Assembly (NCBI GenBank): GCA_037144045.1 | Contig: JBAWXN010000001.1 | Span: 134,744-198,743, forward strand | Source of the DNA: a bacterium | GTDB taxonomy: Bacteria > Patescibacteriota > Minisyncoccia > Phycocordibacterales > UBA1006 | DNA: 64,000 bases | Direction: 5' to 3' | Shown here: positions 1 to 64,000 of the stretch, piece after piece | Position numbering within the stretch: the stretch's first letter is position 1 | Layout: each line of letters begins with the position of its first letter | Position numbers and translations under genes: made by a program | The notes under the pieces: generated by a model | What the model saw: the letters and a program-made list of their open reading frames with translations, nothing else | Told to the model about the DNA's origin: nothing | Databases searched by the model: none

Positions 1-1
1 A

Positions 2-544
2 CCAGAAATTATAGATGATGTTGAATTTGAAGAACTTGACTGGGTAGGGGACGAGAAAAAAGACAAAGAAAAGCTTAAAAAATTACGAGATGATTTAAAG
101 AAGAGTCAATTTGAATCACGAGACCATTTGACTGCGCTGCAACGAGCACGAGCCGACTATGTGAACTTGAAACGGGAGCTTGATGAAACGCGAGAAGTTA
201 CCAAGAAAAAAACCACTGAAAAGTTGCTTGCAGATTTTCTCCCAACACTTGATAGTTTCGATATGGCAATGGGAAATACGGCGGCTTGGGAAGCAGTAGA
301 TAAAAATTGGCGTATCGGGGTAGAGTTTATCTATGGTCAATTAAAAACAGCGCTTGAAAATAATGGAGTTGCTCCTATTGATCAAGTTGGGGTAGAATTT
401 GATCCTAATAAGCATGAACCTATTGAAACGAAAGAAACCGATGATGTAGACTTTGATCATAAAATCGAACGCATTATTCAGAAAGGATATCAAATGGGTG
501 ATCGAGTGATTCGTCCTGCACGAGTAGTAGTATGGAAAAAATAA
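2..544 (+). CDS. grpE: Nucleotide exchange factor GrpE (5' end outside window)
   Basis: The frame is open from position 2 with no upstream stop in the window. The C-terminal region is GrpE-like (LADFLPTLDSFDMAM ... KGYQMGDRVIRPARVVV). Confidence 0.85.
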   Translation, partial: PEIIDDVEFEELDWVGDEKKDKEKLKKLRDDLKKSQFESRDHLTALQRARADYVNLKRELDETREVTKKKTTEKLLADFLPTLDSFDMAMGNTAAWEAVDKNWRIGVEFIYGQLKTALENNGVAPIDQVGVEFDPNKHEPIETKETDDVDFDHKIERIIQKGYQMGDRVIRPARVVVWKK

Positions 545-566
545 AAACCGCATATGCGGTTTTTAT
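545..566. terminator. Bidirectional rho-independent terminator shared by grpE (+) and the phosphoesterase gene (-)
   Basis: AAAACCGCATATGCGGTTTTTATT forms a perfect 8-bp stem with T-tracts on both sides. Confidence 0.7.
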
Positions 567-1654
567 TGTGCGATAAATGTTACGAGAACAATTTCTGGAG
601 TATTAAATAGTCGTGAGGGAAATGCGGCAAGTCCAAGTCCTGACGAGGTAATGATTGGAGTTGATTCAACTATGTTGAGTCCATACCAGAATCGTCCATA
701 TACTTGTTGAACAATATATTTAAGTGGCCAGAATTGTCCACCGTGCGTATGTCCATGTACCACGAGATCTGCTTGATACTTTGCAAAAAGATCCATATAG
801 CGCGGTTCATGATTTATTATGAACAGAGGTAGTTCAGAATTAATAGGAGCGAGTACCCGATTAATTACTTCAGTTCCTATGGCTTCTTTTTCACGTCCAT
901 AATATTTAAAACCAGCAATCGTGATTCCATTCCAGGTGATAGTTTCATCTTCGAGGGTAGTAATACCGTTATTTCGCATAAGGTTTAAGAACGTAGTGTA
1001 ATCACCATATTCCTCATGGTTTCCTGGAGCCATGAATGTAGGGGCAATTTGTGACCATTTTCTAAATTCTTCTTCGAGTACGTTCCATTTAAGGGTTGCT
1101 CCATCAAATATATCACCTGGCATGAGAATTGCGTCTGGCTTGATTACGTTTAATTGTTTGGTGATGCGGCGTGCTAGGTTGTTATTGTTGGCGATATTAA
1201 ATTGTGGATCAGCAAGTACTGCAATACGTTTTCCGATAAGTGCTGGTTCACTTGTTGCGAGTGTGTAAGGCGTGATCTTGATCCAAGTTCGCTGATAGAT
1301 ACCAAATAATGATGCGATACATGCGACGGTAATCAAAATCCAAGTTCCGGTAATGCGCACTTGAGGATTCTTAAGTTTTCTTGCTACTAGTGCCAGTATT
1401 CCTAAAAGAGGTACTAATACAATGCTGTACAAAATAGTTCCTCCTACAATCCAGGCAAAGAAGTAAACAACCGCTAGTAAAAAGTTTGGGTTTTCTGTTC
1501 GTGACAACATGAGTACTCCCATAAAACCAAGGGCGGTGCCCACACCAATAATAATTCGTTGCCACGGAGTAAATAATTTAAGTGATGCCGAATACGCATA
1601 AATCGCCCCGGTTGCAATAATAAGTGAAAAAATACTAATGAATATGAAAAACAT
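563..1654 (-). CDS. Membrane-anchored metallophosphoesterase (calcineurin-like, YkuE-type)
   Basis: There are about four N-terminal transmembrane helices. The C-terminal domain carries the metallophosphatase motifs GDIFDG, GNHE and GHTHGG. Confidence 0.7.
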   Translation of the reverse strand: MFFIFISIFSLIIATGAIYAYSASLKLFTPWQRIIIGVGTALGFMGVLMLSRTENPNFLLAVVYFFAWIVGGTILYSIVLVPLLGILALVARKLKNPQVRITGTWILITVACIASLFGIYQRTWIKITPYTLATSEPALIGKRIAVLADPQFNIANNNNLARRITKQLNVIKPDAILMPGDIFDGATLKWNVLEEEFRKWSQIAPTFMAPGNHEEYGDYTTFLNLMRNNGITTLEDETITWNGITIAGFKYYGREKEAIGTEVINRVLAPINSELPLFIINHEPRYMDLFAKYQADLVVHGHTHGGQFWPLKYIVQQVYGRFWYGLNIVESTPIITSSGLGLAAFPSRLFNTPEIVLVTFIAQ

Positions 1655-1694
1655 AATCTTATAATAGCAGAAAACGTGAAATAAAAATAAACAG

Positions 1695-2168
1695 GTGTAT
1701 AATACCTATATGCAAACAAAAAACATTATTATTTCACTCATAGTAGGGTGTGTCGTTATAGGGGGAGCGTTTTATGCAGTATTTGGTTCATCACTTAAAA
1801 ATTTAAAACAGGAACCGATCACTGAAACTCCTGCCATTGTTAAAGCGACCGATCAGCGGCCGGTTAAAGCACTAGATGCAAATCCTGCAGCAAAACCTGT
1901 GGTAGCCCCAGTATCGACTTCTAATCCAGTAGTATCTGGGTATACCCTTGCTGATGTTCAAAAACATAACTCTACAACAACATGCTGGTCAGCAGTAAAT
2001 GGTACGGTATATGATTTAACATCATGGGTTAATGCACATCCCGGTGGAAAAGCGGCAATCCTTATGATTTGTGGTAAAGACGGATCTGCGCTTTTTAATG
2101 CGCAACATGGTGGTTCAGGAAAAGTAGCGACTATTTTAGCAAAGTTTAAAATTGGTTCACTTAACTAA
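1695..2168 (+). CDS. Cytochrome b5-like heme/steroid-binding domain protein with an N-terminal TM anchor
   Basis: N-terminal hydrophobic helix. The motif HNSTTTCWSAVNGTVYDLTSWVNAHPGG ... LFNAQHGG resembles a cytochrome b5 heme-binding domain. Confidence 0.5.
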   Translation: MYNTYMQTKNIIISLIVGCVVIGGAFYAVFGSSLKNLKQEPITETPAIVKATDQRPVKALDANPAAKPVVAPVSTSNPVVSGYTLADVQKHNSTTTCWSAVNGTVYDLTSWVNAHPGGKAAILMICGKDGSALFNAQHGGSGKVATILAKFKIGSLN

Positions 2169-2175
2169 TAATTCT

Positions 2176-2547
2176 ATGTCAAAAACACATTCATTTGGAA
2201 TTACATTACTACGACTATCACTCGCGTTCGTGTTCCTTTGGTTCGGGTTTTCACAAATCAGTGATGCAGCAATGTGGACTTCATTTGTTCCTGATTGGGC
2301 AACTACGATTGCGAGCGCAGGAACATTGGTATTACTCAATGGGCTTATTGAAATTATTGCAGGTGCAGCACTTGCATTTGGAATATTGAGTCGATGGGTA
2401 GGATTACTCCTTGGAATTCATTTATTTGTTATTGCTATTAGTATGGGACTTACGGCAATTGGAGTACGTGATATTGGACTTGCTTTGGCAACCCTTTCAC
2501 TCTTTTTCCTTGCAAAAGATGAAATTTCAGTCGGAAACTATTTTTAG
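2176..2547 (+). CDS. DoxX-family integral membrane protein
   Basis: About 120 aa with 3-4 hydrophobic helices and LLRLSLAFVFLWFG at the N-terminus. The start was moved to the second Met (2176) to remove an overlap; the ORF track begins at 2152. Confidence 0.45.
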   Translation: MSKTHSFGITLLRLSLAFVFLWFGFSQISDAAMWTSFVPDWATTIASAGTLVLLNGLIEIIAGAALAFGILSRWVGLLLGIHLFVIAISMGLTAIGVRDIGLALATLSLFFLAKDEISVGNYF

Positions 2548-2552
2548 AAATA

Positions 2553-2579
2553 AAAAACCATTCACGCGAATGGTTTTTT
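2553..2579. terminator. Bidirectional terminator hairpin
   Basis: AAAAACCATTCACGCGAATGGTTTTTT. Confidence 0.7.
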
Positions 2580-3114
2580 ATTTCCCAAATTGCTTAAGGA
2601 GCATTTGCTCAGTTTCTATATCAAGGTGTGCTGTGGTAATAATCATCATTTCGGTAGTAAGTCCGAGATCTTGCTTAATATTAGTAAATAGATGCTCTAA
2701 AGGAAACGGGGAGATCCACGCTGAGTTTTTTAAGCATACAAATCCAGCCTTTTTGAGGAGGTATCGTAACGATTCACGTTCACTTTTCCGTGATTCAGGG
2801 AGGTCGAGGAGAATGATGCGCCATTGACCGTCCCAATTAGGAAGGAGGCTCGTATCACTTTCTAGTTTCAGGGTCGTAACTTTTTTACGACCTTTGGTGG
2901 TAAGGCGTGCATAGTCGTTTTGACCTGAAAAATGGCTCTCTATGAGTCCTGACTCAGCAAGTCCTTTCAGGGTCCTGTTTACTGCATAGCGTGCCTTGGG
3001 GGCTAAATTTGAGCCTTCAGAAGCCACTTTCTCTGCGAGTTCTGGCACTGAAACAGCCTTGCTTTCCGCAAGTATTTTAAGGATTTTTTTAGAATAGTCA
3101 GGATGCTTCGCCAT
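2578..3114 (-). CDS. PaaX-like winged-helix transcriptional regulator (putative)
   Basis: The N-terminal region looks like a winged helix (ILKILAESKAVSVPELAEKV). The C-terminal WRIILLDLPESRKSERESLRYLLKKAGFVCLKNSAWISP resembles a PaaX C-terminal domain. Confidence 0.4.
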   Translation of the reverse strand: MAKHPDYSKKILKILAESKAVSVPELAEKVASEGSNLAPKARYAVNRTLKGLAESGLIESHFSGQNDYARLTTKGRKKVTTLKLESDTSLLPNWDGQWRIILLDLPESRKSERESLRYLLKKAGFVCLKNSAWISPFPLEHLFTNIKQDLGLTTEMMIITTAHLDIETEQMLLKQFGK

Positions 3115-3141
3115 ATCAATAGTATGCTATCATAAGTACCT

Positions 3142-3636
3142 ATGTATACCAAAGAACAAATCTGGAATTCGTTTACTAAGGAATTTCGTATTATTAAACA
3201 CTTATCAGAAAAAATTCCAGCAGGTGGCGAACATCACAAGCCAACAGAAAAACAAAGAACTACTCTTGAATTACTGCACTACCTTGCAACATTTGGTGGT
3301 GGGATGTTTACTGTGGTTGCAACGGGTGATGGTGCAGCATTTATGAATTATGCAAAAAATGTTACAGAAATTACTGTGGAAAATTTTGCACAAGCAATTG
3401 ATAATCAAGAAGCTGCCATGAAAGAAATCTATGACGCGTTTACTGATGAGTCACTTGCAGAAGAAGTTTCGATATGGGGACAAACGCAATCACGCGCAAT
3501 CTTTCTATTAGATTGTTTAAGAATGCTTACGGCATATAAAATGCAGTTATTCCTCTACATTAAGGCCTCTGGAAATTTTGCTGTGGGAACCAGTAATGTA
3601 TGGGCGGGAATGGACATGCCTGCTCCGAAAGAATAA
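3142..3636 (+). CDS. Hypothetical protein (possibly DinB/YfiT-like helical bundle)
   Basis: Clean 164-aa ORF with its own spacing and no recognisable motif. The DinB-like assignment is a weak impression only. Confidence 0.3.
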   Translation: MYTKEQIWNSFTKEFRIIKHLSEKIPAGGEHHKPTEKQRTTLELLHYLATFGGGMFTVVATGDGAAFMNYAKNVTEITVENFAQAIDNQEAAMKEIYDAFTDESLAEEVSIWGQTQSRAIFLLDCLRMLTAYKMQLFLYIKASGNFAVGTSNVWAGMDMPAPKE

Positions 3637-3641
3637 TTCGT

Positions 3642-5381
3642 ATGAAGATTTTTCTCTACTATCTCAAAAAGTATTGGGTCATGTGCCTGGGGATATTAGT
3701 GCTTGCATTAATAAATCAATTCTTCTCGCTCCTTGAGCCGTACATCACTCAGCGTTTGATTGATAAATACGCAATGAATTTTGCGAGTTTTACACAATCT
3801 GAATTTTTGAGTGGGGTAGGGTTACTCGTGCTCGCATTTGTAGGGACAGCATTTGTTTCGCGTGTAGCAAAAAACTTTCAGGATTACTATTTAAATACCG
3901 TAAGCAAGCGATCAGGGGCTGATATGTATCGTGAAGGGGTAAAACATTCTTTGGCACTACCGTACAGTATTTTCGAAGACGAACGATCAGGGGAAACCCT
4001 TGGGAAATTACAAAAAGCGCGCCAAGATACGGAAAACTTGATGCTTCAAATCGTAAATACCGTATTTGTTTCGATTATTATTTTTACGTTCGTTGCAATA
4101 TATTCTGCGACTATTTATTGGTTGGTGCCAATTGTATTTTTTTCAATGATTTTTATCATTGGCGGGGTAAGTATTTTAATGTCGAAACGCATTAAGGCGA
4201 TTCAAAAAACGATTGTTGCCGAAACAACGGCGCTTGCAGGTTCTACGACAGAATCATTGCGTAATATTGAACTTGTTAAATCACTTGGTCTTGCTGATCA
4301 AGAAGTAGCCCATTTAAATAGTACGACTGATAAAATCTTGCAGTTGGAATTGAAAAAGCTTCGTTATTTACGTAGTCTTGATTTTGTTCAGGGAACGATT
4401 ACCAATGCAGTGCGTGCCGGACTTGTCTTTTTCTTGTTCTACTTGATTTATACTAAAACGATTACGCTTGGGCAATATTTCTCGCTCAATATTTACAGCT
4501 TCTTCTTATTTTTCCCATTACAGCAGATCGCACCGTTTATTGCTGCGTATCGTGAGACTGAAGCATCACTTGCGAACTATCAAAAACTCATGGATACCTC
4601 TCCAGAACCGAGTCCAGAACATCCTCAAGAAATTGGAGATCTTAAAGAATTTTCTTTTAATGCGGTGTCATTTGGATATGGGACTGCTGAAACAAAAGCA
4701 CTTTCAGACATTTCCTATACCGTTAAACAGGGGCAAACGGTCGCATTCGTAGGTCCATCTGGATCTGGAAAAACATCGCTGGTAAAATTACTGGTTGGAT
4801 TGTATACGCCAAATAGTGGAGCGATTTCATATAATGGTATTCGCTACGATGAAATTAATAAAGACGAACTGCGCTCACAAATTGGTTTTGTAACTCAAGA
4901 CACACAATTGTTTGCTGGTACGATTCGTGAAAACATGTTGTTCGTAAATCCAAAAGCAACGGATGATGAATGTTTGGTAGCACTCAACAGTGCGCAATGT
5001 CAGAATCTGTTGGAACGAGGAGGAAAGGGATTGGATACCGTGATTGGTGAAGGTGGGGTAAAAGTGTCTGGTGGTGAAAAGCAACGGCTTTCTATTGCGC
5101 GCGCGTTACTTCGAAAACCAAGTATCTTGATTTTCGATGAAGCAACGTCTGCACTCGATTCAATTACGGAAGAAGAAATCACGAAGACAATTCGTGATGT
5201 GTCCCAAGGGGAATCGCGAATTACGGTGCTCATTGCGCACCGACTCTCTACAATTATGCACGCAGATAAAATCTACGTTTTGGAAAAAGGTAAGATGGCT
5301 GAAATGGGAACTCATGACGAATTACTCGCTGAAAAAGGCTTGTATTACGCCATGTGGCGTCAGCAGATTGGAGAACGATAG
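3642..5381 (+). CDS. ABC transporter, fused permease/ATP-binding exporter (MsbA/MdlB-like)
   Basis: Six TM helices in the N-terminal half. Walker A GPSGSGKTS, signature LSGGEKQRLSIARAL, Walker B ILIFDEATSALD. Start chosen at the internal Met (MKIFLYY); the ORF track starts at 3600, overlapping the upstream gene. Confidence 0.9.
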   Translation: MKIFLYYLKKYWVMCLGILVLALINQFFSLLEPYITQRLIDKYAMNFASFTQSEFLSGVGLLVLAFVGTAFVSRVAKNFQDYYLNTVSKRSGADMYREGVKHSLALPYSIFEDERSGETLGKLQKARQDTENLMLQIVNTVFVSIIIFTFVAIYSATIYWLVPIVFFSMIFIIGGVSILMSKRIKAIQKTIVAETTALAGSTTESLRNIELVKSLGLADQEVAHLNSTTDKILQLELKKLRYLRSLDFVQGTITNAVRAGLVFFLFYLIYTKTITLGQYFSLNIYSFFLFFPLQQIAPFIAAYRETEASLANYQKLMDTSPEPSPEHPQEIGDLKEFSFNAVSFGYGTAETKALSDISYTVKQGQTVAFVGPSGSGKTSLVKLLVGLYTPNSGAISYNGIRYDEINKDELRSQIGFVTQDTQLFAGTIRENMLFVNPKATDDECLVALNSAQCQNLLERGGKGLDTVIGEGGVKVSGGEKQRLSIARALLRKPSILIFDEATSALDSITEEEITKTIRDVSQGESRITVLIAHRLSTIMHADKIYVLEKGKMAEMGTHDELLAEKGLYYAMWRQQIGER

Positions 5382-5539
5382 AAATAATACTTATTTTTCT
5401 TATTAAAAAGCCTGAAAAGGTTTTTTAATTTTTATAAAGAAAAAATAAATTTATGTGCTATCCTTCGTTGACGTTACGGCATAATTTGTATATATTCTCA
5501 ATGTTGTGATCTTTTGCGGGAGCGAAATGCAGAAAGGCT

Positions 5540-6004
5540 CTACTGCGGGGTGAATTGCTCAATTCTGAGTAATTCATTACGATGAAGGTTGCCGTCCTTC
5601 CTCTCCCACAAAAGCTCATAATCTCTGATATATGTCCAATTTGAACGGAAGAACGTCACAACCTCTTTAGTTGAATGAGAAGTGTGAGAGATATTTTCCA
5701 ATAAACATAAATAGGGTTCATTATTTTTTATTTTTATTAAACAAAGGTTACCTCGCTTGCCGCTTTTATTCAGATAGACCTGATCGGGATTGGTTATGAT
5801 TTTTTGGAGATTTTTTATGAAAAAATCAAATTCCTGAGCAGGTCTTTTATCGTAGACATGTTTCAAGGCTCTTGTAGAAAGTATTACGGTCGGCGTAAGT
5901 TCAATTTTAAAGCTAGATACACGAGTATTTTTCTGTGTATTTCTAACATATTTATTGAAAAACTTCTGAATCGACCTCCTAGACATGGGGAATAGTATAA
6001 TCAA
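5540..6004 (-). CDS. Hypothetical protein
   Basis: 154-aa ORF with no signal peptide and no recognised motif. Alternative start at Met-8 (5983). Confidence 0.35.
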   Translation of the reverse strand: MIILFPMSRRSIQKFFNKYVRNTQKNTRVSSFKIELTPTVILSTRALKHVYDKRPAQEFDFFIKNLQKIITNPDQVYLNKSGKRGNLCLIKIKNNEPYLCLLENISHTSHSTKEVVTFFRSNWTYIRDYELLWERKDGNLHRNELLRIEQFTPQ

Positions 6005-6058
6005 ATCAATTCAAGGATTTGTGAAGAAAAAATAAAGAAAATAAAGGCTTTTAACCCC

Positions 6059-6092
6059 CTTGACGCCTTTTATGGAAAGAATATAATAAATT
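6059..6092 (+). promoter_or_regulatory. Putative sigma70 promoter of dnaK
   Basis: TTGACG, 16 nt, TATAAT, about 110 nt upstream of the dnaK ATG. Confidence 0.45.
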
Positions 6093-6202
6093 TGTACAAG
6101 TATTTCGCGGTCGCTGAAATAAAGTAGAAATGGTTGTTTTTCTGAATCTGCCGTGCTGTACATTAATAAATAGAATTATTAACTTTTTAAACACAGATAT
6201 AT

Positions 6203-8089
6203 ATGAGTAAAATAATCGGAATCGACTTAGGAACTACAAACAGTGCTGTCTCAATCATCGAAGGAGGACAGCCAAAAATTATTGAGAACGTAGAAGGTGC
6301 ACGAACGACACCGTCTATTGTTGCGCTTGCTAAAAATGGAGACCGAATGGTTGGAGCTTTGGCGAAACGACAAGCAGTTACGAATCCAGAAAATACTATT
6401 TTCGGAATCAAGCGCTACATGGGTCACAAATTCACCGATGAAGTAGTACAGAAAGACATGGCTCATTCGCCGTTCAAAATTACTAAAGGGGTAGAGGATG
6501 GGGTTTCTGTAAAATTGGGTGATAAAGAATATCGACCCGAAGAAATTTCATCAATGATCCTTGCAAAAATCAAGGCAGACGTTGAAGCGAAACTTGGTGA
6601 AAAAATCACTGAAGCCGTAATTACGGTGCCAGCATATTTCGACGATTCTCAGCGGCAGGCAACGGTAAACGCTGGTAAAATTGCGGGACTTGATGTAAAA
6701 CGAATTATTAATGAACCAACCGCAGCAGCGCTTGCATACGGATTTAATTCAAAGAAAGATCAGAAAATTGCGGTGTACGATTTCGGAGGAGGAACGTTCG
6801 ATATTTCAGTTCTTGAAGTAGGAGCAGATTTGGTAGAAGTGAAATCAACGGATGGAGACGCCCACATGGGTGGTGAAGACATCGATCGTGCGATTATTGA
6901 ATGGATTGCTGCAGAATTTAAAAAAGAATCAGGAATCGATGTAACGAAAGACGTGCTTGCATTACAGCGCCTCAAGGAAGCTGCTGAAAAAGCAAAGCAT
7001 GAATTGTCTACTGCTATTGAAAGTGAAATTAATATTCCATTTATCGCACAGAACGATGGAGTACCAGCTCACTTAGTAATGAAAATGACTCGAGCAAAAC
7101 TTGAGGAATTAGCTGCGCCATTCATTGATAAATCAATTGAAATTACGAAACGAGCTATTGCGGCATCACCATTTAAAATAAATGAAATTGATGAAGTGAT
7201 CATGGTAGGGGGGCAAACCCGTATGCCAAAAATCGTTGAAGAAGTTAAAAAGTTATTTGGTAAAGAACCAAATCGAACGATTAACCCCGACGAAGTGGTA
7301 GCGCTTGGTGCTGCGGTACAAGCTGGAGTTCTTCAGGGAGACGTTAAAGACGTACTGCTTTTGGACGTAATTCCACTTTCATTGGGAATTGAAACTATGG
7401 GATCTGTTGCCACAAAATTGATTGAGCGAAACACCACTATCCCAACCTCAAAATCGCAAGTGTTTTCAACTGCAGCTGATAATCAGACTTCGGTAGAAAT
7501 TCACATTGTGCAAGGAGAACGCCCTATGGCAGCTGATAACAAGTCACTGGGACGATTCGTGCTTGGTGATATTGCGCCAGCTCCACGAGGAATGCCACAA
7601 ATTGAAGTAACTTTTGATATTGACGCCAACGGAATTTTGAAGGTAAAGGCACTTGATAAAGCAACCAACAAAGAAGCATCTATTACGGTGCAATCAGGAG
7701 GTGGATTGTCAGATGCAGATATCAAGAAGATGCATGAAGATGTAGAAAAATACAAAGCGGAAGACGAGAAGAAAAAAGAACTCGTTGATAAGCGTAATAC
7801 TGCTGATACTACGATCTTTGCGGCAGAAAAGTCTTTGAAAGAATACGGAGATAAAATTCCAGCAGAAACAAAGACGGCTATCGAAGACAAAGTAAAGGCT
7901 TCGAAAGAGACTAAAGACAAAGACGATGCTGATGTGATTCACAAAGCAACCGAAGAACTTTCAACAGAAATGATGAAGATTTATGAAGTGATTCAGAAAG
8001 CTGAACAGGAAAAAGCCGCATCGGCGAATGCTACGCAGGCAGAACCTGCAGCTGATGCAGCGACAGACGGGGAAGCGAAAGCTGAATAA
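6203..8089 (+). CDS. dnaK: Molecular chaperone DnaK (Hsp70)
   Basis: [34 protein letters not shown], the substrate-binding domain and an acidic C-terminus. Full length, 628 aa. Confidence 0.97.
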
Positions 8090-8110
8090 TTCTGCGCAAT
8101 AAAAAAACAA

Positions 8111-8160
8111 CCCTGTTTCTCTTCCGAAATTCAAATTTGAATTCGGGGGAGTGTACAGGG
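8111..8160. terminator. Compound bidirectional terminator (CCCTGT ... ACAGGG outer stem, CCGAAATTCAAATTTGAATTCGG inner stem)
   Basis: Nested hairpins flanked by an A-tract on + and a T-tract on -. Homologous hairpins recur at about 8554-8598 and 9005-9040. Confidence 0.7.
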
Positions 8161-8171
8161 TTGTGTCATGT

Positions 8172-8438
8172 TTAAACATAAAAAATTATCTGACCCAAGT
8201 AAGCCTTAGGTTTCGACATGGCTTGTCCTCCAAATGTTCCTTCATCAGCAATGTTTGAGAAGAACCCAGCTGATAGTTTTGTATATCCAGAATAGATTCC
8301 GATTCCTGCATTATTCGTTCCTTGTTTAATGTAAACTTCAGTAGGAATTTTCCCGTGGAGCAAGATGAAGCAAATCAAGTGAATAAGTCGGTAGGCATAA
8401 ACCAAAAGAGAAATAAGTAGAAAAAGTATTTTCTTCAT
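8172..8438 (-). CDS. Small secreted/membrane-anchored protein, paralog 1 of a tandem family
   Basis: N-terminal hydrophobic signal/anchor (MKKILFLLISLLVYAY). Shares RxIHL ... GKxP ... IGIY ... GFFxN motifs with the 8613..8930 product. Confidence 0.55.
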   Translation of the reverse strand: MKKILFLLISLLVYAYRLIHLICFILLHGKIPTEVYIKQGTNNAGIGIYSGYTKLSAGFFSNIADEGTFGGQAMSKPKAYLGQIIFYV

Positions 8439-8475
8439 ATAGGTTGTATTTTAATTTTGTGAAAAGAATAATTCT

Positions 8476-8503
8476 ATTATACACTAAAAAATTATTTTGT
8501 CAA
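8476..8503 (-). promoter_or_regulatory. Consensus sigma70 promoter (minus strand) for the 8172..8438 gene
   Basis: Minus strand reads TTGACA (8498-8503), 16 nt, TATAAT (8476-8481). Near-identical copies lie at 8966-8993 and 9347-9374. Confidence 0.65.
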
Positions 8504-8612
8504 GTAAAAAACCTTGTTTCCAAAAGGTCGTTGAAAATTCAGGTAAACAAAAACCCTGTACCATCCCAAATAAAATCGGGGAGGGCACAGGAATTGTTGA
8601 GTGGTGAAATAC

Positions 8613-8930
8613 TTAAAAAAGAAAGCAAATTTCACCAGATTTTGAGGTAGGTTTTCTTTTTGGCATGCCACTAGCGTTCTCCCTAAAGTTTGCGAAGAAC
8701 CCATCTTTTAATGTTAGGTATTCATTATAAATACCTATAGTGGAGAGTTTTTGCTTCGGATCGATTATTGGCGCATAAAAATCATACGCAGGAGTATCTT
8801 TTTTAATCGCCCCTACTTTAAAGAAAACTTTATGAGGCACTTTTCCATTATATAATGTCCAAAGGCCTAAATGGATACCTCTTACGATGTAGATTAAAAA
8901 TCCTACAAGAGAAATTGCTATTTTTTTCAT
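8613..8930 (-). CDS. Small secreted/membrane-anchored protein, paralog 2
   Basis: MKKIAISLVGFLIYIVRGIHLG ... signal/anchor, homologous to the 8172..8438 product. Has its own promoter and terminator. Confidence 0.55.
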   Translation of the reverse strand: MKKIAISLVGFLIYIVRGIHLGLWTLYNGKVPHKVFFKVGAIKKDTPAYDFYAPIIDPKQKLSTIGIYNEYLTLKDGFFANFRENASGMPKRKPTSKSGEICFLF

Positions 8931-8965
8931 ATAAATAAAATTTGTTTTTTGAAAGAATAATATAT

Positions 8966-8993
8966 ATTATACACGAAAAATGTATTTTGTCAA
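8966..8993 (-). promoter_or_regulatory. Consensus sigma70 promoter (minus strand), copy 2
   Basis: TTGACA (8988-8993), 16 nt, TATAAT (8966-8971) on the minus strand. The flanking sequence GAAAGAATAATATATATTATACACGAAAAATGTATTTTGTCAAGTAAAAAACC is homologous to copy 1. Confidence 0.65.
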
Positions 8994-9047
8994 GTAAAAA
9001 ACCTGCACACGATCCGAATCAATTCGGGGTGTACAGGGTTGCGAGTT

Positions 9048-9314
9048 CTACCAGCCATGAAATCCAGCCTTCTGTTTCTCATCGCGAAAGCATTCAATGT
9101 ATCCCATAAAATGGAGTGAGTCCATCGCGTGAGGATTTTCTTTGAAGTTATAGCCAATGAAGAAAAGAGAATCATCAAATCGCTTGTTTTCTTTTTTAAG
9201 CGAATCGATAAGGATATCTTGTTGTTTAATTAGTCTATCTTGTTTGTGTAGACTTGTTAGTCCAAATCCTGCAACAACAAAAAGAGCAACTGAAAAAAGA
9301 AAAAAAGATTTCAT
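9048..9314 (-). CDS. Small secreted protein (third cassette, sequence diverged)
   Basis: Signal peptide MKSFFLFSVALFVVAGFG. It sits in the same promoter/terminator context as the two upstream paralogs. Confidence 0.5.
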   Translation of the reverse strand: MKSFFLFSVALFVVAGFGLTSLHKQDRLIKQQDILIDSLKKENKRFDDSLFFIGYNFKENPHAMDSLHFMGYIECFRDEKQKAGFHGW

Positions 9315-9346
9315 AGAGAGTATTTTATTGTTAAAAGAATATCACT

Positions 9347-9374
9347 ATTATACATAAAATAATATATTTGTCAA
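9347..9374 (-). promoter_or_regulatory. Consensus sigma70 promoter (minus strand), copy 3
   Basis: TTGACA (9369-9374), 16 nt, TATAAT (9347-9352) on the minus strand. Confidence 0.6.
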
Positions 9375-9391
9375 ATATATCTAGTTTCTCC

Positions 9392-9427
9392 TTGTTTCTC
9401 AACAAATTTCCTATATAATCTGTTGAG
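9392..9427 (+). promoter_or_regulatory. Putative dnaJ promoter with an overlapping inverted-repeat operator
   Basis: TTGTTT (9392-9397), 16 nt, TATAAT (9414-9419). The 7-bp inverted repeat CTCAACA (9398-9404) / TGTTGAG (9421-9427) brackets the -10. Confidence 0.4.
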
Positions 9428-9454
9428 TATACAGGGCTAAAAACCCGTTCTCTT

Positions 9455-10534
9455 ATGTCAAAAGATTTTTATAAAATTTTAGGAGTCGAGAAAAACGCCA
9501 GTGAGGCGGATATTAAGGTTGCCTTTAGAAAACTTGCTCATCAACATCATCCCGATAAAAACAAAGGTGATGATAAGAAGTTCAAGGAAATTAATGAGGC
9601 ATATCAAACTCTTTCTGATAAAACAAAACGTGCACAATATGATCAGTTTGGTAGCAGTGGTCCACAGTTTGGTGGTGGCGGAAACCCGTTCGGAGGTGCC
9701 GGAGGCAATCCTTTTGAAGGATTTGATTTTTCACAATTCCAGCAAGGTGCTGGTGGCTTTGAATTTGACCTCGGTGATTTGTTTGGTGGTGGCTTCGGTG
9801 GAGGTCGTGGACGACCTCGGAAAGGAAATGACTTAGAAACAAGTATTAAAATTACTTTTAAAGAATCAGTATTTGGTGTGGAGAAAAAAGTAGCTCTTAC
9901 AAAAAACAATACGTGTGCAACCTGTCATGGAAATGGTGCAAAGCCAGGTACTTCACTGCATACTTGTAAAACCTGTAATGGACAAGGACGTGTTACACGG
10001 GTACAGCGAACTATTTTAGGAAACATGCAAACTGCAATAGAATGTGACGTATGTTTCGGAACGGGCAAGGTTCCTGAAACTAAATGTGATACGTGTCGCG
10101 GTGCGGGAATCGTACGAGGCAAAGAAGAACTCACTATTCATATTCCAGAAGGAATTAATAATGGTGACACGTTACGTATGGACGGTGCAGGGGAGGCAAT
10201 GCCTGGAGTAAAATCAGGTGATTTATATATTCACATTCAGGTAGAATCACATGCGACATTCAAACGTATGGGAAATGATCTAATAATGCCTCTTGAAATT
10301 AAATTAGTAGATGCGCTCCTTGGGAAAAATATCGAAATTGAAACACTGGACGGCAAGGAAATCCTTGAAGTTCCCGAGGGGACTGCAACAGGGGATCAGT
10401 TAAAAATTCGCCACAAGGGAATTCCTCATGGGCGTTCTCGAGGTGATATTATTGTAGGTATTAAAGTGACAATTCCTAAGCGACTTTCTAAAAAAGCAAA
10501 AGAACTTATTGAAGTATTGAAACTGGAGCTGTAG
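9455..10534 (+). CDS. dnaJ: Chaperone DnaJ (Hsp40, type I)
   Basis: J domain with HPD (HQHHPDKNKG), a G/F-rich linker, four CxxCxGxG zinc-finger repeats and a C-terminal domain. Confidence 0.95.
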   Translation: MSKDFYKILGVEKNASEADIKVAFRKLAHQHHPDKNKGDDKKFKEINEAYQTLSDKTKRAQYDQFGSSGPQFGGGGNPFGGAGGNPFEGFDFSQFQQGAGGFEFDLGDLFGGGFGGGRGRPRKGNDLETSIKITFKESVFGVEKKVALTKNNTCATCHGNGAKPGTSLHTCKTCNGQGRVTRVQRTILGNMQTAIECDVCFGTGKVPETKCDTCRGAGIVRGKEELTIHIPEGINNGDTLRMDGAGEAMPGVKSGDLYIHIQVESHATFKRMGNDLIMPLEIKLVDALLGKNIEIETLDGKEILEVPEGTATGDQLKIRHKGIPHGRSRGDIIVGIKVTIPKRLSKKAKELIEVLKLEL

Positions 10535-10549
10535 TTTGACTAACTGTTT

Positions 10550-10816
10550 TTGTGTGTTATACTCATAAAAACAGGGCCAATGATTCCAGGATCGATTCTC
10601 GCAATTATATTTATCTTGTTTTGCTTGTTCCTCTTTGTGTCGTATTTCTTCTATTTATATTTTCGAGGCCATAAACACGCTTGGGGAATTACTCAGAAGC
10701 GATGGAGTATTTTTATTTTCTTGATTAAGAATATTCGGACCATGCTGAAAAAGTTTAGTAATGTACTCGTTCATGAATTCGAACAGCAAAACAAAAAAAG
10801 ACCGCCCGATGGGTAG
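10550..10816 (+). CDS. Hypothetical small membrane protein (doubtful)
   Basis: 88-aa ORF with one or two hydrophobic segments. Its 3' end runs into the terminator hairpin, so it may be spurious. Confidence 0.25.
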   Translation: MCVILIKTGPMIPGSILAIIFILFCLFLFVSYFFYLYFRGHKHAWGITQKRWSIFIFLIKNIRTMLKKFSNVLVHEFEQQNKKRPPDG

Positions 10817-10826
10817 GTCTTTTTTT
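10793..10826. terminator. Bidirectional terminator (dnaJ side + / cysS -)
   Basis: AAAAAAGACC gcccgatgggta GGTCTTTTTTT. Confidence 0.7.
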
Positions 10827-10831
10827 ATTGG

Positions 10832-12247
10832 TTATTTTTTCGTAACCTGTTGTTCAACACCGTTGTCTTTTACTATAAACCCGAGGGATTCAATTTCATT
10901 ACGGATCTCATCAGATCGGGTGAAATTTTTATCAGCACGAGCTTGTGATCGTTCTGCAAGAAGCCTCACAACCGTATCAGGAATTTCTATAGTTTCTGGT
11001 TGAGCAAGATCGAGTCCAAGAATACGATCAAAATCAAGAATAGTTGCTTTTTTATCCGCATCGGACACATCATTTTTTTTCAAAAGCTCCCAAACCGTTG
11101 CCAGTCCACTTGCGGTATTAAGGTCATCATTCATGATTTCTTTAAAAAGAGTTTGGTATGATTCTGAGACTGTCCCACCATTGGGAAACTGTTGAATAGT
11201 CGTTCGCAATTTACGGAGCGCAGTTTGCGAAGCAGTAAGCGCGTCCCACGTAAAGTTTTGCTTTGATCGATAATGTGCCTGAAGGAAGAAATAGCGCAAT
11301 GCGAGAGGTTCAAATCCATGGTCAATAATGTCGGACATGAGGTATGAGGTTCCTTCAGATTTCGCCATTTTTTTACCGTCCACCATTAAGTGTTCGTTGT
11401 GCAACCAATAGTTTACGAAGTGTTTATGGTTTGCACAGGTTGATTGTGCAATTTCATTCGTGTGATGAATAGGAATGTGTTCAATACCTCCAAGGTGAAT
11501 ATCGAATGTTTCACCAAGGAAGTGTTTACTCATCGCAGAACATTCAATATGCCATCCAGGAAATCCACGACCGTTTTCTACGAGTGGTGACATAAAAGGT
11601 GATTCCCAAGTCTGAAGCGCATTTGCGTGAGCTCCAACTTTGAAAAACCAAAGGGCAAAATCGTGAGGATTTTTTTTACTGGTATCTACAGCATCACCGT
11701 GACCTGTACCGGTTTCTTGTAGATCAAGCTTTTGACCTGAAAGTTTCGTATAGTCAGGATACTTTGAAACATCGAAATATACTGCTGAATCGGTAGTATA
11801 AGCAAATCCATCATCAAGGAGCTGAACGACCATTGCGATCATGTCGTTAATGTGTTCGGTTGCTTTAGGTGTGTTGGTAGGTGGTAACGTATTGAGTGAT
11901 GCGATATCGCGATTGTAGAGTTCGATGTATTTATTCGCAATTTCATCAGGTGATAATTGTTCGCGCTGTACGGCTTTTGTCATACGGTCAATTCCAGTGT
12001 CTGCATCCCCAATATTGTCACCGGTGAGGTGACCGACATCGGTGTAGTTACGCACCAAGGTAACTTTGTAATTATTGTATTCAAACGTGCGACGCAAAAA
12101 ATCCGCAATTACTACTGCGCGCATATTTCCAATATGTTGATTCCAGTACACGGTTGGTCCACAGTGATACATGCCTACAACACCTTCAGTGATAGGGGTA
12201 AAGAGTTCTTTTTCGTGGGAAAAGGTGTTGGTCAAGTAGATATTCAT
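10832..12247 (-). CDS. cysS: Cysteinyl-tRNA synthetase
   Basis: Class I HIGH motif (CGPTVYWNQHIGN) and KMSKS (KMAKSEG). The length fits CysRS and there is a CysRS-type anticodon-binding C-terminus. Confidence 0.93.
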   Translation of the reverse strand: MNIYLTNTFSHEKELFTPITEGVVGMYHCGPTVYWNQHIGNMRAVVIADFLRRTFEYNNYKVTLVRNYTDVGHLTGDNIGDADTGIDRMTKAVQREQLSPDEIANKYIELYNRDIASLNTLPPTNTPKATEHINDMIAMVVQLLDDGFAYTTDSAVYFDVSKYPDYTKLSGQKLDLQETGTGHGDAVDTSKKNPHDFALWFFKVGAHANALQTWESPFMSPLVENGRGFPGWHIECSAMSKHFLGETFDIHLGGIEHIPIHHTNEIAQSTCANHKHFVNYWLHNEHLMVDGKKMAKSEGTSYLMSDIIDHGFEPLALRYFFLQAHYRSKQNFTWDALTASQTALRKLRTTIQQFPNGGTVSESYQTLFKEIMNDDLNTASGLATVWELLKKNDVSDADKKATILDFDRILGLDLAQPETIEIPDTVVRLLAERSQARADKNFTRSDEIRNEIESLGFIVKDNGVEQQVTKK

Positions 12248-12274
12248 ACGAATGACTATACCAAAAAAGCGGAC

Positions 12275-13180
12275 CTAAATCCACTTTTTATAACGGAAGT
12301 ATACCTGCATGCCAATGAATAATACTATGAGTATTCCAATTGTTATCCAGAATCCATGATTACTTTTGAATAATTCCGGCGCGTTATGCGCAAATAATAC
12401 GGTTGCGACCAAGGTGAGCGGGAATGTAACGAATGCCATCAGGGTGAGTTTCTTGGTAACTTCGTTATTTTTTGCCGTAAGTAATGAATCGTTAGTTTCG
12501 CGAAGTTCTTTCAAGTGTTCGCGGATATTTTCCGAAGCGTTTTCTACGCGTATGTATTCGCGATAGAAATGTTCTTCATCTAACACAAGATGAGGGAATA
12601 GGTGTGGTGCTTGAGCATGAAGCGCTTTAAGGATTGTTTTATGAGAACGGAGCGCTTGGCGAAAATCAAGGAGCTTGCGGCCCAGGCGTGAAATTTCATG
12701 AACCATTTTAAACTCATTTCCTAAAAATATTTCAGATTCAATCTTTGTACCTTCTCGGCGTAATGGTTCAAGTTCTTCGCGTAATCCTCGGTAGAGTCTA
12801 TTGTTGAGCTCAAGAAATAATTCAATACCCGTAGTAATTTGCTCACGTCCTAGAGTAGTGTCTACCTCAAATTGTTTGAATAGTTCCAAGAAGGTATCTA
12901 TAGGGGTGTAGTGCGCAGTAATAATAAACTTATCGCCTACAATATAATCCACTTCTATGTCGCGGGTTTCGAGAGAAAGAGAAGGGTGATCAGGATAGTG
13001 AAGTACTGCGTAGAATGTATTGGTAGTAGTGTCGGTTTTAGCTCGTTCTGTAGGTGTCAACAGATCTTTTGCCCATGACGGGTCGATGTGGAAATCCTTA
13101 ATAATAGTTGTTATGTCTTCTGAAGTAGGGTCTTCGATATCGATCCAGGTGAGTTTTTTGTGATGAAATTGGGTGATCAT
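12275..13180 (-). CDS. CorA-like divalent cation transporter with a non-canonical pore motif
   Basis: About 240-aa soluble N-terminal domain plus two C-terminal TM helices. FPLTLVATVLFAHNAPEL aligns with the CorA FxPLTxxxGxYGMNFxxMPEL region, but with AHN in place of GMN. Confidence 0.55.
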   Translation of the reverse strand: MITQFHHKKLTWIDIEDPTSEDITTIIKDFHIDPSWAKDLLTPTERAKTDTTTNTFYAVLHYPDHPSLSLETRDIEVDYIVGDKFIITAHYTPIDTFLELFKQFEVDTTLGREQITTGIELFLELNNRLYRGLREELEPLRREGTKIESEIFLGNEFKMVHEISRLGRKLLDFRQALRSHKTILKALHAQAPHLFPHLVLDEEHFYREYIRVENASENIREHLKELRETNDSLLTAKNNEVTKKLTLMAFVTFPLTLVATVLFAHNAPELFKSNHGFWITIGILIVLFIGMQVYFRYKKWI

Positions 13181-13218
13181 GGTTCTAGTATACCGACCCT
13201 TGCGTTTTTCTGCAATTC

Positions 13219-13596
13219 ATGTATACTATCGCAACTATGGCAACAGCTAAAAAAACTACTAAAAAGGCAGCTTCAACAGGAACATTTGCAGTAATTGCAA
13301 CTGGTGGTAAGCAATACTTGGTAAAATCAGGAGACATTATTTCAGTTGAAAAGCTCGAAGGAACTTTTGCAGCAGGGGATACTATTTCTTTTGATCAAGT
13401 ACTCCTCAAGGATGACGGTTCAACAACCGTGCTTGGGACTCCAACCATTAAAGGCGCAACCGTAACTGCTGAATTTGTCGAAGCAGGACGAGGTAAAAAA
13501 ATTGACGTTATTCAATACAAGCAAAAGTCACGTTATTTCAAGAAGAATGGTCATCGCCAGCCTTTCATGAAGTTCAAGATTTCTGATATTAAATAG
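13219..13596 (+). CDS. rplU: 50S ribosomal protein L21
   Basis: FAVIATGGKQYLVKSGDIISVEKL and C-terminal KQKSRYFKKNGHRQPFMKFKI match the L21 family. The N-terminus is a basic extension, and an alternative start exists at 13237. Confidence 0.85.
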   Translation: MYTIATMATAKKTTKKAASTGTFAVIATGGKQYLVKSGDIISVEKLEGTFAAGDTISFDQVLLKDDGSTTVLGTPTIKGATVTAEFVEAGRGKKIDVIQYKQKSRYFKKNGHRQPFMKFKISDIK

Positions 13597-13604
13597 TCAC
13601 TAAA

Positions 13605-13630
13605 ACAACCGGGAAACCGGTTTTTTAGTA
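13605..13630 (+). terminator. Rho-independent terminator after rplU
   Basis: AAAACAACCGGGAAACCGGTTTTTTA. Confidence 0.7.
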
Positions 13631-13730
13631 CTTATGAATAGCAATAATAATTGATTGACATCGGTATGCATATGTAGTATTGTAGTAAAGGAATTTATTT
13701 CTTCACAACCACATATTAAATAGTTTTACC

Positions 13731-14690
13731 ATGAAAGAAAAAACGCACCAACCAGGAACTGGTGACTCAGAAAAACCTGCATTAATAACGGACTTAACCA
13801 ATCTCGCATTGGCCGGGCCTATGGGATTATCATTCCCAAAAGAAGTAGGAATTAAGCAGTTCGATGATCTGAAAGTCGTACTTCCATTATTTACTCAGCT
13901 CGCAGCAGCGGCTCAAAAGCGCAAGCTTTCATTAGATGATATTGCCGGAGCTCTTGGAGTTCAGGGATCAACTACTGTACAAGGTCGCACGTTCTATTCA
14001 CCCGAACAGTCTGATGTGGTAAAAAACATATCAATTGCTTTTGAGTTGGAACAGGATGAGGCAGAACGTAACCGATTATGGAAATTACTTGATTTTGCGT
14101 TAAAGTATGAAATTCTCATACCAGAAACTGAGTCAATTAATACTGTCATTTACGAATTGTTTTCTATCGAACCTGATGTGGTTCGTAAGGCATTCATGAA
14201 AAAATTTGGCTTTGCCAAACCAGCTGAAGACCCTGTAAATAAATCACAGGCGTACGGTATTTGGGATGAAGAAGTTGCAGGACAACTTGCATCTATTTTG
14301 TCACAATTACCGAAAGAAGATGTTACTGATATTTTAAAAGCATTTAACCCGGCTGTGTTGTATTTACTTACTTCATTTGAGGTAAGTGCGTATGTGGGAA
14401 TTGAGGTAGAACGACGCACTGAAATCATGTGCGCACTTCATTACCATGACTTGATTCCAGCGGAATGTCCGTTGTTTCAATTCATTCAGGAAAATGCTCA
14501 TGAAGTATTTGAACATGTAAAGACAAATTTTCTTAATTCCGATTTTACAACGAGCCGACATCAAATACATGAAGAAGCTGATCGTTTGTATGGAGAAAAA
14601 ATGGTGCGATATACCGAGCAACCACCAACAGACGAAGAGGTCCTTGAAGACCTCGTTGATCAAATCGACAAAACCAACACTAATGGGTGA
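13731..14690 (+). CDS. Hypothetical acidic protein (319 aa), first gene of a coupled pair
   Basis: Clean ORF with no signal peptide, TM helix or known motif. A possible promoter (TTGACA, 17 nt, TATTGT) lies at about 13665-13700. Its stop overlaps the start of the next gene. Confidence 0.5.
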   Translation: MKEKTHQPGTGDSEKPALITDLTNLALAGPMGLSFPKEVGIKQFDDLKVVLPLFTQLAAAAQKRKLSLDDIAGALGVQGSTTVQGRTFYSPEQSDVVKNISIAFELEQDEAERNRLWKLLDFALKYEILIPETESINTVIYELFSIEPDVVRKAFMKKFGFAKPAEDPVNKSQAYGIWDEEVAGQLASILSQLPKEDVTDILKAFNPAVLYLLTSFEVSAYVGIEVERRTEIMCALHYHDLIPAECPLFQFIQENAHEVFEHVKTNFLNSDFTTSRHQIHEEADRLYGEKMVRYTEQPPTDEEVLEDLVDQIDKTNTNG

Positions 14691-16557
14691 AAAGAAACGC
14701 AAGGCAAAACCCGCCAACGAAGGAGATCTTCCGTTGGCGGTTAAACGCCAGTCGAAACGGCCAAGTATTTTAAAGAAAACCCACTACAGAAGAAAGACTT
14801 TTGATGAAGGGACTAGCTTGGCTCAACTCGAAGAAAACAGTAAGCGATATGCGATACCTGAGAAAATTATTCGCCTGTGTAGTGAAATTGCTAAACGACA
14901 ATACGTTAATCACAATTTCAAACGGGAAAACCTGGAATGGATCCAGGAACAGGTGTTACGTATTGCAATACTGCTTACGGGTTGTCTTGAACGACAACTT
15001 ATTACTGATGCTGATATCGACAAAGCAGCGACCCCTGATAATGTGTTTCAGCTGCTTAAAAAAGCACTCGGAATTGAACAGTATCAGGTCATGATTGATA
15101 ACAGTACCCTTAAACAGAGAGTGCTTAAGCTGGCACAAGAAAGTACTAATTGGGCTGCAATTTCAGAATTTCGTTATCGAGTATTTATCCCGGCAACAAC
15201 ACCGCAACCTTGTTTGGCGTATCTTGATAAATATCAGGCTGCGATCAAAAGTTTAAAATATCGAGTGCGTTTGTTCGAAATCGTTGAAGATAATGTTCCA
15301 AAAAAAGATCGAGAACATTTCATCGGAATAAAAAATGGTTTTGGAGATAATAAAAAAACACTTTATTATTCTTTACAGGCAATCATTGGTAATTTAGTGT
15401 TGCTTACGTATTTTCAAGCTCGTACCGAGAAAAAAACAGTTGATGACTTTATTGAATTAAAGGATTACTGCAGAAGTAACTTTGAAGAGTTTAAAGCGCG
15501 CTTTCGCGAAACGCTTCATAGCATTATAAAGCCAGAAGCATTCGCTGATGGTATCCTTGCACTCCCTGAGGTGGTTACTAGTTTAAAAAAACTTGAAGAC
15601 CGTGCCAAAAATGGTACTGTCAACAATTTCTTATCTTTCTTCGGTGCTGATCCTGAAATTAGAAAGCTTAACTATAAGCTCAGTAAGGTGGTCATTGAAG
15701 TAGGAAGATGGTGCTATCTACGTAAAGTGCAAGAACTGTCGAGTAATCCTGTTGATTTTGTTTCCCCGTCACTTGCTAAAGCAGCAAACGACGAGTACTT
15801 AGAATTCTTGGATGAATATCCTTGGTTTGCAAAGTTCTTGTCCAAGCTAGAAATAGTAAGGTATTTGATTGCAGAAACCGATGATCAGCGAAAAGCAACT
15901 ATCCGTGGCTTTGTAAATCAGGAACGATTGGGTGAAGCACAGCAGTTGCTTGAAAAACAGGTAACCATTGGTGTCATGTTGAAACACTTTTTAGCGAGTA
16001 ATAGTGACCAACAGGAATCGATCGAAATCAGCGAGCTTATTGCAGAACTGTCACGCAAGAATTTGGGTCGATTAGCGAAAGACCGCCATGTCCGTAGAGC
16101 GCAATTATACATTGATCGACTGCTTACCAAATGGAGTGACACGACTATCATTGATGCAATTCTCGACTTTGAATTACCTGACTATGTGGTGCAGTTGTTT
16201 CCTGTAAGTTACCAGCATTACTTATGGTATTTATATCAATTTAATCTGCTGGGGCGTACTGATTGGAAGCCACCGTTTCCGTATCCTCAAGGAGTACTCG
16301 AACATGTTACTCCTACGGATGTTGACCGCTATGTTAAGAGTCGGGACGACCATAAAAAAATGCGTGAAATGAAAAAAGAAGCAGAGAACAACATTTCAGG
16401 TAGTTCGAAAAAAGATACCGTAACAATTACTGAAGAATCGGATAATGGCGAAGAGTTTAATGATTTTGAAACCATTGAAACGGAAGTTGTAGACGATATG
16501 AGAACTCCAGGTTCAGACGATGCTGATGAGGAGGAAATCCTTAATGGTAAAATATAA
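14683..16557 (+). CDS. Hypothetical large protein (624 aa) with a basic N-terminus and a strongly acidic C-terminal tail
   Basis: Start ATG at 14683 lies inside ATGGGTGA, overlapping the upstream stop by 8 nt. The ORF track starts earlier at 14569, in overlap. No recognisable domain. The C-terminus reads EESDNGEEFNDFETIETEVVDDMRTPGSDDADEEE. Confidence 0.5.
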   Translation: MGEKKRKAKPANEGDLPLAVKRQSKRPSILKKTHYRRKTFDEGTSLAQLEENSKRYAIPEKIIRLCSEIAKRQYVNHNFKRENLEWIQEQVLRIAILLTGCLERQLITDADIDKAATPDNVFQLLKKALGIEQYQVMIDNSTLKQRVLKLAQESTNWAAISEFRYRVFIPATTPQPCLAYLDKYQAAIKSLKYRVRLFEIVEDNVPKKDREHFIGIKNGFGDNKKTLYYSLQAIIGNLVLLTYFQARTEKKTVDDFIELKDYCRSNFEEFKARFRETLHSIIKPEAFADGILALPEVVTSLKKLEDRAKNGTVNNFLSFFGADPEIRKLNYKLSKVVIEVGRWCYLRKVQELSSNPVDFVSPSLAKAANDEYLEFLDEYPWFAKFLSKLEIVRYLIAETDDQRKATIRGFVNQERLGEAQQLLEKQVTIGVMLKHFLASNSDQQESIEISELIAELSRKNLGRLAKDRHVRRAQLYIDRLLTKWSDTTIIDAILDFELPDYVVQLFPVSYQHYLWYLYQFNLLGRTDWKPPFPYPQGVLEHVTPTDVDRYVKSRDDHKKMREMKKEAENNISGSSKKDTVTITEESDNGEEFNDFETIETEVVDDMRTPGSDDADEEEILNGKI

Positions 16558-16580
16558 TAATTATACGCAATAGTATTGCG

Positions 16581-16610
16581 AAACCCTTTGGTATCACCAA
16601 AGGGTTTTTT
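16581..16610 (+). terminator. Rho-independent terminator
   Basis: AAACCCTTTGGTATCACCAAAGGGTTTTTT (9-bp stem). Confidence 0.8.
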
Positions 16611-16658
16611 ATTTACAAAATATATTTTTAATGGTATGGTAATCAAAAATCACGACAA

Positions 16659-17144
16659 ATGAAGAAAGTATTTATTATGGTAACATTCTTGGCACTCTGT
16701 GTCGGATGTGGAAAAGAAAATATTTTATGGCTCGAACCGGGTCATGAGTATGAAATTACTAATATTCTAAACAGGAATCAAAACGGTACCTGGGATGAAC
16801 CCTACAAAAGTGTTGGGCAAAACGGAGTACGGTACACCTTTACCAAATTTCATCCATTAGGATTAAGTGGTGATGGTGAGGTAACAATTGTACGAGGTAA
16901 TGCATTTGGTTCACAAACCGAGACGTATCATTTTACCTGGGACAAGGAAAGTCAAAGGAAAATTTCGTTGAAGTTTTCGCGCTACGATCCGATTATTCAG
17001 GGGCAAAATCCAAATCAAGTCTCATTTTTCGAAACTTTAAATGGTGACTATATTGTCGCGAAAGATTCCCGTTTGAAAGGACAGTTGGTTGCACATACTA
17101 TCGTGCTCCGTAACGATTACCATGAAATAATTTTGCGGCAGTAA
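16659..17144 (+). CDS. Putative lipoprotein
   Basis: Signal peptide with lipobox (FLALCVGCG). 161 aa, no other motif. Confidence 0.5.
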   Translation: MKKVFIMVTFLALCVGCGKENILWLEPGHEYEITNILNRNQNGTWDEPYKSVGQNGVRYTFTKFHPLGLSGDGEVTIVRGNAFGSQTETYHFTWDKESQRKISLKFSRYDPIIQGQNPNQVSFFETLNGDYIVAKDSRLKGQLVAHTIVLRNDYHEIILRQ

Positions 17145-17167
17145 TTGAAACGAGTATTTATTGATAG

Positions 17168-17191
17168 AGCAAGCGAAAGCTTGCTTTTTTT
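17168..17191 (+). terminator. Rho-independent terminator
   Basis: AGCAAGCGAAAGCTTGCTTTTTTTG. Confidence 0.75.
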
Positions 17192-17258
17192 GTTATTCAT
17201 AAAGTTGTGAAACGGGGAATAGGCAACGTTACACGGTTATCCACAGAAATGGCAACGA

Positions 17259-17314
17259 TTGGGTTATTGTGTTACACAGTGGGATGATGTACAATACAAG
17301 TGGGATGAAGTGGG
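17259..17314 (+). promoter_or_regulatory. MraZ operator-like direct repeat array overlapping the mraZ promoter
   Basis: TTGGG (17259), GTGGG (17279), GTGGG (17300) and GTGGG (17310) at 20/21/10-bp spacing. A candidate -10 TACAAT at 17289-17294 lies inside the array. Confidence 0.5.
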
Positions 17315-17336
17315 AAACTGCTAAATCCTTACAATT

Positions 17337-17771
17337 ATGCTTATTGGTGAATATCGACATACGATGGACGATAAAAATCGTCTCTCACTTCCAGCGAAAT
17401 TTCGCAAAGAAATGGGAAAAAAAATAATCATCACGCGAGGTCTCGATCGGTGTCTATTTGTGTATCCAATAAGCGAATGGAAAAAGTTTTCACAACAATT
17501 AGCAAACCTTTCAATTGGTTCTGCAGAAGGTCGTGGGTTTTCTCGAGCGATGCTTGGGGGTGCTACCGAAATTGATGTAGATAGTAGTGGACGCGTGCTC
17601 GTCCCTGACCACTTGAAGAGTTACGCAAGTTTAGCTACGAAAGTAGTAGTTGCTGGAATTCATAATCGTATTGAATTATGGAATGAAGAAGCGTGGAATA
17701 ACTACACCAATGGTGTAGAGAAAGAAGCTAATGTCCTTGCTCAAAAATTAGCAGATATTGGAATGATTTAA
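17337..17771 (+). CDS. mraZ: Transcriptional regulator MraZ
   Basis: MLIGEYRHTMDDKNRLSLPAKFR and a duplicated MraZ/SpoVT-AbrB fold, 144 aa. Confidence 0.9.
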   Translation: MLIGEYRHTMDDKNRLSLPAKFRKEMGKKIIITRGLDRCLFVYPISEWKKFSQQLANLSIGSAEGRGFSRAMLGGATEIDVDSSGRVLVPDHLKSYASLATKVVVAGIHNRIELWNEEAWNNYTNGVEKEANVLAQKLADIGMI

Positions 17772-17774
17772 TAT

Positions 17775-18662
17775 ATGCACATTCCAGTTTTATTTAAGGA
17801 ATCAATAGACGCACTTCATATTAAACGAGATGGCATTTACGTAGACGGAACATTAGGGGGTGCGGGACACGCAGCGGCCATTACAGAGCATTTGGGCCCA
17901 GATGGAACATTGATTGGTTTCGATCTGGATTCACATGCTATTAAACGAGCAGCAGAAAAACTTGCAACAGCTACGTGCAAAATTATTCTCGTACAAGACA
18001 ACTTTCGCAATATTGCTCGAGTACTTGCAGAAAAAGGTATTGATCATGTTGATGGAATTTTCCTTGATCTCGGGTGGTCATCATTTCAAATAGCGGATGC
18101 TCAGCGCGGGTTGTCGTTTCAAGAAAACGGACCCTTGCAAATGACGCTCAATGATAAACCAACCAGTGAAGAAATCACGGCTTGGGATATCGTAAATACC
18201 TGGAACGAATCAACGATCGCTGACATGATTTATGCCTACGGTGATGAAGTTGCTTCACGCAAAATTGCACGGGCTATTGTGCAGGCACGTACACAAAAAA
18301 CAATCGAAACTACATTTGATTTAGTAGCAGTTATTCTATCGGTACTTCCTCGAAAGCCATGGATGCGTACTCATCCCGCAACAAAAACATTTCAAGCGCT
18401 GCGGATTGCAGTAAATGACGAATATGGGGCGGTTAAAGAAGTAATGGAAGCAGGATTTGAAGTACTTAAGCCGCAGGGATATTTTGCCATCATTACGTTC
18501 CATAGTGGTGAAGACCGTATTGTTAAAAATTATTTTCGTGACTTGTCACATGCAGCACAGGCACTCTTGATAACTAAAAAACCAATCACACCATCGGATC
18601 AGGAAATTGCTGATAATCCCAGGTCTCGTAGTGCACAGCTCCGCGTTATTCAAAAACATTAA
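17775..18662 (+). CDS. rsmH: 16S rRNA (cytosine1402-N4)-methyltransferase RsmH
   Basis: HIPVLFKESIDAL, the SAM-binding motif DGTLGGAGH, DLGWSSFQ and QALRIAVNDE. Confidence 0.93.
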   Translation: MHIPVLFKESIDALHIKRDGIYVDGTLGGAGHAAAITEHLGPDGTLIGFDLDSHAIKRAAEKLATATCKIILVQDNFRNIARVLAEKGIDHVDGIFLDLGWSSFQIADAQRGLSFQENGPLQMTLNDKPTSEEITAWDIVNTWNESTIADMIYAYGDEVASRKIARAIVQARTQKTIETTFDLVAVILSVLPRKPWMRTHPATKTFQALRIAVNDEYGAVKEVMEAGFEVLKPQGYFAIITFHSGEDRIVKNYFRDLSHAAQALLITKKPITPSDQEIADNPRSRSAQLRVIQKH

Positions 18663-18668
18663 TTAGCT

Positions 18669-18980
18669 ATGATTACTTTCATTAAAAAACTATATAGCGG
18701 ATCATACAATACTCACTTATTTGTGGGGGCTATTGCTATGTTCGGGCTCTATTCGTTTTTAGTGGTAAGTACTATTGTTTCAGTAAATCAACGTAAAGAC
18801 ATTCGTGCTGATATCCGAGCGACTCAAGCGAAAGTATCTGACCTTGAAATTAGTTATTTTAACCTTGCTTCCCAAGTTGATATTCATAAAGCAGAAGCTC
18901 TTGGATTTGTGAACGCTCCGGTTCCTAAGTTTGCATACACCGGTGGGGATCAAGAAGAAAAAGTTGCATTGCTTCGTTAA
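18669..18980 (+). CDS. FtsL-like cell division protein (small bitopic membrane protein)
   Basis: 103 aa with a single TM helix followed by a coiled-coil-like region, in the canonical position between rsmH and ftsI. Confidence 0.5.
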   Translation: MITFIKKLYSGSYNTHLFVGAIAMFGLYSFLVVSTIVSVNQRKDIRADIRATQAKVSDLEISYFNLASQVDIHKAEALGFVNAPVPKFAYTGGDQEEKVALLR

Positions 18981-19043
18981 GACAAAACACCCGAGCACGG
19001 TGTTTTCATTACGAAAAAAATCTATGTTACAATAGCACTCATA

Positions 19044-20753
19044 ATGGACTCAAAACTATTTCACAAAAGAATGTATGTGCCGATGGTGATCATGGTGTTG
19101 GTAGTGCTTGTTTTTATTGTGAAGTTATTTTATTTGCAAATCATTCATGGACGTTCTTATGAACAATTAGCTGATCGACAGTATGTAACTACAACGTCGC
19201 AAGTATTCGATCGTGGTACCATTTATTTTACTCAAAAAGACGGCACCCATGTTTCTGCAGCAACACTTAAAAGCGGATTCAAGCTTGCCGTAAATGGTAA
19301 GCTTATCGATGACCCAGAAAAACTATATAACGCAATTGGTGCAGACCTTAAAATTCCCAAAGATCAATTTATTGCCATGACAGGGAAGAAAAACGATCCA
19401 TACATTGAATTAGGTACTAATTTAGGTACTGATGTTGCTTCAAAGATTTCAGATTTAAAACTACCAGGGGTTACGTTATACCGTAATAATTGGCGGTTTT
19501 ATCCGGCTGATAACTTGGCATCACATGCTGTTGGTTTTATGGCGTATAAAGGTGATGATTTCGTAGGTCGGTATGGTATTGAGAGAACGTATAACGAAGT
19601 ACTTGCCAGAACTGATCAACGATTATATGTGAACTTTTTTGCAGAAGTATTTTCTGATATTTCAAAGTTTATTAGTGAACCAGAAGAAAAAGAAGGTGAC
19701 GTGATTACAACTATTGAGCCGACCGTTCAAAAAAATCTTGAAACGGTAGTTTTAGAAATCAAAGAGAAATGGAACTCAGATCGTGCAGGAGGAATTATTA
19801 TGGATCCTAAAACGGGTGCAATCCTCGCCATGGCGCTTGATAATGAATTTAATATTAATCAAACCAGAACGGTTACCGATATTACACAATTTAATAATCC
19901 ACTAGTAGAAAGTGTGTTCGAGATGGGATCGATCATGAAGCCAGTAATCATGGCCATAGCTCTTGATCAAGGAGTAGTTACTCCAACGACAACGTACTTT
20001 GATCAAGGATTTGTAAAAGTAGGGGATCGTACTATCTATAATTTTGATAAGCGAGGTCGAGGACTTGCGAATATGCAGACGGTGCTTAATCAGTCATTGA
20101 ACACGGGAATGGTGTATGTTATGCAGCGTATGGCAAAACCTGCATTTAAAAATCAATGGTTATCGTTTGGGTTTTCACAAAAAACAGGAGTAGATTTGCC
20201 TGCAGAAGGTGCAGGACTTACTTCAAACCTTAATACTAATCGTGATGTGGAATTTGCAAACGTATCATTTGGACAAGGAGTGGCTGTTACACCTCTTGAA
20301 ATGATTCGCGCCCATGCGGCACTTGCTAATGGAGGTCATCTGGTAACTCCTCATGTTGTTTCTACTATTGAATATCCGAGTGGGCTTACAAAACAATTGG
20401 ATTGGCCAGTAACAGGACAACTCATAAAACCAGAAACACAGGCTACTATTACCAAAATGCTGGTTACTGTTTTTGATAACTATAATAATGGTAAATTAAA
20501 ATTCGATCATTATTCGGTTGCTGCAAAAACAGGAACTGCTCAAATAGCTAAACCAGGGGGTGGATATTATGGGGATAGAAACCTCCATACCTTTATGGCA
20601 TATTTCCCAGCAAACAATCCTCGATTTATTGTATTCCTCTATAATCAGTACCCAAAAAATGGCGCACAGTTTTCATCAGAAACATTGCTGCCGCCATTTA
20701 GTGAGCTCGCTAAATTTTTATTTAGTTATTATGACGTACCTCCGGACCGCTAG
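19044..20753 (+). CDS. ftsI: Penicillin-binding protein, FtsI-type transpeptidase
   Basis: N-terminal TM anchor, PBP dimerisation domain, and the transpeptidase motifs SIMKP (SxxK), SLN (SxN) and KTGTA (KTG). Confidence 0.85.
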   Translation: MDSKLFHKRMYVPMVIMVLVVLVFIVKLFYLQIIHGRSYEQLADRQYVTTTSQVFDRGTIYFTQKDGTHVSAATLKSGFKLAVNGKLIDDPEKLYNAIGADLKIPKDQFIAMTGKKNDPYIELGTNLGTDVASKISDLKLPGVTLYRNNWRFYPADNLASHAVGFMAYKGDDFVGRYGIERTYNEVLARTDQRLYVNFFAEVFSDISKFISEPEEKEGDVITTIEPTVQKNLETVVLEIKEKWNSDRAGGIIMDPKTGAILAMALDNEFNINQTRTVTDITQFNNPLVESVFEMGSIMKPVIMAIALDQGVVTPTTTYFDQGFVKVGDRTIYNFDKRGRGLANMQTVLNQSLNTGMVYVMQRMAKPAFKNQWLSFGFSQKTGVDLPAEGAGLTSNLNTNRDVEFANVSFGQGVAVTPLEMIRAHAALANGGHLVTPHVVSTIEYPSGLTKQLDWPVTGQLIKPETQATITKMLVTVFDNYNNGKLKFDHYSVAAKTGTAQIAKPGGGYYGDRNLHTFMAYFPANNPRFIVFLYNQYPKNGAQFSSETLLPPFSELAKFLFSYYDVPPDR

Positions 20754-21363
20754 CAATAAGGAGTCCGTTATCCATTGGATGAATAGTCCATGTCCATCCT
20801 TCCTGGGTGAGTAAATCAAAAAATGGTTGCATACGTTTATGCATATTACCGGCATTATCTGCGATGATTAATGCGCCTGGCAACAGGTGTTTTTTGATGG
20901 CGTGAAAATATTCGTGGTAATGTCCTCGGTCAGCATCCATGAATACAAAATCGAACATGAGCGCGTCGGGAAATTCGTTAATAACATCACTAATAAACCC
21001 TTCGTGGAGCGTAATGGAGGTAGTAGTGTTTGATTGATTGAAATGGTCTCGCGCTACTGCGACCTTATTAATTGACCGTTCAATAGTGTGAATTGATCCA
21101 TTAACTGGTTCTATAGCATAGGCAAGCCATAGGGTCGAGTATCCAATTGAAGTTCCTAGTTCAAGGATATGTGAAAAACCTTGTTTTTGAACGAGCGAAT
21201 ATAAAAACGCCCCTGTTGTTTCTGGGATAATCCAAGGACGTTCGCCTTTAGTAGGATTGTTTTCAATATGTTCACCACGCGCTAGTTGTTCTGGTTTCCA
21301 CCACACAAGGAATGGTGCATGTCGGGCAATGGCTGCAAGTATTGTCTTTTGGTCTATATTCAT
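20722..21363 (-). CDS. Class I SAM-dependent O-methyltransferase (family 3, TrmR/YrrM-like)
   Basis: ILELGTSIGYSTLWLA (motif I) and FDFVFMDADRGHY. Convergent with ftsI, overlapping it by about 30 nt. Confidence 0.75.
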   Translation of the reverse strand: MNIDQKTILAAIARHAPFLVWWKPEQLARGEHIENNPTKGERPWIIPETTGAFLYSLVQKQGFSHILELGTSIGYSTLWLAYAIEPVNGSIHTIERSINKVAVARDHFNQSNTTTSITLHEGFISDVINEFPDALMFDFVFMDADRGHYHEYFHAIKKHLLPGALIIADNAGNMHKRMQPFFDLLTQEGWTWTIHPMDNGLLIASGPEVRHNN

Positions 21364-21388
21364 GTAAATTAGTTCGAAATGGATCGTT

Positions 21389-21856
21389 ATGAATATACCA
21401 CAGATGTTTACTCGGACAAGCTTTTGTGAACATTGCGCGAATAATGGATTACCCTATGTCAGCGGTGAACAAATAAAGCATCACAAGTTACGATTTTTCG
21501 TTAAAAAAAATGGAGGGCATGATCCTCATCAATTCGAGCCACGTAAGCAAAGTAAAGCAGGAAAACTAGGATATACACCACACCTATTTGTTATTGAAAA
21601 TACCGAGACAGGAGTAGGAGGGAAAAAGATGTTTCGTGGATTTAAAGTGTGTTGCATTGAAAACTGTGGCTTGACTGTTGTAGCAGAAACAATTAATAGT
21701 ATGTCGTTCAATTTCGAGCGGATTACTAAATGTATATGGTACGAAGAAGAATTAGCTCAGATATTTAATTATCGTGACGAGACATTTATGCTCGATACTA
21801 AAGAAATGCAGCCGTATATAGAACCTGGTATCATTGCTGAACTTGATCCTAATTAA
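21389..21856 (+). CDS. Hypothetical Cys-containing protein
   Basis: 155 aa with CEHC and CCIENCG cysteine clusters and no other motif. Confidence 0.35.
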   Translation: MNIPQMFTRTSFCEHCANNGLPYVSGEQIKHHKLRFFVKKNGGHDPHQFEPRKQSKAGKLGYTPHLFVIENTETGVGGKKMFRGFKVCCIENCGLTVVAETINSMSFNFERITKCIWYEEELAQIFNYRDETFMLDTKEMQPYIEPGIIAELDPN

Positions 21857-21861
21857 TAACC

Positions 21862-21886
21862 AAAACCCCACGAAAGTGGGGTTTTT
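21862..21886. terminator. Bidirectional terminator
   Basis: AAAACCCCACGAAAGTGGGGTTTTT. Confidence 0.8.
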
Positions 21887-22304
21887 ATTGATGGTGATAT
21901 TTTCCACCTCCGATCAAGTTGGTAACACGATAGAGCTGTTCTACGAGCACCAGGCGTGCAAGTTCATGGGGTAGAGTAAATTTACCAAGGCAGAGGGTCA
22001 TGTTTGCCCGGTCTCGTACTGATTGATCAAGTCCGTGTGATTCTCCGATTACAAATACGATACGTTTATGTGATGCTTGGAGCAGTTTATCAAGGGTTTG
22101 AGAAAAACTTACGGTTGTAAATTCTTTACCATGTTCGTCTAGTGCAATAACATAGTCTCCTGGTTTGATTTTCTCTATAGCAGTGTTGGTTTGAATAATT
22201 TCAAGTGACAAGTCGAAAGGGGTAGTAATCCGTTTTTTGTATTCGGCAATCATTGTGTCGTGTTCAGATTTTTTCTTGCCAATGGCAATAATATGGAGGT
22301 TCAT
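21885..22304 (-). CDS. rlmH: 23S rRNA (pseudouridine1915-N3)-methyltransferase RlmH
   Basis: SPOUT fold, about 140 aa. The C-terminal LPHELARLVLVEQLYRVTNLIGGGKYHH is RlmH-like. Start taken at MNLHIIAIGKK. Confidence 0.8.
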   Translation of the reverse strand: MNLHIIAIGKKKSEHDTMIAEYKKRITTPFDLSLEIIQTNTAIEKIKPGDYVIALDEHGKEFTTVSFSQTLDKLLQASHKRIVFVIGESHGLDQSVRDRANMTLCLGKFTLPHELARLVLVEQLYRVTNLIGGGKYHHQ

Positions 22305-22422
22305 AAGAATAATAGGTATTATACACAAAAATACACTAGGTGTAACGACTTAATTGACAATGTATTTAATTGTGTTATTCTCGAAAAGAGACAGTATTTG
22401 TTTACCCCCTTATTCCTTTATC

Positions 22423-23070
22423 ATGAATGAATCGTACGTAATTCTCCCTAAATCCGCAGCGACACCGCAACTAGACCCTGGGCAGCATCTTTATTTTTTA
22501 GGTGGTCCTGTACGAGGTGGTGGTGACTGGCAAGCTATTGCAATACAACAACTTTTCGAAAAAGATCCGGGCTGTATTGTAGTGTGCCCGTGTCGTTATG
22601 AACCTAGTCATCCACTATGGTTGAGGCAGGCAATTCCATTTGAGTCTAAATTGGTTTTTGAAAACCAGACGATATGGGAACGGTATTATCTGGAACATGC
22701 GGCATATTTCGGCTCAGTTATTTTCTGGCTTCCTACTGAGGATAGTGAGAATCCCCGTGCTGATGCAGATGGTCCTTATGGTCAGGATACTTATGGTGAA
22801 CTGGGTCGTTGGAGCATAAAAAGTGCGCACAATATTTGCGGGTTCCACAAAGCAGGTAAGGGGACACCACCAATTACTAATGTAGTGGTAGGCGCTGAAA
22901 AAGATTACTATGGACTAAAAGTAATCCAACGTAATTTCGATGCTGATCACGGTCATCCGTATCATATTCATGAAACGCTGGAAGTCACTCTTGATCGTGC
23001 TGTTGAACTTGCAAAATCAACTGACGCACTGCGCGACTATTCTCTTCCCTTTAAAACTGAATTTGTATAA
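22423..23070 (+). CDS. Hypothetical protein, possibly nucleoside 2-deoxyribosyltransferase-like
   Basis: LYFLGGPVRGGGDWQ resembles the glycine-rich N-terminal loop of Rossmann-like deoxyribosyltransferase/LOG-like proteins. This is weak. Start at the internal Met; the ORF track starts at 22354. Confidence 0.3.
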   Translation: MNESYVILPKSAATPQLDPGQHLYFLGGPVRGGGDWQAIAIQQLFEKDPGCIVVCPCRYEPSHPLWLRQAIPFESKLVFENQTIWERYYLEHAAYFGSVIFWLPTEDSENPRADADGPYGQDTYGELGRWSIKSAHNICGFHKAGKGTPPITNVVVGAEKDYYGLKVIQRNFDADHGHPYHIHETLEVTLDRAVELAKSTDALRDYSLPFKTEFV

Positions 23071-23080
23071 TTTCTTAACA

Positions 23081-23110
23081 AAAATGCGACTTATTAGGTC
23101 GCATTTTTTA
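23081..23110. terminator. Bidirectional terminator
   Basis: AAAATGCGACTTATTAGGTCGCATTTTTTA. Confidence 0.75.
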
Positions 23111-23647
23111 TTTACCAAAATGATGAGTAATAGTTGAAATGATAACCGTTACAATTTCATCAGGTGATTGAATTGATGAGTCAAACGTGAGTGGAGAATC
23201 AATCTTGGTTGCATGGTAGGTATCAAAAATTTCTTTGAATTTAGTATGGTCGGTATTTATCTTAACTCCAGGAATGGGGGATGCGATACGCTGGTCAAAT
23301 CGCTCAAGGAGTATTTCCCAAGGTGCAGAAATATTTGCAATAAATAGAGGAATTTGGTGCGTTTGTGACAATGCTACCATTTCATCCAATCCGTAGAGTC
23401 CTCCTTCCTTCATAACTGATAACCCGTGCTCAAGGGCGACACGCATGGTTTCAATAGTCATAATACCTACAAGGTCGTGATGGATGGTGTTGTCATAGTC
23501 AGAAATAAGGCGTTTAATGGTGTCACTTTTTCCTTTGAATATTCCTCCGTATTTTTTGAAGATAATATCAGAAACCGTTGATTTACCACCGCATGATGGT
23601 CCGTGGAGTACGAGGATAAATTGGTTATTAGTAAGTTTTTCTTTCAT
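23108..23647 (-). CDS. P-loop kinase (AAA_33 / zeta-toxin / CPT-like nucleotide kinase fold)
   Basis: Walker A at the N-terminus (LVLHGPSCGGKST), 179 aa, with no other signature. Confidence 0.5.
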   Translation of the reverse strand: MKEKLTNNQFILVLHGPSCGGKSTVSDIIFKKYGGIFKGKSDTIKRLISDYDNTIHHDLVGIMTIETMRVALEHGLSVMKEGGLYGLDEMVALSQTHQIPLFIANISAPWEILLERFDQRIASPIPGVKINTDHTKFKEIFDTYHATKIDSPLTFDSSIQSPDEIVTVIISTITHHFGK

Positions 23648-23758
23648 ATAAGTATTATAACATATGGGATTTTAATCAAATAAGTTTGAATAGGGATATA
23701 TTGACAATTATAAATAATTATGATACAATATTATTATAATTAAATAAAAAAATATCGC

Positions 23759-24145
23759 ATGAAACCATTTGATCCTGAGTTACAGAAATTACTAGTAACA
23801 CCTATTACTCAATCGCGTATATCACCAAGTAGAGAAGTGGTTGGTTTTTCATTTAATATCAAACTTCGTAAAAGCAAAATTGGCTGTATTTATTCAGAAG
23901 AGTCGCTTGAAGATGAGAGTGACATGGAAGATTTTATGGCTTGGGAAAAAATTCTGGCTAAAAAATTGTTTGATATAAACGGAGTAGTAGGATTAACTTT
24001 TGAACCATACGAAATTAGTGTTCAGTTACACTCATCATTTAATCCTGAAAAGATTGAGATTGAAGCAAAGAGGGTTATTGAAAGTTATTTCGTTAATATA
24101 GAAAAAACTAAAAAACCTAATTTTGTGCCTTTTTCACCAAATTAG
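23759..24145 (+). CDS. Hypothetical protein
   Basis: 128-aa ORF preceded by a near-consensus promoter (TTGACA, N17, TACAAT at about 23702-23730) and followed by a terminator. Confidence 0.45.
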   Translation: MKPFDPELQKLLVTPITQSRISPSREVVGFSFNIKLRKSKIGCIYSEESLEDESDMEDFMAWEKILAKKLFDINGVVGLTFEPYEISVQLHSSFNPEKIEIEAKRVIESYFVNIEKTKKPNFVPFSPN

Positions 24146-24166
24146 TATTTTCTACAAAGTAATATT

Positions 24167-24190
24167 AGCCGAGGAAACTCGGCTTTTTTG
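24167..24190 (+). terminator. Rho-independent terminator
   Basis: AGCCGAGGAAACTCGGCTTTTTTG. Confidence 0.75.
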
Positions 24191-24222
24191 TTACTTAAAT
24201 TATGGTTTAGTGATGTTATACT

Positions 24223-24582
24223 GTGTTAATTATGAAAACTACTAAAAAAGCATTGCCGGCAAAAGATTCAAAAAAATTAATTGAAGTATTAAGGGGGCGA
24301 TTTGAAAAAAACATGCATCGCCACAAAGGGTTCAAATGGGAACGTGTTCAAGAAAAACTTGAATCGCAATCAGGTAAGTTATGGTCAGTTTATCAAATGG
24401 AACAAACCGGTGGGGAACCTGATGTAATTGGATATGATAAGAAGGTGGGTGAATTCGACACGAAAACTTCAAGCTGGATTGTGACCCCTCCTGAAATCCG
24501 TAAACTCGGCGGTGCCATCTTTGCAGATCGTCGGTATGATACTTTTTTTGCCTGTGCAATTGGTTTGAGAACTTTCGTGTAG
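24223..24582 (+). CDS. Hypothetical protein (possibly a truncated member of a conserved DUF)
   Basis: 119 aa. The motif MEQTGGEPDVIGYD looks conserved-family-like, but I cannot place it with confidence. Confidence 0.35.
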   Translation: MLIMKTTKKALPAKDSKKLIEVLRGRFEKNMHRHKGFKWERVQEKLESQSGKLWSVYQMEQTGGEPDVIGYDKKVGEFDTKTSSWIVTPPEIRKLGGAIFADRRYDTFFACAIGLRTFV

Positions 24583-24683
24583 TTAGGGTGGGAATTCAAG
24601 AATACGTATTTGACAGACTCCCATATAAATGCTATATATTTGATTAGAAAATAAAAAAAATTAATAACCAAAACAAATTCATT

Positions 24684-25151
24684 ATGAAAAGAATTCAGGT
24701 CGTTTACGCAGTAATGTCAATCATGCTGTCATTCTCTTTTTCCTTGGTATCACATGCTCAGCAGACTGCGTTGCTCCCTGCTCTTGACTTGGGTGAAGCT
24801 CGTGTAATCATTGCTGCAACTCCTCATGTGGATAGTACAAAGGTAAAAACAGACGTATCTGCCGCCTATGTTCACCGTTTAGATTCCCTGCATGTAGGTT
24901 ATCAAGAAAATGTTGGGGGCTGGGTATCATTCAACGATCAAGTAAAAATGTATAAATTCGCAGATTACACCCCATCTCTATCTGAAGACCAGAAACTCAG
25001 TTACCTTGTTTTTAAACCCAAAAACGAACTCCAGTCATCGGTAGTAATTACCGCAGGAAAAGGTAAGACAGGTGAACTGCAGAATCTGTACAGTGAAATG
25101 CGGCAGAAAGCTGTTAAGTCCCTTTTGCAATCTACTGGAGGAAAAAAATAG
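24684..25151 (+). CDS. Secreted hypothetical protein
   Basis: Signal peptide MKRIQVVYAVMSIMLSFSFSLVSHAQQ, 155 aa. Confidence 0.5.
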   Translation: MKRIQVVYAVMSIMLSFSFSLVSHAQQTALLPALDLGEARVIIAATPHVDSTKVKTDVSAAYVHRLDSLHVGYQENVGGWVSFNDQVKMYKFADYTPSLSEDQKLSYLVFKPKNELQSSVVITAGKGKTGELQNLYSEMRQKAVKSLLQSTGGKK

Positions 25152-25211
25152 AAAATAATGCAATTAAGCTTAATCAAGAAGTGGCGCCCATAGAGGCGAC
25201 CACTTTTTTTG

Positions 25212-25283
25212 TGACTCTACTGGGAATCGAACCCAGCTTCCATCCTTGAGAAGGATGTGTCCTAACCGATAGACGATAGAGCC
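25212..25283 (-). tRNA. tRNA-Glu (anticodon CUC)
   Basis: Minus-strand cloverleaf GGCTCTATCGTCTATCGGTTAGGACACATCCTTCTCAAGGATGGAAGCTGGGTTCGATTCCCAGTAGAGTCA. T-loop TTCGATTCC, anticodon loop TTCTCAA. CCA is not encoded. Confidence 0.85.
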
Positions 25284-25427
25284 AAGCTGTTTAACAATAC
25301 TGTAAAAAGGTTTATTTTTCAAGCAGTGTGTGGACCTTCTTCACGAAGTGGAGAGGGTGGATTCCGTAAGGAATCCGGGTGAGGATTTAATGGTTGTTTT
25401 TTCAAGAGACGTGATATAATGGTTTTC

Positions 25428-26111
25428 ATGATTCGATTTGAACACGTTACGAAATATTTTAGTGACCGAGATTTATCCGTAGAAGACATTAGTCTTTCTA
25501 TTGCTGCAGGAGAATTTGTTTCAATAGTTGGACATTCAGGAGCAGGGAAAACGACTATGATTCGATTACTCCTTGGGGAAGTAAAACCAACTTCAGGAAA
25601 TATCTGGTTTGACGACTTTGACGTAGATGGACTTACCCAATCACAATTACCAGGATATCGACGCCGTATCGGAGTAGTATTCCAAGACTTCCGATTATTG
25701 CCAAATAAAACTGCATTTGAAAACGTAGCGTTTGCTATGGAAGCCGCAGGAAAAACTGATGAAGAAATTGTTTCCGATGTACCGCACGCGCTTGAACTCG
25801 TAGGATTGTCGCACAAAGCACGCGCGTTCCCGAGTGAAATGTCAGGTGGGGAACGACAACGTCTTGCGATTGCTCGAGCTATTATTAATCAACCAGAAGT
25901 AATCCTTGCTGATGAACCTACCGGAAACCTTGATCCTCAATCAACCTATGAAATTGTTGAAATTTTGAAGAAGATTAACGATTTGGGTACCACGGTAATT
26001 ATTACTACTCACAACAAAGGAATTATTGATGCTCTTGGTAAGCGAGTAGTTACTATAGAAAAAGGTCGTATTGTAAAAGACGATAAACACGGGCGCCATT
26101 CAATGCAATAA
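25428..26111 (+). CDS. ftsE: Cell division ATP-binding protein FtsE
   Basis: MIRFEHVTKYF, Walker A GHSGAGKTT, signature MSGGERQRLAIARAI, Walker B VILADEPTGNLD. A TATAAT at 25415-25420 sits immediately upstream. Confidence 0.9.
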   Translation: MIRFEHVTKYFSDRDLSVEDISLSIAAGEFVSIVGHSGAGKTTMIRLLLGEVKPTSGNIWFDDFDVDGLTQSQLPGYRRRIGVVFQDFRLLPNKTAFENVAFAMEAAGKTDEEIVSDVPHALELVGLSHKARAFPSEMSGGERQRLAIARAIINQPEVILADEPTGNLDPQSTYEIVEILKKINDLGTTVIITTHNKGIIDALGKRVVTIEKGRIVKDDKHGRHSMQ

Positions 26112-26112
26112 T

Positions 26113-27042
26113 ATGTCATTTCAAACAGACGCAAAACGAATATTACGATGGGGACTTATTAGTTTCTATCGAAACACGGTGGTATCAATTACCTCGATTT
26201 TAATGATGACGGTAACGCTTACCGTTATTGGGATGACGATTTTCCTTAATGCTATTTTAGGATTTTCGCTTGCACAAATTGAAAGTAAAGTAGACGTGAA
26301 TGTGTATTTTTATCCGAACGTTGCAGAATCACAGATTGGTGACGTGAAAAGTATGATTCAACAGTTGCCAGAAGTTGCAAGTGTTGAATATGTAAGTCAG
26401 GATCAGGCGCTTGCTGATTTCAAGGCGCGACACAGTGCTGATGCGCTTACATTGCAGGCATTAGACGAATTAGGAACTAATCCATTGGGTGCCGTACTTA
26501 ATATTCGGGCTAAGGAAGCAGGGCAATATGAATCTATTGCAAAAACATTGGATGATAATTCAAGTCTTGCAAAAGGATCAAATGCAATTATTGAAAAAGT
26601 GAACTATGCACAAAACAAGGAAATCATTGATCGCCTTACCGGAATCATGCGTTCTGTACAGCGGTTAGGGGTAGCAATCACGTTATTCTTCGTAATTATT
26701 TCTATTTTGATTACGTTTAACACGATTCGCCTTGCTATTTACATGGCACGCGATGAAATTACGAACATGCGCCTTGTAGGTGCCGAGAATAAATATATTC
26801 AAGGACCATTCATGATTGAAGGAGTGGTATATGGAGGAATTGCTTCCGTCATCACCTTGATTCTGTTCTATCCGATTACACTATGGCTTACTAATAATAC
26901 CCAAGCATTCTTTGGGGGTATGAGTATTCTGCAGTATTACGGAGACAACTTTATCCAATTATTTGCCATCTTACTTGTTTCAGGGGTGCTCATTGGAATG
27001 ATCTCCGCCTGGTTTGCAATTCGCAAGTATTTGAAGAAATAA
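26113..27042 (+). CDS. ftsX: Cell division permease FtsX
   Basis: Four-TM topology with a large periplasmic loop, immediately downstream of ftsE. Confidence 0.85.
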   Translation: MSFQTDAKRILRWGLISFYRNTVVSITSILMMTVTLTVIGMTIFLNAILGFSLAQIESKVDVNVYFYPNVAESQIGDVKSMIQQLPEVASVEYVSQDQALADFKARHSADALTLQALDELGTNPLGAVLNIRAKEAGQYESIAKTLDDNSSLAKGSNAIIEKVNYAQNKEIIDRLTGIMRSVQRLGVAITLFFVIISILITFNTIRLAIYMARDEITNMRLVGAENKYIQGPFMIEGVVYGGIASVITLILFYPITLWLTNNTQAFFGGMSILQYYGDNFIQLFAILLVSGVLIGMISAWFAIRKYLKK

Positions 27043-27045
27043 TAT

Positions 27046-27069
27046 AAAAACTCCCAATGGGAGTTTTTA
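27046..27069. terminator. Bidirectional terminator
   Basis: AAAAACTCCCAATGGGAGTTTTTA. Confidence 0.8.
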
Positions 27070-27399
27070 TATTTTACGAATTTCAATTCCGACGACTCCG
27101 TGCTGCGCTTCTTCGTGGGGTGGATAGTACTTATGCATTTCAGTGGGATCATCATTTCCAACACCTCCAAAAGCGATTGGATCGAATGCCTTATATAAAT
27201 CTTTAAAAGTAGGGAAGTAGTGCAATGCGATAATTGTAGAATCTATACTTAGATGGGCGTCTTGAGCATGCACAAAAACAATAGTGTCACCTACAGTTAG
27301 TTGCTTTCTTTTTTCATCATTCAGGCGAATTTCAATAACCTTAGTTCCTTCTTGAATTTTCTGAAAAGGGGCAGGTTGTAAATGCATGGTATGGATCAT
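27067..27399 (-). CDS. ASCH (PUA-like) domain protein
   Basis: 110 aa. PFQKIQEGTKVIEIRLNDEKRKQLTVGDTIVFV fits the ASCH beta-barrel signature. Confidence 0.5.
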   Translation of the reverse strand: MIHTMHLQPAPFQKIQEGTKVIEIRLNDEKRKQLTVGDTIVFVHAQDAHLSIDSTIIALHYFPTFKDLYKAFDPIAFGGVGNDDPTEMHKYYPPHEEAQHGVVGIEIRKI

Positions 27400-27556
27400 A
27401 ATTGCTGCGATGTCTGGTCTTGAAACTAATCACACCAGATGTCATAAGGGTATTCTAGCACTTTCCCGTTTTCCAAACTAACGGCTTTGGGTCTATATAT
27501 AATAAAAGCCCTTTGTAGCATAAACATATAATCAAATATTTGATACAATGTGATAC

Positions 27557-28084
27557 ATGAAATTAGGAAGTGATACAAAGGAACGGCTCAAGCAGATCGT
27601 CAGGAACGCGGTAGCGCTCGACCCCATGATTTCCCTGCGAGACCTCCAAGCGGTGCTTCTCCAGAAAGGCATCAAGATCGGCAACCTCAATTCACTGGCA
27701 AGGATCAGGAAAGAACTGACCGAAGATGCCATAGAAGAAATGGATCGGCCGCAAGTGCTTAAGCGGTATGCAGATATGGAGGAACGGATGCGAGTGCTCC
27801 GAACGGAGCTCTTCAAGATTATCTACCCTGACGGCAAGAGCGGTGTCTATCCGAGCTACAGCGAACAGATATCTGCGATGAAGATATTGATGGAAAGCGA
27901 TATCAAGCTCTTCCGTGCGGGTCTTGAGATGGGTATCTATCGGAAGGACATGGCGAAAGGAAAGAAGTATACGAAAGAGGAAGAGTTGGCGATGCGGAAT
28001 AGGCCGTTGAACGCTGAGCATAGGAAAGCTATGCTAAAGGCATTCAAGAACTTTGGATTGATTCCGAAGGATGCGGAGATATAA
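27557..28084 (+). CDS. Hypothetical protein in a GC-rich islet (about 50% GC versus about 38% background)
   Basis: 175-aa charged helical protein. Its GC content is clearly higher than the flanks. No known motif. Confidence 0.5.
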   Translation: MKLGSDTKERLKQIVRNAVALDPMISLRDLQAVLLQKGIKIGNLNSLARIRKELTEDAIEEMDRPQVLKRYADMEERMRVLRTELFKIIYPDGKSGVYPSYSEQISAMKILMESDIKLFRAGLEMGIYRKDMAKGKKYTKEEELAMRNRPLNAEHRKAMLKAFKNFGLIPKDAEI

Positions 28085-28085
28085 A

Positions 28086-28115
28086 AAAGGCGATCATTGC
28101 TGACCGCCTTTATAA
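28086..28115. terminator. Bidirectional terminator between convergent genes
   Basis: AAAAAAGGCG atcattgctgac CGCCTTTATAAAA. Confidence 0.65.
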
Positions 28116-28127
28116 AATAGTGAACAT

Positions 28128-30248
28128 TTAAATTGTTCGCGTGTACTCTGTAAGTTCCTCAAAATTTTTAAAGTGAACATTTATACCAAGTTCTTCCTGG
28201 ATAATTGTATTCGCTTTAGTGATTGCCCTATCCAAATGCGGAACAGGTTCACTTTTCGGAATTTCATGAGACATCGCTTTTAGTTCCTCCCACGTATATC
28301 GTCCGCGGTTTGTCCACCACGGAAGACTCGAAGTGACTCCATACGCCCAATGTTCTCTGCATGATTGCTCAAGCAGATCACGAAGTGCATCAACCTTCTT
28401 GTTGCTTGCTGACAAATAACGAAAATCACGATTCAAGTGCAGCAGATGATCGTCTGGGAGAAGTTCAATATATTTGAAATTCCCATTTTTCTCATCAGGA
28501 GCATTTTTTGCAATCCGATAGCGGCTGCTTTTAATTGTCAGAATCGAGTCTCCGTACTTTTCAATAAATGAAAGCCACTTGAGCGTTTGATGCAAGGGTT
28601 CACCAGGCAATCCCACAATAATGAATATGTGAGTATGAATTCCTGCATTTTTTAAATTAGCAAGAATCTTTCCATAGTGATCTGGCTTGTTCCAACGCTT
28701 ATTCTCATTACCAAGCGTTTGAGTGTCCAGACTTTCCAATCCAATTTGCAAACCACGACAACCGGCATCATATAATTGATGACAGACATCAGGATCAAGT
28801 AAGTGGTGATCAGCTGTACTGTAGCAATACCATTCGGCTTTGTATCTATGAACTTTCAATTCTTCCCCAATTTTAAGCTGGGTTTGTATCGGAAGAATTT
28901 CATCGTAGAAATCAAAGCGGTGTCCGTTTGAAGCGATCATTTGCGAAACAATGTGTTTTGCAGATGAGGTTCTTGGCTTCCCAAGAAAAGTATCACTTCC
29001 TCCAGAAATCGAACAGAACTCGCATTGCATAAAGCAATTTGAAGCAGTGTAGAGTGGATAGACAGGCTCGGGAGACCATTGCGTTGCTCCCCCATCGTAT
29101 GAGGGCGTAGGCAGTAACTCAAATGGCATCGGAGTTTTGGCAGGCTTGTTCATCACAAGCTTTTTTCCGTCGCTCCAGACAGTACCAGAAGTAAGATTAG
29201 GTGAAAGATTTTCCGCCAGTTCAAGAATAGGTAGAAAGCCTTCCCTGTATACAATTGCGTCACAACAACGATTGAACAACTCAAAGAATTGCGGTTCGTT
29301 ATATGCTGTCAGTATGCGTGACCAGAAATTGCCCCCAAGGACAATCTTAGTCTCCGGTAAAGCCTCCTTGACCATAGAGGCAAGAATGAGTCCGGGAAAC
29401 AATTGCCGCTCGTCACCAATACTGATTCCATACAAATCGGGTCTGAATGAAAGGAGGTGCGGAATCTCGAGTGCGGTGAAATAGGGATACCAAATATTTG
29501 ATTCTCTATTATTTAGCGCGTTGAGAGCACCCTCAATCGTTCCGTCCTGATAGCTTGCCACATACACTACATTATTCCTTTCAACAGCAAACTTGTCTTG
29601 GGTGGGTACGCTTTTTGAAATTTCTTCAAAAAGTTTTCGAGCCCTATACCAATCATTAATCGTACTGTTCGGGTTTCTGACAATCCTTAATGCTTCAGCG
29701 GTTTTGCTTTTATCGTGAAGAGAAAGTAAGTACTCCAATCCAATAATATGGCCGTATCGTTGCGATACTTCATAATCGCCTTGCCGTAAAAGCGAGGTCA
29801 GATAAGAAATTCCGCTTGGGAAATGCCAAGGCGAAGATACTGGTGGATTGTTGAGAATAATTCTCCGCGATCTTCCAGCAGGAATGATAACAGCTAAAGA
29901 AAACTTTTCCGGTTTAAGGTACTCAATTTTCTTCAAATCAATTTTGATCTTCTTAATGGGAGTCACAGGATGACTAGGTAGGTTTGCGCCATACTCTGGC
30001 TGACCTCCAATAATCACTTCTTGTACTCCAGTGAAGATAATCTTGCCGTTACTAATCGAACCTTGTTCGCCAGTCTCCGGAACATAGTAGGTGTAAAAGC
30101 CGTGAAGCTTTCCATGGGTGTCTATGGTGAATGATGTCTCGGTTGAAAAACCGAAGCTACTCGCCAAAAACAACAACATAAGTGCAAATATTCCGACACC
30201 TTGTATCGTACTCTTTGCTTTTCGGTAAAGTTGAGATTTCGGTTTCAT
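28128..30248 (-). CDS. B12-binding radical SAM protein with an N-terminal membrane anchor and a long C-terminal extension
   Basis: N-terminal TM/signal segment (GIFALMLLFLASSFGFS). B12-binding-like segment (ILNNPPVSSPWHFPSGISYLTSLLRQGDYEV ... KIVLGGNFWS). Radical SAM CxxxCxxC (SNCFMQCEFCS). About 230-aa extension after the core. Total 706 aa. Confidence 0.7.
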   Translation of the reverse strand: MKPKSQLYRKAKSTIQGVGIFALMLLFLASSFGFSTETSFTIDTHGKLHGFYTYYVPETGEQGSISNGKIIFTGVQEVIIGGQPEYGANLPSHPVTPIKKIKIDLKKIEYLKPEKFSLAVIIPAGRSRRIILNNPPVSSPWHFPSGISYLTSLLRQGDYEVSQRYGHIIGLEYLLSLHDKSKTAEALRIVRNPNSTINDWYRARKLFEEISKSVPTQDKFAVERNNVVYVASYQDGTIEGALNALNNRESNIWYPYFTALEIPHLLSFRPDLYGISIGDERQLFPGLILASMVKEALPETKIVLGGNFWSRILTAYNEPQFFELFNRCCDAIVYREGFLPILELAENLSPNLTSGTVWSDGKKLVMNKPAKTPMPFELLPTPSYDGGATQWSPEPVYPLYTASNCFMQCEFCSISGGSDTFLGKPRTSSAKHIVSQMIASNGHRFDFYDEILPIQTQLKIGEELKVHRYKAEWYCYSTADHHLLDPDVCHQLYDAGCRGLQIGLESLDTQTLGNENKRWNKPDHYGKILANLKNAGIHTHIFIIVGLPGEPLHQTLKWLSFIEKYGDSILTIKSSRYRIAKNAPDEKNGNFKYIELLPDDHLLHLNRDFRYLSASNKKVDALRDLLEQSCREHWAYGVTSSLPWWTNRGRYTWEELKAMSHEIPKSEPVPHLDRAITKANTIIQEELGINVHFKNFEELTEYTRTI

Positions 30249-30405
30249 TATTTGAAGATTTTTTGTTAGTGAACATTTTTCGCATTATAACATAAATCAC
30301 TATCTGTTTCAAGGCTTCTGCGACCTCTGGTAGATTAACTTCCTTCTTAAAATTTGTGTAGTTGACTCTTCGACTCTTCTGCTCCGTATCTCTCTTCTCG
30401 CTAGA

Positions 30406-30461
30406 CTTCGTACATCGTTCCGGTATGTTCGTGTGTATGGACCAAACAACGATGTACGGAG
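30406..30461 (+). promoter_or_regulatory. 14-bp inverted repeat (1 mismatch) upstream of the recombinase gene; candidate recombination or regulatory site
   Basis: CTTCGTACATCGTT (30406-30419) ... AACGATGTACGGAG (30448-30461) with a 28-nt spacer. The 10-bp core GTACATCGTT / AACGATGTAC is perfect. Confidence 0.4.
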
Positions 30462-30472
30462 CCCAAATAGGC

Positions 30473-31759
30473 ATGACACCGGTACTACAGGCGGAACCAA
30501 TCCGATACTGCCTCTACGCCCGTAAATCAAGCGAGGCCGAAGAGAAGCAGGCACTCTCGATTGATTCTCAAATAAAGGAAATGCTTGCAATTGCCCAGCG
30601 CGATAACTTGAACATCATAGAGATGTATCGCGAATCTCACTCCGCGAAAGACTGCGGGCAACGGCCTGTGTTCAACAAACTGCTCATCGACATTCGCGAG
30701 GGAAAGTTTGACGGCATACTTGTCTGGCACCCCGACCGACTTTCACGAAATGCCGGAGATCTCGGAGCAATTGTTGATCTACTCGATCAGAAGAAATTGA
30801 TTGAGATCAGGACTTATAGCCAACGGTTCACCAATAATCCAAATGAAAAGTTTCTACTCATGATTCTCGGCTCACAAGCTAAGCTCGAGAATGATAATAA
30901 GAGCATCAATGTGAAGCGAGGATTGAAAACAAAATGCGAGATGGGACTGTGGCCGAGTGTCGCACCAACCGGATATTTAAACTCAAAGAATAGAGATCAG
31001 AAAGGCGTCATTTTTGTAGACCCGGATCGTGGATCAACAATCAAAGAAATCTTTACTCGAGTCGCCTATCAAGGAGCAAGCGGTAGAAAAATCTTCAAAT
31101 GGTTACGGGAAATCAAATTTGTAACGCGAACCGGAAAACCTCTGACCTTGAGCAATATCTACGTTATTTTGAATAATCACTTTTACCACGGCACATTTGA
31201 GTACCCTAAAGCGAGCGGTCGATGGTTTAGGGGTAAGCATGTACCACTAATTACTAAAGAGCTATTTGATGAGGCGCAAAAACAACTTCAATTACAAAGA
31301 AAAGTTAGAGGCAAGAATAAGGAGTTCGCTTTTACCAAACTCATGTCTTGCGGCCTTTGCGGATCTGGTATCACCGCTGAAGAGAAGTATAAAAATCTTA
31401 AAGATGGATCAGTGAACAAATATATTTATTATGGTTGTACACGTGCGCGAGATTCAAACTGCAAGGGTGGGTATGTTGAAGAAAAAGTATTGATTGCTCA
31501 ACTACTTGAGTTGATGGATAAGATTGATCTTGATAAGTCGGGTATCAAGAAAAAGCTTGAGGTGGAAATTGAGCGGCACAAGAAATTTCATTCAGGGATC
31601 ATGGGCAAACCAAACGCTGAATACTATGTCAAAGATGTAGACATACGAAATTATGCGAAATATCTTTTATCCGATGGTTCAATGTTTGAGAAGCGAGACT
31701 TACTTACTTGCCTGAAGAGCAGACTCTCTTTAGAGAATAAAATACTCACTTTAAATTAG
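30473..31759 (+). CDS. Large serine recombinase (resolvase/invertase catalytic domain + recombinase domain + zinc ribbon)
   Basis: YCLYARKSS (catalytic Ser), HPDRLSRNAGD, a central recombinase domain, and Cys pairs (CGLCGS ... CTRARDSNC) for the zinc ribbon. About 48% GC. Start at Met 30473; the ORF track starts at 30362. Confidence 0.88.
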   Translation: MTPVLQAEPIRYCLYARKSSEAEEKQALSIDSQIKEMLAIAQRDNLNIIEMYRESHSAKDCGQRPVFNKLLIDIREGKFDGILVWHPDRLSRNAGDLGAIVDLLDQKKLIEIRTYSQRFTNNPNEKFLLMILGSQAKLENDNKSINVKRGLKTKCEMGLWPSVAPTGYLNSKNRDQKGVIFVDPDRGSTIKEIFTRVAYQGASGRKIFKWLREIKFVTRTGKPLTLSNIYVILNNHFYHGTFEYPKASGRWFRGKHVPLITKELFDEAQKQLQLQRKVRGKNKEFAFTKLMSCGLCGSGITAEEKYKNLKDGSVNKYIYYGCTRARDSNCKGGYVEEKVLIAQLLELMDKIDLDKSGIKKKLEVEIERHKKFHSGIMGKPNAEYYVKDVDIRNYAKYLLSDGSMFEKRDLLTCLKSRLSLENKILTLN

Positions 31760-32664
31760 TGACCTGCGAGAAGTTTGGCAAGCTCAAATATTATTCCTTG
31801 AGCAATAACATTCCCAGCAACTCCTTCAAAGATAGTCTTTAAAGAAGTCAGTGCTATCTTGATTTTTGACTGCTCAGGGAGGTCTTTAGACATTTCTTCC
31901 TTTAGTTCCCTTGCTAGGGTTTGAACATTCTCTGTTTCTTCTACTTGTAGTTTTATCTCAGGAAGAAATTTTTGTATCTGATTCACTAAATCAATCACTT
32001 TTTCTTGAGAAAATCCGTTTGCTTGCTGGATGGAAACATTCGCCTGGTCACTAATACTTCCAATCGTTCCGGCAAAATTTTCTATATGACCAATACTATA
32101 ATTTGTATTAGCAATTTGAGCTTTCTCCTTATCTGTCTGGGAAAAAGAAATACCTTCTCCAACAACCCCTGCTTTTTCAAGTTTTAGAGCCGTATCTAGG
32201 ATGCGATTACGCACAGCATCTAATATCCCCGTAACAGCACTCCTGCCGATCATAAATCCTACATTCGTTTCGTGACCAATTGATTCCATAATGCTTTTCT
32301 TTACTGCATTACTGTAGCTGATTTCAAAAGTGCTAGAATCTGTTTTTACAAGATCATCAAGTTGTCCTACAGGTGAAGTGAGACCTCTTTTCGACATAAG
32401 CTCTCCAGCTTCAGAGTTACCAAATATAATAGGTTGCCAACCGTGATATGGATTCCACGCTTTCGGTTCTCCAGTAATGATCCGATACTCAGGGAGATCT
32501 GCATTGGAAGGAGCATCATAACCATTTAGCTCTTTTTCTATCCAATCACCAAATTCAGTTAAATCAAGTTTAACAGCAACAATTTTTGCTTTTCTTAGCA
32601 AGTCTGAAACCGAGTTGGTGGTATTTGCAGCTTCACTTTGTAATTCTTGGATTATTGATGACAT
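31756..32664 (-). CDS. AbiTii-like abortive-infection protein (putative)
   Basis: N-terminal MSSIIQELQSEAANTTNSVSDLLRKAKIVAVKLDLTEFGDWIEKELNGY matches my recollection of the AbiTii N-terminal signature. The C-terminal half is helical/coiled-coil. Start moved to the internal Met (32664), because the ORF track extension overlaps a tRNA. Confidence 0.35.
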   Translation of the reverse strand: MSSIIQELQSEAANTTNSVSDLLRKAKIVAVKLDLTEFGDWIEKELNGYDAPSNADLPEYRIITGEPKAWNPYHGWQPIIFGNSEAGELMSKRGLTSPVGQLDDLVKTDSSTFEISYSNAVKKSIMESIGHETNVGFMIGRSAVTGILDAVRNRILDTALKLEKAGVVGEGISFSQTDKEKAQIANTNYSIGHIENFAGTIGSISDQANVSIQQANGFSQEKVIDLVNQIQKFLPEIKLQVEETENVQTLARELKEEMSKDLPEQSKIKIALTSLKTIFEGVAGNVIAQGIIFELAKLLAGH

Positions 32665-32709
32665 GTTATTTTTTGACCCCTCTAGGTCCTTCGATACTAA
32701 ACTAAACTG

Positions 32710-32780
32710 CTGCCAGACTTGGACTCGAACCAAGATAAACGGTACCAGAAACCGTTGTCCTACCATTAGACGATCTGGCA
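32710..32780 (-). tRNA. tRNA-Gln (anticodon CUG)
   Basis: Minus-strand cloverleaf TGCCAGATCGTCTAATGGTAGGACAACGGTTTCTGGTACCGTTTATCTTGGTTCGAGTCCAAGTCTGGCA plus discriminator G. Anticodon loop TTCTGGT. Its 3' end faces the recombinase islet. Confidence 0.85.
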
Positions 32781-32907
32781 ATGGTTCCAAAATAACCCAG
32801 AAGGGAATATATCAGAATTGCTCGGACAGTATAGTACCTTTTGATAAAAAATCAAATGTGTGCTATAGTATAATCCAATTTGTTCATAAAAATCCCTTTG
32901 AGTACGC

Positions 32908-33276
32908 ATGAAAAAATCCCTTTTATTGGCGATAGTAACTATCGTATCTGTGGCTACCTATGCCCAAACATTTTACAGCGGTAAGTATCGCAATTTATTT
33001 TATGACTTGCCAGCCATGGATTGTAGTAAGCACCTTTGCAGAGCAACTGCCGCAGTTGATAGTTTTAAGTATGTAATACAAGGATTCCGTGATGGCGATG
33101 ATTTTTTGGTAATGAAGCTTTGTAATAAGAAACTTATTGTGATGCAATCATTTTACATGAATGGCGAAAAAAAGCTGGATGATGCTACGGTAGGTGATTT
33201 ATTTAAAGACGATTTTACATTAGATTATTTTTTGGAAACCGTGTTCAATTATTCAATTCCCAAGCGGAAAAAATAG
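32908..33276 (+). CDS. Secreted hypothetical protein
   Basis: Signal peptide MKKSLLLAIVTIVSVATYAQ, 122 aa. Confidence 0.5.
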   Translation: MKKSLLLAIVTIVSVATYAQTFYSGKYRNLFYDLPAMDCSKHLCRATAAVDSFKYVIQGFRDGDDFLVMKLCNKKLIVMQSFYMNGEKKLDDATVGDLFKDDFTLDYFLETVFNYSIPKRKK

Positions 33277-33345
33277 CATAGTAATGGTCCTGGAAACAGG
33301 ACTTTTTTTATTGGATAAATTGACAAACTGTGGTATGGTGTTCTC

Positions 33346-34101
33346 ATGAAAGATTTCTATATTTACGGCCGAAACGCCATTGTGGAGCAATTGCTGCACC
33401 ATCCAAAAAACCTTAAACGCATTTACATCAAAGACGGGGTAAAAACCTCTGGTTTTGAGCAAATTCGAGAACTAGCCCATGCAAACCATATTCCTGTGGT
33501 GGCTATTGAAGAAAAGGAAATTACTAAATTATTAAAAGACGAAGTATTGCATCAAGGGGTTTTAGCACTTTCTAAGCCTTTCGAATACACTAATTTCGAA
33601 GAATGGATGCACCAAGTAGACCTCAAGGTGATGCCAACCGTTCTTATCCTTGATCATATTATGGACGTTTCAAACCTTGGAGCGATTATTCGAAGTGCGA
33701 CTGCATCAGGAGTTGCTGCTATTATTGTGGCTGAACTTAACCAGGCTCCAGTAACCAGTGCTGTGTATAAAACATCTGCAGGAACCGTAGGTCGCGTTCC
33801 CTTGATTCAAGTAGGGAACCTTAACCAGATCGTAGAGCGATTTAAGAAGGCGGGATTTTGGATTGTGGGACTTGCTATGGATGAGTCTAAAGGTGGTTCT
33901 ACAGACCTCTGGCAATATAATTTTGATACCCCAACCGTAGTAGTTATCGGAGGTGAAGGTGATGGAATCCGACAAAAAACTCGTGAACACTGCGATACAT
34001 TACTTTCTATTCCTATGGAAAATAATGTTGAATCATTGAATGCATCAGTTACTGCAGCGTTGGTATGTTACGAAATTAAACGACAGCGACTCAATAAATA
34101 A
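33346..34101 (+). CDS. SpoU/TrmH-family RNA 2'-O-methyltransferase (RlmB-like)
   Basis: N-terminal substrate-binding domain (GRNAIVEQL) and SPOUT motifs (LILDHIMDVSNLGAIIRSA, VVIGGEGDGI, ESLNASVTAAL). Confidence 0.8.
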   Translation: MKDFYIYGRNAIVEQLLHHPKNLKRIYIKDGVKTSGFEQIRELAHANHIPVVAIEEKEITKLLKDEVLHQGVLALSKPFEYTNFEEWMHQVDLKVMPTVLILDHIMDVSNLGAIIRSATASGVAAIIVAELNQAPVTSAVYKTSAGTVGRVPLIQVGNLNQIVERFKKAGFWIVGLAMDESKGGSTDLWQYNFDTPTVVVIGGEGDGIRQKTREHCDTLLSIPMENNVESLNASVTAALVCYEIKRQRLNK

Positions 34102-34183
34102 TTAATTTCCTAGCGATAAAGTTTTAATAAAGAAGCAGATTCAGCTGTGTTGTGAGTCCTACATCTTTTGTTATACTGGACTC

Positions 34184-34393
34184 ATGATTACGAACGAGGA
34201 CTACAAAAAATTACAAGAAATGCTTAAAGCAACTATTAAGGAGGAGCTTAAAACGTCTTGGGAACTCCATTCGAAAGACTTTCAAGAATTTGTAGTTGAT
34301 CACTTACAGAAATTGTACGAAGGACAAGAAAAACTTATAGTCCAAGTAGAAAATATTCATTTACGATTAAAAATGCGAAAAAAATATGACTAA
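34184..34393 (+). CDS. Small hypothetical protein (69 aa), overlapping the trpS start by 8 nt
   Basis: ORF only; charged and helical. Possibly translationally coupled to trpS. Confidence 0.3.
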   Translation: MITNEDYKKLQEMLKATIKEELKTSWELHSKDFQEFVVDHLQKLYEGQEKLIVQVENIHLRLKMRKKYD

Positions 34394-35327
34394 AAAAATT
34401 CTCCTATCAGGAGTAAAACCAACAGGACGACCCCATATTGGAAATTATTTTGGAGCCATGAAGCAATTTGTTGATCTTCAAGAAGAATACGAATCATATG
34501 TAATGCTAGCAAACTATCATGCAGTGACTTCTATTCATAATGGCGATGAATTGCGTAAACTTACTCATGATCTTATTTTAGATTACTTAGCAATTGGACT
34601 TGATCCAAAAAAAGTAGTTCTCTTTAAACAATCAGATGTCGTTGAACATACAGAACTCGCGTGGATTTTTGATTGTGTTACTACGATGCCGTATTTGATG
34701 CGAGCACATGCTTTTAAGGATGCCGAAGCAAAAGATCATGAAATCAATGTAGGCGTATTTAACTATCCTATGCTCATGGCTGCAGACATTCTTATGTATG
34801 ATGCTGATGTGGTACCAGTAGGGCGCGATCAAAAACAACATATTGAATATACGCGCGATACGGCTCAGAAATTTAACAATACGTTCGGTGAAGTATTTAA
34901 GCTTCCTAAGGATTTAATCCTTGAATCGGTTGAAACAGTACCAGGAATCGATGGGCAAAAAATGTCTAAATCTTATGGTAATGTTATTCCATTATTCGGA
35001 ACTGATGAAGAAATCACTAAGGCAGTAATGAGTATTGTCACTGATTCAGGTTCTGATATTCCTACGAATGTATACGCTATTCATAAATTGTTTAAATCAG
35101 AGGCAGAATTGGCTCCATTGTACGAAGCACACAAAGGGAAGTATAAAGCGCTTAAAGACGCATTATTGGCCGATATTTTGGCCCTAGTAACCCCAATGCG
35201 TGAACGACGACAATATTATGCAGATCGACCTGACGAGGTCGCTGCGATCCTTGCTGAAGGTGCACAGCGTGCTCAAGCAAAAGCACAAGCCAAAATGAAA
35301 ATTGTCCGTGAAAAAGTAGGACTCTAA
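34386..35327 (+). CDS. trpS: Tryptophanyl-tRNA synthetase
   Basis: HIGH-type motif (TGRPHIGNY), KMSKS and a TrpRS-size class I Rossmann fold. Confidence 0.93.
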   Translation: MTKKILLSGVKPTGRPHIGNYFGAMKQFVDLQEEYESYVMLANYHAVTSIHNGDELRKLTHDLILDYLAIGLDPKKVVLFKQSDVVEHTELAWIFDCVTTMPYLMRAHAFKDAEAKDHEINVGVFNYPMLMAADILMYDADVVPVGRDQKQHIEYTRDTAQKFNNTFGEVFKLPKDLILESVETVPGIDGQKMSKSYGNVIPLFGTDEEITKAVMSIVTDSGSDIPTNVYAIHKLFKSEAELAPLYEAHKGKYKALKDALLADILALVTPMRERRQYYADRPDEVAAILAEGAQRAQAKAQAKMKIVREKVGL

Positions 35328-35414
35328 TCCCAAAAGTCAGGCAGAAATGCTTGACTTTTTATTACGAAGTGTTATTGTAATACTCATTGTTCACTTGTTA
35401 TTTAACAAAAAAAT

Positions 35415-36674
35415 ATGAAAGATAGGCTCGCCTTTGTAACTACTATTCTTAGTAATGGAATGAAAGTATATTCGCAATATGATAGCAGTGTAGCATTCGC
35501 TCACGTATCATTAATTGCTCCTGTGGGAAGTGCCCATAATCATGGAAAAATTATTCCAGGTAGTTTTCACTATTTGGAACACTTGCTCATGAAAAGATCT
35601 GAGCTCTATCCTCAAAAGGGATCACTTAAAGAGAAAGTTTCTCTACTTGGCGGAAGGTTTGGTGCAGGTACTTGGTTTGGTAAGACTTCATATGATTTGA
35701 CTGCTACAACTGAAAACCTACCTGATCTATTTAAAGGTCTCGTATCTCACTTTTTTAACCCTATTATCTTACAAGAAGATGTAATAGCAGAAAGGGGTGT
35801 AATAGCTAACGAGAGAAATCGTAAGTCACCATTTTATCCAGGAACCAATGAGCGTACTCAGTATCTGGGTAGTCAGTGGGTCAATGATGAATTATACTCG
35901 GTTAATCAAATATTTGGTTCTGATGAAGACTTTGAAGGAATGACAGTGGAGTATTTTACTAAGTTGCACAGTGATTACTACAAAACTAATAAAAGTTATT
36001 GTGTGATTATTGGTAATTTTGACCTTGATAGTATCTGCAAGGAGTTGTCGCAGTATGAACTTAAAAGTAATGCGGTGTTTCCAGTTGAGCAGTTTATTCC
36101 AAGGGTTTGGAACAAACGCAATTACCACGAAGTCGTAACCAAGGAAACTAATCGCTTTGAATATTATACTACTTCGCTTTTTCCCATTAACATGCAGGAG
36201 GCCATGAATTATTTAAGACTATTTAGTCTTTCCAGTGCAATCCTTACTGATTATTCTTATGGAGTACTTATGCAGTGGTTACGTCATGAAAAAAATTGGT
36301 GTTATGAAATTAGCGTCAATCATGCAGTGGTGCGCGGAAGTGCGGGTGGTGGATTTATGATCCCGCTCAATTCCGCAACTCAGGTTGCTGAAGTACGTAA
36401 AGAACTATTGGAAAGAATATTTAATGGACTAAGCCAGGAAGATTTACTTACTAAGGCAAGGCAACACAAGAAGAACCTTGCTGTATTCTGGTACCAAACA
36501 ATGGAGTCACGCATGAGTAGTGCACTTAAGGATCTTCACATTTATGGTTCTATAGAAAACGAACAAGAATATTTTGACTCGTTGGATGCGATTACGACTG
36601 ATAACTTGTTGAATTTTTTTCATGAAAGACTCAAGTCTAATTTCGGGGAATTACTATTTGTTCCAGGGAAGTAA
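35415..36674 (+). CDS. M16-family (pitrilysin/insulinase-like) zinc peptidase
   Basis: Inverted zinc motif HxxEH (HYLEHLLMKRSE) near the N-terminus. The length is consistent with an M16 two-domain half. Confidence 0.6.
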   Translation: MKDRLAFVTTILSNGMKVYSQYDSSVAFAHVSLIAPVGSAHNHGKIIPGSFHYLEHLLMKRSELYPQKGSLKEKVSLLGGRFGAGTWFGKTSYDLTATTENLPDLFKGLVSHFFNPIILQEDVIAERGVIANERNRKSPFYPGTNERTQYLGSQWVNDELYSVNQIFGSDEDFEGMTVEYFTKLHSDYYKTNKSYCVIIGNFDLDSICKELSQYELKSNAVFPVEQFIPRVWNKRNYHEVVTKETNRFEYYTTSLFPINMQEAMNYLRLFSLSSAILTDYSYGVLMQWLRHEKNWCYEISVNHAVVRGSAGGGFMIPLNSATQVAEVRKELLERIFNGLSQEDLLTKARQHKKNLAVFWYQTMESRMSSALKDLHIYGSIENEQEYFDSLDAITTDNLLNFFHERLKSNFGELLFVPGK

Positions 36675-36683
36675 TTATTTTAA

Positions 36684-36712
36684 ATACAATTACCTTTGCG
36701 CCATTCGCGCAA
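36684..36712 (+). terminator. Rho-independent terminator
   Basis: CCTTTGCGCCATTCGCGCAAAGGTTTTTTTTA. Confidence 0.8.
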
Positions 36713-36742
36713 AGGTTTTTTTTATTGTAAAATAATGTAACT

Positions 36743-38551
36743 ATGGCAAAACTACCCAACATTATCGAGAAAGAGCGTTCAACGTGGAAAATTATTTCGT
36801 TTGCGTTTATGGCATCAATTCGTGGTTCAAAAATACCTTCAATCATGCGCTATGTTTCTGACGGGCTCATGAGTGTATTTATGTTCCTTGAATTCGGAGC
36901 ATTAGGGTTAATCGTAAATGAATTCGTTCAGTATGGAACCGCAGGTGCACGTTATAGCACTATTTCTTGGGCATTTTTCTTGATAATTATTTCAACATTA
37001 GTACCTTCTATTATTTCTTCACTGCGGGGGTATTTTCAAGATGTTCAAATGAACGACATGCAGCGCTATTTGCAGTCGCTCATTTTTAATCAAATGAAAC
37101 GATTAGATATTGGAACTATTGAACAGCCAGAATTTCAAAACATCCTCGATGTAACGAATTCACGCGGGTGGAGTGCAGTATTCAATATTATTTCAATTAT
37201 TACAGGATCAATTAGAAATATTGTGGCGCTGGTGATTGCGGCGGTATCATTGGTGGTGCTTTCACCGTTATTATTATTGATTATTGTAGTCAGTGTAATT
37301 CCAACCTATATCCTTGAACGAAAAAATGCCGAACGTTCAGCAGAGCTTTGGAAAAAAACTTCAGAAATGCGCCGTATGTGGCAATCAAAATCTGGTCCAG
37401 TATATGGAAAAAGTAGTTTGGTTGAATTAAAGAACTTTGGGCTCGTTTCAGTATTCCTTAAGAAATGGTTAAGTCTTATTGGTTCGTTTCATAATGATTC
37501 TCAAAAATTAGGGATAAAAAATGTACGCAATGAGCTGCTCGCAGTAATCCTCATTACGGCTGGATATGGTATTGGATTCTTCATGATTATTCACAAGGTG
37601 TACATTGGAGCATTACTAGTTGGATCGCTCGTATATACCTTTGCCGTAATCTCACGATTCCAATCAGCACTTCAAGCACTCTTTGAAAACTTTGGGCGAC
37701 TATCAGAACATAAAAAGAACCTTGATACATTTATTGATCTTCTCGAAATGGAACCCATGATTGTATCGGGAACACAGGTAATACATCCTGATGATTTCGA
37801 AACATTGGAGGTGCGTGATGTGTCGTTTACTTATCCTGGGTCGGATAAACATGTGACGGAGCATTTATCGCTTAAGGTTTCCCGTGGTGATAATATTGCA
37901 ATTGTCGGACTTAATGGTGCAGGTAAAACAACGCTCATTAAATTATTGACGCGTGTATACGATCCAACAGAAGGCGAGATCCTGGTGAATGGTGTTAATC
38001 TCAAGGAGTATGACCTTGAATCATGGAAACGATGTTTAGGTATTTTATTCCAAGATTATGCAACGTATAGCGAAGAATCAGTTGCTGAAAATATCATGCT
38101 CGGCGACATTTCTAAACATGATCAGGCATTGGTTGAGAAAAGTGCCAAGGATTCAACGGCACATGATTACATTATGGAACTCGCTGATAAATACGATCAA
38201 CGAGTTGGAACTGAATTTAGAGGTGGGGTAGAGCTATCAAAAGGACAGAAGCAAAAGTTGGTATTAGCTCGGGTGTTTTACCGGGATGCGCCAATTGTTA
38301 TCCTTGATGAACCAACAGCTGCGATTGACGCATTGTCAGAAGACACAATTTTCAAGGCGTTACGTACCAATCATACCAATCAAACCCGTATTATTATTTC
38401 TCATAAATTCTCAAACGTGCGTGAGGCAGATAGTATTATCCTGATTGAGCATGGAAAAATTATTGAACAGGGAAATCATGATGCGTTGATGCAACTCAAA
38501 AATGGTCGGTATAAGACACTCTTCGAATTGCAAGCAGAAGGTTATAAATAG
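36743..38551 (+). CDS. ABC transporter, fused permease/ATPase exporter
   Basis: Six N-terminal TM helices. Walker A GLNGAGKTT, signature LSKGQKQKLVLARV, Walker B ILDEPTAAIDA. Confidence 0.85.
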   Translation: MAKLPNIIEKERSTWKIISFAFMASIRGSKIPSIMRYVSDGLMSVFMFLEFGALGLIVNEFVQYGTAGARYSTISWAFFLIIISTLVPSIISSLRGYFQDVQMNDMQRYLQSLIFNQMKRLDIGTIEQPEFQNILDVTNSRGWSAVFNIISIITGSIRNIVALVIAAVSLVVLSPLLLLIIVVSVIPTYILERKNAERSAELWKKTSEMRRMWQSKSGPVYGKSSLVELKNFGLVSVFLKKWLSLIGSFHNDSQKLGIKNVRNELLAVILITAGYGIGFFMIIHKVYIGALLVGSLVYTFAVISRFQSALQALFENFGRLSEHKKNLDTFIDLLEMEPMIVSGTQVIHPDDFETLEVRDVSFTYPGSDKHVTEHLSLKVSRGDNIAIVGLNGAGKTTLIKLLTRVYDPTEGEILVNGVNLKEYDLESWKRCLGILFQDYATYSEESVAENIMLGDISKHDQALVEKSAKDSTAHDYIMELADKYDQRVGTEFRGGVELSKGQKQKLVLARVFYRDAPIVILDEPTAAIDALSEDTIFKALRTNHTNQTRIIISHKFSNVREADSIILIEHGKIIEQGNHDALMQLKNGRYKTLFELQAEGYK

Positions 38552-38555
38552 TAAT

Positions 38556-38586
38556 TAAAAACTTACACCTGCGTGTAAGTTTTTTG
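38556..38586 (+). terminator. Rho-independent terminator
   Basis: AAAAACTTACACCTGCGTGTAAGTTTTTTG. Confidence 0.8.
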
Positions 38587-38597
38587 TATAAAAAAAT

Positions 38598-38616
38598 AGG
38601 GACCGGATTGGTCCCT
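38598..38616 (-). terminator. Terminator for the minus-strand gene
   Basis: AGGGACCAATCCGGTCCCT followed by T7 on the minus strand. Confidence 0.65.
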
Positions 38617-38640
38617 ATCTCATCCGCGGAATGCAGATGG

Positions 38641-40032
38641 TTATTTAGTTGGTTGTTGTTTTTTGGTTGCTGCTTGAACCGCTTTGCAATGACTCAGGCA
38701 AGAGCTATACAATGGGCATGATGTACCATTTGCAACCTTAACGCAGATGCCGGCTTGGCACTGTTTCTGATTGCGGGTATCGAATTGCTTCTTTACCACG
38801 ATTTGAATAGCGTTCACCACATCCTGAGTGCCCAATTCTTTTCCTATTAGGCCAGGAGCATCAGGATCAGCCTTAGAACCGTTCATGATGATATTCATAT
38901 TATCATCGAAGTAAAGTTCTGGTACCTCATAATGAGTACCGTACTGGCCAATAGTGTCGAAACGTAATCCTTTACCAGTGCGCTTAAACGAAATCTTTTG
39001 TTGCAAAATACGTAACACGTCCGGCATAAACTGCTCGAATCCTGCTTGTGGCATGATTACGAATTGTTTGCCCGCGCCCGGCATAGCTGTTTTCTTCACC
39101 AAAAGCAGTATCCCTAGGGTGCGATTAGCACTTTTTGGGTTTTTGCTTTGGATAGCTTTAGCTGCGAGCCGGTTGTCACTTACCATGGTCATAAGTACAG
39201 GATAATTTTCACCAGGTAGTGAAATAGCGCTCGCTTGAACCGTGTCTTTTTGTAAATCGTACTCAGCACATGCCTTAAGGAATAATTCACGTTGTTCAAC
39301 GTGGAACGCAATAAAATTTTGCGCTGTGTTGAAGACGTTTAGAAATCCTTGCTCATCAGCAGGTTCAATGGTTTCATAACCTTTTTTAATAGCACCCGCT
39401 ATCGTGCTTGTTTGCATAAATCCAAGCATTTCGGATTCCTCTTTACTGATACGCAAAGCGTCTTCGGTAACCGGCTCGCCTTGCTTTTCAATAGCAGATT
39501 TTTTTGCGCGCTGTAGGTTTTTCTTTAAATTATCACCGTGGTTATCCTCATAATTGATATACTCAATTACAGGGCCTAACAAGTCACGGTTCCTTTTTTC
39601 TGCATACAGGTCAAGATGGCGTTTAACTAATTCTGTGCATGAAATCTTGCTTTTACGATCTCCGTGCTCATCAAGTGGACCCTTGCCTAAACCAATAAGT
39701 AGGTAACCTTGCTTTAAAGCCTTTAAAAAGCCTTTAAAGTTGAGGTAATTCGCGTTACGCAGTTTCGTTTCCGAAATTACTGCTGGCAGTGCCTGTTCTA
39801 CGCCTGGGAATAACTTGCGCCCTTCTACTGTATTTCTCAGTATGTAAAATGCAGCATGTGCATCCATTGAAGGGGAATGTCTGAAACCGATAATTTTGAT
39901 TCCTGTGATAGGAATGCGGAAGTTCCAAGCTTCCATCAATTCTTCATCGGTTGCAGTTGAGCAGTCGGTGATGGTGAAAGTAAACTTTCTTGTTGGTTTG
40001 CTTTTTTGGTTTGTTGTCGCTGTTACGCTCAT
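38641..40032 (-). CDS. Hypothetical protein with a C-terminal Cys cluster (463 aa)
   Basis: No TM helix or signal peptide. The C-terminal CQAGICVKVANGTSCPLYSSCLSHC is a possible metal-binding knuckle. The gene is monocistronic, with its own terminator. Confidence 0.45.
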   Translation of the reverse strand: MSVTATTNQKSKPTRKFTFTITDCSTATDEELMEAWNFRIPITGIKIIGFRHSPSMDAHAAFYILRNTVEGRKLFPGVEQALPAVISETKLRNANYLNFKGFLKALKQGYLLIGLGKGPLDEHGDRKSKISCTELVKRHLDLYAEKRNRDLLGPVIEYINYEDNHGDNLKKNLQRAKKSAIEKQGEPVTEDALRISKEESEMLGFMQTSTIAGAIKKGYETIEPADEQGFLNVFNTAQNFIAFHVEQRELFLKACAEYDLQKDTVQASAISLPGENYPVLMTMVSDNRLAAKAIQSKNPKSANRTLGILLLVKKTAMPGAGKQFVIMPQAGFEQFMPDVLRILQQKISFKRTGKGLRFDTIGQYGTHYEVPELYFDDNMNIIMNGSKADPDAPGLIGKELGTQDVVNAIQIVVKKQFDTRNQKQCQAGICVKVANGTSCPLYSSCLSHCKAVQAATKKQQPTK

Positions 40033-40099
40033 GTTGTTAAGTTTTTAATGTTATCTTGTGGCTACCTGCACAAGTTCAGGTTATTTTTACAATTATAGC

Positions 40100-40309
40100 A
40101 TAATATGACTCATAAGTCAAGTATTCTCAAGGGTTTTTGACTGTGCTATAGTAGCCTTGTATTTAAAGACCCAATTGACACTTGGCGAGAATACAAATCC
40201 CAAAAGAAGTCCAAAGTAGGGTGGCACCGCGTTTCCTTCGAAGAATCGCCCCTGCAAATGTATTTATACGTTTGAAGAGGCGATTTTTCGTTTCTTCATA
40301 AAAGACTTT
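40100..40309 (+). promoter_or_regulatory. T-box riboswitch leader of aspS
   Basis: T-box core AAGTAGGGTGGCACCGCG (40214-40231) matches the consensus AAUUAGGGUGGNACCGCG. Downstream terminator stem GAAGAATCGCC (40240-40250) / GGCGATTTTTC (40279-40289) plus a U-tract. Candidate GAC specifier at about 40170-40180. Confidence 0.55.
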
Positions 40310-41725
40310 ATGAAAAACAGGGTATTAATTAATGATTTACAAAATCATGTAGACCAGGAGGTAGTTATTGGTGCGTGGGTAGATACTCGTCGTGACCAAG
40401 GTAAAATGATCTTTTTCGAATTTCGAGACCGAACCGGAAAAGTTCAGGGAGTAACCTTACCTAATAGCGCAGCTCTTGAAGTTGCAAAAACGTTACGAGG
40501 TGAGTGGGTCGTTGCCGTTACTGGAAAAGTAAATAAACGTCCAGAACGAAATGTTCAAGCAGACAAGCAAAATGGTGATATTGAACTTGAGGTGCTCGGT
40601 ATCGAAGTACTGAACGAATCAGAAACACCCGTGTTTGATATTTCAACAGACACCCGAGCAATCGGTGAAGAAGTGCGATTACGTCATAAATACCTCGACA
40701 TGCGCAGTGATCGTGTACAGAAAAATATTCGTATGCGTGCCCATGTTGCAAAATTTGTGAGAGACTTCTTAGCTAATGAAGGATTTATTGAAGTAGAAAC
40801 ACCACTCCTTACTAAATCAACCCCAGAAGGAGCCCGTGACTTTATTGTTCCAGCACGGCTATATCCAGGAAACTTTTATGCGCTTCCGCAATCACCGCAA
40901 CAATATAAACAATTGTTAATGACGGGTGGAATTGAACGGTATTTCCAGGTTGCAAAATGTTTACGTGATGAAGACTCACGTGGAGACCGTCAGCCAGAAT
41001 TTACCCAAATCGATATGGAATTGTCATTTGTGCAACAAGAAGACGTAATGGATGTAAATGAACGCTTGTTGATTAAGGTAGTTCAAGAACTCTATCCTGA
41101 TAAAAAAATTCAACAAATTCCATTTCCTCGTATTACCTATAAAGATGCCATGGAAAAATATGGAAACGATCGTCCAGATTTACGTGAAGACAAGACCGAT
41201 CCTAATTTACTCGCATTTTGTTGGGTAGTAGATTTTCCATTTTTTGAACGAACTGATAAATCAGACAATCCTGATACTCACGGTGAATGGACATTTACCC
41301 ATAATCCATTCTCAGCGCCTAAACCAGAACATATGGACTGGTTAATGAATAAAGAAAACATCGGTGATATTCTTACGACTCAGTATGATATCGCCCTCAA
41401 TGGATACGAAATTGGAGGTGGTTCAATTCGTAACCATAAACCAGATCGATTGCGTAAAGTATTTGAAATCATGGGACATGACCCGGCTGATATTGAATCA
41501 AACTTCGGGCACATGCTTAAGGCATTTTCGTTCGGTACACCACCACACGGGGGTATTGCGTGGGGATTTGATCGTTTGATGATGTTGCTTCAAAACGAAC
41601 CAAATATTCGTGAAGTAATTCCGTTCCCAAAAACAGGGGAAGGAAAAGACTTGATGATGGATTCACCAGCTCCTGTTTCTGATAAACAGTTGAACGAACT
41701 CCAAATTATTGTGAAAAAAGTGTAA
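40310..41725 (+). CDS. aspS: Aspartyl-tRNA synthetase, archaeal/eukaryotic-type short form (no GAD insertion)
   Basis: N-terminal OB anticodon-binding domain. Class II motifs (FYALPQSPQQYKQLLM, FRDEDSRGDRQPEFTQIDMEL, GGSIR). 471 aa, versus about 590 aa for bacterial-type AspRS. Confidence 0.88.
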   Translation: MKNRVLINDLQNHVDQEVVIGAWVDTRRDQGKMIFFEFRDRTGKVQGVTLPNSAALEVAKTLRGEWVVAVTGKVNKRPERNVQADKQNGDIELEVLGIEVLNESETPVFDISTDTRAIGEEVRLRHKYLDMRSDRVQKNIRMRAHVAKFVRDFLANEGFIEVETPLLTKSTPEGARDFIVPARLYPGNFYALPQSPQQYKQLLMTGGIERYFQVAKCLRDEDSRGDRQPEFTQIDMELSFVQQEDVMDVNERLLIKVVQELYPDKKIQQIPFPRITYKDAMEKYGNDRPDLREDKTDPNLLAFCWVVDFPFFERTDKSDNPDTHGEWTFTHNPFSAPKPEHMDWLMNKENIGDILTTQYDIALNGYEIGGGSIRNHKPDRLRKVFEIMGHDPADIESNFGHMLKAFSFGTPPHGGIAWGFDRLMMLLQNEPNIREVIPFPKTGEGKDLMMDSPAPVSDKQLNELQIIVKKV

Positions 41726-41729
41726 CAAT

Positions 41730-41757
41730 AAAACCCTGCTTTCAAGCAGGGTTTTTG
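41730..41757. terminator. Bidirectional terminator
   Basis: AAAACCCTGCTTTCAAGCAGGGTTTTT. Confidence 0.8.
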
Positions 41758-41761
41758 ATAA

Positions 41762-41995
41762 TTAATTAAATAGGTCTCTAAAAATCTTGAATATTTTTTT
41801 GTAGCAAGGAGTGAGGCGCCAGAGGAGTTCGTCTCGTAATAAAGGGAGGTTGGGATCAGTTCTTGAAACAGAATTCATGTGTGCTTGCGCAAATTCATTT
41901 ACAAGTTTTTCCTTAGAAAAACCTTTTACTACTTCTGAAGTGTAGATCATGATAATAGATTTGCTGAAGTATATATAATTTAAAGCTTTTGTCAA
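41762..41995 (-). CDS. Small hypothetical protein (77 aa)
   Basis: ORF only. Confidence 0.25.
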   Translation of the reverse strand: MTKALNYIYFSKSIIMIYTSEVVKGFSKEKLVNEFAQAHMNSVSRTDPNLPLLRDELLWRLTPCYKKIFKIFRDLFN

Positions 41996-42021
41996 AAGGC
42001 TTTTTCGTGTAAAATGGACCT

Positions 42022-42750
42022 ATGGAATATCTCGTAAAAACAGGGGAATTTGAGGGTCCAGTGCACATCCTCTTGCAATTGATTCAGGATCGTAAACTAC
42101 ACGTTTCCGAGGTGTCACTTGCTGTAGTAACCGAGGACTTTTTGAAATTTATTGCTGGGCATAATTTGAATTATTCTCAGGTATCATCGTTCATTGTTGT
42201 TTCTTCAACCTTGCTTTTGATTAAGTCTCGATCATTGTTGCCAAGTATTGAGCTCACTGAGGAAGAAGAAGAAAGTATTGTTGACCTTACGGAACGAGTT
42301 CGTCAGTATGAAGTGGTACGGAAGTACGCAGAATTACTTGCGCCATTGTATGGGAAAAATCCTTTGTTTGCTCGCACCTACCAGGATAAGACACCGGTAT
42401 TTGCTCCAGATGTTCAAATAACTACGACAACGCTGGGTAGCCTCCTTCATGATTTATTTGTTGCATTTCCTGTAGTTGAAAAACTTCCAGAAAAAGCAAT
42501 GAAGGTGGTGGTAAAACTCGAAGTAATGATTGATGACCTTAAGGAACGAATCCAAAGAGGTATGACATTACACAGTCGCGAAATAATGGATAAGTATCGT
42601 AATGCGACAGATCCTACAGAAAAGCGCCAAGCAAAAGTATTTGCGGTAGTGTCATTCCTTGCTATGCTTGAACTCGTTAAAAAGGGGTTTGCGGCAGTAG
42701 TACAAGAAGAAAGCTTTGGTGATATTGAACTTACGAATCCGAATAATTAA
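42022..42750 (+). CDS. scpA: Segregation and condensation protein A
   Basis: N-terminal FEGPVHILLQLIQDRKLHVSEVSLAVVTEDFLKFI and a C-terminal winged helix, about 240 aa, immediately upstream of scpB. Confidence 0.85.
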   Translation: MEYLVKTGEFEGPVHILLQLIQDRKLHVSEVSLAVVTEDFLKFIAGHNLNYSQVSSFIVVSSTLLLIKSRSLLPSIELTEEEEESIVDLTERVRQYEVVRKYAELLAPLYGKNPLFARTYQDKTPVFAPDVQITTTTLGSLLHDLFVAFPVVEKLPEKAMKVVVKLEVMIDDLKERIQRGMTLHSREIMDKYRNATDPTEKRQAKVFAVVSFLAMLELVKKGFAAVVQEESFGDIELTNPNN

Positions 42751-42753
42751 TAT

Positions 42754-43311
42754 ATGAATCTTACACAAAAAATTGAAGGATATTTATTTTACACTGGGGA
42801 ACCAGTGACTCTTAAACAACTTGCAAAAGTGTTTGAAGTGTCCGAAGGTCAAATTACTGATGCACTGCATGAACTTGAACAACACTTAGTAGGACATGGT
42901 ATGGTATTGGTTGTTAATGGTAATGAAGTTCTGCTTACGACTCATCCAGAAATGGCAGGTATTATTACTGCGATTAAAAAACAAGAACTTTCAGATCCAT
43001 TGTCCAAATCAGCTCTCGAAACGCTTACTATTATTCTGTATAAAGACGGCGCTACTAAACCAGAAATTGATTTCATTCGTGGAGTAAATTCTGGATTTAT
43101 GTTACGTAACTTGCTCGTTCGTGGACTCATTGAAAAAGTGTCTAATGATGAGGATAAACGTATTACTAAATACCGTGCAACATTTGATACGTTGCAACAC
43201 TTAGGTATTCGCTCATTGGATGAATTACCCAACTTTGAACTCTTTAAACAAGAAATTGAAAAACGCGAACAGGCAGAACCGGTTGTTGAATCAAATATTT
43301 TTACAGAATAA
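42754..43311 (+). CDS. scpB: Segregation and condensation protein B
   Basis: Tandem winged-helix domains (LFYTGEPVTLKQLAKVF ... LETLTIILYKDGATKPEIDFIRGV), 185 aa. Confidence 0.85.
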   Translation: MNLTQKIEGYLFYTGEPVTLKQLAKVFEVSEGQITDALHELEQHLVGHGMVLVVNGNEVLLTTHPEMAGIITAIKKQELSDPLSKSALETLTIILYKDGATKPEIDFIRGVNSGFMLRNLLVRGLIEKVSNDEDKRITKYRATFDTLQHLGIRSLDELPNFELFKQEIEKREQAEPVVESNIFTE

Positions 43312-43312
43312 A

Positions 43313-43338
43313 AAACCCTCGCAGGGTTTTTTATTCTT
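43313..43338. terminator. Bidirectional terminator
   Basis: AAAAACCCTCGCAGGGTTTTTTATT. Confidence 0.8.
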
Positions 43339-43349
43339 AGGAGAACTTA

Positions 43350-44387
43350 TTATTGTTTCGGAGCTGTCTTTACATTATAGGTCTTTTCAAGACTTTTGGT
43401 AAGGTTTGCTTCGTCAATAACTTGTTCTGCTTTTTGGAGGCTTACTAAAGCTTCACTGTATGATCCTTGGTTAATTTTTTCTTTTGCGCCTGCGACTAAT
43501 TCATTGAGCGTAGGTTTCTTGTCTTCAACAGGTTCGATCACCGCAGGGGTTGTAGTCGAATCAGTAGAAGATAGGGTACTCACGTCCATGGTTTTCATAA
43601 GTGCCATAGTGGCAACTGGTACTGGTTCTACAGGTGCGACGGCAGCAACGGTGGTTATTTCAGGAACGGTCTTTAATTTCTCGGTAATTGCAGTAAATTT
43701 TTCTTCGGTAGTAGTTTTAGTGTTGCTGTTGGGTTTGAGAGCAATTACTTGTTCAAATTTTACTTTTTCAAGAGCAAGTCGTTCCACGGTATGTTCAGCA
43801 GCAAGGACAATAGTACCAATGTTTTGATTAGTGTTTTGTTCTATAGTTGCAAGAACTCGTCCATTACTTGAAAAGGTTGTTTCAAGGTTATTGATAGCTT
43901 GCAGTGCAAGTTCTGGGTTAGTTTCTTGAATACTATCCGCAACGGTGCGAACTGATTCGCGTGAATGTTCAAGTCCTGATTGAATCATTTGCGATGTGGT
44001 GTCATTGAGTTCACGACGTACGGCAAGAGTTGCTGCTTCGTCAAAACGAGTAGTGATACGACGTGTTTCGAATGCTATTTTCGCTTCGGCAGTTTTTTGG
44101 TTATTTGCCTGGAATTCCTCGATCCAAAGTTTTACGCCGTATAATGACTGATTGGGAAGTGCAGTCGTAGACGCACTCGTAATACCTACCGATGTTCCAA
44201 GTACGAGCACAAGACTTGCAAGAGCTACAGTCATGTATTTAAAGGAATAAGGGGAAAGGAGTCCTGACTTGACTGGATGAGTCGTTGCATACTCAAGAAG
44301 CACATGACGCATATCACGTTTTTCGGTAGGGCTCATCTTTTGATTGCCGAGCCAGTATGCGATTGTATCAAATGGGTTATGCTTCAT
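43350..44387 (-). CDS. Putative anti-sigma factor (single-pass membrane protein cotranscribed with the ECF sigma)
   Basis: Start ATG 44385-44387 overlaps the sigma-factor stop by 11 nt (ATGAAGCATAA). Cytoplasmic N-terminus, one TM helix (MTVALASLVLVLGTSVGI), and a Thr/Ala/Pro-rich extracytoplasmic domain. The ORF track extension to 44693 is an artefact. Confidence 0.45.
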   Translation of the reverse strand: MKHNPFDTIAYWLGNQKMSPTEKRDMRHVLLEYATTHPVKSGLLSPYSFKYMTVALASLVLVLGTSVGITSASTTALPNQSLYGVKLWIEEFQANNQKTAEAKIAFETRRITTRFDEAATLAVRRELNDTTSQMIQSGLEHSRESVRTVADSIQETNPELALQAINNLETTFSSNGRVLATIEQNTNQNIGTIVLAAEHTVERLALEKVKFEQVIALKPNSNTKTTTEEKFTAITEKLKTVPEITTVAAVAPVEPVPVATMALMKTMDVSTLSSTDSTTTPAVIEPVEDKKPTLNELVAGAKEKINQGSYSEALVSLQKAEQVIDEANLTKSLEKTYNVKTAPKQ

Positions 44388-44913
44388 AAAATTCTTGATT
44401 AATAGTTTCAAACATTTTTTTCGCTTGTTTGACAGCGCGATGGATGCGAACAGAAACAGTGTTTTCCGATTCTTTGTAAATAGCTGCAATTTCGGAAAGG
44501 GTGAGTTCTTGAATAAACCTGAGTTGGAGTATTTCGAAATGATGTTCATCGAGCTGCTTGAGTTGGTCCATGAACAACTGGTTTTCGATCGCTGATCCAG
44601 TAGGGGTATTTTCAAGGTCAGCAGGTTCATGAGTAAAGACGTCTTCCAATAACGCATCAAGCGACGCGAACTTTTTCTTGCGACTATGGTCAATAATGAG
44701 GTTTCTGCAGATGCGGTAGAGGAATCCTCTGGTTTGATCTATGGTTTTTCCTGACCGGAGATAATCCCAGGTCTTAATAAAGGTTTCCTGGGTAACATCG
44801 AGAGCAAGGTCTCGATTTCTGGTTTTAGTCAGTGAAAACCTGAATATTTCGTCATTAAATGCCTCATAGAGTTCCATGAACTGTTTTTGTGTTTCTTGAT
44901 GTTCGGTCTTCAT
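44377..44913 (-). CDS. ECF-type sigma-70 family RNA polymerase sigma factor
   Basis: Region 2 (LALDVTQETFIKTWDYL ... LYRICRNLIIDHSRKKK) and region 4 HTH (LTLSEIAAIYKESENTVSVRIHRAVKQAKK). Start at MKTEHQE; the ORF track starts at 44991. Confidence 0.8.
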   Translation of the reverse strand: MKTEHQETQKQFMELYEAFNDEIFRFSLTKTRNRDLALDVTQETFIKTWDYLRSGKTIDQTRGFLYRICRNLIIDHSRKKKFASLDALLEDVFTHEPADLENTPTGSAIENQLFMDQLKQLDEHHFEILQLRFIQELTLSEIAAIYKESENTVSVRIHRAVKQAKKMFETINQEFYEA

Positions 44914-44993
44914 ACTTAGATGACGAAAAAGATGGTAATTTCTTACCAAGTCGTATCTTCCCAAGTATAGCATAAATGGTATAATAATCACCT

Positions 44994-46169
44994 ATGCAAC
45001 AACAAAAAGTCGTTATTATTGGAGGAGGATTTGCCGGGATCCGTACAGCGCTCGATTTAGTAAAAACAGGAACCTGTGAAGTCGTGCTTATTTCACAAAA
45101 TCCAAATTTTGAATACTATCCAGGACTCCATAAAATGATCGGTATTCACGATAGTGTAGTAGTTCAAGTACCCCTCGCAACGATTTTTGAAGGTAAATCA
45201 ATTTCTTTGGTATATGAAAAAGTAATAGGAGTTGATATTCATACTAAAACGGTTACTACAGAACATGCTCCTTATCAGGCTGACTATGTAATTCTTGCTA
45301 TGGGAAGTCAGACTGAATATTTTGGAATTGCTGGATTACCGGAAATGGCATTTGGATTTAAGTCGGTAGCTGAAGCTCGAAAACTGCGTAATCATATTGA
45401 AGACATGTTTGCTAAACACGTGAAGACTGACAAGGCAGAATCAGTGGTGGGGCTCCATATGGTTATTGTAGGTGCAGGTCCCAACGGGGTAGACCTGGCT
45501 GGTGAAATTGCTGCTTTGAACAAATCACTTGCAAAAAAATACGGAGTTATTGAATCACTGATCACAGTCGATCTTATTGAAGCTGCGAGTCGAGTCCTTG
45601 CCATGCTTCCTGAGCCAGTAAGTCATCGGGTGGAAAAACGACTCCGTGACCTTGGGGTAACCGTACTCTGTAATCGTGATCTTAAAAGGCAAGAATCATG
45701 GACTGTTGAACTTGCTGATATGACTATGGGTGCTAAAACGGTAGTATGGACTGCAGGAATTATTACCAATGAGTTAGTGAAGAAAATCGAAGGACTTACG
45801 TTAATGAAAAAAAATCGTGTAGCGGTAGACGAATTTCTTCAGGTGAAAGGAGCTCAAAATATATTTTGTGTGGGCGATGTAGCTGATACTCCTTATGCAG
45901 GACTTGCGCAAACAGCGTTGTATGATGGGGAATATGTAGCATCTGTCATCATGAATAAAATTTCGGGACAAAAATTCCACGCATATACTCCCAAACCTAA
46001 TGCATTTAACATTGGTGTTGGTCCAATGTGGTCAGTCATGCAAGTAGGCTCGTTTGTGTCATATGGATTTTTTCCTTATGTATTTAGATCATTAATTGAT
46101 ATTAAATTTTTCCTTTCTATCCTTCCTGTGAAGCAGGTATGGAAATTGTTTTTCAAAAAAGCATCCTAG
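44994..46169 (+). CDS. NAD(P)/FAD-dependent oxidoreductase, type II NADH dehydrogenase (NDH-2)-like
   Basis: First dinucleotide-binding motif VVIIGGGFAGI and second VIVGAGPNGVDLAGE, in an NDH-2-like two-Rossmann layout. Confidence 0.7.
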   Translation: MQQQKVVIIGGGFAGIRTALDLVKTGTCEVVLISQNPNFEYYPGLHKMIGIHDSVVVQVPLATIFEGKSISLVYEKVIGVDIHTKTVTTEHAPYQADYVILAMGSQTEYFGIAGLPEMAFGFKSVAEARKLRNHIEDMFAKHVKTDKAESVVGLHMVIVGAGPNGVDLAGEIAALNKSLAKKYGVIESLITVDLIEAASRVLAMLPEPVSHRVEKRLRDLGVTVLCNRDLKRQESWTVELADMTMGAKTVVWTAGIITNELVKKIEGLTLMKKNRVAVDEFLQVKGAQNIFCVGDVADTPYAGLAQTALYDGEYVASVIMNKISGQKFHAYTPKPNAFNIGVGPMWSVMQVGSFVSYGFFPYVFRSLIDIKFFLSILPVKQVWKLFFKKAS

Positions 46170-46180
46170 GATGCTTTTTT
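46155..46180. terminator. 26-nt perfect palindrome / bidirectional terminator containing the ndh stop codon
   Basis: AAAAAAGCATCCTAGGATGCTTTTTT. Confidence 0.75.
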
Positions 46181-46182
46181 GA

Positions 46183-46584
46183 TTAAAACGTTTGAGAAAG
46201 TGGTCTTGCTCCCTCTCCCTTTGGGAGAGGGTTGGGGTGAGGGGTTGATAATACGTGTCTGATCTTCTGAATAACGCTTTCTGGATGAGCTCGAAGTTCT
46301 TGGTTCGAAAATCTGAGACAGGTAATACCATATCCAGCAAGGTGTCGGCTTTTAGCAGTATCATAGGCTTGAGTATATTCGTGGTAGGGTCCATCTAGCT
46401 CCACGACAAGCATTTTCTCGTGACAATAAAAATCTACAACATAGTAATCAATTGAATGTTGACGTCTGAATTTATATCCAAGTTTCCTATTTCTGAGTAT
46501 TTCCCAGAGTAATGTTTCTTCAGGGGTGGTGTGACGCCGCAAAGATCTTCTCTTGATTAGTTCTCGTTCAAAGTTCCAGTACAT
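46183..46584 (-). CDS. DUF559 endonuclease-domain protein (Vsr/restriction-endonuclease-like fold), copy 1
   Basis: TPEETLLWEILRNRKLGYKFRRQHSIDYYVVDFYCHEKMLVVELDGPYHE is a typical DUF559 core. The last roughly 20 codons read through the left inverted repeat, so the real C-terminus is uncertain. Confidence 0.7.
   Translation of the reverse strand: MYWNFERELIKRRSLRRHTTPEETLLWEILRNRKLGYKFRRQHSIDYYVVDFYCHEKMLVVELDGPYHEYTQAYDTAKSRHLAGYGITCLRFSNQELRAHPESVIQKIRHVLSTPHPNPLPKGEGARPLSQTF
46211..46246. repeat. Left terminal inverted repeat of DUF559 element 1
   Basis: CCCTCTCCCTTTGGGAGAGGG (itself a palindrome) + TTGGGGTGAGGGGTT. Its reverse complement matches 46660-46694. Confidence 0.8.
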
Positions 46585-46659
46585 GCTACAAGTATAGGAA
46601 CATAATGCTCAAGTTTTGATTACTAAAGTGTAAAGAGGTTGTGGCTTTACTATTTTATT

Positions 46660-46694
46660 ACCCCTCACCCCAGCCCTCTCCCAAAGGGAGAGGG
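46660..46694. repeat. Right terminal inverted repeat of DUF559 element 1
   Basis: ACCCCTCACCCCAG + CCCTCTCCCAAAGGGAGAGGG. GC-rich in an AT-rich genome. Confidence 0.8.
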
Positions 46695-46699
46695 AGTAG

Positions 46700-47290
46700 T
46701 TACCTTTGTTTCTTAGCTTTAATAATTTTCAAAATGGCAGGGATTTTTTGAAAGTCTTCCATGAGGGTTGCGCGCATACCGCCATTGTAGAGTGCTGCAG
46801 CGGGGTGATAGAGTGGGAAAAAATATTCTGTGATAATATTAGGAATTTTTCGGTGTACCAATTTACCATGCGCTTCTGATATTTTAAGTTCAGGAAGGAA
46901 GTGATTCATCGAATGGCGACCAAGGAATATAATGACGTCAGGTTTAATGAAATTAAGTTCTGCATGGAGCCATGGTGCACAGTCTATTTTTTCTTGATGT
47001 TCGGGGTCTCGGTTTTGTGGTGGGCGATATTTTACAATGTTAGTAATATAAATATCTTCACGTTTCAAACCAATGCTTGCAAGCATTTCAGCGAGGAATT
47101 TTCCTGCACGACCAATAAAAGGTTTTCCTTGCTCGTCTTCGCTTTTGCCTGGCGCTTCGCCGATAAAAACTATTTTCGCATCAGGGTTGCCGTCACCAAA
47201 TACTGCCTGGATGGCGGTTTTTTTAAGTACACAAACACACTGTTCATGGTGAAGTTTTTGCAGATTGTCGAGTTCGGCTGCTCTGTTCAT
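46700..47290 (-). CDS. Uracil-DNA glycosylase, family 4
   Basis: GEAPG motif (FIGEAPGKSEDEQGKPFIGRAGKFL) and C-terminal HPAAALY. 196 aa. Confidence 0.85.
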   Translation of the reverse strand: MNRAAELDNLQKLHHEQCVCVLKKTAIQAVFGDGNPDAKIVFIGEAPGKSEDEQGKPFIGRAGKFLAEMLASIGLKREDIYITNIVKYRPPQNRDPEHQEKIDCAPWLHAELNFIKPDVIIFLGRHSMNHFLPELKISEAHGKLVHRKIPNIITEYFFPLYHPAAALYNGGMRATLMEDFQKIPAILKIIKAKKQR

Positions 47291-47354
47291 ATAAACAAGT
47301 ATATCAAAAAAATCCCTGACCAGTGTCAGGGAAAGTGTGTTCGCGTAAAAGTTG

Positions 47355-47801
47355 TTAAGCCTCGGTTTCTACAAGAAATTTTTCTTGTTTATAGCGAGTG
47401 CCGCCTGGATTCAGTGATCCTTCAGTGAGCAGGTCTTTATCAATAGCTACCACAGGTTTTTTCCTTTCAGGGGCTACTAATGAAACCGGTTGAGGTTTTT
47501 CTACAAGTGCCTGTTCGTAAGAATCTGCAGGTACTGAGGAATTTGTTTCCGCAACATATATCACTCGTAAAGCAACCGTTACCATGTTAGCAATGATTGC
47601 AATTACTGCCATTTGTATAAAAGGTGTTTCAAAGTCGAACCATTGAAAACCGAGTGCTGCAATCAGTCCAATACACAGCACAGAGGCGGCAAAAGGAATG
47701 AAGCGAGCTTTCTCGAATTCAGGGGTTCTAATAGTGGTTCCCAGTGTTAGTACGATACTGGCGAAAAAGGCGAAAATAAAAATAAATGGACTCATAAGCA
47801 A
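47355..47801 (-). CDS. Hypothetical membrane protein
   Basis: Three or four TM helices in the N-terminal 100 aa. No motif. Confidence 0.4.
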   Translation of the reverse strand: MLMSPFIFIFAFFASIVLTLGTTIRTPEFEKARFIPFAASVLCIGLIAALGFQWFDFETPFIQMAVIAIIANMVTVALRVIYVAETNSSVPADSYEQALVEKPQPVSLVAPERKKPVVAIDKDLLTEGSLNPGGTRYKQEKFLVETEA

Positions 47802-47825
47802 AACGTTTTTTTTGTATTAAATTGT

Positions 47826-48197
47826 TTGAAAGAACTTCCTTGTTTTATCAGGGCGCGAACACGGTCAAAAACATGGCATATGAGTATACCACATCTATTT
47901 AAAACAAGCAACTACCTTGATACTCACCCTATGAATATGCTACATTTCCCGTATATGTTTCAAAAATTTATTCTCAAAAAACTCATTGGCTCAAAATTAA
48001 AAGCAGCGGGAATGAACGATGCTCAAGTAGAACAATTATTAGATGTGGTTGCTAGTAATCCAGAATTTTTCAAGAAGATTCAAGACCAAGTAGAAGCCAA
48101 GAAAAAACAAGGTATTCCTGAACAAGCAGCCATGATGACGGTGATGCGTGAAAATCAAGCTGAATTACAGAAAATTTTAGCGGGAATTAATAAATAA
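47826..48197 (+). CDS. Hypothetical protein (start uncertain; possibly MFQKF at 47957)
   Basis: ORF with a helical, charged C-terminal half. No motif. Confidence 0.3.
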   Translation: MKELPCFIRARTRSKTWHMSIPHLFKTSNYLDTHPMNMLHFPYMFQKFILKKLIGSKLKAAGMNDAQVEQLLDVVASNPEFFKKIQDQVEAKKKQGIPEQAAMMTVMRENQAELQKILAGINK

Positions 48198-48201
48198 GAG
48201 T

Positions 48202-49311
48202 ATGTCACTCTCAATCGGAATTGTAGGACTCCCAAATGTGGGTAAGTCTACCTTGTTCAATGCGCTTACTAAAAAAGGCGTATTAATTGCTAATTATCCA
48301 TTCGCAACTATCGATCCATCAGTTGGGGTTGTTGCGGTACCTGATGAACGTCTTTATAAACTGGCGGATTTTTCGCAGACCCAAAAAACAATTCCTGCAG
48401 CTATTGAATTCGTAGATATTGCCGGGTTGGTTGCAGGGGCTTCACAAGGTGAAGGGTTGGGAAATAAATTCCTTGCGAATATTCGAGAAACTGATGCCAT
48501 TCTTGAAATGGTGCGTATCTTTGCGCTTGATGATGGTAAGGAAGCAATTAATCATGTATACGGTGAAATTGACCCATTACGCGATATAAAAGTGATTAAT
48601 ATGGAATTGATCCTTGCGGATATGGAAACCGTTGAGAAGCGCATTTCAAACCTTCAGAAGGATGTAAAACGTGGCGATAAAACTGCAGTACTTGAAGAAT
48701 CAATTGCAAAACGTATTCAAGAAGCACTCCTTGCAGAAAAGATGGCAAACACCGTAATCCTTACCGACGAAGAAGAAAAAATAGCAAAGCAGTTAAACTT
48801 GCTTACTCGCAAGAAATTCATTTATGGATTAAATAAACGATCAGGTGGAAAAAACCTTGATGAAACTGATCCTGAATTATTTACTAAAATCTGTAAAGAA
48901 ATTGAAAGTTATGGTTCTGAATGGGTGGTAATTGATGCAAAGACTGAACATGAATTATCTGATTTCGAAGGTGAAGAACGCGCCATGATGCGATCAGAAA
49001 TGGGAAGTGGTGATGATGGTATTGATACCCTTATCAAGAAATCTTATAAGCTTCTCGGACTTGCAACTTATTTTACAACCGGTGAAAAGGAAACACGTGC
49101 GTGGACTATCAAAGCAGGTTCAACAGCTCCCGTTGCCGCTGCCGCTATTCACACCGATTTCGAGAAGAAGTTCATTCGTGCAGAAGTAGTATTCTGGAGC
49201 GACCTCCTTGAATCGGGATCTATGGTGAATGCAAAATCTAAAGGATTAGTGCGCACTGAAGGGAAGGAGTATCTGGTAAAAGATGGTGATGTTATTGAGT
49301 TTAGAATCTAG
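48202..49311 (+). CDS. ychF: Ribosome-binding ATPase YchF (Obg-family GTPase)
   Basis: G1 IGIVGLPNVGKSTLFNALT, G-domain with a coiled-coil insertion, and a C-terminal TGS domain (AAAIHTDFEKKFIRAEV). Confidence 0.93.
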   Translation: MSLSIGIVGLPNVGKSTLFNALTKKGVLIANYPFATIDPSVGVVAVPDERLYKLADFSQTQKTIPAAIEFVDIAGLVAGASQGEGLGNKFLANIRETDAILEMVRIFALDDGKEAINHVYGEIDPLRDIKVINMELILADMETVEKRISNLQKDVKRGDKTAVLEESIAKRIQEALLAEKMANTVILTDEEEKIAKQLNLLTRKKFIYGLNKRSGGKNLDETDPELFTKICKEIESYGSEWVVIDAKTEHELSDFEGEERAMMRSEMGSGDDGIDTLIKKSYKLLGLATYFTTGEKETRAWTIKAGSTAPVAAAAIHTDFEKKFIRAEVVFWSDLLESGSMVNAKSKGLVRTEGKEYLVKDGDVIEFRI

Positions 49312-49312
49312 T

Positions 49313-49338
49313 AAAACCCCTCGAAATGAGGGGTTTTA
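49313..49338 (+). terminator. Rho-independent terminator
   Basis: AAAACCCCTCGAAATGAGGGGTTTTA. Confidence 0.8.
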
Positions 49339-49411
49339 GAGTACTTGACTTATATATTATATTGTGCTATAATAGTATCATTCTTTAACAAATCGCATAA
49401 ATATATAAACA

Positions 49412-49795
49412 ATGGGAAAAAATTCTAAAGGCGGAAACAAGGGTAGGCGCGATAGTAAGGGGCCTCATACCATAAGAAATACTACGCGCAAAATTAGGGC
49501 TACGCCTAAGTCAGGAGCAGTTACTCTGGTTATGTTTCAATCGCCAGAGCCAATCAATCTACTTGATACCTTGAAAGAAAAATTTCCTTTAGCTATTGAA
49601 GCTATCATTGGAAAATTTATTAATTTTCAGGCTATGAAGTTCGAAGAGGTGATTTCACGTATTCAGGTCTTTTTCAAGACTATGAACATTACTTGCGAAT
49701 TTCCCAAGGGAGTCAAAGATGTTGTAGTGATTCACGAGCTGATCACTGGTCCACTTGAAAGAGCGGAAACAGATTTAGCTAACCTTTCTTGGTAA
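49412..49795 (+). CDS. Hypothetical protein with a basic N-terminal tail
   Basis: 127-aa ORF, N-terminal GKNSKGGNKGRRDSKG. No motif. Confidence 0.35.
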   Translation: MGKNSKGGNKGRRDSKGPHTIRNTTRKIRATPKSGAVTLVMFQSPEPINLLDTLKEKFPLAIEAIIGKFINFQAMKFEEVISRIQVFFKTMNITCEFPKGVKDVVVIHELITGPLERAETDLANLSW

Positions 49796-49816
49796 TACCA
49801 TTAAAAAATTAAATAG

Positions 49817-49842
49817 AAAACCCTCACAGCAATGTGAGGGTT
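49817..49842. terminator. Bidirectional terminator
   Basis: AAAACCCTCACAGCAATGTGAGGGTT. Confidence 0.75.
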
Positions 49843-49859
49843 AACTAATGGAAAAAATA

Positions 49860-52304
49860 TTATTTCCTTTTTTTATCAGCGCTTGCCATAGCAATAAGTG
49901 CAACAACTTCATCGAGTGAAATTTCCATAGGATCAGTACGATCGGGAATGTAAATCCGTTTCATACCTTGCCGAATAAAGTTTCCTGATTTTGATTTCAA
50001 GATCTGGATTTCTTTTTTTGTTTTTGGATGAATACCTACAGTTCGTAGTAATTCAACACCCTTAGGAAGTGATTTAGGACTGTTTAATAATGTAACTGCC
50101 TGATCCAGGGTAATCGTATACGGATCAAACGGTTTTTTAATTGAACGGAAATCACGATTACGTCCTACGTAAGGCCCAAATCGTCCAATGTTGGCGATCA
50201 CAGGTTCGTGGGTTGTGGGATCGTTACCGAGTTCTCGAGGAAGTTCAAGAAGTTTTACTGCAAGTTCCAAAGTCATGTCTTCAGGTTTCATACGTGGTGG
50301 CAAACTTGCACGTCGTGGTCCCGGAAGCGTCTTTGCGGCTGCAATAATTTCTTTTTCTTGTTTTACTTTTTCCTTGTCGGCAGGTGTTTTTTTGTACCCC
50401 TTAGGCCAGGTGCTGAGCTTTGGTATAGGGATTGATTTACCGAGTTGTACATATGGGCCAAATCGTCCTGTAAGGAGGAAAATAGGTAAACCAGATTTTG
50501 GATGAATACCGAACGGTTTTTCATCGCCAACTTCTTGACCATCAATCGTTAAGGCTCCGTCACATTCTGGATAGCGAGTACACGACAAAAACTTTCCAGA
50601 ACGTCCGAGTTTAATTTCCATAGGGGCACCACACTTTGGACAAACGAATTTTGCATCAGCCATTCCAAGGTTGGTAATCTTAGGGATAGATTCTTTTGCA
50701 GTGACGTCAGCAATAAACGGAGTATAAAATTCACTTAAGGTTTTTTTATAGGTTCGTTTTCCTGCAGCAATATCGTCGAGTTTGTCTTCCATATCGGCCG
50801 TAAACGAATCAGAAATATAGTCCATGAAGTTCTGTTCAAGGAATGTTGATACGACATCACCAGTGTCGGTGGGATAGAGGGTACGTCCTTCTTTTTTCAC
50901 ATATTCACGTTCTTCGAGGGTACGCATAATAGATGCATAGGTCGAAGGTCGTCCAATGCCACGTAATTCAAGTTCCTTGATAAGTCCGGCTTCGGTATAG
51001 CGTCCCGGTGGTTGGGTTTGTTTACCGATGGCATCAAGTGATTCAAGTTTCAAAGTGTCACCAATAGTAAGTTTTGGAAGTTCAACGTCTTCACCTCGAG
51101 CAGCTCGATCAACCGTGAGCCATCCAGGAAATAGAAGTCGTGAACCGTTTGCGGTAAAATCAGGAATTTTTCCTGATGCGATATTTGCAACTAATCGTGT
51201 TTTAAGAAGCTTTGCGTCACTCATTTGTGACGAAACGGTCCGTTCCCAAACGAGTCGATAGAGTTCCTTTTGTTCGTCGGTTGCGCCAGCGTGATCAAGG
51301 TTGAAATGTGTAGGACGGATTGCTTCATGAGCTTCTTGAGCATTTTTAGATTTCGTAGCATAGGTTTTAGGTTGTACGTAGTCCTTACCGTATTTTTTCT
51401 CGATCAATCCAAGGATTTGTCCCTGAGCTTGTTTGGAAAGAGTGGTACTATCCGTACGCATATACGTAATATGTCCTGCTTCGTACAAGCGTTGTGCAAC
51501 TTGCATAGTTCTTGATGGTGAAAATCCGAGACGGGTACTGGCAGTTTGCTGCAAGGTTGAAGTTGTAAACGGAGCACGTGCTGCGCGTTTTTGTTCTGAT
51601 TCTTTAATGTCGGTTACTGACCAAGATTCCTTGTTTCCCAGTTCAAGAATGTGATCAACTATTTTTTTATCACGCGGTTCTTCAACACAGGTGAGTTTAA
51701 GGTCTTTATTAAATAGCCCCTCAATAACCCAAAAGTCTTCAGGAACAAATGCGCGAATTTCTCGTTCGCGTTCCATAATGATACGGAGTGCAGGGGATTG
51801 AACGCGCCCTGCTGATAATCCATACCGTACTTTTTTCCAAATGAGTCCTGATAGATCATACCCTACCAGTCGATCGAGTACGCGCCGTGCTTCTTGAGCA
51901 TGTACAAGTTGTTCATCGATTGCTCGTGGGTGTTGTAATGCTTCGGTTACGGCTTCCTTGGTGATTTCATGAAAGGTTGCACGTTTAATAGGAGCCTTGA
52001 TAGTTGAGTCTTTCAGTAGTTCTTGGAGATGCCAAGAAATGGCCTCTCCTTCGCGGTCGGGGTCAGTCGCAAGAATGATTTCATCAGCTTTGCGTGCGAG
52101 AGTTTGCAGTTCCGAAATAACACGACCTTTACCTGCAGAAATTTCATAGCGAGGAATAAATCCGCCGGGAATATCTATGGCGTCTTTGTTTGATTTTGGT
52201 AAATCACGTACATGACCAATAGATGCTCGCACGGTATATTTTCCGTCGAGGTATTTCTCAATCGTTTTTGCTTTTGAAGGGGACTCTACAATCAATAGTT
52301 TCAT
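49860..52304 (-). CDS. topA: DNA topoisomerase I
   Basis: Toprim (MKLLIVESPSKAKTIEKYL ... ATDPDREGE), catalytic Tyr region (ITYMRTDS), a C-terminal zinc ribbon (CPKCGAPM ... CTRYPECDG) and a basic tail. Start at MKLLIV; the ORF track starts at 52358. Confidence 0.95.
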   Translation of the reverse strand: MKLLIVESPSKAKTIEKYLDGKYTVRASIGHVRDLPKSNKDAIDIPGGFIPRYEISAGKGRVISELQTLARKADEIILATDPDREGEAISWHLQELLKDSTIKAPIKRATFHEITKEAVTEALQHPRAIDEQLVHAQEARRVLDRLVGYDLSGLIWKKVRYGLSAGRVQSPALRIIMEREREIRAFVPEDFWVIEGLFNKDLKLTCVEEPRDKKIVDHILELGNKESWSVTDIKESEQKRAARAPFTTSTLQQTASTRLGFSPSRTMQVAQRLYEAGHITYMRTDSTTLSKQAQGQILGLIEKKYGKDYVQPKTYATKSKNAQEAHEAIRPTHFNLDHAGATDEQKELYRLVWERTVSSQMSDAKLLKTRLVANIASGKIPDFTANGSRLLFPGWLTVDRAARGEDVELPKLTIGDTLKLESLDAIGKQTQPPGRYTEAGLIKELELRGIGRPSTYASIMRTLEEREYVKKEGRTLYPTDTGDVVSTFLEQNFMDYISDSFTADMEDKLDDIAAGKRTYKKTLSEFYTPFIADVTAKESIPKITNLGMADAKFVCPKCGAPMEIKLGRSGKFLSCTRYPECDGALTIDGQEVGDEKPFGIHPKSGLPIFLLTGRFGPYVQLGKSIPIPKLSTWPKGYKKTPADKEKVKQEKEIIAAAKTLPGPRRASLPPRMKPEDMTLELAVKLLELPRELGNDPTTHEPVIANIGRFGPYVGRNRDFRSIKKPFDPYTITLDQAVTLLNSPKSLPKGVELLRTVGIHPKTKKEIQILKSKSGNFIRQGMKRIYIPDRTDPMEISLDEVVALIAMASADKKRK

Positions 52305-52350
52305 AAATGTTCTATTGATAACATATAAGTAGGAGTGTTTGCAAATTACT

Positions 52351-52722
52351 TCACCCAATCCTAACCCGGTTCACGCAGTGAACCACCCTCTCCACTAGCG
52401 TGGAGAGGGTTTCCGAATTCTGTATTTCGCTGTTCAAAATTCTAATAGTCTTAATTCCTCGAGTGCTAAAGAATTTACTCCGAACGGAATCATATTCAAC
52501 TCCTTTCTCGGTGGTGTGATGTAGTCCGTCTATTTCTAGAGCTACTTTTTTTGAGTGGCAGTAGAAATCTACAATATAGTAACCAATACTTACTTGTCTA
52601 CGCCATTTAAGGCCAGATTTATTTTTTCTCAGTAGTTGCCACATAGTCTCTTCCTCGGGTGTTTGTTTTTTTCTGAGCTGTCTACGTTTTTTTAAATTTG
52701 TACCATCATTAATAAGTTTCAT
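52351..52722 (-). CDS. DUF559 endonuclease-domain protein, copy 2 (paralog of 46183..46584)
   Basis: TPEEETMWQLLRKNKSGLKWRRQVSIGYYIVDFYCHSKKVALEIDGLHH aligns with copy 1 at about 45% identity. Start taken at MKLINDG; the ORF track extends to 52779 through the right IR. The C-terminus reads through the left IR. Confidence 0.7.
   Translation of the reverse strand: MKLINDGTNLKKRRQLRKKQTPEEETMWQLLRKNKSGLKWRRQVSIGYYIVDFYCHSKKVALEIDGLHHTTEKGVEYDSVRSKFFSTRGIKTIRILNSEIQNSETLSTLVERVVHCVNRVRIG
52352..52410. repeat. Left terminal inverted repeat of DUF559 element 2
   Basis: CACCCAATCCTAACCCGG + GGTTCACGCAGTGAACC (palindrome) + ACCCTCTCCACTAGCGTGGAGAGGGT (palindrome). Inverted copy at 52748-52806. Confidence 0.8.
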
Positions 52723-52747
52723 AGTAGTTATAGAGCTAATTATTTGG

Positions 52748-52806
52748 ACCCTCTCCACGCTAGTGGAGAGGGTGGTCACCGCAGGTGACCGGGTGAGGAT
52801 TGGGTG
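52748..52806. repeat. Right terminal inverted repeat of DUF559 element 2
   Basis: ACCCTCTCCACGCTAGTGGAGAGGGT + GGTCACCGCAGGTGACC + GGGTGAGGATTGGGTG. Confidence 0.8.
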
Positions 52807-52811
52807 AAGTA

Positions 52812-53678
52812 CTACCTCCTCCTAACCACTCCTTCAGACTCACAAATAAACCCCTTCACCTCCATTTGAGTAATAAGTACCGTTGCTTTATGAATAGGGA
52901 GGTTTAGTTTTCGTATAAGGTCACCACGTGATTGGGGGTGCGTAAGGAGTTCAATAATGCGTTGTTCATCGGGATTGCATTGTGAAAACAGATCAAGCAT
53001 CGGCTGTTCAGTAACCTGAAACCCAAGTGCTTCGAGGATGTGCTCCGATGTTGTCACGGGTGTTGCGCCCATGCGAATAAGTTCGTTGGGTCCCTCGGAT
53101 TGTTGACTGAACATACTTCCGGGAACTGCAAGTACTTCGCGATTGTACTCTGTGGCAAGGCGCGCAGTAATACGAGTACCTGATTTATGGGTTGCTTCTA
53201 TGACCAGGGTTGCATGAGATAATCCTGCCAAGAGGCGATTACGTGCAGGGAATAACCAGTCGTTGGTTTTTTGATGTTCAGTAAATTCACTTACGAGGCA
53301 ACCACCAGATTTGAGAATTTTTTCAGCGAGGAACCTATTTGCACGCGGATAAATTATTTTTTCATCAAGTCCGGATCCTGGAAATGCAATAGTAGTTATT
53401 CCAATTTCAAGAGCTGCCTCATGGGCGATCGTATCAATACCGAGTGCGAGCCCTGAAACAATTACGATAGGGTATCCTCGCAATCCTTGAATCAGTTGTT
53501 TGCATGCTGCAAGTCCATATGATGAGTGGTTACGTGAACCAACAATAGTGAGAAATACTAATTTCTCATGATTAGGAAAAGTGCCACGAATCGTGAGTCT
53601 TCGAGGTGGTTGTGGGATATGTGCAAATAAGTCATTAATCGTACTCTCGGGTAGATAGTGGCAAGGGTAATCTTCCAT
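52812..53678 (-). CDS. dprA: DNA processing protein DprA (Smf)
   Basis: Rossmann-like DprA core (VIVSGLALGIDTIAHEAAL ... ATLVIEA ... SGTRITARLATEYNREVLAVPG) plus a C-terminal winged-helix-like domain. Confidence 0.85.
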   Translation of the reverse strand: MEDYPCHYLPESTINDLFAHIPQPPRRLTIRGTFPNHEKLVFLTIVGSRNHSSYGLAACKQLIQGLRGYPIVIVSGLALGIDTIAHEAALEIGITTIAFPGSGLDEKIIYPRANRFLAEKILKSGGCLVSEFTEHQKTNDWLFPARNRLLAGLSHATLVIEATHKSGTRITARLATEYNREVLAVPGSMFSQQSEGPNELIRMGATPVTTSEHILEALGFQVTEQPMLDLFSQCNPDEQRIIELLTHPQSRGDLIRKLNLPIHKATVLITQMEVKGFICESEGVVRRR

Positions 53679-53755
53679 ACTCCTTAGTATGATTCATGGT
53701 CATCAATAAACGATAAATTGCGAAATAGTGTTATTTTTGTTAGACTGTGCGCATT

Positions 53756-55021
53756 ATGTTAGACATTAAATTCATCCGAGAAAATCCGGAGCTTATTCGG
53801 GAGGCTGCTCGCAAAAAGCATATCAACTTTAATGTAGATGAATTAATATCCTCGGATCAAAAGCGTGTTGAAAAATTATCAGTAGTAGAATCGTTACGCG
53901 CAGAGCAAAACCTGGTTTCAGATAAAATCCCAAGTGCAAGTCCAGAAGAACGTCAGGCACTTATTGCTCAAATGAGTCTCTTAAAAGAAGATTTAAAAAA
54001 GCATGAGGAAGAATTAAAAGTTATTATGACGGACTGGCAAAAGCTGATGCTTGCGGTGCCCAACGTGCCAGATATCTCTGTTCCAGAAGGTGATTCAGAT
54101 GCCGGGAATATGGAAGAACGAGTGTGGGGTGATAAGCCTGCATTTAATTTCCCAGTGAAAGACCATATTGCATTATGCGAAGACCTTGATTTAGCTGATT
54201 TTGAACGTGGTGCAAAAGTTGCTGGGTTTCGAGGATATTTCCTTAAAAATGAAGCAGTGCTCATTGAAATGGCGTTGTGGCAAATGTTCAATGAAAAATT
54301 AGTGAATAAAGGATTTACGCCAATGATTGTTCCATCGCTTGTTAATAAAAAAACTCTCGTAGGAACCGGATATTTACCAGGAGGTGAAGACGACTTATAT
54401 CGCACTCAAGACGATGAATACTTAGCGGGAACCGGTGAAGTGGCAACAATGTCTTATTACAGTGATGAAATAATTGACGGTTCACAATTACCGATTAAAC
54501 TTGCTGCATTTAGTCCTTGTTTCCGTCGTGAAGCAGGATCACACAGTAAGGACACAAAAGGACTTATTCGTGTTCATGAATTCTTCAAACTGGAACAAGT
54601 AGTATTATGTGAAGCATCACATACAGCGTCAGTTGCGCTCCACGAGGAAATTACCACGAACGTTGAGGAACTCTTGCAAGAGCTCGAATTGCCGTATCAT
54701 GTAGTAGTGAATTGTGGAGGCGACCTCGGTCAGGGACAAGTGAAAAAATATGATATTGAAGTATGGATGCCGTCTCAAAATACGTATCGAGAAACCCATT
54801 CAGCGTCTTATTTCCATGATTATCAAACACGACGTTTAAATATTCGTTATCGTGATTCTGAAGGTAAATTACGGTTTGTGCATTCATTGAATAATACCGC
54901 CGTGGCAACCCCTCGTATTGTTGCGTGTATTCTTGAAAATTATCAGCAAGCTGACGGAACCATTAAAATTCCTACGGTTTTGCAAAAATATATTAATAAA
55001 GAACTCATTGTAAAAAAATAA
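53756..55021 (+). CDS. serS: Seryl-tRNA synthetase
   Basis: N-terminal coiled-coil arm (MLDIKFIRENPELIREAA) and class II motifs (FRREAGSHSKDTKGLIRVHEFFKLE, GDLG ... YDIEVWMPS, TAVATPR). Confidence 0.93.
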   Translation: MLDIKFIRENPELIREAARKKHINFNVDELISSDQKRVEKLSVVESLRAEQNLVSDKIPSASPEERQALIAQMSLLKEDLKKHEEELKVIMTDWQKLMLAVPNVPDISVPEGDSDAGNMEERVWGDKPAFNFPVKDHIALCEDLDLADFERGAKVAGFRGYFLKNEAVLIEMALWQMFNEKLVNKGFTPMIVPSLVNKKTLVGTGYLPGGEDDLYRTQDDEYLAGTGEVATMSYYSDEIIDGSQLPIKLAAFSPCFRREAGSHSKDTKGLIRVHEFFKLEQVVLCEASHTASVALHEEITTNVEELLQELELPYHVVVNCGGDLGQGQVKKYDIEVWMPSQNTYRETHSASYFHDYQTRRLNIRYRDSEGKLRFVHSLNNTAVATPRIVACILENYQQADGTIKIPTVLQKYINKELIVKK

Positions 55022-55031
55022 TTACTTCCTT

Positions 55032-55919
55032 ATGGAATCACCAAAAGTGCAATTTAATAAAAACAGTGAAGAACGGCGAAAGCGCCGTACCAAGTTTTTA
55101 TTTGTTGCACTTTTGTTGTTGGTAATAATGATTGTGGGAATTATTGGATTCCTTCGCAAGGAATCGTTTCAGGTGACAGGGGTTGAAGTTTCTGGTGCAC
55201 GTGCATTGAGCACGCGTGATATTATTCAAAAAGCAAAAGAAGACTTTTCAGGTAACTACGCATGGGTTATTCCTCGGAGTAATATTTTGTTGTTTTCAAA
55301 ACGTTCAGTTAAATCACAACTCTTAGAACAATTTCCTGGTATTGAATCACTAGATATTTCATTTAAAGATAAAAATACCGTGAGTATTGTGGTTCATGAA
55401 AAAGAACCTACTGATATTTGGTGTAAAACGACCGATGATTGTTATTTTATTGATGATACGGGACTTATTTATAAACCGTCACCGGCTTTTTCAAGCGGAG
55501 TGTATGTTACCTTTACTGGTAATACACTAGAACTTCCAACGGATGTTATTCGTGCACGATTTATTTCGGTTACTTTATTTTCTAAGCTCCGTACCATTAT
55601 TCAACAACTTCAGCAATACCCAGTATCGGTTACTGGAGTACATCTCGATAGTGAAGGTGATATTGCATTGCGTATTGACCGTATTAAAACCTATACCCTT
55701 GGAGCTATGACTGAATTATTGATTACTGATCAGGTAGATATGCAAACCATTATTGATAACCTTACTATCCTTACCAACGATAAAACCTTTACCAATGGAC
55801 TTATTGCAAAAGGTTCAGACCTTGAAACAATAGATTTCAGATTCCCAGCTAAAATTTATTATAAATTTAAAAATGGTGCTGCAATTCCGAGTGAAAGTAG
55901 TACAACAACTCAACCCTAA
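55032..55919 (+). CDS. FtsQ/DivIB-like cell division protein (putative)
   Basis: N-terminal TM anchor followed by a POTRA-like region (FQVTGVEVSGARALSTRDII). It lies away from the mraZ cluster. Confidence 0.4.
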   Translation: MESPKVQFNKNSEERRKRRTKFLFVALLLLVIMIVGIIGFLRKESFQVTGVEVSGARALSTRDIIQKAKEDFSGNYAWVIPRSNILLFSKRSVKSQLLEQFPGIESLDISFKDKNTVSIVVHEKEPTDIWCKTTDDCYFIDDTGLIYKPSPAFSSGVYVTFTGNTLELPTDVIRARFISVTLFSKLRTIIQQLQQYPVSVTGVHLDSEGDIALRIDRIKTYTLGAMTELLITDQVDMQTIIDNLTILTNDKTFTNGLIAKGSDLETIDFRFPAKIYYKFKNGAAIPSESSTTTQP

Positions 55920-57001
55920 TGGCTAATTTCTGGAAACAATTGAATACTCCTTTCTTTGCGCTTGCGCCTATGGCCGATGTCACTGATCCGGCCTTTCGTC
56001 GTATTATTACGAAATATGGTAAACCAGATGTTACTTGGACTGAATTCGTTTCAGCGGATGGATTATGTCATCCTGCAGGCCGAGATAATTTAATAAAAGA
56101 CCTTGCGTATACCGAAGCAGAACGTCCCATCGTTGCACAGTTGTTTTCAAGTAATCCGGAAAATATGCGCAAAGCGGCGCAGTTATGTGCCGAACTTGGA
56201 TTTGATGGTGTTGATATCAATATGGGTTGTCCAGATCGTACTATAGAAAAACAAGGATGTGGTTCTGCGATGATTAAGACCCCTGATAAAGCTGTCGAAA
56301 TTATCCGTGCGGCTAAACAAGGAATTAGTGATGCAGGAAAAGAAATTCCGGTATCAGTGAAAACGCGCGTAGGATATAATACAGAAATTATTAATGAATG
56401 GATACCAGTACTCCTTAATGAATCTATTGCAGCGCTTACTATTCATGCGCGTACTCGTAAGGATTTATCGCAAGTTCCTGCGAACTGGAACTATGTAATG
56501 CGAGTTGTTGCGTTGCGTAATAAGCTTGCACCTGAAACGGTCATCCTTGGAAATGGGGATGTGGTTGATCGTGCAGATGGACTTGAAAAAGCTGCTACAA
56601 CAGGATGTGATGGAATCATGATCGGGCGGGCCGTATTTGGAAATCCATGGATTTTCAATACGTCCATTGCCGTTGCAAAACGGGGTAATTGGCGTCAAGG
56701 ATTTTTGTTGCGGTTATTGCCACATCGTTGGTCTAAAAGAATCCAAGGTGATAGTCGGTATACCGTTGCACAAATTCCTCTTGCAGAAAAACTGCGGGTA
56801 ATGGTAGAGCATTCACAACTGTTTTGTGAATTACTACCTCATAAAAACTTTGCAGTTATGAAAAAACATTACAAGGCATATGCGCATGGATTTCCCGGCG
56901 CAAAAGATTTACGAGTAGCCCTTATGGAAGCGGTTGATGTCGAATCAGTTAAGGGAATTGTTGAGCAGTTTTTAAAAAACAATACTCACGAATTACTATA
57001 A
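55919..57001 (+). CDS. dus: tRNA-dihydrouridine synthase
   Basis: FALAPMADVTDPAFRRI, the FMN-binding TIM barrel, the DINMGCP catalytic Cys, and a C-terminal helical domain. Confidence 0.88.
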   Translation: MANFWKQLNTPFFALAPMADVTDPAFRRIITKYGKPDVTWTEFVSADGLCHPAGRDNLIKDLAYTEAERPIVAQLFSSNPENMRKAAQLCAELGFDGVDINMGCPDRTIEKQGCGSAMIKTPDKAVEIIRAAKQGISDAGKEIPVSVKTRVGYNTEIINEWIPVLLNESIAALTIHARTRKDLSQVPANWNYVMRVVALRNKLAPETVILGNGDVVDRADGLEKAATTGCDGIMIGRAVFGNPWIFNTSIAVAKRGNWRQGFLLRLLPHRWSKRIQGDSRYTVAQIPLAEKLRVMVEHSQLFCELLPHKNFAVMKKHYKAYAHGFPGAKDLRVALMEAVDVESVKGIVEQFLKNNTHELL

Positions 57002-57028
57002 AAATCCTGTTTTTACAGGCTTTTTTAT
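57002..57028 (+). terminator. Rho-independent terminator
   Basis: AAATCCTGTTTTTACAGGCTTTTTTATT. Confidence 0.6.
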
Positions 57029-57054
57029 TAGATAAACTGTGGTAAAATAGTCGC

Positions 57055-58092
57055 ATGTCACATATCGCACTCTACCGAAAATATCGTCCTCAATCATTTG
57101 ATCACGTACTTGGCCAAGAATCTATAGTGCAAGCGCTTACTGCAGCACTCGCCAAAAAAGAAGTATCACACGCGTATTTGTTTGCAGGGTCGCGCGGAAC
57201 AGGAAAAACTTCCATTGCGCGTATCTTTGCAAAAGAACTTGGAGTTTCTGCAAATGATATTTATGAAATAGATGCTGCATCTAATCGAGGTATTAACGAA
57301 ATGAAAGAGCTCCTTACTGGGGTTGCAACGCTTCCTTTTGATTCCCAGTACAAGGTGTATATTTTAGATGAGGTACATATGTTTACGAAAGAAGCATGGA
57401 ACGCGCTTTTGAAAACATTAGAAGAACCACCAAAACACGTCATCTTCATCCTTGCAACTACCGAGCTCCATAAAGTACTTGATACGATTCGGTCACGTTG
57501 TCAGGTGTTTGAATTTAAAAAACCGAGTATTGAAATTCTTAAACAAATGCTCGTACAGGGTGCGACTGCTGAAGGAGTTTCAGTAGACGATGCAGCACTT
57601 GAAGCTATAGCACAGCATGGCAACGGCGCATTTCGTGATACTTGGGGAATATTTGAACGCGTGGTGCAATCGTCGGGAAAAAGAATAACCCTCGATGATG
57701 TTTCTAAGATCCTTGCTAAGCCGCATCATGTAATCATTACTGATTTTATGAAAGCACTCGTAGGAAATGACTTAGAAACAGCGCTCGATGCAGTACATCA
57801 AGTATATGATCAAGGGTTGGCCATGGATGATTTTCTTGAACATGTTATTGAACAAGTACGCCTCGTGCTATTATTGCGATTCGCGCCAAAATTTGCTGAG
57901 ACCGTTGCAGATTCAGTAAGTGCAGATGTGCTTCCCTTACTCAAAGAATGGTCAGGCCAAAAGAATGTTGTCAATGCTGGATTGCTTGTTGAGCTCCTCA
58001 AAGTACTTGATGAGATTAAAAAGACTCACATGGTGGTAATACCGATAGAGCTTGCATTAATTCGTGTTTTAGGGCAAAATACATCGGTCTAA
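57055..58092 (+). CDS. dnaX: DNA polymerase III subunit gamma/tau, short form (domains I-III only)
   Basis: YRKYRPQSFDHVLGQE, Walker A GSRGTGKTS, Walker B/DEAH-like ILDEVHM, and the SRC/sensor 2 region. Only 345 aa. Confidence 0.8.
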   Translation: MSHIALYRKYRPQSFDHVLGQESIVQALTAALAKKEVSHAYLFAGSRGTGKTSIARIFAKELGVSANDIYEIDAASNRGINEMKELLTGVATLPFDSQYKVYILDEVHMFTKEAWNALLKTLEEPPKHVIFILATTELHKVLDTIRSRCQVFEFKKPSIEILKQMLVQGATAEGVSVDDAALEAIAQHGNGAFRDTWGIFERVVQSSGKRITLDDVSKILAKPHHVIITDFMKALVGNDLETALDAVHQVYDQGLAMDDFLEHVIEQVRLVLLLRFAPKFAETVADSVSADVLPLLKEWSGQKNVVNAGLLVELLKVLDEIKKTHMVVIPIELALIRVLGQNTSV

Positions 58093-58113
58093 AAGGCTTT
58101 CGGGCTTTTTTAT

Positions 58114-58184
58114 TGGGAGATCGTCTAAAGGTAGGACAGAGGCCTTTGAAGCCTTTAATCTAGGTTCGATTCCTAGTCTCCCAG
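58114..58184 (+). tRNA. tRNA-Gln (anticodon UUG)
   Basis: TGGGAGATCGTCTAAAGGTAGGACAGAGGCCTTTGAAGCCTTTAATCTAGGTTCGATTCCTAGTCTCCCAG. Anticodon loop CTTTGAA, T-loop TTCGATTCC, discriminator G. Confidence 0.85.
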
Positions 58185-58186
58185 CA

Positions 58187-58223
58187 CCAAAGAAAAACAC
58201 CTCAGCGAGGTGTTTTTCTTTGG
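58187..58223 (+). terminator. Long perfect hairpin after the tRNA (17-bp stem)
   Basis: CCAAAGAAAAACACCTC agc GAGGTGTTTTTCTTTGG. Confidence 0.7.
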
Positions 58224-58280
58224 TTACGATAAGTATCTAAGGTGGTTTTTGCTTGGAAGGTGTGTTACATTTATAAAAGT

Positions 58281-58775
58281 ATGACTGATGCAACACGGGT
58301 ACATTTTTATCCGCCAGATGAATTGTTTGAAAGATCAGCAAAGATATTTGCTCAAGAAAAACAGTTTCTCCATTCATTGCTGGGTGATCTAGAGATTCAG
58401 CATGTAGGAAGTTCTGCGGTGCCGGGAGCTTGGGGAAAATATGATGTTGATATTCAAATTAGAGTTCCTCAAGAAAAATTTAATGAGGTAATGAAAAAAC
58501 TTATCCCTGTATTGTCGCCAAAACATGTCGCAATCTGGGACGATCGCTTTGGGTTATTTTCTGAACAATCAGGAACACTTATAGATATTGATTATATGGT
58601 AACGGTTATTGGTGATTATAGGGATGACTACTATAAAATGAGAGATTATTTCATTAATAGCCCAGTGGCTCTAGATGAATATAATAAACTAAAACTGAAA
58701 TTCGGAGGAAAGCCATATGATGAATACAGAATTGCAAAAAAAGAATTCATGAAAAATCATGGTGGTCAGTGGTAA
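58281..58775 (+). CDS. GrpB-family (UPF0157) nucleotidyltransferase-fold protein
   Basis: LLGDLEIQHVGSSAVPGAWGKYDVDIQIRV is the GrpB signature. Start at MTDATR; the ORF track starts at 58242. Confidence 0.6.
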   Translation: MTDATRVHFYPPDELFERSAKIFAQEKQFLHSLLGDLEIQHVGSSAVPGAWGKYDVDIQIRVPQEKFNEVMKKLIPVLSPKHVAIWDDRFGLFSEQSGTLIDIDYMVTVIGDYRDDYYKMRDYFINSPVALDEYNKLKLKFGGKPYDEYRIAKKEFMKNHGGQW

Positions 58776-58797
58776 TTACTAATTTAAATAATACGAC

Positions 58798-59244
58798 ATG
58801 AGAACATTTTTTGGAACCGCAGAGCTAATTTTTATAGTCAACCTTGCACTGTCTATTGGATTGGGAGCTTTTATTGGATTAGAACGAGAACTACGCAACA
58901 AGGACGCGGGTATTAGTACTAGTGTTTTTATTGTGGCAGGGGCCATGTTATTTACCTATATTTCTACAATAATTGGAGTGAATGATTCTGCACGCGTTGC
59001 TGCACAGATTGTTTCAGGGATTGGGTTTATTGGGGCCGGGCTTATTATTCGAGATGGTTCCAATATTAAAAACCTTACCACTGCAGCCGGTGTTTGGTTT
59101 ATGGCTGCGGTGGGAATGGCAATTGGATTTCAGTTGTACTTCATTGCCATTGTGGGTGCTGCAGCAGCTGCTTTTATTCCTCGTATTCCATATTATCGCA
59201 CGGTACACGCAGTTGATGGTGAAGAAGAACACGAAAAAAAATAA
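58798..59244 (+). CDS. MgtC/SapB-family membrane protein
   Basis: Four TM helices with GAFIGLERE ... and the IVSGIGFIGAGLIIRDG MgtC motif. Confidence 0.7.
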   Translation: MRTFFGTAELIFIVNLALSIGLGAFIGLERELRNKDAGISTSVFIVAGAMLFTYISTIIGVNDSARVAAQIVSGIGFIGAGLIIRDGSNIKNLTTAAGVWFMAAVGMAIGFQLYFIAIVGAAAAAFIPRIPYYRTVHAVDGEEEHEKK

Positions 59245-59266
59245 ACTCGCCGAAGCGAGTTTTTTT
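59243..59266. terminator. Bidirectional terminator
   Basis: AAACTCGCCGAAGCGAGTTTTTTT. Confidence 0.8.
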
Positions 59267-59268
59267 AA

Positions 59269-59793
59269 TTATTTTTTTATGAGTTGTCGTAATGCAACCA
59301 CAAGTGCGGTAACAAGGGTTTGATGCCTTGATACCGTTCCGTTAGTTATTGTAGAATGAGGGTCTGACGTGCTTCCTCCGAGCTCCTCTGCAATAATTGA
59401 TCCTACGGTAGTAGTTTCAAAACCTGCTTGCTGTGCCTTCTCAACATAATAAGCAGGGAATCTAATTCCTGGTGATGTTGTTACAAAATCTTCACCTTGT
59501 TCATTGATGATAACTATTACTGCGGTGTCAAAGTATTCAATACTTGCACCTGGGCGCTGTAGTGCAACAATACCATTTTCAATACCAATTCCAATGACTC
59601 CAGAACTGTTACTACGTGCACCGAGTGCACGATTAAATGCTCCCGTATAGATTTCATTAAATCCAACAGGTTGACTGTTCACTTCAGACGAAACATCGAT
59701 ACCAAAAGGTATTGTTGGTATATCTAAAATTGTACAAGCTTCTTGCACGGCTCTAATCTTATCAGAATTACCTGAACCTACTCTTATTTTCAT
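59269..59793 (-). CDS. Non-canonical purine NTP phosphatase (YjjX/DUF84-like), putative
   Basis: MKIRVGSGNSDKIRAV ... topology and size fit inosine/xanthosine triphosphatase-like proteins. This is a weak call. Confidence 0.4.
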   Translation of the reverse strand: MKIRVGSGNSDKIRAVQEACTILDIPTIPFGIDVSSEVNSQPVGFNEIYTGAFNRALGARSNSSGVIGIGIENGIVALQRPGASIEYFDTAVIVIINEQGEDFVTTSPGIRFPAYYVEKAQQAGFETTTVGSIIAEELGGSTSDPHSTITNGTVSRHQTLVTALVVALRQLIKK

Positions 59794-59932
59794 AATAACA
59801 CTTTTAAACAAAGTACTATACATATTTTTATTTGTCAATTAATAAGAGTATTTGACCACTATAGTTATTCGTGATATTGTGCGTTGAACAGAATAAAAGA
59901 TTATTTTATTCCTTAAAAGTAAATTGTATACA

Positions 59933-60538
59933 ATGAGTAAGAAAATTCTTGTTTTTGATTTTGATGGTCCTATTGTGGACAGTCTTGACGCGGCTTATGC
60001 TGTCGCAAGAAAAATTTCACCAGCACTCAGTCTTGAAAATTACAAGGCACGTTTTCTGCAAAATATATTTGTCGCAACAGATGCGGCACCTGAACCAAAA
60101 GATGAAACAATTTCATTTGATGCTGAATACGCAATTCAGATAAAAGCACTTGATTTACATCCTGGAAAAAAAGACGCACTAGCACTACTTGCTGAGCAGT
60201 ATGATTTTCATATTATTTCAGGTGCTAAAAGTGACACTATTTGTGAATATCTGCAACGTCACCAAGTAGATCATTTTTTCTTCGATGTACTTGGAGGTGA
60301 TGTTGAAAAAAGCAAGGTAAAGCGTTTTAAAATGCTCTGTGATAAATATTCAATCGAGCCGAAAGATATTGTATTTGTAACTGATACGGTAGGCGACCTT
60401 CATGAGGCGTTCGAAGTAGGCGTTGGAACTACTATTGCGGTATGTGACGGCTTTCAAGCAAGAGAGCTTCTCGAGGCACAAAATCCTACTTTTGTTGTAG
60501 ATTCTATTATGGATATTCCACAATTGCTCCTTAATTAA
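59933..60538 (+). CDS. HAD-superfamily hydrolase (phosphatase)
   Basis: Motif I ILVFDFDGPIVDS. Motifs II/III and IV (VFVTDTVGD) present. Confidence 0.7.
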   Translation: MSKKILVFDFDGPIVDSLDAAYAVARKISPALSLENYKARFLQNIFVATDAAPEPKDETISFDAEYAIQIKALDLHPGKKDALALLAEQYDFHIISGAKSDTICEYLQRHQVDHFFFDVLGGDVEKSKVKRFKMLCDKYSIEPKDIVFVTDTVGDLHEAFEVGVGTTIAVCDGFQARELLEAQNPTFVVDSIMDIPQLLLN

Positions 60539-60612
60539 ATAATTAACCCTGAACATATAGATGATTCGGGGTTTTTAATGAAATAAAATTAATTTTTTGG
60601 TATACTGCCGCA

Positions 60613-60870
60613 ATGCTTATTAAGCGGATTGTGTTTAGTGTAATCGCAGTAATACTTGCCTTTTTTGCACCGTGGTGGGTCGTTTTAATGTACGCTATTA
60701 TTGGAATTATCTTGTTTCCTTGGTATCTCGAAGCATTATTCCTTGGTCTTTATTTTGATACTATGTACGGTATTCCTACATTACAGTGGTATATCAGGAT
60801 AATGCATACGGTACTTTTCGTTACTCCTCTTGGTATTGCAGAATTTATTAAGCGTCGCATCAATCTATGA
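60613..60870 (+). CDS. Small hypothetical membrane protein (two TM helices)
   Basis: 85-aa ORF that overlaps the start of the downstream PBP gene by 4 nt. Confidence 0.35.
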   Translation: MLIKRIVFSVIAVILAFFAPWWVVLMYAIIGIILFPWYLEALFLGLYFDTMYGIPTLQWYIRIMHTVLFVTPLGIAEFIKRRINL

Positions 60871-62573
60871 TTTTTGGAAAACACAACAAAAAAATTAATA
60901 CACACTCTATTGATCCTGATGAAATATTCATGGACACTCTTAATGTGTCTGGGCTCGACACTCAGCAATTTGAAGGAGTTATTGAGCGCTCCATCACAAA
61001 AAAAACAATTTGGGTCGCAGGTATTTGTTTTTTACTTGTTGGAGTAATTTTTACTGTAAAACTGTTTCAGCTGCAAATTATAAACGGGGGAAGCTACCTT
61101 ACCCGCAGTGAAAACAACAGATTACATCATACTCCTATTTTTGCAGATCGAGGAGTTATCTACGATCGCAACAATAATGAGCTTGCATGGAATGTGGCCG
61201 GAGCCAGTGATGAACCCTTTTCAGTTCGTTCATATATTAACCATGGTGGGTTTGCTCATTTAATTGGATATGTTGGATACCCCTCAAAAGACACTTCAGG
61301 ATTTTTTTGGCAAAATGAAATTATTGGTAAATCAGGAGTAGAGAAAAAACTGAATGATTATTTGTCGGGTGAAAACGGTCAAAAAATCGTTGAGCTTGAT
61401 GCGTATCAAAAAGTACTTACTGAAAATATGGTTACCCTTCCTCAGCCAGGATCAAATGTGATTCTTACTATTGATTCAGGAATACAGGGTGCTATGTACG
61501 ATGCAATCAAGGAGCTTGCGATTAATAAAGGGTTCGAAGGAGGTGCTGGAGTAATGATGGATGTCCGCACCGGTGAAGTATTGGCCCTTACTAGTTATCC
61601 TGAATACGATCTTAATATTTTGTCACATGGTGACGACTATCAAACTATTAGTCAGTATGCAATCGATGAACGTCATGTGTACTTGAACCGAGTACTTGCT
61701 GGACTCTATACTCCTGGATCGATTGTAAAGCCCTATTTAGCCATGGGAGCACTTAACGAAGGTATTATTACTCCAAGCACTACCGTTTACTCAGTAGGAC
61801 AAGTAGAAATTCCTAATCGGTATGATCCTACAAAACCACAAATTTTCCGTGACTGGAAGAAAGGTGGACACGGCGTGACAGATGTATACAAAGCAATCGC
61901 CGAATCAGTAAACACCTTTTTCTATAGTATTGGAGGTGGTTATAAGGGACAGCAGGGTCTAGGTATTGCTCGCATTGATGACTACATTTCACGATTCTTA
62001 ATTGGTCAAAAAACAGGAATTGATATCGATGGGGAAGTTGCCGGGAATGTTCCAAGCCCAGAATGGAAGAAAAAAGTATTTCCCGCAGATGGAACCTGGT
62101 ATCAAGGAGATACTTATAACTCGTCAATTGGTCAGTTTGGGTTCCAAGTGACTGCAGTACAAATGGTGCGTGCGGTTGCTGCAATTGCCAATGGAGGAAC
62201 ACTCCTTCAGCCTTATGTAACTATGAGTCCTAAGCCGGTTATTGCACCCCCGCAACAAGTCCAGGGCATTGATCAAAAGTGGTTTACTGTAATTAGGGAT
62301 GCTATGCGCAAAACTGTTACTGACGGAACGGCAAAAATTGTAAACGTTCCGTATGTGCACGCAGCGATAAAAACAGGTACGGCACAAGTAGGTGCTAAAA
62401 ATGCATTTATGAATTCATGGTCAACAGGTTTTTTTCCTTATGAAAACCCAAGGTATGCATTCGTAATTGTTATGGAAAAAGCTCGTTCAACGAATGAAAC
62501 AGGGGCTACTTTTGTCATGAGTAAGGTATTTGACTGGATGAATTTAAATACGCCTAATTATTTTAAACCGTAG
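60867..62573 (+). CDS. Penicillin-binding protein 2-type transpeptidase (MrdA-like)
   Basis: TM anchor, dimerisation domain, and SIVKP (SxxK), SVN (SxN), KTGTA (KTG). This is a second PBP, distinct from ftsI. Confidence 0.85.
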   Translation: MIFGKHNKKINTHSIDPDEIFMDTLNVSGLDTQQFEGVIERSITKKTIWVAGICFLLVGVIFTVKLFQLQIINGGSYLTRSENNRLHHTPIFADRGVIYDRNNNELAWNVAGASDEPFSVRSYINHGGFAHLIGYVGYPSKDTSGFFWQNEIIGKSGVEKKLNDYLSGENGQKIVELDAYQKVLTENMVTLPQPGSNVILTIDSGIQGAMYDAIKELAINKGFEGGAGVMMDVRTGEVLALTSYPEYDLNILSHGDDYQTISQYAIDERHVYLNRVLAGLYTPGSIVKPYLAMGALNEGIITPSTTVYSVGQVEIPNRYDPTKPQIFRDWKKGGHGVTDVYKAIAESVNTFFYSIGGGYKGQQGLGIARIDDYISRFLIGQKTGIDIDGEVAGNVPSPEWKKKVFPADGTWYQGDTYNSSIGQFGFQVTAVQMVRAVAAIANGGTLLQPYVTMSPKPVIAPPQQVQGIDQKWFTVIRDAMRKTVTDGTAKIVNVPYVHAAIKTGTAQVGAKNAFMNSWSTGFFPYENPRYAFVIVMEKARSTNETGATFVMSKVFDWMNLNTPNYFKP

Positions 62574-62642
62574 CTATTCTTGTTTTAATCTTGGTAATTG
62601 GTAAAATAATTACGTGGGTGGTTGTGCCGCATCGGCATGACC

Positions 62643-62690
62643 AACCCACACCCAACCTTCTCACTTGTGTGGGTTGGTTATTTTTTTTAC
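62643..62690 (+). terminator. Rho-independent terminator (11-bp perfect stem)
   Basis: CCAACCCACAC ... GTGTGGGTTGG followed by TTATTTTTTTT. A second, imperfect hairpin sits just upstream at about 62614-62650. Confidence 0.8.
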
Positions 62691-62710
62691 CTGGAAAATA
62701 CTGAATAATT

Positions 62711-63193
62711 ATGGTACACTCGATTTCTATGGAACGAGTAACTATGATTACCGCTCAGAAGAAAACTGAGCTTGAAACAGAATTAGTACACCTTAAAACC
62801 GTCGTACGCCCTGCAATTGGTGAACGGCTTATGGCTGCACGAGCATTAGGTGATCTTTCTGAAAATGCAGAATATCAAACTTCTCGTGAAGAACAAGGAA
62901 AGAACGAAACCAGAATTCAGCAAATTGAAGGTATTTTGAAGTACGCAAAAGTAATTGAACGGTCAGGAACTGATAAAGTAGAATTAGGTGCAACAGTAGT
63001 CGTTAAAAAACTTTCTGATAATACAGAAAAAACTTATGTAATTGTTTCTGATGCAGAAGCTGATATTATGGCAAATAAGGTTTCAACTAATTCTCCAATT
63101 GGATCAGTCATGGTAGGAAAACAATCAGGTCAAACCTTTACTCTTGAAACACCTCGCGGTGCTGTTGAATACAGCATTGTGAGTGTGTCATAA
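62711..63193 (+). CDS. greA: Transcription elongation factor GreA
   Basis: Coiled-coil N-terminal domain (MITAQKKTELETELVHLKTVVRPAIGERLMAARALGDLSENAEY) and a C-terminal FKBP-like domain. The start may be the internal Met at 62744. Confidence 0.9.
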   Translation: MVHSISMERVTMITAQKKTELETELVHLKTVVRPAIGERLMAARALGDLSENAEYQTSREEQGKNETRIQQIEGILKYAKVIERSGTDKVELGATVVVKKLSDNTEKTYVIVSDAEADIMANKVSTNSPIGSVMVGKQSGQTFTLETPRGAVEYSIVSVS

Positions 63194-63200
63194 TACCTCT

Positions 63201-64000
63201 ATGGCAACATTATCTGAACTACGCGAAGTACGTATTGAAAAACTTAATAAGCTAAGAATGTTTGGTATGGATGCCTATCCAGCTGAAGTTCCTAAAACAC
63301 ACACCCTTAAAGAACTTATGGGTTCCTTCCCACAATTAGAATCTGATCAAACAATTATTTCTGTGGTAGGACGCATTACATCGCTGCGTGGTCAAGGTGC
63401 GATTATGTTCGTGACGTTATTTGATGGAACTGAAAAATTTCAAGCAGTGTTCAAAAAAGACGCTATTGAGGAATCATTGTTTACATTATTTACTGACGCA
63501 GTTGATTTAGGTGATTTTATTTCAGTTACCGGAACTGCGTTTACTACCCAACGAGGGGCACCAAGTATTTTGGTTACGTCGTGGGTGATGGCAACTAAGG
63601 CACTCCTTCCAATTCCTTCAGAACATTACGGACTTGAGGATGTTGAGGAAAAAATGCGTAAGCGCTATTTAGATGCTGTAGTAGATCACGATGTATTTAC
63701 TCGTTTTGAAACACGAGCAAAAATCATTAAATATATTCGTAACTTTTTTGATGAAAAAAACTTTCTTGAAATTGAGACGCCTATTTTGCAAAATCAAGCT
63801 GGAGGAGCTATGGCTCGAACGTTTAATACTCACCATAACGATTATGATATAGATATGGTGTTGCGTATCTCATTAGAACTTGAACATAAAATGATGATGG
63901 TTGCCGGATATAACCGTATTTATGAAATTGGTAAAAATTTTCGTAATGAAGGTTCTGATCCGACTCATATTCAAGAATTCACTATGATTGAATGGTATGC
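63201..64000 (+). CDS. lysS: Lysyl-tRNA synthetase, class II (3' end outside window)
   Basis: N-terminal OB domain, then FLEIETPILQNQAGGAMARTF and FRNEGSDPTHIQEFTMIEWY (motifs 1/2). The frame is open to the end of the window. Confidence 0.9.
   Translation, partial: MATLSELREVRIEKLNKLRMFGMDAYPAEVPKTHTLKELMGSFPQLESDQTIISVVGRITSLRGQGAIMFVTLFDGTEKFQAVFKKDAIEESLFTLFTDAVDLGDFISVTGTAFTTQRGAPSILVTSWVMATKALLPIPSEHYGLEDVEEKMRKRYLDAVVDHDVFTRFETRAKIIKYIRNFFDEKNFLEIETPILQNQAGGAMARTFNTHHNDYDIDMVLRISLELEHKMMMVAGYNRIYEIGKNFRNEGSDPTHIQEFTMIEWY

What the first reader, a model, noticed from the sequence alone, without database searches (positions are those of the whole stretch)
46183..46700. DUF559 endonuclease gene bracketed by 36-bp GC-rich terminal inverted repeats built from palindromes (element 1)
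Left: CCCTCTCCCTTTGGGAGAGGG + TTGGGGTGAGGGGTT (46211-46246). Right: ACCCCTCACCCCAG + CCCTCTCCCAAAGGGAGAGGG (46660-46694). These are reverse complements with about 2 mismatches. Each carries an internal perfect palindrome, so each end can form a hairpin. The 484-bp unit carries only a DUF559 (Vsr/PD-(D/E)xK-like) gene whose C-terminus reads through the left repeat. Composition (GC-rich ends) contrasts with the AT-rich host. This is MITE/IS-like with an endonuclease cargo, and resembles a homing-type selfish element. Alternatively, the hairpins are REP-like terminators adopted around a paralogous gene family.
Basis: seen in the sequence. Interest (0 to 1): 0.65.

Follow-up and report, generated by a model that had tools for sequence, protein, structure and literature searches.

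The report
BoxC triplex repeats bracketing DUF559 nuclease
A small nuclease gene sits between two mirror-image copies of a known but unexplained bacterial repeat (BoxC, also called the triplex motif), and the same packaging recurs in more than a dozen phyla, so this nuclease family may be the long-missing partner of those repeats.

Summary
A 133-aa DUF559 (Vsr-fold) nuclease gene (46183-46584, minus strand) is bracketed by a 37-nt inverted repeat (46209-46245 / 46660-46696, 1 mismatch). Each arm holds a perfect 9-bp hairpin plus a third G/C block.

The arms are not a private TIR. They fit exactly the published BoxC / PIT / TMECO intrastrand-triplex repeat pattern, known in E. coli since the 1990s with unknown function.

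A second, diverged copy lies at 52347-52811. In 77 tail-independent DUF559 relatives from more than 12 phyla, 53 have such motifs on both sides (17-fold local enrichment).

Between relatives the arms are 91-100% identical while the gene is about 79-80% identical. Distant relatives have empty ung-ndh sites, and one has a decayed remnant.

Most copies of the repeat elsewhere are solo or gene-less inverted doublets. E. coli strains lacking ycjD (DUF559) carry fewer BoxC copies, though this is confounded by phylogeny.

Best reading: a selfish nuclease-plus-repeat cassette that works like REP-RAYT but with a different enzyme class. The nuclease acting on the repeats is inferred, not shown.

No paper in the searchable library links DUF559 to BoxC. 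No target-site duplication, transposase, own promoter or terminator was found.

The parts
46660..46696 (.). Upstream arm of element 1 in gene orientation. On the + strand it reads A-CCCCTCACCCC-AG-CCCTCTCCC-AAA-GGGAGAGGG-AG. On the gene strand it reads CCCTCTCCC-TTT-GGGAGAGGG-CTG-GGGTGAGGG-G, a full BoxC/TMECO triplex motif.
   Evidence: Fits the published pattern CCCTCNCCC-N3-6-GGGNGAGGG-N3-GGGNGAGGG. 97-100% identical in relatives.
46674..46694 (.). Hairpin of the upstream arm: 9-bp perfect stem, 3-nt loop.
   Evidence: DNA fold -9.7 kcal/mol.
46661..46671 (.). Third block of the upstream arm. It is a mirror copy of the hairpin stem with one central mismatch.
46585..46659 (-). 75-nt leader between the upstream arm and the ATG. 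No sigma-70-type promoter was found on this strand.
   Evidence: Only 71-73% identical in relatives.
46183..46584 (-). DUF559 (YcjD-type, Vsr-fold) endonuclease ORF, 133 aa, with stop codon at 46183-46185.
   Evidence: Pfam PF04480 at E 3.8e-32. PDB 3HRL at E 4e-33 and 3R3P at E 5e-6. AlphaFold2 mean pLDDT 86. Foldseek matches to 3HRL and I-Bth0305I.
46249..46554 (-). Catalytic core, residues 11-112, with the invariant residues D51, E62, D64 and H68.
46186..46248 (-). C-terminal tail (STPHPNPLPKGEGARPLSQTF), which is the translation of the downstream arm. It is predicted to be disordered.
   Evidence: pLDDT 45-48 for residues 121-133. The same PHPNPLPxGEG tail is seen in many homologues.
46209..46245 (.). 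Downstream arm of element 1. On the gene strand it reads A-CCCCTCACCCC-AA-CCCTCTCCC-AAA-GGGAGAGGG-AG.
46211..46231 (.). Hairpin of the downstream arm.
   Evidence: DNA fold -10 kcal/mol, z -4.0.
46153..46182 (.). Perfect 15+15 palindrome AAAAAAGCATCC|GGATGCTTTTTT between the cassette and the end of ndh. It is the probable bidirectional terminator and the host-side boundary of the insertion.
   Evidence: I4. Conserved in relatives. Empty sites L217 and L218 have only such a hairpin between ung and ndh.
52347..52410 (.). Element 2, downstream arm in gene orientation. It comprises a third block (52347-52367), an extra hairpin GGTTCAC-GCA-GTGAACC (52368-52384), and the main hairpin ACCCTCTCCAC-TAGC-GTGGAGAGGGT (52385-52410).
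   Evidence: DNA fold -19.1 kcal/mol, z -6.4.
52351..52722 (-). Element 2 DUF559 ORF, 123 aa, 40% identical to the element 1 protein.
52748..52811 (.). Element 2, upstream arm. It comprises the main hairpin (52748-52773), an extra hairpin GGTCACC-GCA-GGTGACC (52774-52790), and a third block (52791-52811). It abuts the dprA stop codon (52812-52814).
   Evidence: DNA fold -18.9 kcal/mol.

Best explanation
Element 1, and its diverged sibling at 52347-52811, is a cassette. It consists of a YcjD-type DUF559 endonuclease gene (Vsr / PD-(D/E)XK fold) enclosed by an inverted pair of BoxC/PIT/TMECO 'triplex-motif' repeats.

Shown:
- The arms fit the published repeat pattern exactly.
- The same packaging surrounds DUF559 genes in more than 12 phyla.
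- The cassette is an insertion into an otherwise short ung-ndh spacer.
- It is an old resident: its codon composition matches the host and it sits at the same site in relatives. Its GC-rich arms are nevertheless far better conserved than the gene.
- The same repeats occur elsewhere mostly as solo copies and gene-less inverted doublets. These share genome-specific variants with the gene-flanking arms.

Inferred mechanism:
- The gene has no promoter of its own and is expressed by read-through from the upstream host gene.
- The nuclease recognises its own repeat, as a hairpin, triplex or mirror-repeat sequence, and nicks or cuts there.
- Break repair that uses repeat copies as homology spreads and homogenises the repeats, and sometimes the whole cassette.
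- Recombination between the direct-repeat halves of the two palindromic arms deletes the gene and leaves doublets or single hairpins.

Functionally this is like a REP-RAYT (REPIN) partnership, but with a different enzyme class and a triplex-type repeat.
For: Identity of the arms:
- They fit CCCTCNCCC-N3-6-GGGNGAGGG-N3-GGGNGAGGG.
- E. coli carries the same motif, with a median of 11 places per genome.
- PMC4666352 equates it with BoxC/PIT.

Generality, using 80 loci found with a tail-less core alignment:
- The bracketing-IR score is at least 13 in 45 of 77 loci, against 3 of 261 shifted controls.
- A triplex-type motif lies upstream in 64 of 77, downstream in 57 of 77, and on both sides in 53 of 77.
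- Motif density is 3.7/kb next to the gene against 0.22/kb further than 600 nt away.
- The mirror third block is present with at most 1 mismatch at 37% of gene-adjacent hairpins, against 0.5% with shuffled flanks.

Selection on the arms:
- Element 1 arms are 97-100% identical to relatives, against 79% for the CDS and 66-70% for third codon positions.
- Element 2 arms are 91-94% identical, against 80% for the CDS and 62% for third positions.
- GC3 of the gene equals that of host genes.
- In element 2 the extra hairpin differs between the two arms yet is a perfect 7-bp stem in each.

Insertion and decay:
- L217 and L218 are empty ung-ndh sites, and L219 is a gene-less remnant at the same site.
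- The E. coli hrpB-mrcB spacer exists as an empty allele, a doublet in either orientation, and a collapsed single hairpin.

Solo copies:
- 136 of 142 motif copies in viral contigs are not next to a DUF559, and many are inverted doublets.
- Solo copies share idiosyncratic variants with the gene-flanking arms of the same locus: L130, L160, L191, L196, L204.

Copy number in E. coli:
- In an evenly spread sample of 60 genomes, ycjD+ genomes have 11-24 motif places (median 17).
- ycjD- genomes have 1-18 (median 8), and ST131/B2-type genomes have 1-2.

Enzyme:
- Invariant residues D51, E62, D64, H68.
- Homology to 3HRL and to the catalytic domain of the homing endonuclease I-Bth0305I.

Operon hitch-hiking:
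- dprA|topA in this window and trpB|trpA and hisH|hisA/F-like spacers in L321.
- No promoter or terminator was found in element 1.
Against: - There is no sign of recent movement. Both cassettes are fixed at the same sites in relatives whose DUF559 proteins are 76-85% identical to the window's.
- No solo copy of either arm occurs in the 64-kb window.
- 9 of the 77 DUF559 loci show no motif on either side (24 lack it on at least one side), and L290 has direct rather than inverted repeats.
- Both arm orientations occur, with the third blocks facing inward or outward.
- E. coli strains without ycjD still keep up to 13-18 copies.
- The E. coli copy-number difference rests on few phylogenetic events.
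- Vsr-fold enzymes are nickases with no known strand-transfer activity, so how a new copy would be inserted is not explained.
- No target-site duplication was found.
- No binding or cleavage data exist.
- PMC4666352 reported no mobility genes near the motifs.
Confidence: 0.5

Rival explanations
1. Homing into pre-existing repeat doublets. The BoxC repeats spread by some other means. DUF559 is a free-standing homing endonuclease gene whose target is the spacer of an inverted BoxC doublet. The arms are then the remains of the target, and serve as homology for gene conversion, rather than being products of the nuclease.
For: - Gene-less inverted doublets with the same arm geometry as element 1 (hairpins outward, third blocks inward) exist, for example in the E. 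coli hrpB-mrcB spacer and in viral contigs.
- The nuclease is homologous to the catalytic domain of I-Bth0305I.
- Empty and occupied alleles both exist.
Against: - The arms are only 37-64 nt, which is short for homology-driven copying.
- The two paralogous cassettes in one genome each have private arms and no matching doublets in the window.
- Solo copies share variants with gene-flanking arms, and copy number tracks ycjD. Both fit better if the nuclease has a role in maintaining the repeats.
- The L219 remnant shows that doublets can arise from cassettes by deletion.
Confidence: 0.2
2. The arms are cis-acting structures. They are hairpins at the two ends of the transcript or gene that stabilise, insulate or tune expression of a potentially toxic nuclease. 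The resemblance to dispersed BoxC repeats reflects shared ancestry, with no enzymatic link.
For: - Strong purifying selection acts on the arms in long-resident, vertically inherited cassettes.
- In element 2 the hairpins are maintained within each arm rather than by arm-to-arm pairing.
- The arms sit at fairly constant distances from the ORF ends.
- The cassette lies inside operons, where insulation could matter.
Against: - A plain hairpin would not need the mirror-symmetric third block, which co-varies with the stem.
- The same repeats are abundant far from any DUF559.
- PIT elements were reported to have no promoter or terminator activity, as cited in PMC4666352.
- Both arm orientations occur.
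Confidence: 0.15
3. DUF559 is a host nuclease that processes or repairs non-B DNA such as triplexes or hairpins. Its gene ends up beside such motifs only because the motifs are recombination and insertion hotspots.
For: - PMC4666352 links the motifs to genomic instability.
- The Vsr fold is that of a repair nickase.
- Neighbouring genes here and elsewhere are often DNA-metabolism genes: ung, dprA, topA, and imuB/dnaE2-like genes in L290.
Against: - A hotspot would collect many kinds of genes. Yet 53 of 77 DUF559 genes are bracketed on both sides in an ordered inverted geometry.
- In this window the motifs occur only around the two DUF559 genes.
- Gene presence is patchy within E. coli, at 3377 of 5426 genomes. 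That is unusual for a core repair function.
Confidence: 0.1
4. The inverted arms form an invertible switch. Site-specific or homologous recombination between them flips the gene relative to outside promoters.
For: - The DUF559 annotation is enriched (odds ratio 14) among computationally predicted programmed-inversion targets in PMC9881135.
- The E. coli hrpB-mrcB doublet is found in both orientations.
Against: - The gene has the same orientation in all relatives examined.
- No recombinase gene is nearby.
- The enrichment in that paper is what one expects simply from an inverted repeat overlapping the CDS.
Confidence: 0.03

Closest known systems
BoxC / PIT (potential intrastrand triplex) / TMECO triplex-motif repeats of E. 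coli and other bacteria (Holder et al. 2015, PMC4666352, and earlier work cited there)
   Same: - The arms of element 1 fit the published 37-nt pattern exactly.
- They have the hairpin plus mirror third block, a variable loop and the central mismatch.
- The inverted-doublet arrangement is also described for E. coli.
   Different: - In the literature the repeat is described as intergenic, gene-less and without any associated mobility gene.
- Here, and in 53 of 77 relatives, a pair of repeats encloses a DUF559 nuclease gene, and one arm lies inside the ORF.
- The host here is an AT-rich, small-gene genome with no solo copies in 64 kb.
- Element 2 and the alphaproteobacterial loci carry an extra hairpin within the arm.
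REP / REPIN - RAYT systems (a repeat family plus a single gene flanked by inverted copies of it)
   Same: - A nuclease-type gene is flanked by inverted copies of a short palindromic repeat.
- That repeat also occurs dispersed as solo copies and inverted doublets.
- Each paralogue has its own repeat variant.
- Repeats are homogeneous within a genome and differ between genomes.
   Different: - The enzyme is a PD-(D/E)XK Vsr-fold nuclease, not an HUH/Y1 transposase.
- The repeat has a three-block mirror (triplex-type) design.
- The core motif is conserved across phyla, whereas REPs are species-specific (statement from general knowledge).
- No activity has been shown.
Free-standing homing endonuclease genes; I-Bth0305I (EDxHD family, PDB 3R3P)
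   Same: - A homologous catalytic domain (profile E 5e-6; Foldseek TM 0.63-0.75).
- A small selfish-looking gene with presence/absence alleles.
   Different: - It is not in an intron or intein.
- It lacks the extra DNA-binding domain of I-Bth0305I.
- It is bracketed by structured repeats.
- Its target is unknown.
MITEs / IS elements with terminal inverted repeats
   Same: - Terminal inverted repeats.
- Gene-less short derivatives.
- Intergenic insertion.
   Different: - No target-site duplication.
- No transposase of any known class.
- No multiple identical copies in the window.
E. coli YcjD (b1289) locus
   Same: - The same protein family (NCBIfam PRK09767 is the best hit, but below its cut-off).
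- The ORF end runs into a hairpin of the same type, and a BoxC copy lies downstream, next to fabI.
   Different: The E. coli locus is degenerate. There is no BoxC upstream, the hairpin in the ORF end is imperfect, and the 3' end of the gene is partly duplicated.

Membership tests
BoxC/PIT/TMECO triplex-motif repeat (the arms) | Sequence pattern CCCTCNCCC-N3-6-GGGNGAGGG-N3-GGGNGAGGG | tested here: met
   Both arms of element 1 fit with no deviation (pattern from PMC4666352).
BoxC/PIT/TMECO triplex-motif repeat (the arms) | A third block that mirrors the hairpin stem (three-block intrastrand-triplex design) | tested here: met
   Detector hits at 46211-46243 and 46662-46694 with 1 mismatch in the third block. 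The mirror relation is general around DUF559 genes, at 37% against 0.5% in the control.
BoxC/PIT/TMECO triplex-motif repeat (the arms) | Dispersed, multi-copy and intergenic within one genome | tested here: inconclusive
   The 64-kb window holds only the two gene-flanking copies, and the rest of the 274-kb contig was not available. The feature is met in other genomes.
BoxC/PIT/TMECO triplex-motif repeat (the arms) | Forms an intrastrand triplex in vitro | not testable with these tools
   Only hairpin folding could be computed.
DUF559 / Vsr-like PD-(D/E)XK nuclease | Pfam PF04480 match above the gathering score | tested here: met
   110.8 bits against a cut-off of 20.6 for element 1, and 88.1 bits for element 2.
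DUF559 / Vsr-like PD-(D/E)XK nuclease | Conserved acidic and His catalytic residues, and the fold | tested here: met
   D51, E62, D64 and H68 are invariant in 61 sequences. 3HRL matches at E 4e-33. AlphaFold2 pLDDT is 86, with Foldseek TM 0.86 to 3HRL.
DUF559 / Vsr-like PD-(D/E)XK nuclease | Nuclease activity | not testable with these tools
REP-RAYT system | Gene flanked by inverted copies of a repeat that is also dispersed in the genome | tested here: inconclusive
   Flanking is met. Dispersal is not seen in this window, but it is seen in other genomes.
REP-RAYT system | The enzyme is an HUH / Y1 (IS200/IS605-like) transposase | tested here: not met
   The only Pfam matches are DUF559, MTES_1575 and DUF2726. 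It is therefore not a member, only an analogue.
MITE / IS element | Target-site duplication directly outside the inverted repeats | tested here: not met
   Flanks are ...AACTA|arm...arm|CAAGA for element 1. For element 2 they are ...GGTAG|arm...arm|ATTTG, where a TA cannot be told apart from an extension of the repeat.
MITE / IS element | A transposase gene, or several near-identical copies | tested here: not met
   No transposase is present. There are no further copies in the window.
Free-standing homing endonuclease gene | Presence/absence alleles at an orthologous site | tested here: met
   The site is occupied in the window and in L001-L006. It is empty in L217 and L218 and carries a remnant in L219. 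The comparison is only between fairly distant relatives (Ung 67-72% identical by tblastn).
Free-standing homing endonuclease gene | Cleaves the empty allele | not testable with these tools
   Needs an experiment.
Intrinsic terminator | GC-rich stem followed by a T-run | tested here: not met
   No terminator-like site was found in 46050-46800. The arms are followed by AGCAAG and CTGGGG, not by T-runs.
Known RNA families (Rfam 15) | A covariance-model match | tested here: not met
   Nothing better than E 0.09 in 45500-53500, and nothing on the arms of element 1.

The most novel reading that the evidence does not exclude
YcjD-type DUF559 nucleases are the missing enzymatic partner of the BoxC/PIT/TMECO triplex-motif repeats. 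This would be a second, non-HUH, REP-RAYT-like repeat-and-nuclease partnership. It would span more than a dozen phyla, including CPR-like bacteria, cyanobacteria, Bacteroidota and proteobacteria. In it, a Vsr-fold nuclease would recognise a non-B DNA structure (hairpin or triplex) and drive the spread, homogenisation and instability of the repeats.
Probability: 0.4. Interest if true: 0.85.

Novelty: new variant of a known kind. Interest (0 to 1): 0.7.

Why it matters
BoxC/PIT/TMECO repeats have been known for about 30 years. They occur thousands of times in proteobacteria and cyanobacteria and are linked to genome instability. They have no known function or means of spread, and the main study explicitly found no associated mobility gene.

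DUF559 is a large family of small nucleases with no assigned role. A physical link between the two, conserved across phyla, gives both a testable function.

- It predicts a substrate for YcjD-type proteins.
- It suggests why BoxC copy number differs so much between E. coli lineages.
- It may explain why DUF559 shows up as a false 'programmed inversion' target.
- It explains the PHPNPLPxGEG-type tails that appear on many predicted DUF559 proteins in databases.

If the nuclease does read a hairpin or triplex structure, it would also be of interest as a structure-specific DNA tool.

Tried and rejected
- **Rfam:** a scan of 45500-53500 found no family on the arms.
- **Promoter and terminator scan of 46050-46800:** no promoter for the gene strand and no terminator.
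- **Target-site duplications:** none is convincing at either element.
- **Insertion right after a stop codon:** this holds for both window cassettes and for L321. It is not general, holding for only 5-6 of about 42 loci per side.
- **Defence-system libraries:** only marginal PADLOC hits. NCBIfam gives only the YcjD model, below its cut-off.
- **Arm-to-arm pairing in the mRNA as the selected feature:** rejected because the extra hairpin of element 2 differs between the arms yet is perfect within each.
- **C-terminal tail as a functional peptide:** unlikely. It is predicted to be disordered, and its stop position varies among close relatives.
- **Recent mobility:** I looked for identical proteins in different contexts (P0071, P0020). 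They sit mostly at one locus each.
- **Literature:** No paper links DUF559 to these repeats. One search, on 'BoxC' as a word start, was swamped by unrelated terms.
- **Limits on the search:** the library lacks most subscription journals, so prior description cannot be excluded.
Full report
**1. The observation**

The region 46183-46700 contains a 133-aa ORF on the minus strand (46183-46584). It matches Pfam DUF559 at E 3.8e-32.

The ORF is bracketed by a 37-nt inverted repeat at 46209-46245 and 46660-46696, with one mismatch. Each arm consists of two parts:
- a perfect hairpin, CCCTCTCCC-WWW-GGGAGAGGG;
- two bases further on, a block GGGGTGAGGGG / CCCCTCACCCC.

The hairpin pattern, allowing up to 3 mismatches, occurs nowhere else in the 64-kb window and in none of 100 shuffles. 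The arms have GC 0.65-0.68, against 0.38 for the interior and 0.395 for the window. They fold as DNA hairpins of about -10 kcal/mol.

The last 21 codons of the ORF are the translation of the downstream arm.

**2. A second copy in the window**

A tblastn search with the protein found a paralogue, 40% identical, at 52351-52722 on the minus strand. It is bracketed by 64-nt inverted arms at 52347-52410 and 52748-52811.

These arms have the same logic as those of element 1, with one addition:
- a main hairpin, ACCCTCTCCAC-loop-GTGGAGAGGGT;
- a C/G-rich outer block containing CCTCACCC;
- an extra 7-bp hairpin between the two.

The extra hairpin has a different sequence in the two arms (GGTCACC...GGTGACC against GGTTCAC...GTGAACC). 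It forms a perfect stem in both. Selection therefore acts on the structure within each arm, not on pairing between the arms.

Both cassettes abut the stop codon of the upstream gene on the same strand:
- ung, 3 nt away;
- dprA, 0 nt away, where the cassette lies between dprA and topA.

**3. What the arms are**

It returned 120 stretches carrying 142 copies of CCTCAC-N-CCCTCTCCC-loop-GGGAGAGGG. The unit has sharp boundaries, unconserved flanks and variable loops.

A copy from that scan matched E. coli genomes at a median of 11 places per genome. One example is an inverted doublet between hrpB and mrcB.

A full-text search for the motif sequence led to Holder et al. 2015 (PMC4666352). That paper identifies the sequence as BoxC, also called the PIT element or 'TMECO' triplex motif, with these properties:
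- the pattern is CCCTCNCCC-N3-6-GGGNGAGGG-N3-GGGNGAGGG;
- there are 23 copies in E. coli K-12;
- there are 3610 copies in 262 proteobacterial genomes;
- copy number varies widely between strains;
- it forms a triplex in vitro;
- its function is unknown;
- the authors state that they 'never found' transposase or integrase remnants nearby.

The paper does not mention endonuclease, ycjD or DUF559.

Both arms of element 1 fit the published pattern without deviation. On the gene strand the upstream arm reads CCCTCTCCC-TTT-GGGAGAGGG-CTG-GGGTGAGGG-G.

**4. The link to DUF559 is general**

Homologues of the protein very often end in PHPNPLPxGEG-like tails. That search was biased, because the query carried the tail itself.

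I therefore built a tail-less core alignment (A2) and scanned one genome per species. The 80 best loci come from more than 12 phyla. These include Acidobacteriota, Chloroflexota, Bacteroidota, Cyanobacteria, several CPR groups, Omnitrophota, Verrucomicrobiota, Nitrospirota, Planctomycetota, Proteobacteria and Spirochaetota.

| Measure | Result |
|---|---|
| Ungapped bracketing-IR score of at least 13 | 45 of 77 loci, against 3 of 261 shifted controls |
| Three-block motif within 350 nt upstream | 64 of 77 |
| Three-block motif downstream | 57 of 77 |
| Three-block motif on both sides | 53 of 77 |
| Motif density next to the gene | 3.7/kb, against 0.22/kb further than 600 nt away |
| Gene-adjacent hairpins with a mirror third block (at most 1 mismatch) | 37%, against 0.5% with shuffled flanks |
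| Mirror copies against direct copies among asymmetric stems | 44 against 12 |

The stems vary between lineages (CCCTCTCCC, CCCCTCTCC, CCCCCTCC, CCTTCTCC and others). The third block varies with them.

Two orientations occur. In most loci the third blocks face outward, as in element 2. In a minority, including element 1 and the CPR loci L138 and L196, they face inward.

Alphaproteobacterial loci from viral contigs show composite arms with an extra hairpin, like element 2.

**5. Selection, age and insertion**

Close relatives carry element 1 at the same ung/ndh site, with DUF559 proteins 76-77% identical to the window's. A relative whose protein is 85% identical carries element 2 at the same dprA/topA site.

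| Region | Element 1 identity to relatives | Element 2 identity to relative |
|---|---|---|
| Arms | 97-100% | 91-94% |
| CDS | 79% | 80% |
| Third codon positions | 66-70% | 62% |
| Leader | 71-73% | 56% |

(All values.)

The genes have the GC3 of host genes. These are therefore old residents whose GC-rich arms are held by purifying selection or are continually homogenised.

More distant relatives, with Ung up to about 72% identical, differ at this site:
- L217 and L218 have ung and ndh separated only by a 67-75-nt spacer holding a bidirectional terminator hairpin;
- L219 has a decayed element at the same site, with a partial G-rich arm, about 140 nt, then an intact motif;
- the L219 remnant keeps an ORF fragment '...SPQPSPSQGEGAKAE' but has no DUF559 domain.

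The cassette is thus an insertion between the ung stop codon and the terminator (46153-46182). It can lose its gene and leave repeats behind.

**6. Gene-less copies and E. coli natural variation**

Only 6 of the 142 motif copies in viral contigs lie within 300 nt of a DUF559. Many others are inverted doublets.

Within single loci, distant solo copies share idiosyncratic stem and loop variants with the arms flanking the gene: L130, L160, L191, L196, L204.

In E. coli the hrpB-mrcB spacer exists in several allelic states:
- empty;
- a doublet in either orientation;
- a single hairpin, produced by collapse between the direct-repeat halves of the two palindromic arms.

E. coli ycjD (DUF559, b1289) lies next to fabI. 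Its ORF end runs into a degenerate hairpin. A BoxC copy and a partial duplicate of the gene's 3' end lie downstream.

The ycjD locus is present in 3377 of 5426 complete genomes. In an evenly spread sample of 60 genomes:
- the 37 ycjD+ genomes have 11-24 motif places (median 17);
- the 23 ycjD- genomes have 1-18 (median 8);
- ST131/UPEC-type genomes have 1-2.

The difference is significant (Mann-Whitney p = 3e-9). It rests on few independent lineages, so it is suggestive only.

**7. The protein**

- The profile of the core matches PDB 3HRL (the Neisseria DUF559 protein) at E 4e-33.
- It also matches 3R3P (the catalytic domain of the homing endonuclease I-Bth0305I) at E 5e-6.
- The AlphaFold2 model is confident for residues 1-112 (mean pLDDT 86). 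It is disordered over the tail encoded by the repeat.
- Foldseek recovers 3HRL (TM 0.86), then I-Bth0305I (TM 0.63-0.75). Vsr and other PD-(D/E)XK nucleases follow more weakly.
- D51, E62, D64 and H68 are invariant in 61 sequences.
- No defence-system family matches meaningfully.

**8. Expression context**

No sigma-70-type promoter was found on the gene strand between the upstream arm and the ATG. There is no terminator-like site either.

In this window both cassettes follow a gene on the same strand. In L321, one cassette exactly fills the trpB-trpA spacer. A second cassette there lies between a GATase gene and a His_biosynth gene and is read in frame with the latter.

Read-through expression is therefore the likely mode, but this is an inference. 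Tight abutment to stop codons is not a general rule in the 77 loci.

**9. Interpretation**

The anatomy, its generality, the selection on the arms, the insertion status, and the existence of gene-less derivatives are shown.

That the nuclease acts on the repeats is inferred from four lines of evidence:
- the physical linkage;
- the private arm variants of each paralogue;
- the sharing of variants between gene-flanking arms and solo copies;
- the E. coli copy-number contrast.

The closest working analogy is REP-RAYT. The cassette is not a member of that family, because the enzyme class differs. It also fails the tests for an IS element or MITE, having no target-site duplication and no transposase.

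The rival explanations are homing into pre-existing doublets, purely cis-acting structures, a host nuclease sitting at a hotspot, and an inversion switch. They are listed with their evidence in the Rival explanations section. The first cannot be separated from the favoured model with these data.

**10. Novelty**

The repeat and the protein family are each known. I did not find their association in the searchable library. The main paper on the repeat states that no mobility function was found nearby. Subscription-only literature could not be searched.

The enrichment of 'DUF559' among predicted programmed inversions in PMC9881135 is probably a by-product of these arms.

Noticed in passing
window 52347-52811: A second DUF559 cassette sits between dprA and topA. 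Its protein is 40% identical to that of element 1. Its 64-nt arms carry an extra hairpin that differs in sequence between the two arms but is a perfect 7-bp stem in each.
   Followed up: yes
window 52368-52384 vs L289 (aligned columns 470-486 of A3): The 3-nt loop of the extra hairpin reads TGC in the window and GCA, its reverse complement, in the orthologous arm of a relative, while the stems are identical. This looks like a loop flip, as expected from hairpin or cruciform template switching or from exchange between arms.
   Followed up: partly
L219 about 3031-3399: At the orthologous ung-ndh site of a more distant relative there is a decayed cassette. It has a partial G-rich arm, about 140 nt of sequence and an intact triplex motif, but no DUF559 domain. 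The same spacer also holds an unrelated long inverted repeat.
   Followed up: partly
L127 1460-1550; L291, L292, L293 (E. coli hrpB-mrcB spacer): One E. coli intergenic site exists as an empty allele, a BoxC doublet in either orientation with different junction sequences, and a collapsed single hairpin.
   Followed up: yes
E. coli genomes: ycjD is absent from about 38% of complete E. coli genomes, including O157:H7, ST131 and Nissle-type strains. Those genomes carry fewer BoxC-like copies, and the B2-type strains carry only 1-2.
   Followed up: partly
L128 5200-5440 (E. coli K-12, between ycjD and fabI): About 50 nt of the 3' end of ycjD is duplicated downstream of the gene, followed by an inverted BoxC copy. 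Upstream of ycjD there is a different perfect 17-nt palindrome instead of a BoxC.
   Followed up: no
L295-L312, e.g. L301 1670-4765: In GC-rich alphaproteobacteria-like contigs, DUF559 cassettes sit between what look like terminase and portal genes of small phage- or GTA-like clusters. The gene identities were read from ORF translations and not confirmed with a domain search. Just upstream is a conserved GAAC-N7-GAAC (GTTC-N7-GTTC on the other strand) motif. From memory it resembles an alphaproteobacterial LexA box; this was not tested.
   Followed up: partly
L290 1720-2480: A DUF559 gene lies between a Y-family polymerase-like gene and a DnaE-type polymerase gene. It is flanked by direct, not inverted, copies of a composite repeat of about 70 nt with two hairpins.
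   Followed up: no
L321 2440-2990 and 4457-5393: Two DUF559 cassettes lie inside amino-acid biosynthesis operons. One exactly fills the trpB-trpA spacer. The other is read in frame into the following His_biosynth gene.
   Followed up: partly
window 49860-52358: The mechanical topA ORF starts at a TTG inside the element 2 arm. The real start is probably the ATG near 52304 (MKLLIVESPSK...), so the arm is intergenic.
   Followed up: no
Fold search result: The DUF559 model also matches subunits of ciliate and apicomplexan mitochondrial ribosomes (6z1p_AS, 9i05). This fits a paper in the DUF559 literature list that reports this domain in Plasmodium proteins.
   Followed up: no
window 46153-46182: A perfect 30-nt palindrome with no loop (AAAAAAGCATCCTAGGATGCTTTTTT) lies between the cassette and the end of ndh. 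It is conserved in relatives. The terminator scan missed it because its loop is shorter than 3 nt.
   Followed up: partly

What the first reader, a model, noticed from the sequence alone, without database searches (positions are those of the whole stretch)
52351..52806. Second DUF559 element with the same architecture (element 2): paralogous gene with 59-bp composite palindromic terminal inverted repeats
Left 52352-52410: CACCCAATCCTAACCCGG + GGTTCACGCAGTGAACC + ACCCTCTCCACTAGCGTGGAGAGGGT. Right 52748-52806: ACCCTCTCCACGCTAGTGGAGAGGGT + GGTCACCGCAGGTGACC + GGGTGAGGATTGGGTG. The outer arms are reverse complements. Both contain two internal palindromes and share the CCCTCTCC/GGAGAGGG and GGGTGAGG motifs with element 1. 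The DUF559 protein is about 45% identical to copy 1 and again runs through the left repeat. It is inserted between topA and dprA. Two diverged copies with the same repeat grammar argue for a family of mobile or homing units, not coincidence.
Basis: seen in the sequence. Interest (0 to 1): 0.65.

Follow-up and report, generated by a model that had tools for sequence, protein, structure and literature searches.

The report
Nuclease gene bracketed by triplex-motif repeats
A small Vsr-like (DUF559) nuclease gene sits between two inverted copies of a hairpin-plus-G-strand repeat of the kind known in E. coli as BoxC / triplex motif, and the same gene-plus-repeat unit recurs across many bacterial phyla, which suggests that this orphan repeat class has a partner enzyme.

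Summary
A 123-aa DUF559 gene (52351-52722, minus strand) lies between dprA and topA and is bracketed by 64-nt inverted arms (52347-52410 and 52748-52811). Each arm has an invariant pyrimidine/purine hairpin, a second hairpin that varies by compensatory changes, and a G-strand that mirrors the purine arm.

The arms are not private transposon ends. They belong to the known intrastrand-triplex motif class (TM_ECO/BoxC, Holder 2015). Element 1's arms fit the published pattern exactly, and element 2's are a variant.

In 80 DUF559 loci from many phyla, such hairpins are 37-fold denser at the gene ends than elsewhere in the same loci. 74 of 80 loci have one at one or both ends. The unit also occurs in frame inside hsdM and hsdR, and one hsdM has 91%-identical relatives that lack it.

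In this lineage both elements are old, vertically inherited and under purifying selection, and the arms are more conserved than the gene.

Best reading: a REP/RAYT-like partnership between a Vsr-fold nuclease and triplex-motif repeats. The association is shown; the enzymology is inferred. I found no paper making this link.

The parts
52748..52811 (.). Element 2, arm on the 5' side of the gene (right arm on the + strand). Modules: hairpin 1 at 52748-52773 (ACCCTCTCCAC-GCTA-GTGGAGAGGGT), hairpin 2 at 52774-52790 (GGTCACC-GCA-GGTGACC), G-strand at 52791-52806 (GGGTGAGGATTGGGTG), then AAGTA.
   Evidence: Inverted repeats found. DNA fold -19.7 kcal/mol, z = -5.6. 91.7% identical across four orthologous loci, against 55% for the adjacent spacer.
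52351..52722 (-). Element 2 DUF559 (Vsr-fold) endonuclease gene, 123 aa plus stop codon. Residues 105-123 and the stop codon are encoded by the 3' arm.
   Evidence: Pfam DUF559 E = 6.6e-25. The same 123-aa gene call is in the public record (P0001). AF2 model pLDDT 87 with an arm-encoded C-terminal helix at 103-118. Foldseek finds 3HRL, I-Bth0305I and Vsr. dN/dS 0.12-0.29.
52347..52410 (.). Element 2, arm on the 3' side of the gene (left arm on the + strand). Modules: TACTT, C-strand at 52352-52367, hairpin 2 at 52368-52384 (GGTTCAC-GCA-GTGAACC), hairpin 1 at 52385-52410.
   Evidence: 93.0% identical across orthologs. On the gene strand its hairpin-2 loop reads TGC where the three orthologs read GCA, a loop inversion.
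46660..46696 (.). Element 1, arm on the 5' side of its gene. On the gene (minus) strand it reads hairpin CCCTCTCCC-TTT-GGGAGAGGG, then CTG, then GGGTGAGGG. It is a canonical TM_ECO motif with the hairpin outermost.
   Evidence: Exact match to the published TM_ECO pattern. 98.2% identical across orthologs.
46183..46584 (-). Element 1 DUF559 gene (133 aa), 38-41% identical to the element 2 protein. Its tail, PHPNPLPKGEGA..., is encoded by the arm.
   Evidence: tblastn, ORF list, hmmsearch E = 4e-45, P0025, dN/dS 0.16-0.30.
46209..46245 (.). Element 1, arm on the 3' side of its gene. It is a canonical TM_ECO motif on the + strand.
   Evidence: It matches E. coli BoxC/TM copies at up to 97% over 35 nt.
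25334..25392 (+). Solo, partly degenerate copy of the element-2-type arm (hairpin 1 with two G-T pairs, hairpin 2 GGATTCC-GTAA-GGAATCC, G-strand GGGTGAGGATTTAATG). It lies between tRNA-Glu (25211-25283) and an ftsE-like gene, with no DUF559 gene nearby.
   Evidence: (z = -4.1).

Best explanation
Element 2 is one member of a widespread, previously unlinked pair. The pair consists of a small Vsr-fold (DUF559) endonuclease gene and two inverted copies of a structured repeat of the intrastrand-triplex class (TM_ECO/BoxC). The repeat has a pyrimidine/purine hairpin, an optional small variable hairpin, and a G-strand that mirrors the purine arm.

The arrangement works like a REP/RAYT unit. The gene is a long-term, vertically inherited resident under purifying selection. 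Its arms are conserved more strongly than the gene itself. Copies of the same repeat type occur elsewhere in the genome without the gene.

The proposed mechanism is inferred, not shown. The nuclease would recognise the folded form of the repeat (hairpin or triplex) on the G-strand-bearing strand and nick it. That would drive copying, gene conversion or rearrangement of the repeats, and occasionally move the whole arm-gene-arm cassette, including in frame into hsdM and hsdR.

In element 2 the 3' arm has a second job: it encodes the C-terminal helix of the nuclease.
For: Shown by tool results:
1. Arms and gene are as described.
2. Element 1's arms match the published TM_ECO pattern exactly and hit E. 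coli genomes at up to 97% identity, with a median of 17 places per genome. The repeat class is described in PMC4666352.
3. Cross-phylum association. The best flanking inverted repeat is at or above the control 99th percentile in 47 of 80 DUF559 loci. Pyrimidine-run hairpins occur at 4.10 per kb within 200 bp of the DUF559 domain ends, against 0.11 per kb elsewhere in the same loci, and 74 of 80 loci have one at one or both ends. The same grammar appears in several of the 13 viral-contig loci.
4. The mirror rule holds across divergent sequences: the mirror of the purine arm fits the G-strand better than a direct copy in 109 cases, worse in 15, with 41 ties.
5. Hairpin 2 is conserved as a structure, not as a sequence. 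4 of 7 pairs show compensatory changes, 96% of cells are paired, and the covariation score is 0.281 against 0.105 in shuffles, reached by 0 of 500. All four one-sided changes are G-T wobbles on the G-strand-bearing strand.
6. Arms are 92-98% identical across orthologs, against 83% for the ORFs and 55-77% for the inner spacers. dS is 0.5-0.85 and dN/dS 0.12-0.30.
7. Dispersed copies exist and are of the same type: the solo copy in the window, three solo copies in other metagenomes, and 24 of 54 distant hairpins that share the 7-nt core of their locus's arms, against 3.1 expected.
8. The cassette can insert. One hsdM carries the unit while relatives 85-91% identical lack it, and hsdR carries it at two or more different sites.
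9. Nuclease fold: PDB 3HRL at E = 1.7e-32 and the homing endonuclease I-Bth0305I at 4.4e-7, Foldseek, and conserved D/E/H/R residues.
10. In E. coli, ycjD (DUF559) has a modal-type TM 168 bp downstream and a degenerate TM hairpin over its stop codon. Genomes with ycjD have a median of 22 query-matching places (the ycjD place itself counts as one of them) against 5 in genomes without it, in a spread sample of 60. The same trend appears in the published counts: B2 strains 1-2, A/B1/C strains 19-30.
Against: - No biochemical or genetic evidence shows that DUF559 binds or cuts these repeats.
- In this lineage nothing has moved. Both elements are at fixed sites in all relatives, and the only difference is a loss.
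- TM repeats persist in E. coli genomes that lack ycjD, at up to about 20 places, so the gene is not needed to keep them. The E. coli correlation is also confounded by phylogeny.
- 6 of 80 DUF559 loci show no such hairpin, and 26 have one at one end only.
- The 80 loci were chosen as the best matches to one sequence pattern, so they sample one DUF559 subfamily.
- The two arm orientations (hairpin out versus hairpin in) are not explained by a single simple cleavage model.
- The 3' arm of element 2 is also coding, so part of its conservation may be a protein-level constraint.
Confidence: 0.5

Rival explanations
1. Homing-type selfish gene. In this reading the repeats are not substrates that the nuclease spreads; they are its target. 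The empty target is a gene-less convergent or divergent pair of TM motifs, as seen in E. coli. The nuclease cuts that target, and the gene is copied into the spacer by repair. The gene therefore always ends up between two inverted TMs, which also split and protect the site.
For: - DUF559 is homologous to the catalytic domain of a proven homing endonuclease, I-Bth0305I.
- Gene-less TM pairs in both orientations, with 16-60 nt spacers, exist in E. coli K-12 (Table 1 of PMC4666352).
- A clean presence/absence of the cassette is seen in hsdM.
Against: - The hsdM and hsdR insertion sites in relatives without the cassette contain no TM pair. The relatives have an ordinary NNGHPRKG loop, so the arms arrived together with the gene.
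- There is no intron or intein context.
- In this lineage the gene has been kept under purifying selection at fixed sites for a dS of about 0.5-0.9 without degenerating. That is unusual for a fixed homing gene.
Confidence: 0.17
2. Cis-regulatory or insulating structure. The inverted arms fold, either as hairpins or as one long stem in read-through RNA, to silence, stabilise or insulate a potentially toxic nuclease gene, or they act as operator sites for autoregulation. In this reading there is no role in mobility.
For: - The arms are more conserved than the gene, and the non-coding 5' arm is as conserved as the coding 3' arm.
- They form stable hairpins, with covariation in hairpin 2.
- The gene sits inside a co-directional dprA-DUF559-topA array, where read-through is likely.
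- The 3' arm overlaps the stop codon.
Against: - No T-run follows either arm, so they are not intrinsic terminators; 0 terminator-like sites were found.
- A purely regulatory role does not explain the mirror-repeat rule, the solo copies far from any DUF559 gene, or the in-frame translated arms in hsdM and hsdR.
Confidence: 0.15
3. Invertible switch. The inverted arms are recombination sites that flip the DUF559 segment, as a programmed inversion.
For: - 'DUF559 domain-containing protein' is 14-fold enriched among predicted programmed-inversion targets in a survey based on inverted repeats (PMC9881135).
- The arms of 37-64 nt are long enough for recombination.
- A hairpin-2 loop is inverted in the window relative to its orthologs.
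Against: - The gene has the same orientation in all four orthologous loci of element 2 and all loci of element 1.
- No recombinase gene lies nearby.
- Each arm keeps its own hairpin-2 sequence across orthologs, so the arms are not being exchanged.
- Inverting a whole gene together with its own signals would change nothing obvious.
Confidence: 0.05
4. Host caretaker. DUF559 is a repair or structure-processing nuclease that protects the genome from triplex- or hairpin-forming repeats, and it lies next to such repeats only because they accumulate in dispensable intergenic DNA.
For: - It has a Vsr-like fold.
- It shows purifying selection and vertical inheritance.
- TM loci are reported to be unstable (PMC4666352).
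Against: - Passive accumulation does not explain a 37-fold local enrichment, the paired inverted placement at both ends in 48 of 80 loci, or arm conservation above that of the gene.
- It also does not explain co-insertion of the arms with the gene into hsdM.
Confidence: 0.08

Closest known systems
TM_ECO intrastrand triplex motif / BoxC repeat of E. coli (Holder et al. 2015, PMC4666352; earlier Hoyne & Maher and Bachellier et al., as cited there)
   Same: Element 1's arms fit the published pattern CCCTCNCCC-N3-6-GGGNGAGGG-N3-GGGNGAGGG exactly and are up to 97% identical to E. coli copies. Element 2's arms keep the hairpin and the mirrored G-strand. Inverted pairs also occur in E. coli.
   Different: Element 2's arms have 8-nt triplex blocks, and a 17-nt hairpin sits where the 3-nt second loop should be, so they fail the strict pattern. 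The host here is an AT-rich uncultivated bacterium, not a proteobacterium. The published work found no associated mobility or enzyme gene, whereas here the repeats bracket a nuclease gene.
REP/REPIN repeats with their RAYT (REP-associated tyrosine transposase) gene (from my own knowledge: Nunvar 2010; Bertels & Rainey 2011; Bertels, Gallie & Rainey 2017)
   Same: A single-copy, vertically inherited enzyme gene under purifying selection is flanked by inverted copies of a short GC-rich palindromic repeat. That repeat is also dispersed through the genome, alone or in inverted pairs. Different gene paralogs keep their own repeat variants.
   Different: The enzyme is a Vsr-fold PD-(D/E)XK-type nuclease, not an HUH/Y1 transposase. 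The repeat carries a mirror G-strand (triplex grammar) in addition to the hairpin. The cassette can sit in frame inside genes.
I-Bth0305I / EDxHD homing endonucleases (PDB 3R3P)
   Same: The catalytic fold is homologous (profile E = 4.4e-7; Foldseek probability 1.00). The gene has a selfish-element flavour, and the cassette was inserted into a conserved gene.
   Different: There is no group I intron or intein and no extra DNA-binding domain. The gene is flanked by structured inverted repeats. It is a long-term resident at fixed sites.
Vsr very-short-patch repair endonuclease
   Same: Same fold and the same metal-site region.
   Different: There is no adjacent cytosine methyltransferase gene. 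Sequence similarity is only remote. The defining context here is the repeat pair.
MITEs / IS elements with terminal inverted repeats, and Rickettsia palindromic elements (from my own knowledge)
   Same: Inverted ends. In-frame insertion into protein-coding genes, translated as extra peptide, resembles Rickettsia palindromic elements.
   Different: There is no transposase and no target-site duplication at the window's arms. The arms are themselves members of a dispersed repeat family.

Membership tests
DUF559 (PF04480), Vsr-like PD-(D/E)XK nucleases | Match to the Pfam model above the gathering score | tested here: met
   87.5 bits against a cut-off of 20.6, E = 6.6e-25. Element 1's protein also matches.
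DUF559 (PF04480), Vsr-like PD-(D/E)XK nucleases | Vsr-like alpha/beta fold | tested here: met
   AF2 model with pLDDT 87. The best Foldseek PDB matches are 3HRL, 3R3P, 1CW0 and 1VSR.
DUF559 (PF04480), Vsr-like PD-(D/E)XK nucleases | Conserved acidic, His and Arg residues of the active-site region are retained | tested here: met
   D52, E63, G66 and D78 are invariant, and D65, H69 and R81 are conserved in at least 90% of 24-40 homologs, including both window proteins.
DUF559 (PF04480), Vsr-like PD-(D/E)XK nucleases | Nuclease activity | not testable with these tools
   This needs biochemistry.
TM_ECO / BoxC intrastrand triplex motif | Sequence pattern CCCTCNCCC-N3-6-GGGNGAGGG-N3-GGGNGAGGG | tested here: not met
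   For element 2's arms there is no match in the window at 52347-52811. The stems are 8 nt and the second loop is 20 nt and contains hairpin 2. Element 1's arms do match (46211-46243 on + and 46662-46694 on -). Element 2 is therefore a variant, not a strict member.
TM_ECO / BoxC intrastrand triplex motif | Pyrimidine/purine hairpin followed by a third strand that mirrors the purine arm (G.GC, A.AT and T.AT triads) | tested here: met
   GGAGAGGG is mirrored by GGGTGAGG, with 8 of 8 triads allowed. The rule holds across the family, 109 cases against 15.
TM_ECO / BoxC intrastrand triplex motif | Actual triplex formation | not testable with these tools
   It was shown in vitro for E. coli TM_ECO only (PMC4666352). 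ViennaRNA does not model triplexes.
REP/RAYT units | The enzyme is an HUH/Y1 (IS200/IS605-like) transposase | tested here: not met
   The protein is DUF559 only. It works like a REP/RAYT unit but is not a member.
REP/RAYT units | The gene is flanked by inverted copies of a repeat that is also dispersed in the genome | tested here: met
   Flanking arms. Solo copies in the window and in related metagenomes. Same-type dispersed copies in other loci. E. coli.
Homing endonuclease genes | Located in a self-splicing intron or intein, or free-standing at a conserved target, with precise presence/absence between close relatives | tested here: inconclusive
   No intron RNA family was found. Element 2 is present in all relatives found. 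Element 1 is absent in L001, but imprecisely, and the phylogeny indicates a loss. A clean presence/absence is seen only for a related cassette in hsdM.
IS elements / MITEs | Transposase gene and/or target-site duplication next to the terminal inverted repeats | tested here: not met
   There is no transposase. No direct repeat of 10 nt or more flanks any arm in the window.
Intrinsic terminators | GC-rich hairpin followed by a T-run | tested here: not met
   0 terminator-like sites in 52150-52950. The arms are followed by CCAAATAA and AATTTGCA.
Programmed invertible segments | Both orientations are found among relatives or reads, and a recombinase is present | tested here: not met
   The orientation is the same in all orthologous loci, and there is no recombinase gene nearby. 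Read-level data are not available.

The most novel reading that the evidence does not exclude
DUF559 proteins, including E. coli YcjD, are the long-missing partner enzymes of the BoxC/TM_ECO triplex-motif repeats. They would be structure-specific nickases that recognise an intrastrand triplex or hairpin, and that create, maintain and rearrange these repeats. This would form a second, mechanistically distinct REP/RAYT-like system found across bacterial phyla. Its cassette could also hop in frame into restriction-modification genes.
Probability: 0.35. Interest if true: 0.88.

Novelty: new variant of a known kind. Interest (0 to 1): 0.78.

Why it matters
BoxC/TM_ECO repeats have been known in E. 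coli for decades. They were shown to form triplexes in vitro and to mark unstable loci, but the 2015 survey explicitly found no associated mobility or enzyme gene. DUF559 is a very large family, with a member in E. coli K-12 (ycjD), and has no known function.

A specific cross-phylum linkage between the two gives each a candidate explanation and makes both questions testable with simple experiments, such as YcjD on TM substrates and a ycjD deletion assayed for TM instability.

It would also be a rare case of a non-B DNA structure serving as the recognition element of a selfish or domesticated nuclease. It would explain why surveys based on inverted repeats flag DUF559 as an 'inversion target'. 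The in-frame cassettes in hsdM and hsdR add a further angle, namely possible interference with or modulation of restriction-modification systems.

Tried and rejected
- Element 1's absence in L001 as an 'empty site' proving insertion. Rejected: the outgroup L092 and two ingroup genomes carry element 1, so its absence is a loss. The gap also removes an extra ~60 bp, including a terminator.
- Target-site duplications. None flank the window's arms.
- Intrinsic terminators. None were found.
- Known RNA families. There is only a sub-threshold Chlorobi-1 hit (17.5 bits against a gathering score of 50) on the left arm.
- Defence-system models (PADLOC). Only marginal hits, E of 1.7e-4 or weaker.
- A third DUF559 remnant at window 281-433, from tblastn at E = 0.04. 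It is spurious and gives no HMM hit.
- A phage origin. Only 13 relatives were found in 2.9 million viral contigs.
- Mapping the hsdM insertion with E. coli EcoKI HsdM. It is too divergent (23% identity), so I used close HsdM homologs instead.
- Literature searches for DUF559, ycjD, COG2852, PF04480, boxC and intrastrand triplex. No paper links the gene family to the repeats. The searchable library excludes most subscription journals, so this is not proof of absence.
- The window's own genome was not among the GTDB representatives returned, and the pattern scan of JGI metagenomes did not include the samples that hold its relatives. A whole-genome count of arms in this organism was therefore not possible.
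Full report
THE OBSERVATION

The window has 39.5% G+C. At 52347-52811 a small gene on the minus strand lies between dprA (52812-53678) and topA (49860-52304), both also on the minus strand. The gene encodes a 123-aa DUF559 protein (Pfam E = 6.6e-25), and the public record of the source contig carries the same gene call (P0001, a 273,932-bp MAG labelled only 'bacterium').

The gene is bracketed by inverted arms of 64 nt, 52347-52410 and 52748-52811. Read from the gene outwards, each arm has three parts:
- hairpin 1, with an 11-bp stem (ACCCTCTCCAC-NNNN-GTGGAGAGGGT);
- hairpin 2, with a 7-bp stem and a 3-nt loop;
- a G-rich strand, GGGT(G/T)AGGATTGGGTG, or its C-rich complement on the other arm.

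Outside hairpin 2 the arms are identical at 46 of 47 positions. Inside hairpin 2 they differ at nine positions, yet both still pair. As single-stranded DNA the arms fold at -18 to -20 kcal/mol, and no shuffle out of 200 folds as well. Perfect pyrimidine-run hairpins occur in the window only at the four arms of the two elements, against 0.04 expected. The stop codon and the last 19 codons of the gene lie in the 3' arm.

The two proteins are 38-41.5% identical, not 45%. The module order is reversed between the elements, and element 1 lacks hairpin 2. A fifth, solo copy of the element-2-type arm lies at 25334-25392, next to tRNA-Glu.

WHAT THE ARMS ARE

The 37-nt arm of element 1 finds E. coli genomes at up to 97% identity over 35 nt, with a median of 17 places per genome. 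These places are the 'TM_ECO' intrastrand triplex motifs, also known as BoxC, of Holder et al. 2015 (PMC4666352). That motif is a C-rich arm, a loop, a G-rich arm, a 3-nt loop and a second G-rich block that mirrors the first. It was shown to form a triplex in vitro and was found 3610 times in 262 proteobacterial genomes.

Both arms of element 1 match the published pattern exactly. Element 2's arms keep the hairpin and the mirrored G-strand, with 8 of 8 allowed triads, but carry a 17-nt hairpin in place of the short second loop. They are a variant, not a strict member.

Holder et al. state that they never found mobility functions near TM_ECO.

THE LINK TO DUF559 IS GENERAL

I scanned one genome per GTDB species with a DUF559 alignment and kept the 80 best loci. 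They come from Patescibacteria, Cyanobacteria, Chloroflexota, Clostridia, Bacteroidota, Proteobacteria, Planctomycetota and other phyla. Five results follow.
- The best inverted repeat between the 250 bp upstream and the 250 bp downstream of the DUF559 domain reaches the 99th percentile of 258 control genes from the same loci in 47 of 80 cases. The median score is 32.5 against 18.
- Pyrimidine-run hairpins occur at 4.10 per kb within 200 bp of the domain ends, against 0.11 per kb elsewhere in the same loci. 48 loci have them at both ends, 26 at one end and 6 at neither.
- The repeat sequences differ between lineages (CCCTCTCC, CCCCTCC, CTCTCCC, CCTTCCC and others), but the grammar is kept. Where the purine arm is asymmetric, the nearby G-strand fits its mirror image better than a direct copy in 109 cases, worse in 15, with 41 ties.
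- Both module orders occur. Hairpin outermost, as in element 1, is seen in 20 loci. Hairpin innermost, as in element 2, is seen in at least 8.
- Several lineages (Clostridia, Saccharibacteria, Sphingomicrobium, some viral contigs) carry the extra hairpin 2, again with compensatory differences between the two arms.

In the same loci, 24 of 54 hairpins lying more than 220 bp from the gene share the 7-nt core of that locus's flanking arms, against 3.1 expected.

E. coli K-12 fits the pattern. Its DUF559 gene ycjD has a TM of the modal sequence type 168 bp downstream and a degenerate TM hairpin across its stop codon.

HAIRPIN 2 IS A SELECTED STRUCTURE

I aligned twelve element-2-type arms, from the window, three orthologous loci and three solo copies from other metagenomes. 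Hairpin 1 and the G-strand are almost invariant. In hairpin 2, four of seven pairs change on both sides while 96% of cells stay paired. The covariation score is 0.281 against 0.105 in shuffles, reached by 0 of 500, and slid controls fall to about 45% paired.

All four one-sided changes are G-T wobbles on the strand that carries the G-strand. This hints that this strand is the one that folds, although four out of four is only weak evidence.

In the window, the 3' arm's hairpin-2 loop reads TGC where its three orthologs read GCA. That is a loop inversion of the kind produced by hairpin-mediated template switching.

HISTORY IN THIS LINEAGE

Relatives with 93-97% identical housekeeping proteins carry element 2 at the same dprA-topA site (L001, L002, L093). 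They carry element 1 at the same UDG/pyridine-nucleotide-oxidoreductase site (L087-L094).

L001 lacks element 1. However, the more distant L092 has it, and L092 is the outgroup by UDG and oxidoreductase identity. The absence in L001 is therefore a secondary loss.

dS of the DUF559 genes (0.5-0.85) is similar to that of their neighbours, and dN/dS is 0.12-0.30. The arms are 92-98% identical across these genomes, against 83% for the ORFs and 55-77% for the spacers between arm and start codon. Each arm keeps its own hairpin-2 sequence in all orthologs.

Both elements are therefore old residents under selection, and the arms are the most constrained part. No target-site duplication, terminator, known RNA family or defence-system signature is present.

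EVIDENCE THAT THE CASSETTE CAN MOVE

About twenty of the 80 loci have the DUF559 domain, with its arms, embedded in frame in long ORFs.

Seven of these ORFs are HsdM. All seven are split at the same loop of the N6_Mtase domain, between '..QIPAxLWF..' and '..ILFIDAR..'.

Six are HsdR, split between the nuclease and ATPase domains at two or more different positions.

In both gene families the arms are translated as PSPxxPLPxGEG / SPSGRG linkers.

For the Thiohalomonas HsdM (P0146, 661 aa), more than a hundred HsdM proteins of 511-514 aa that are 85-91% identical lack the insert. The cassette replaces about eight loop residues. This is a recent insertion of arm-gene-arm as one piece, into a site that has no pre-existing repeat.

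THE PROTEIN

A profile of the family finds PDB 3HRL (E = 1.7e-32) and the catalytic domain of the homing endonuclease I-Bth0305I (E = 4.4e-7). An AlphaFold2 model of the element-2 protein (pLDDT 87) matches 3HRL, I-Bth0305I and Vsr. Acidic, His and Arg residues of the active-site region are conserved. The model's C-terminal helix (residues 103-118) is encoded almost entirely by the 3' arm and aligns with the terminal helix of homologs whose genes end before their repeat. In element 2 the repeat therefore doubles as coding sequence.

E. COLI SIDE TEST

ycjD is present, as a single copy, in 3378 of 5426 complete genomes. I ran a chimeric ycjD+TM query and took 60 genomes at even steps down the ranking. 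The 37 genomes with ycjD have 14-30 matching places (median 22, including the gene itself). The 23 genomes without ycjD have 1-20 (median 5).

Published counts agree. B2 strains have 1-2 TMs, A/B1/C strains have 19-30 and D/E/F strains have 6-15. ycjD is reported only in phylogroups A, B1 and C plus two sequence types (PMC12817139).

This correlation is confounded by phylogeny, and TMs clearly persist without ycjD.

INTERPRETATION

Four things are shown:
- the anatomy of the element;
- that the arms belong to the triplex-motif class;
- a strong, cross-phylum, oriented association between these repeats and DUF559 genes;
- selection on the arm structure, together with at least one recent cassette insertion.

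What is inferred is that the nuclease acts on the folded repeat and thereby spreads or maintains it.

The closest functional analogy is the REP/RAYT system, but with a different enzyme fold and a different DNA structure, so this element is not a member of that family.

The rivals are a homing gene that targets TM pairs, a purely regulatory or insulating role for the arms, an invertible switch, and a caretaker nuclease. Each explains less of the evidence; details are given under the rival explanations.

An inverted-repeat-based survey had already flagged 'DUF559 domain-containing protein' as 14-fold enriched among predicted inversion targets, without explaining why (PMC9881135). I found no paper that connects DUF559 with BoxC/TM repeats, but the searchable library is incomplete.

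Noticed in passing
window 25334-25392 (+): A solo, partly degenerate copy of the element-2-type arm lies between tRNA-Glu (25211-25283, minus strand) and an ftsE-like ABC ATPase gene (25419-), with no DUF559 gene nearby. Both substitutions in its hairpin 1 are C-to-T changes that leave G-T wobbles.
   Followed up: partly
L010, L023, L024, L031, L050, L054, L059 (hsdM); L011, L035, L038, L044, L070, L077 (hsdR); L032 (N6_Mtase protein): The DUF559 domain with its triplex-motif arms is inserted in frame inside type I restriction-modification genes from many phyla. The arms are translated as PSP..GEG-type linkers. hsdM is always split at the same loop, and hsdR at two or more sites. One hsdM (P0146) has more than 100 relatives that are 85-91% identical and lack the insert.
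   Followed up: partly
L050 4302-4381; L005 (E. coli K-12 NC_000913.3 1349800-1352800) 1537-1665: In two unrelated loci the repeat at the 3' end of the DUF559 gene is bracketed by a perfect 23-bp direct repeat that duplicates the last codons of the gene (AAACAGTATCTCGTGCCAACGAG in L050, GAATATTCTCCAGCACCGTCTCC in E. coli). These were the only such cases among about 200 hairpins; the meaning is unknown.
   Followed up: partly
E. coli genomes: ycjD (DUF559) is present in 62% of complete E. coli genomes. In a spread sample, genomes with ycjD have a median of 22 TM-query places against 5 in genomes without it. Phylogroup B2 strains, which carry eefRABCD in place of ycjD, have only 1-2 TMs. The comparison is confounded by phylogeny.
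   Followed up: partly
window 52368-52384 versus L001 10310-10376, L002 412-478, L093 3685-3751: The loop of hairpin 2 in the window's 3' arm is the reverse complement (TGC) of the loop in all three orthologs (GCA), while the stem is unchanged. This is a hairpin loop inversion.
   Followed up: no
window 46153-46182: A perfect 15+15 palindrome (TCAAAAAAGCATCCT/AGGATGCTTTTTTGA) looks like a bidirectional terminator and overlaps the stop codon of the oxidoreductase gene. It is conserved in L092 and L093. In L001 it is missing together with element 1, and there the two convergent genes end 9 bp apart.
   Followed up: partly
L097 1062-1128: A solo element-2-type arm lies inside a 295-aa ORF (815-1699, minus strand) on a 2.7-kb metagenome contig. 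It may be an in-frame insertion of a repeat alone.
   Followed up: no
L002 columns 501-522 of alignment A1: One ortholog has a 22-nt insertion in the outer G-strand module of the 3' arm that duplicates GATTGGGT, and its 5' arm's outer module has diverged (CCTTATTTAATCC).
   Followed up: no
L055 3500-3760; L038 3740-3930; L027 4340-4460: Some DUF559 genes are flanked by tandem arrays or nested pairs of the repeat, in BIME-like clusters, rather than by one repeat per side.
   Followed up: no
window 52364-52411 (-): A weak, sub-threshold Rfam match of the left arm to the Chlorobi-1 RNA motif (17.5 bits against a gathering score of 50, E = 0.5). It may mean that this orphan motif is a related repeat.
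   Followed up: no
AF2 model m76c7cbe17284 (Foldseek): The DUF559 fold also matches several proteins of the mitochondrial ribosomes of Toxoplasma and Tetrahymena. This agrees with a preprint that reports DUF559-like domains in Plasmodium proteins.
   Followed up: no
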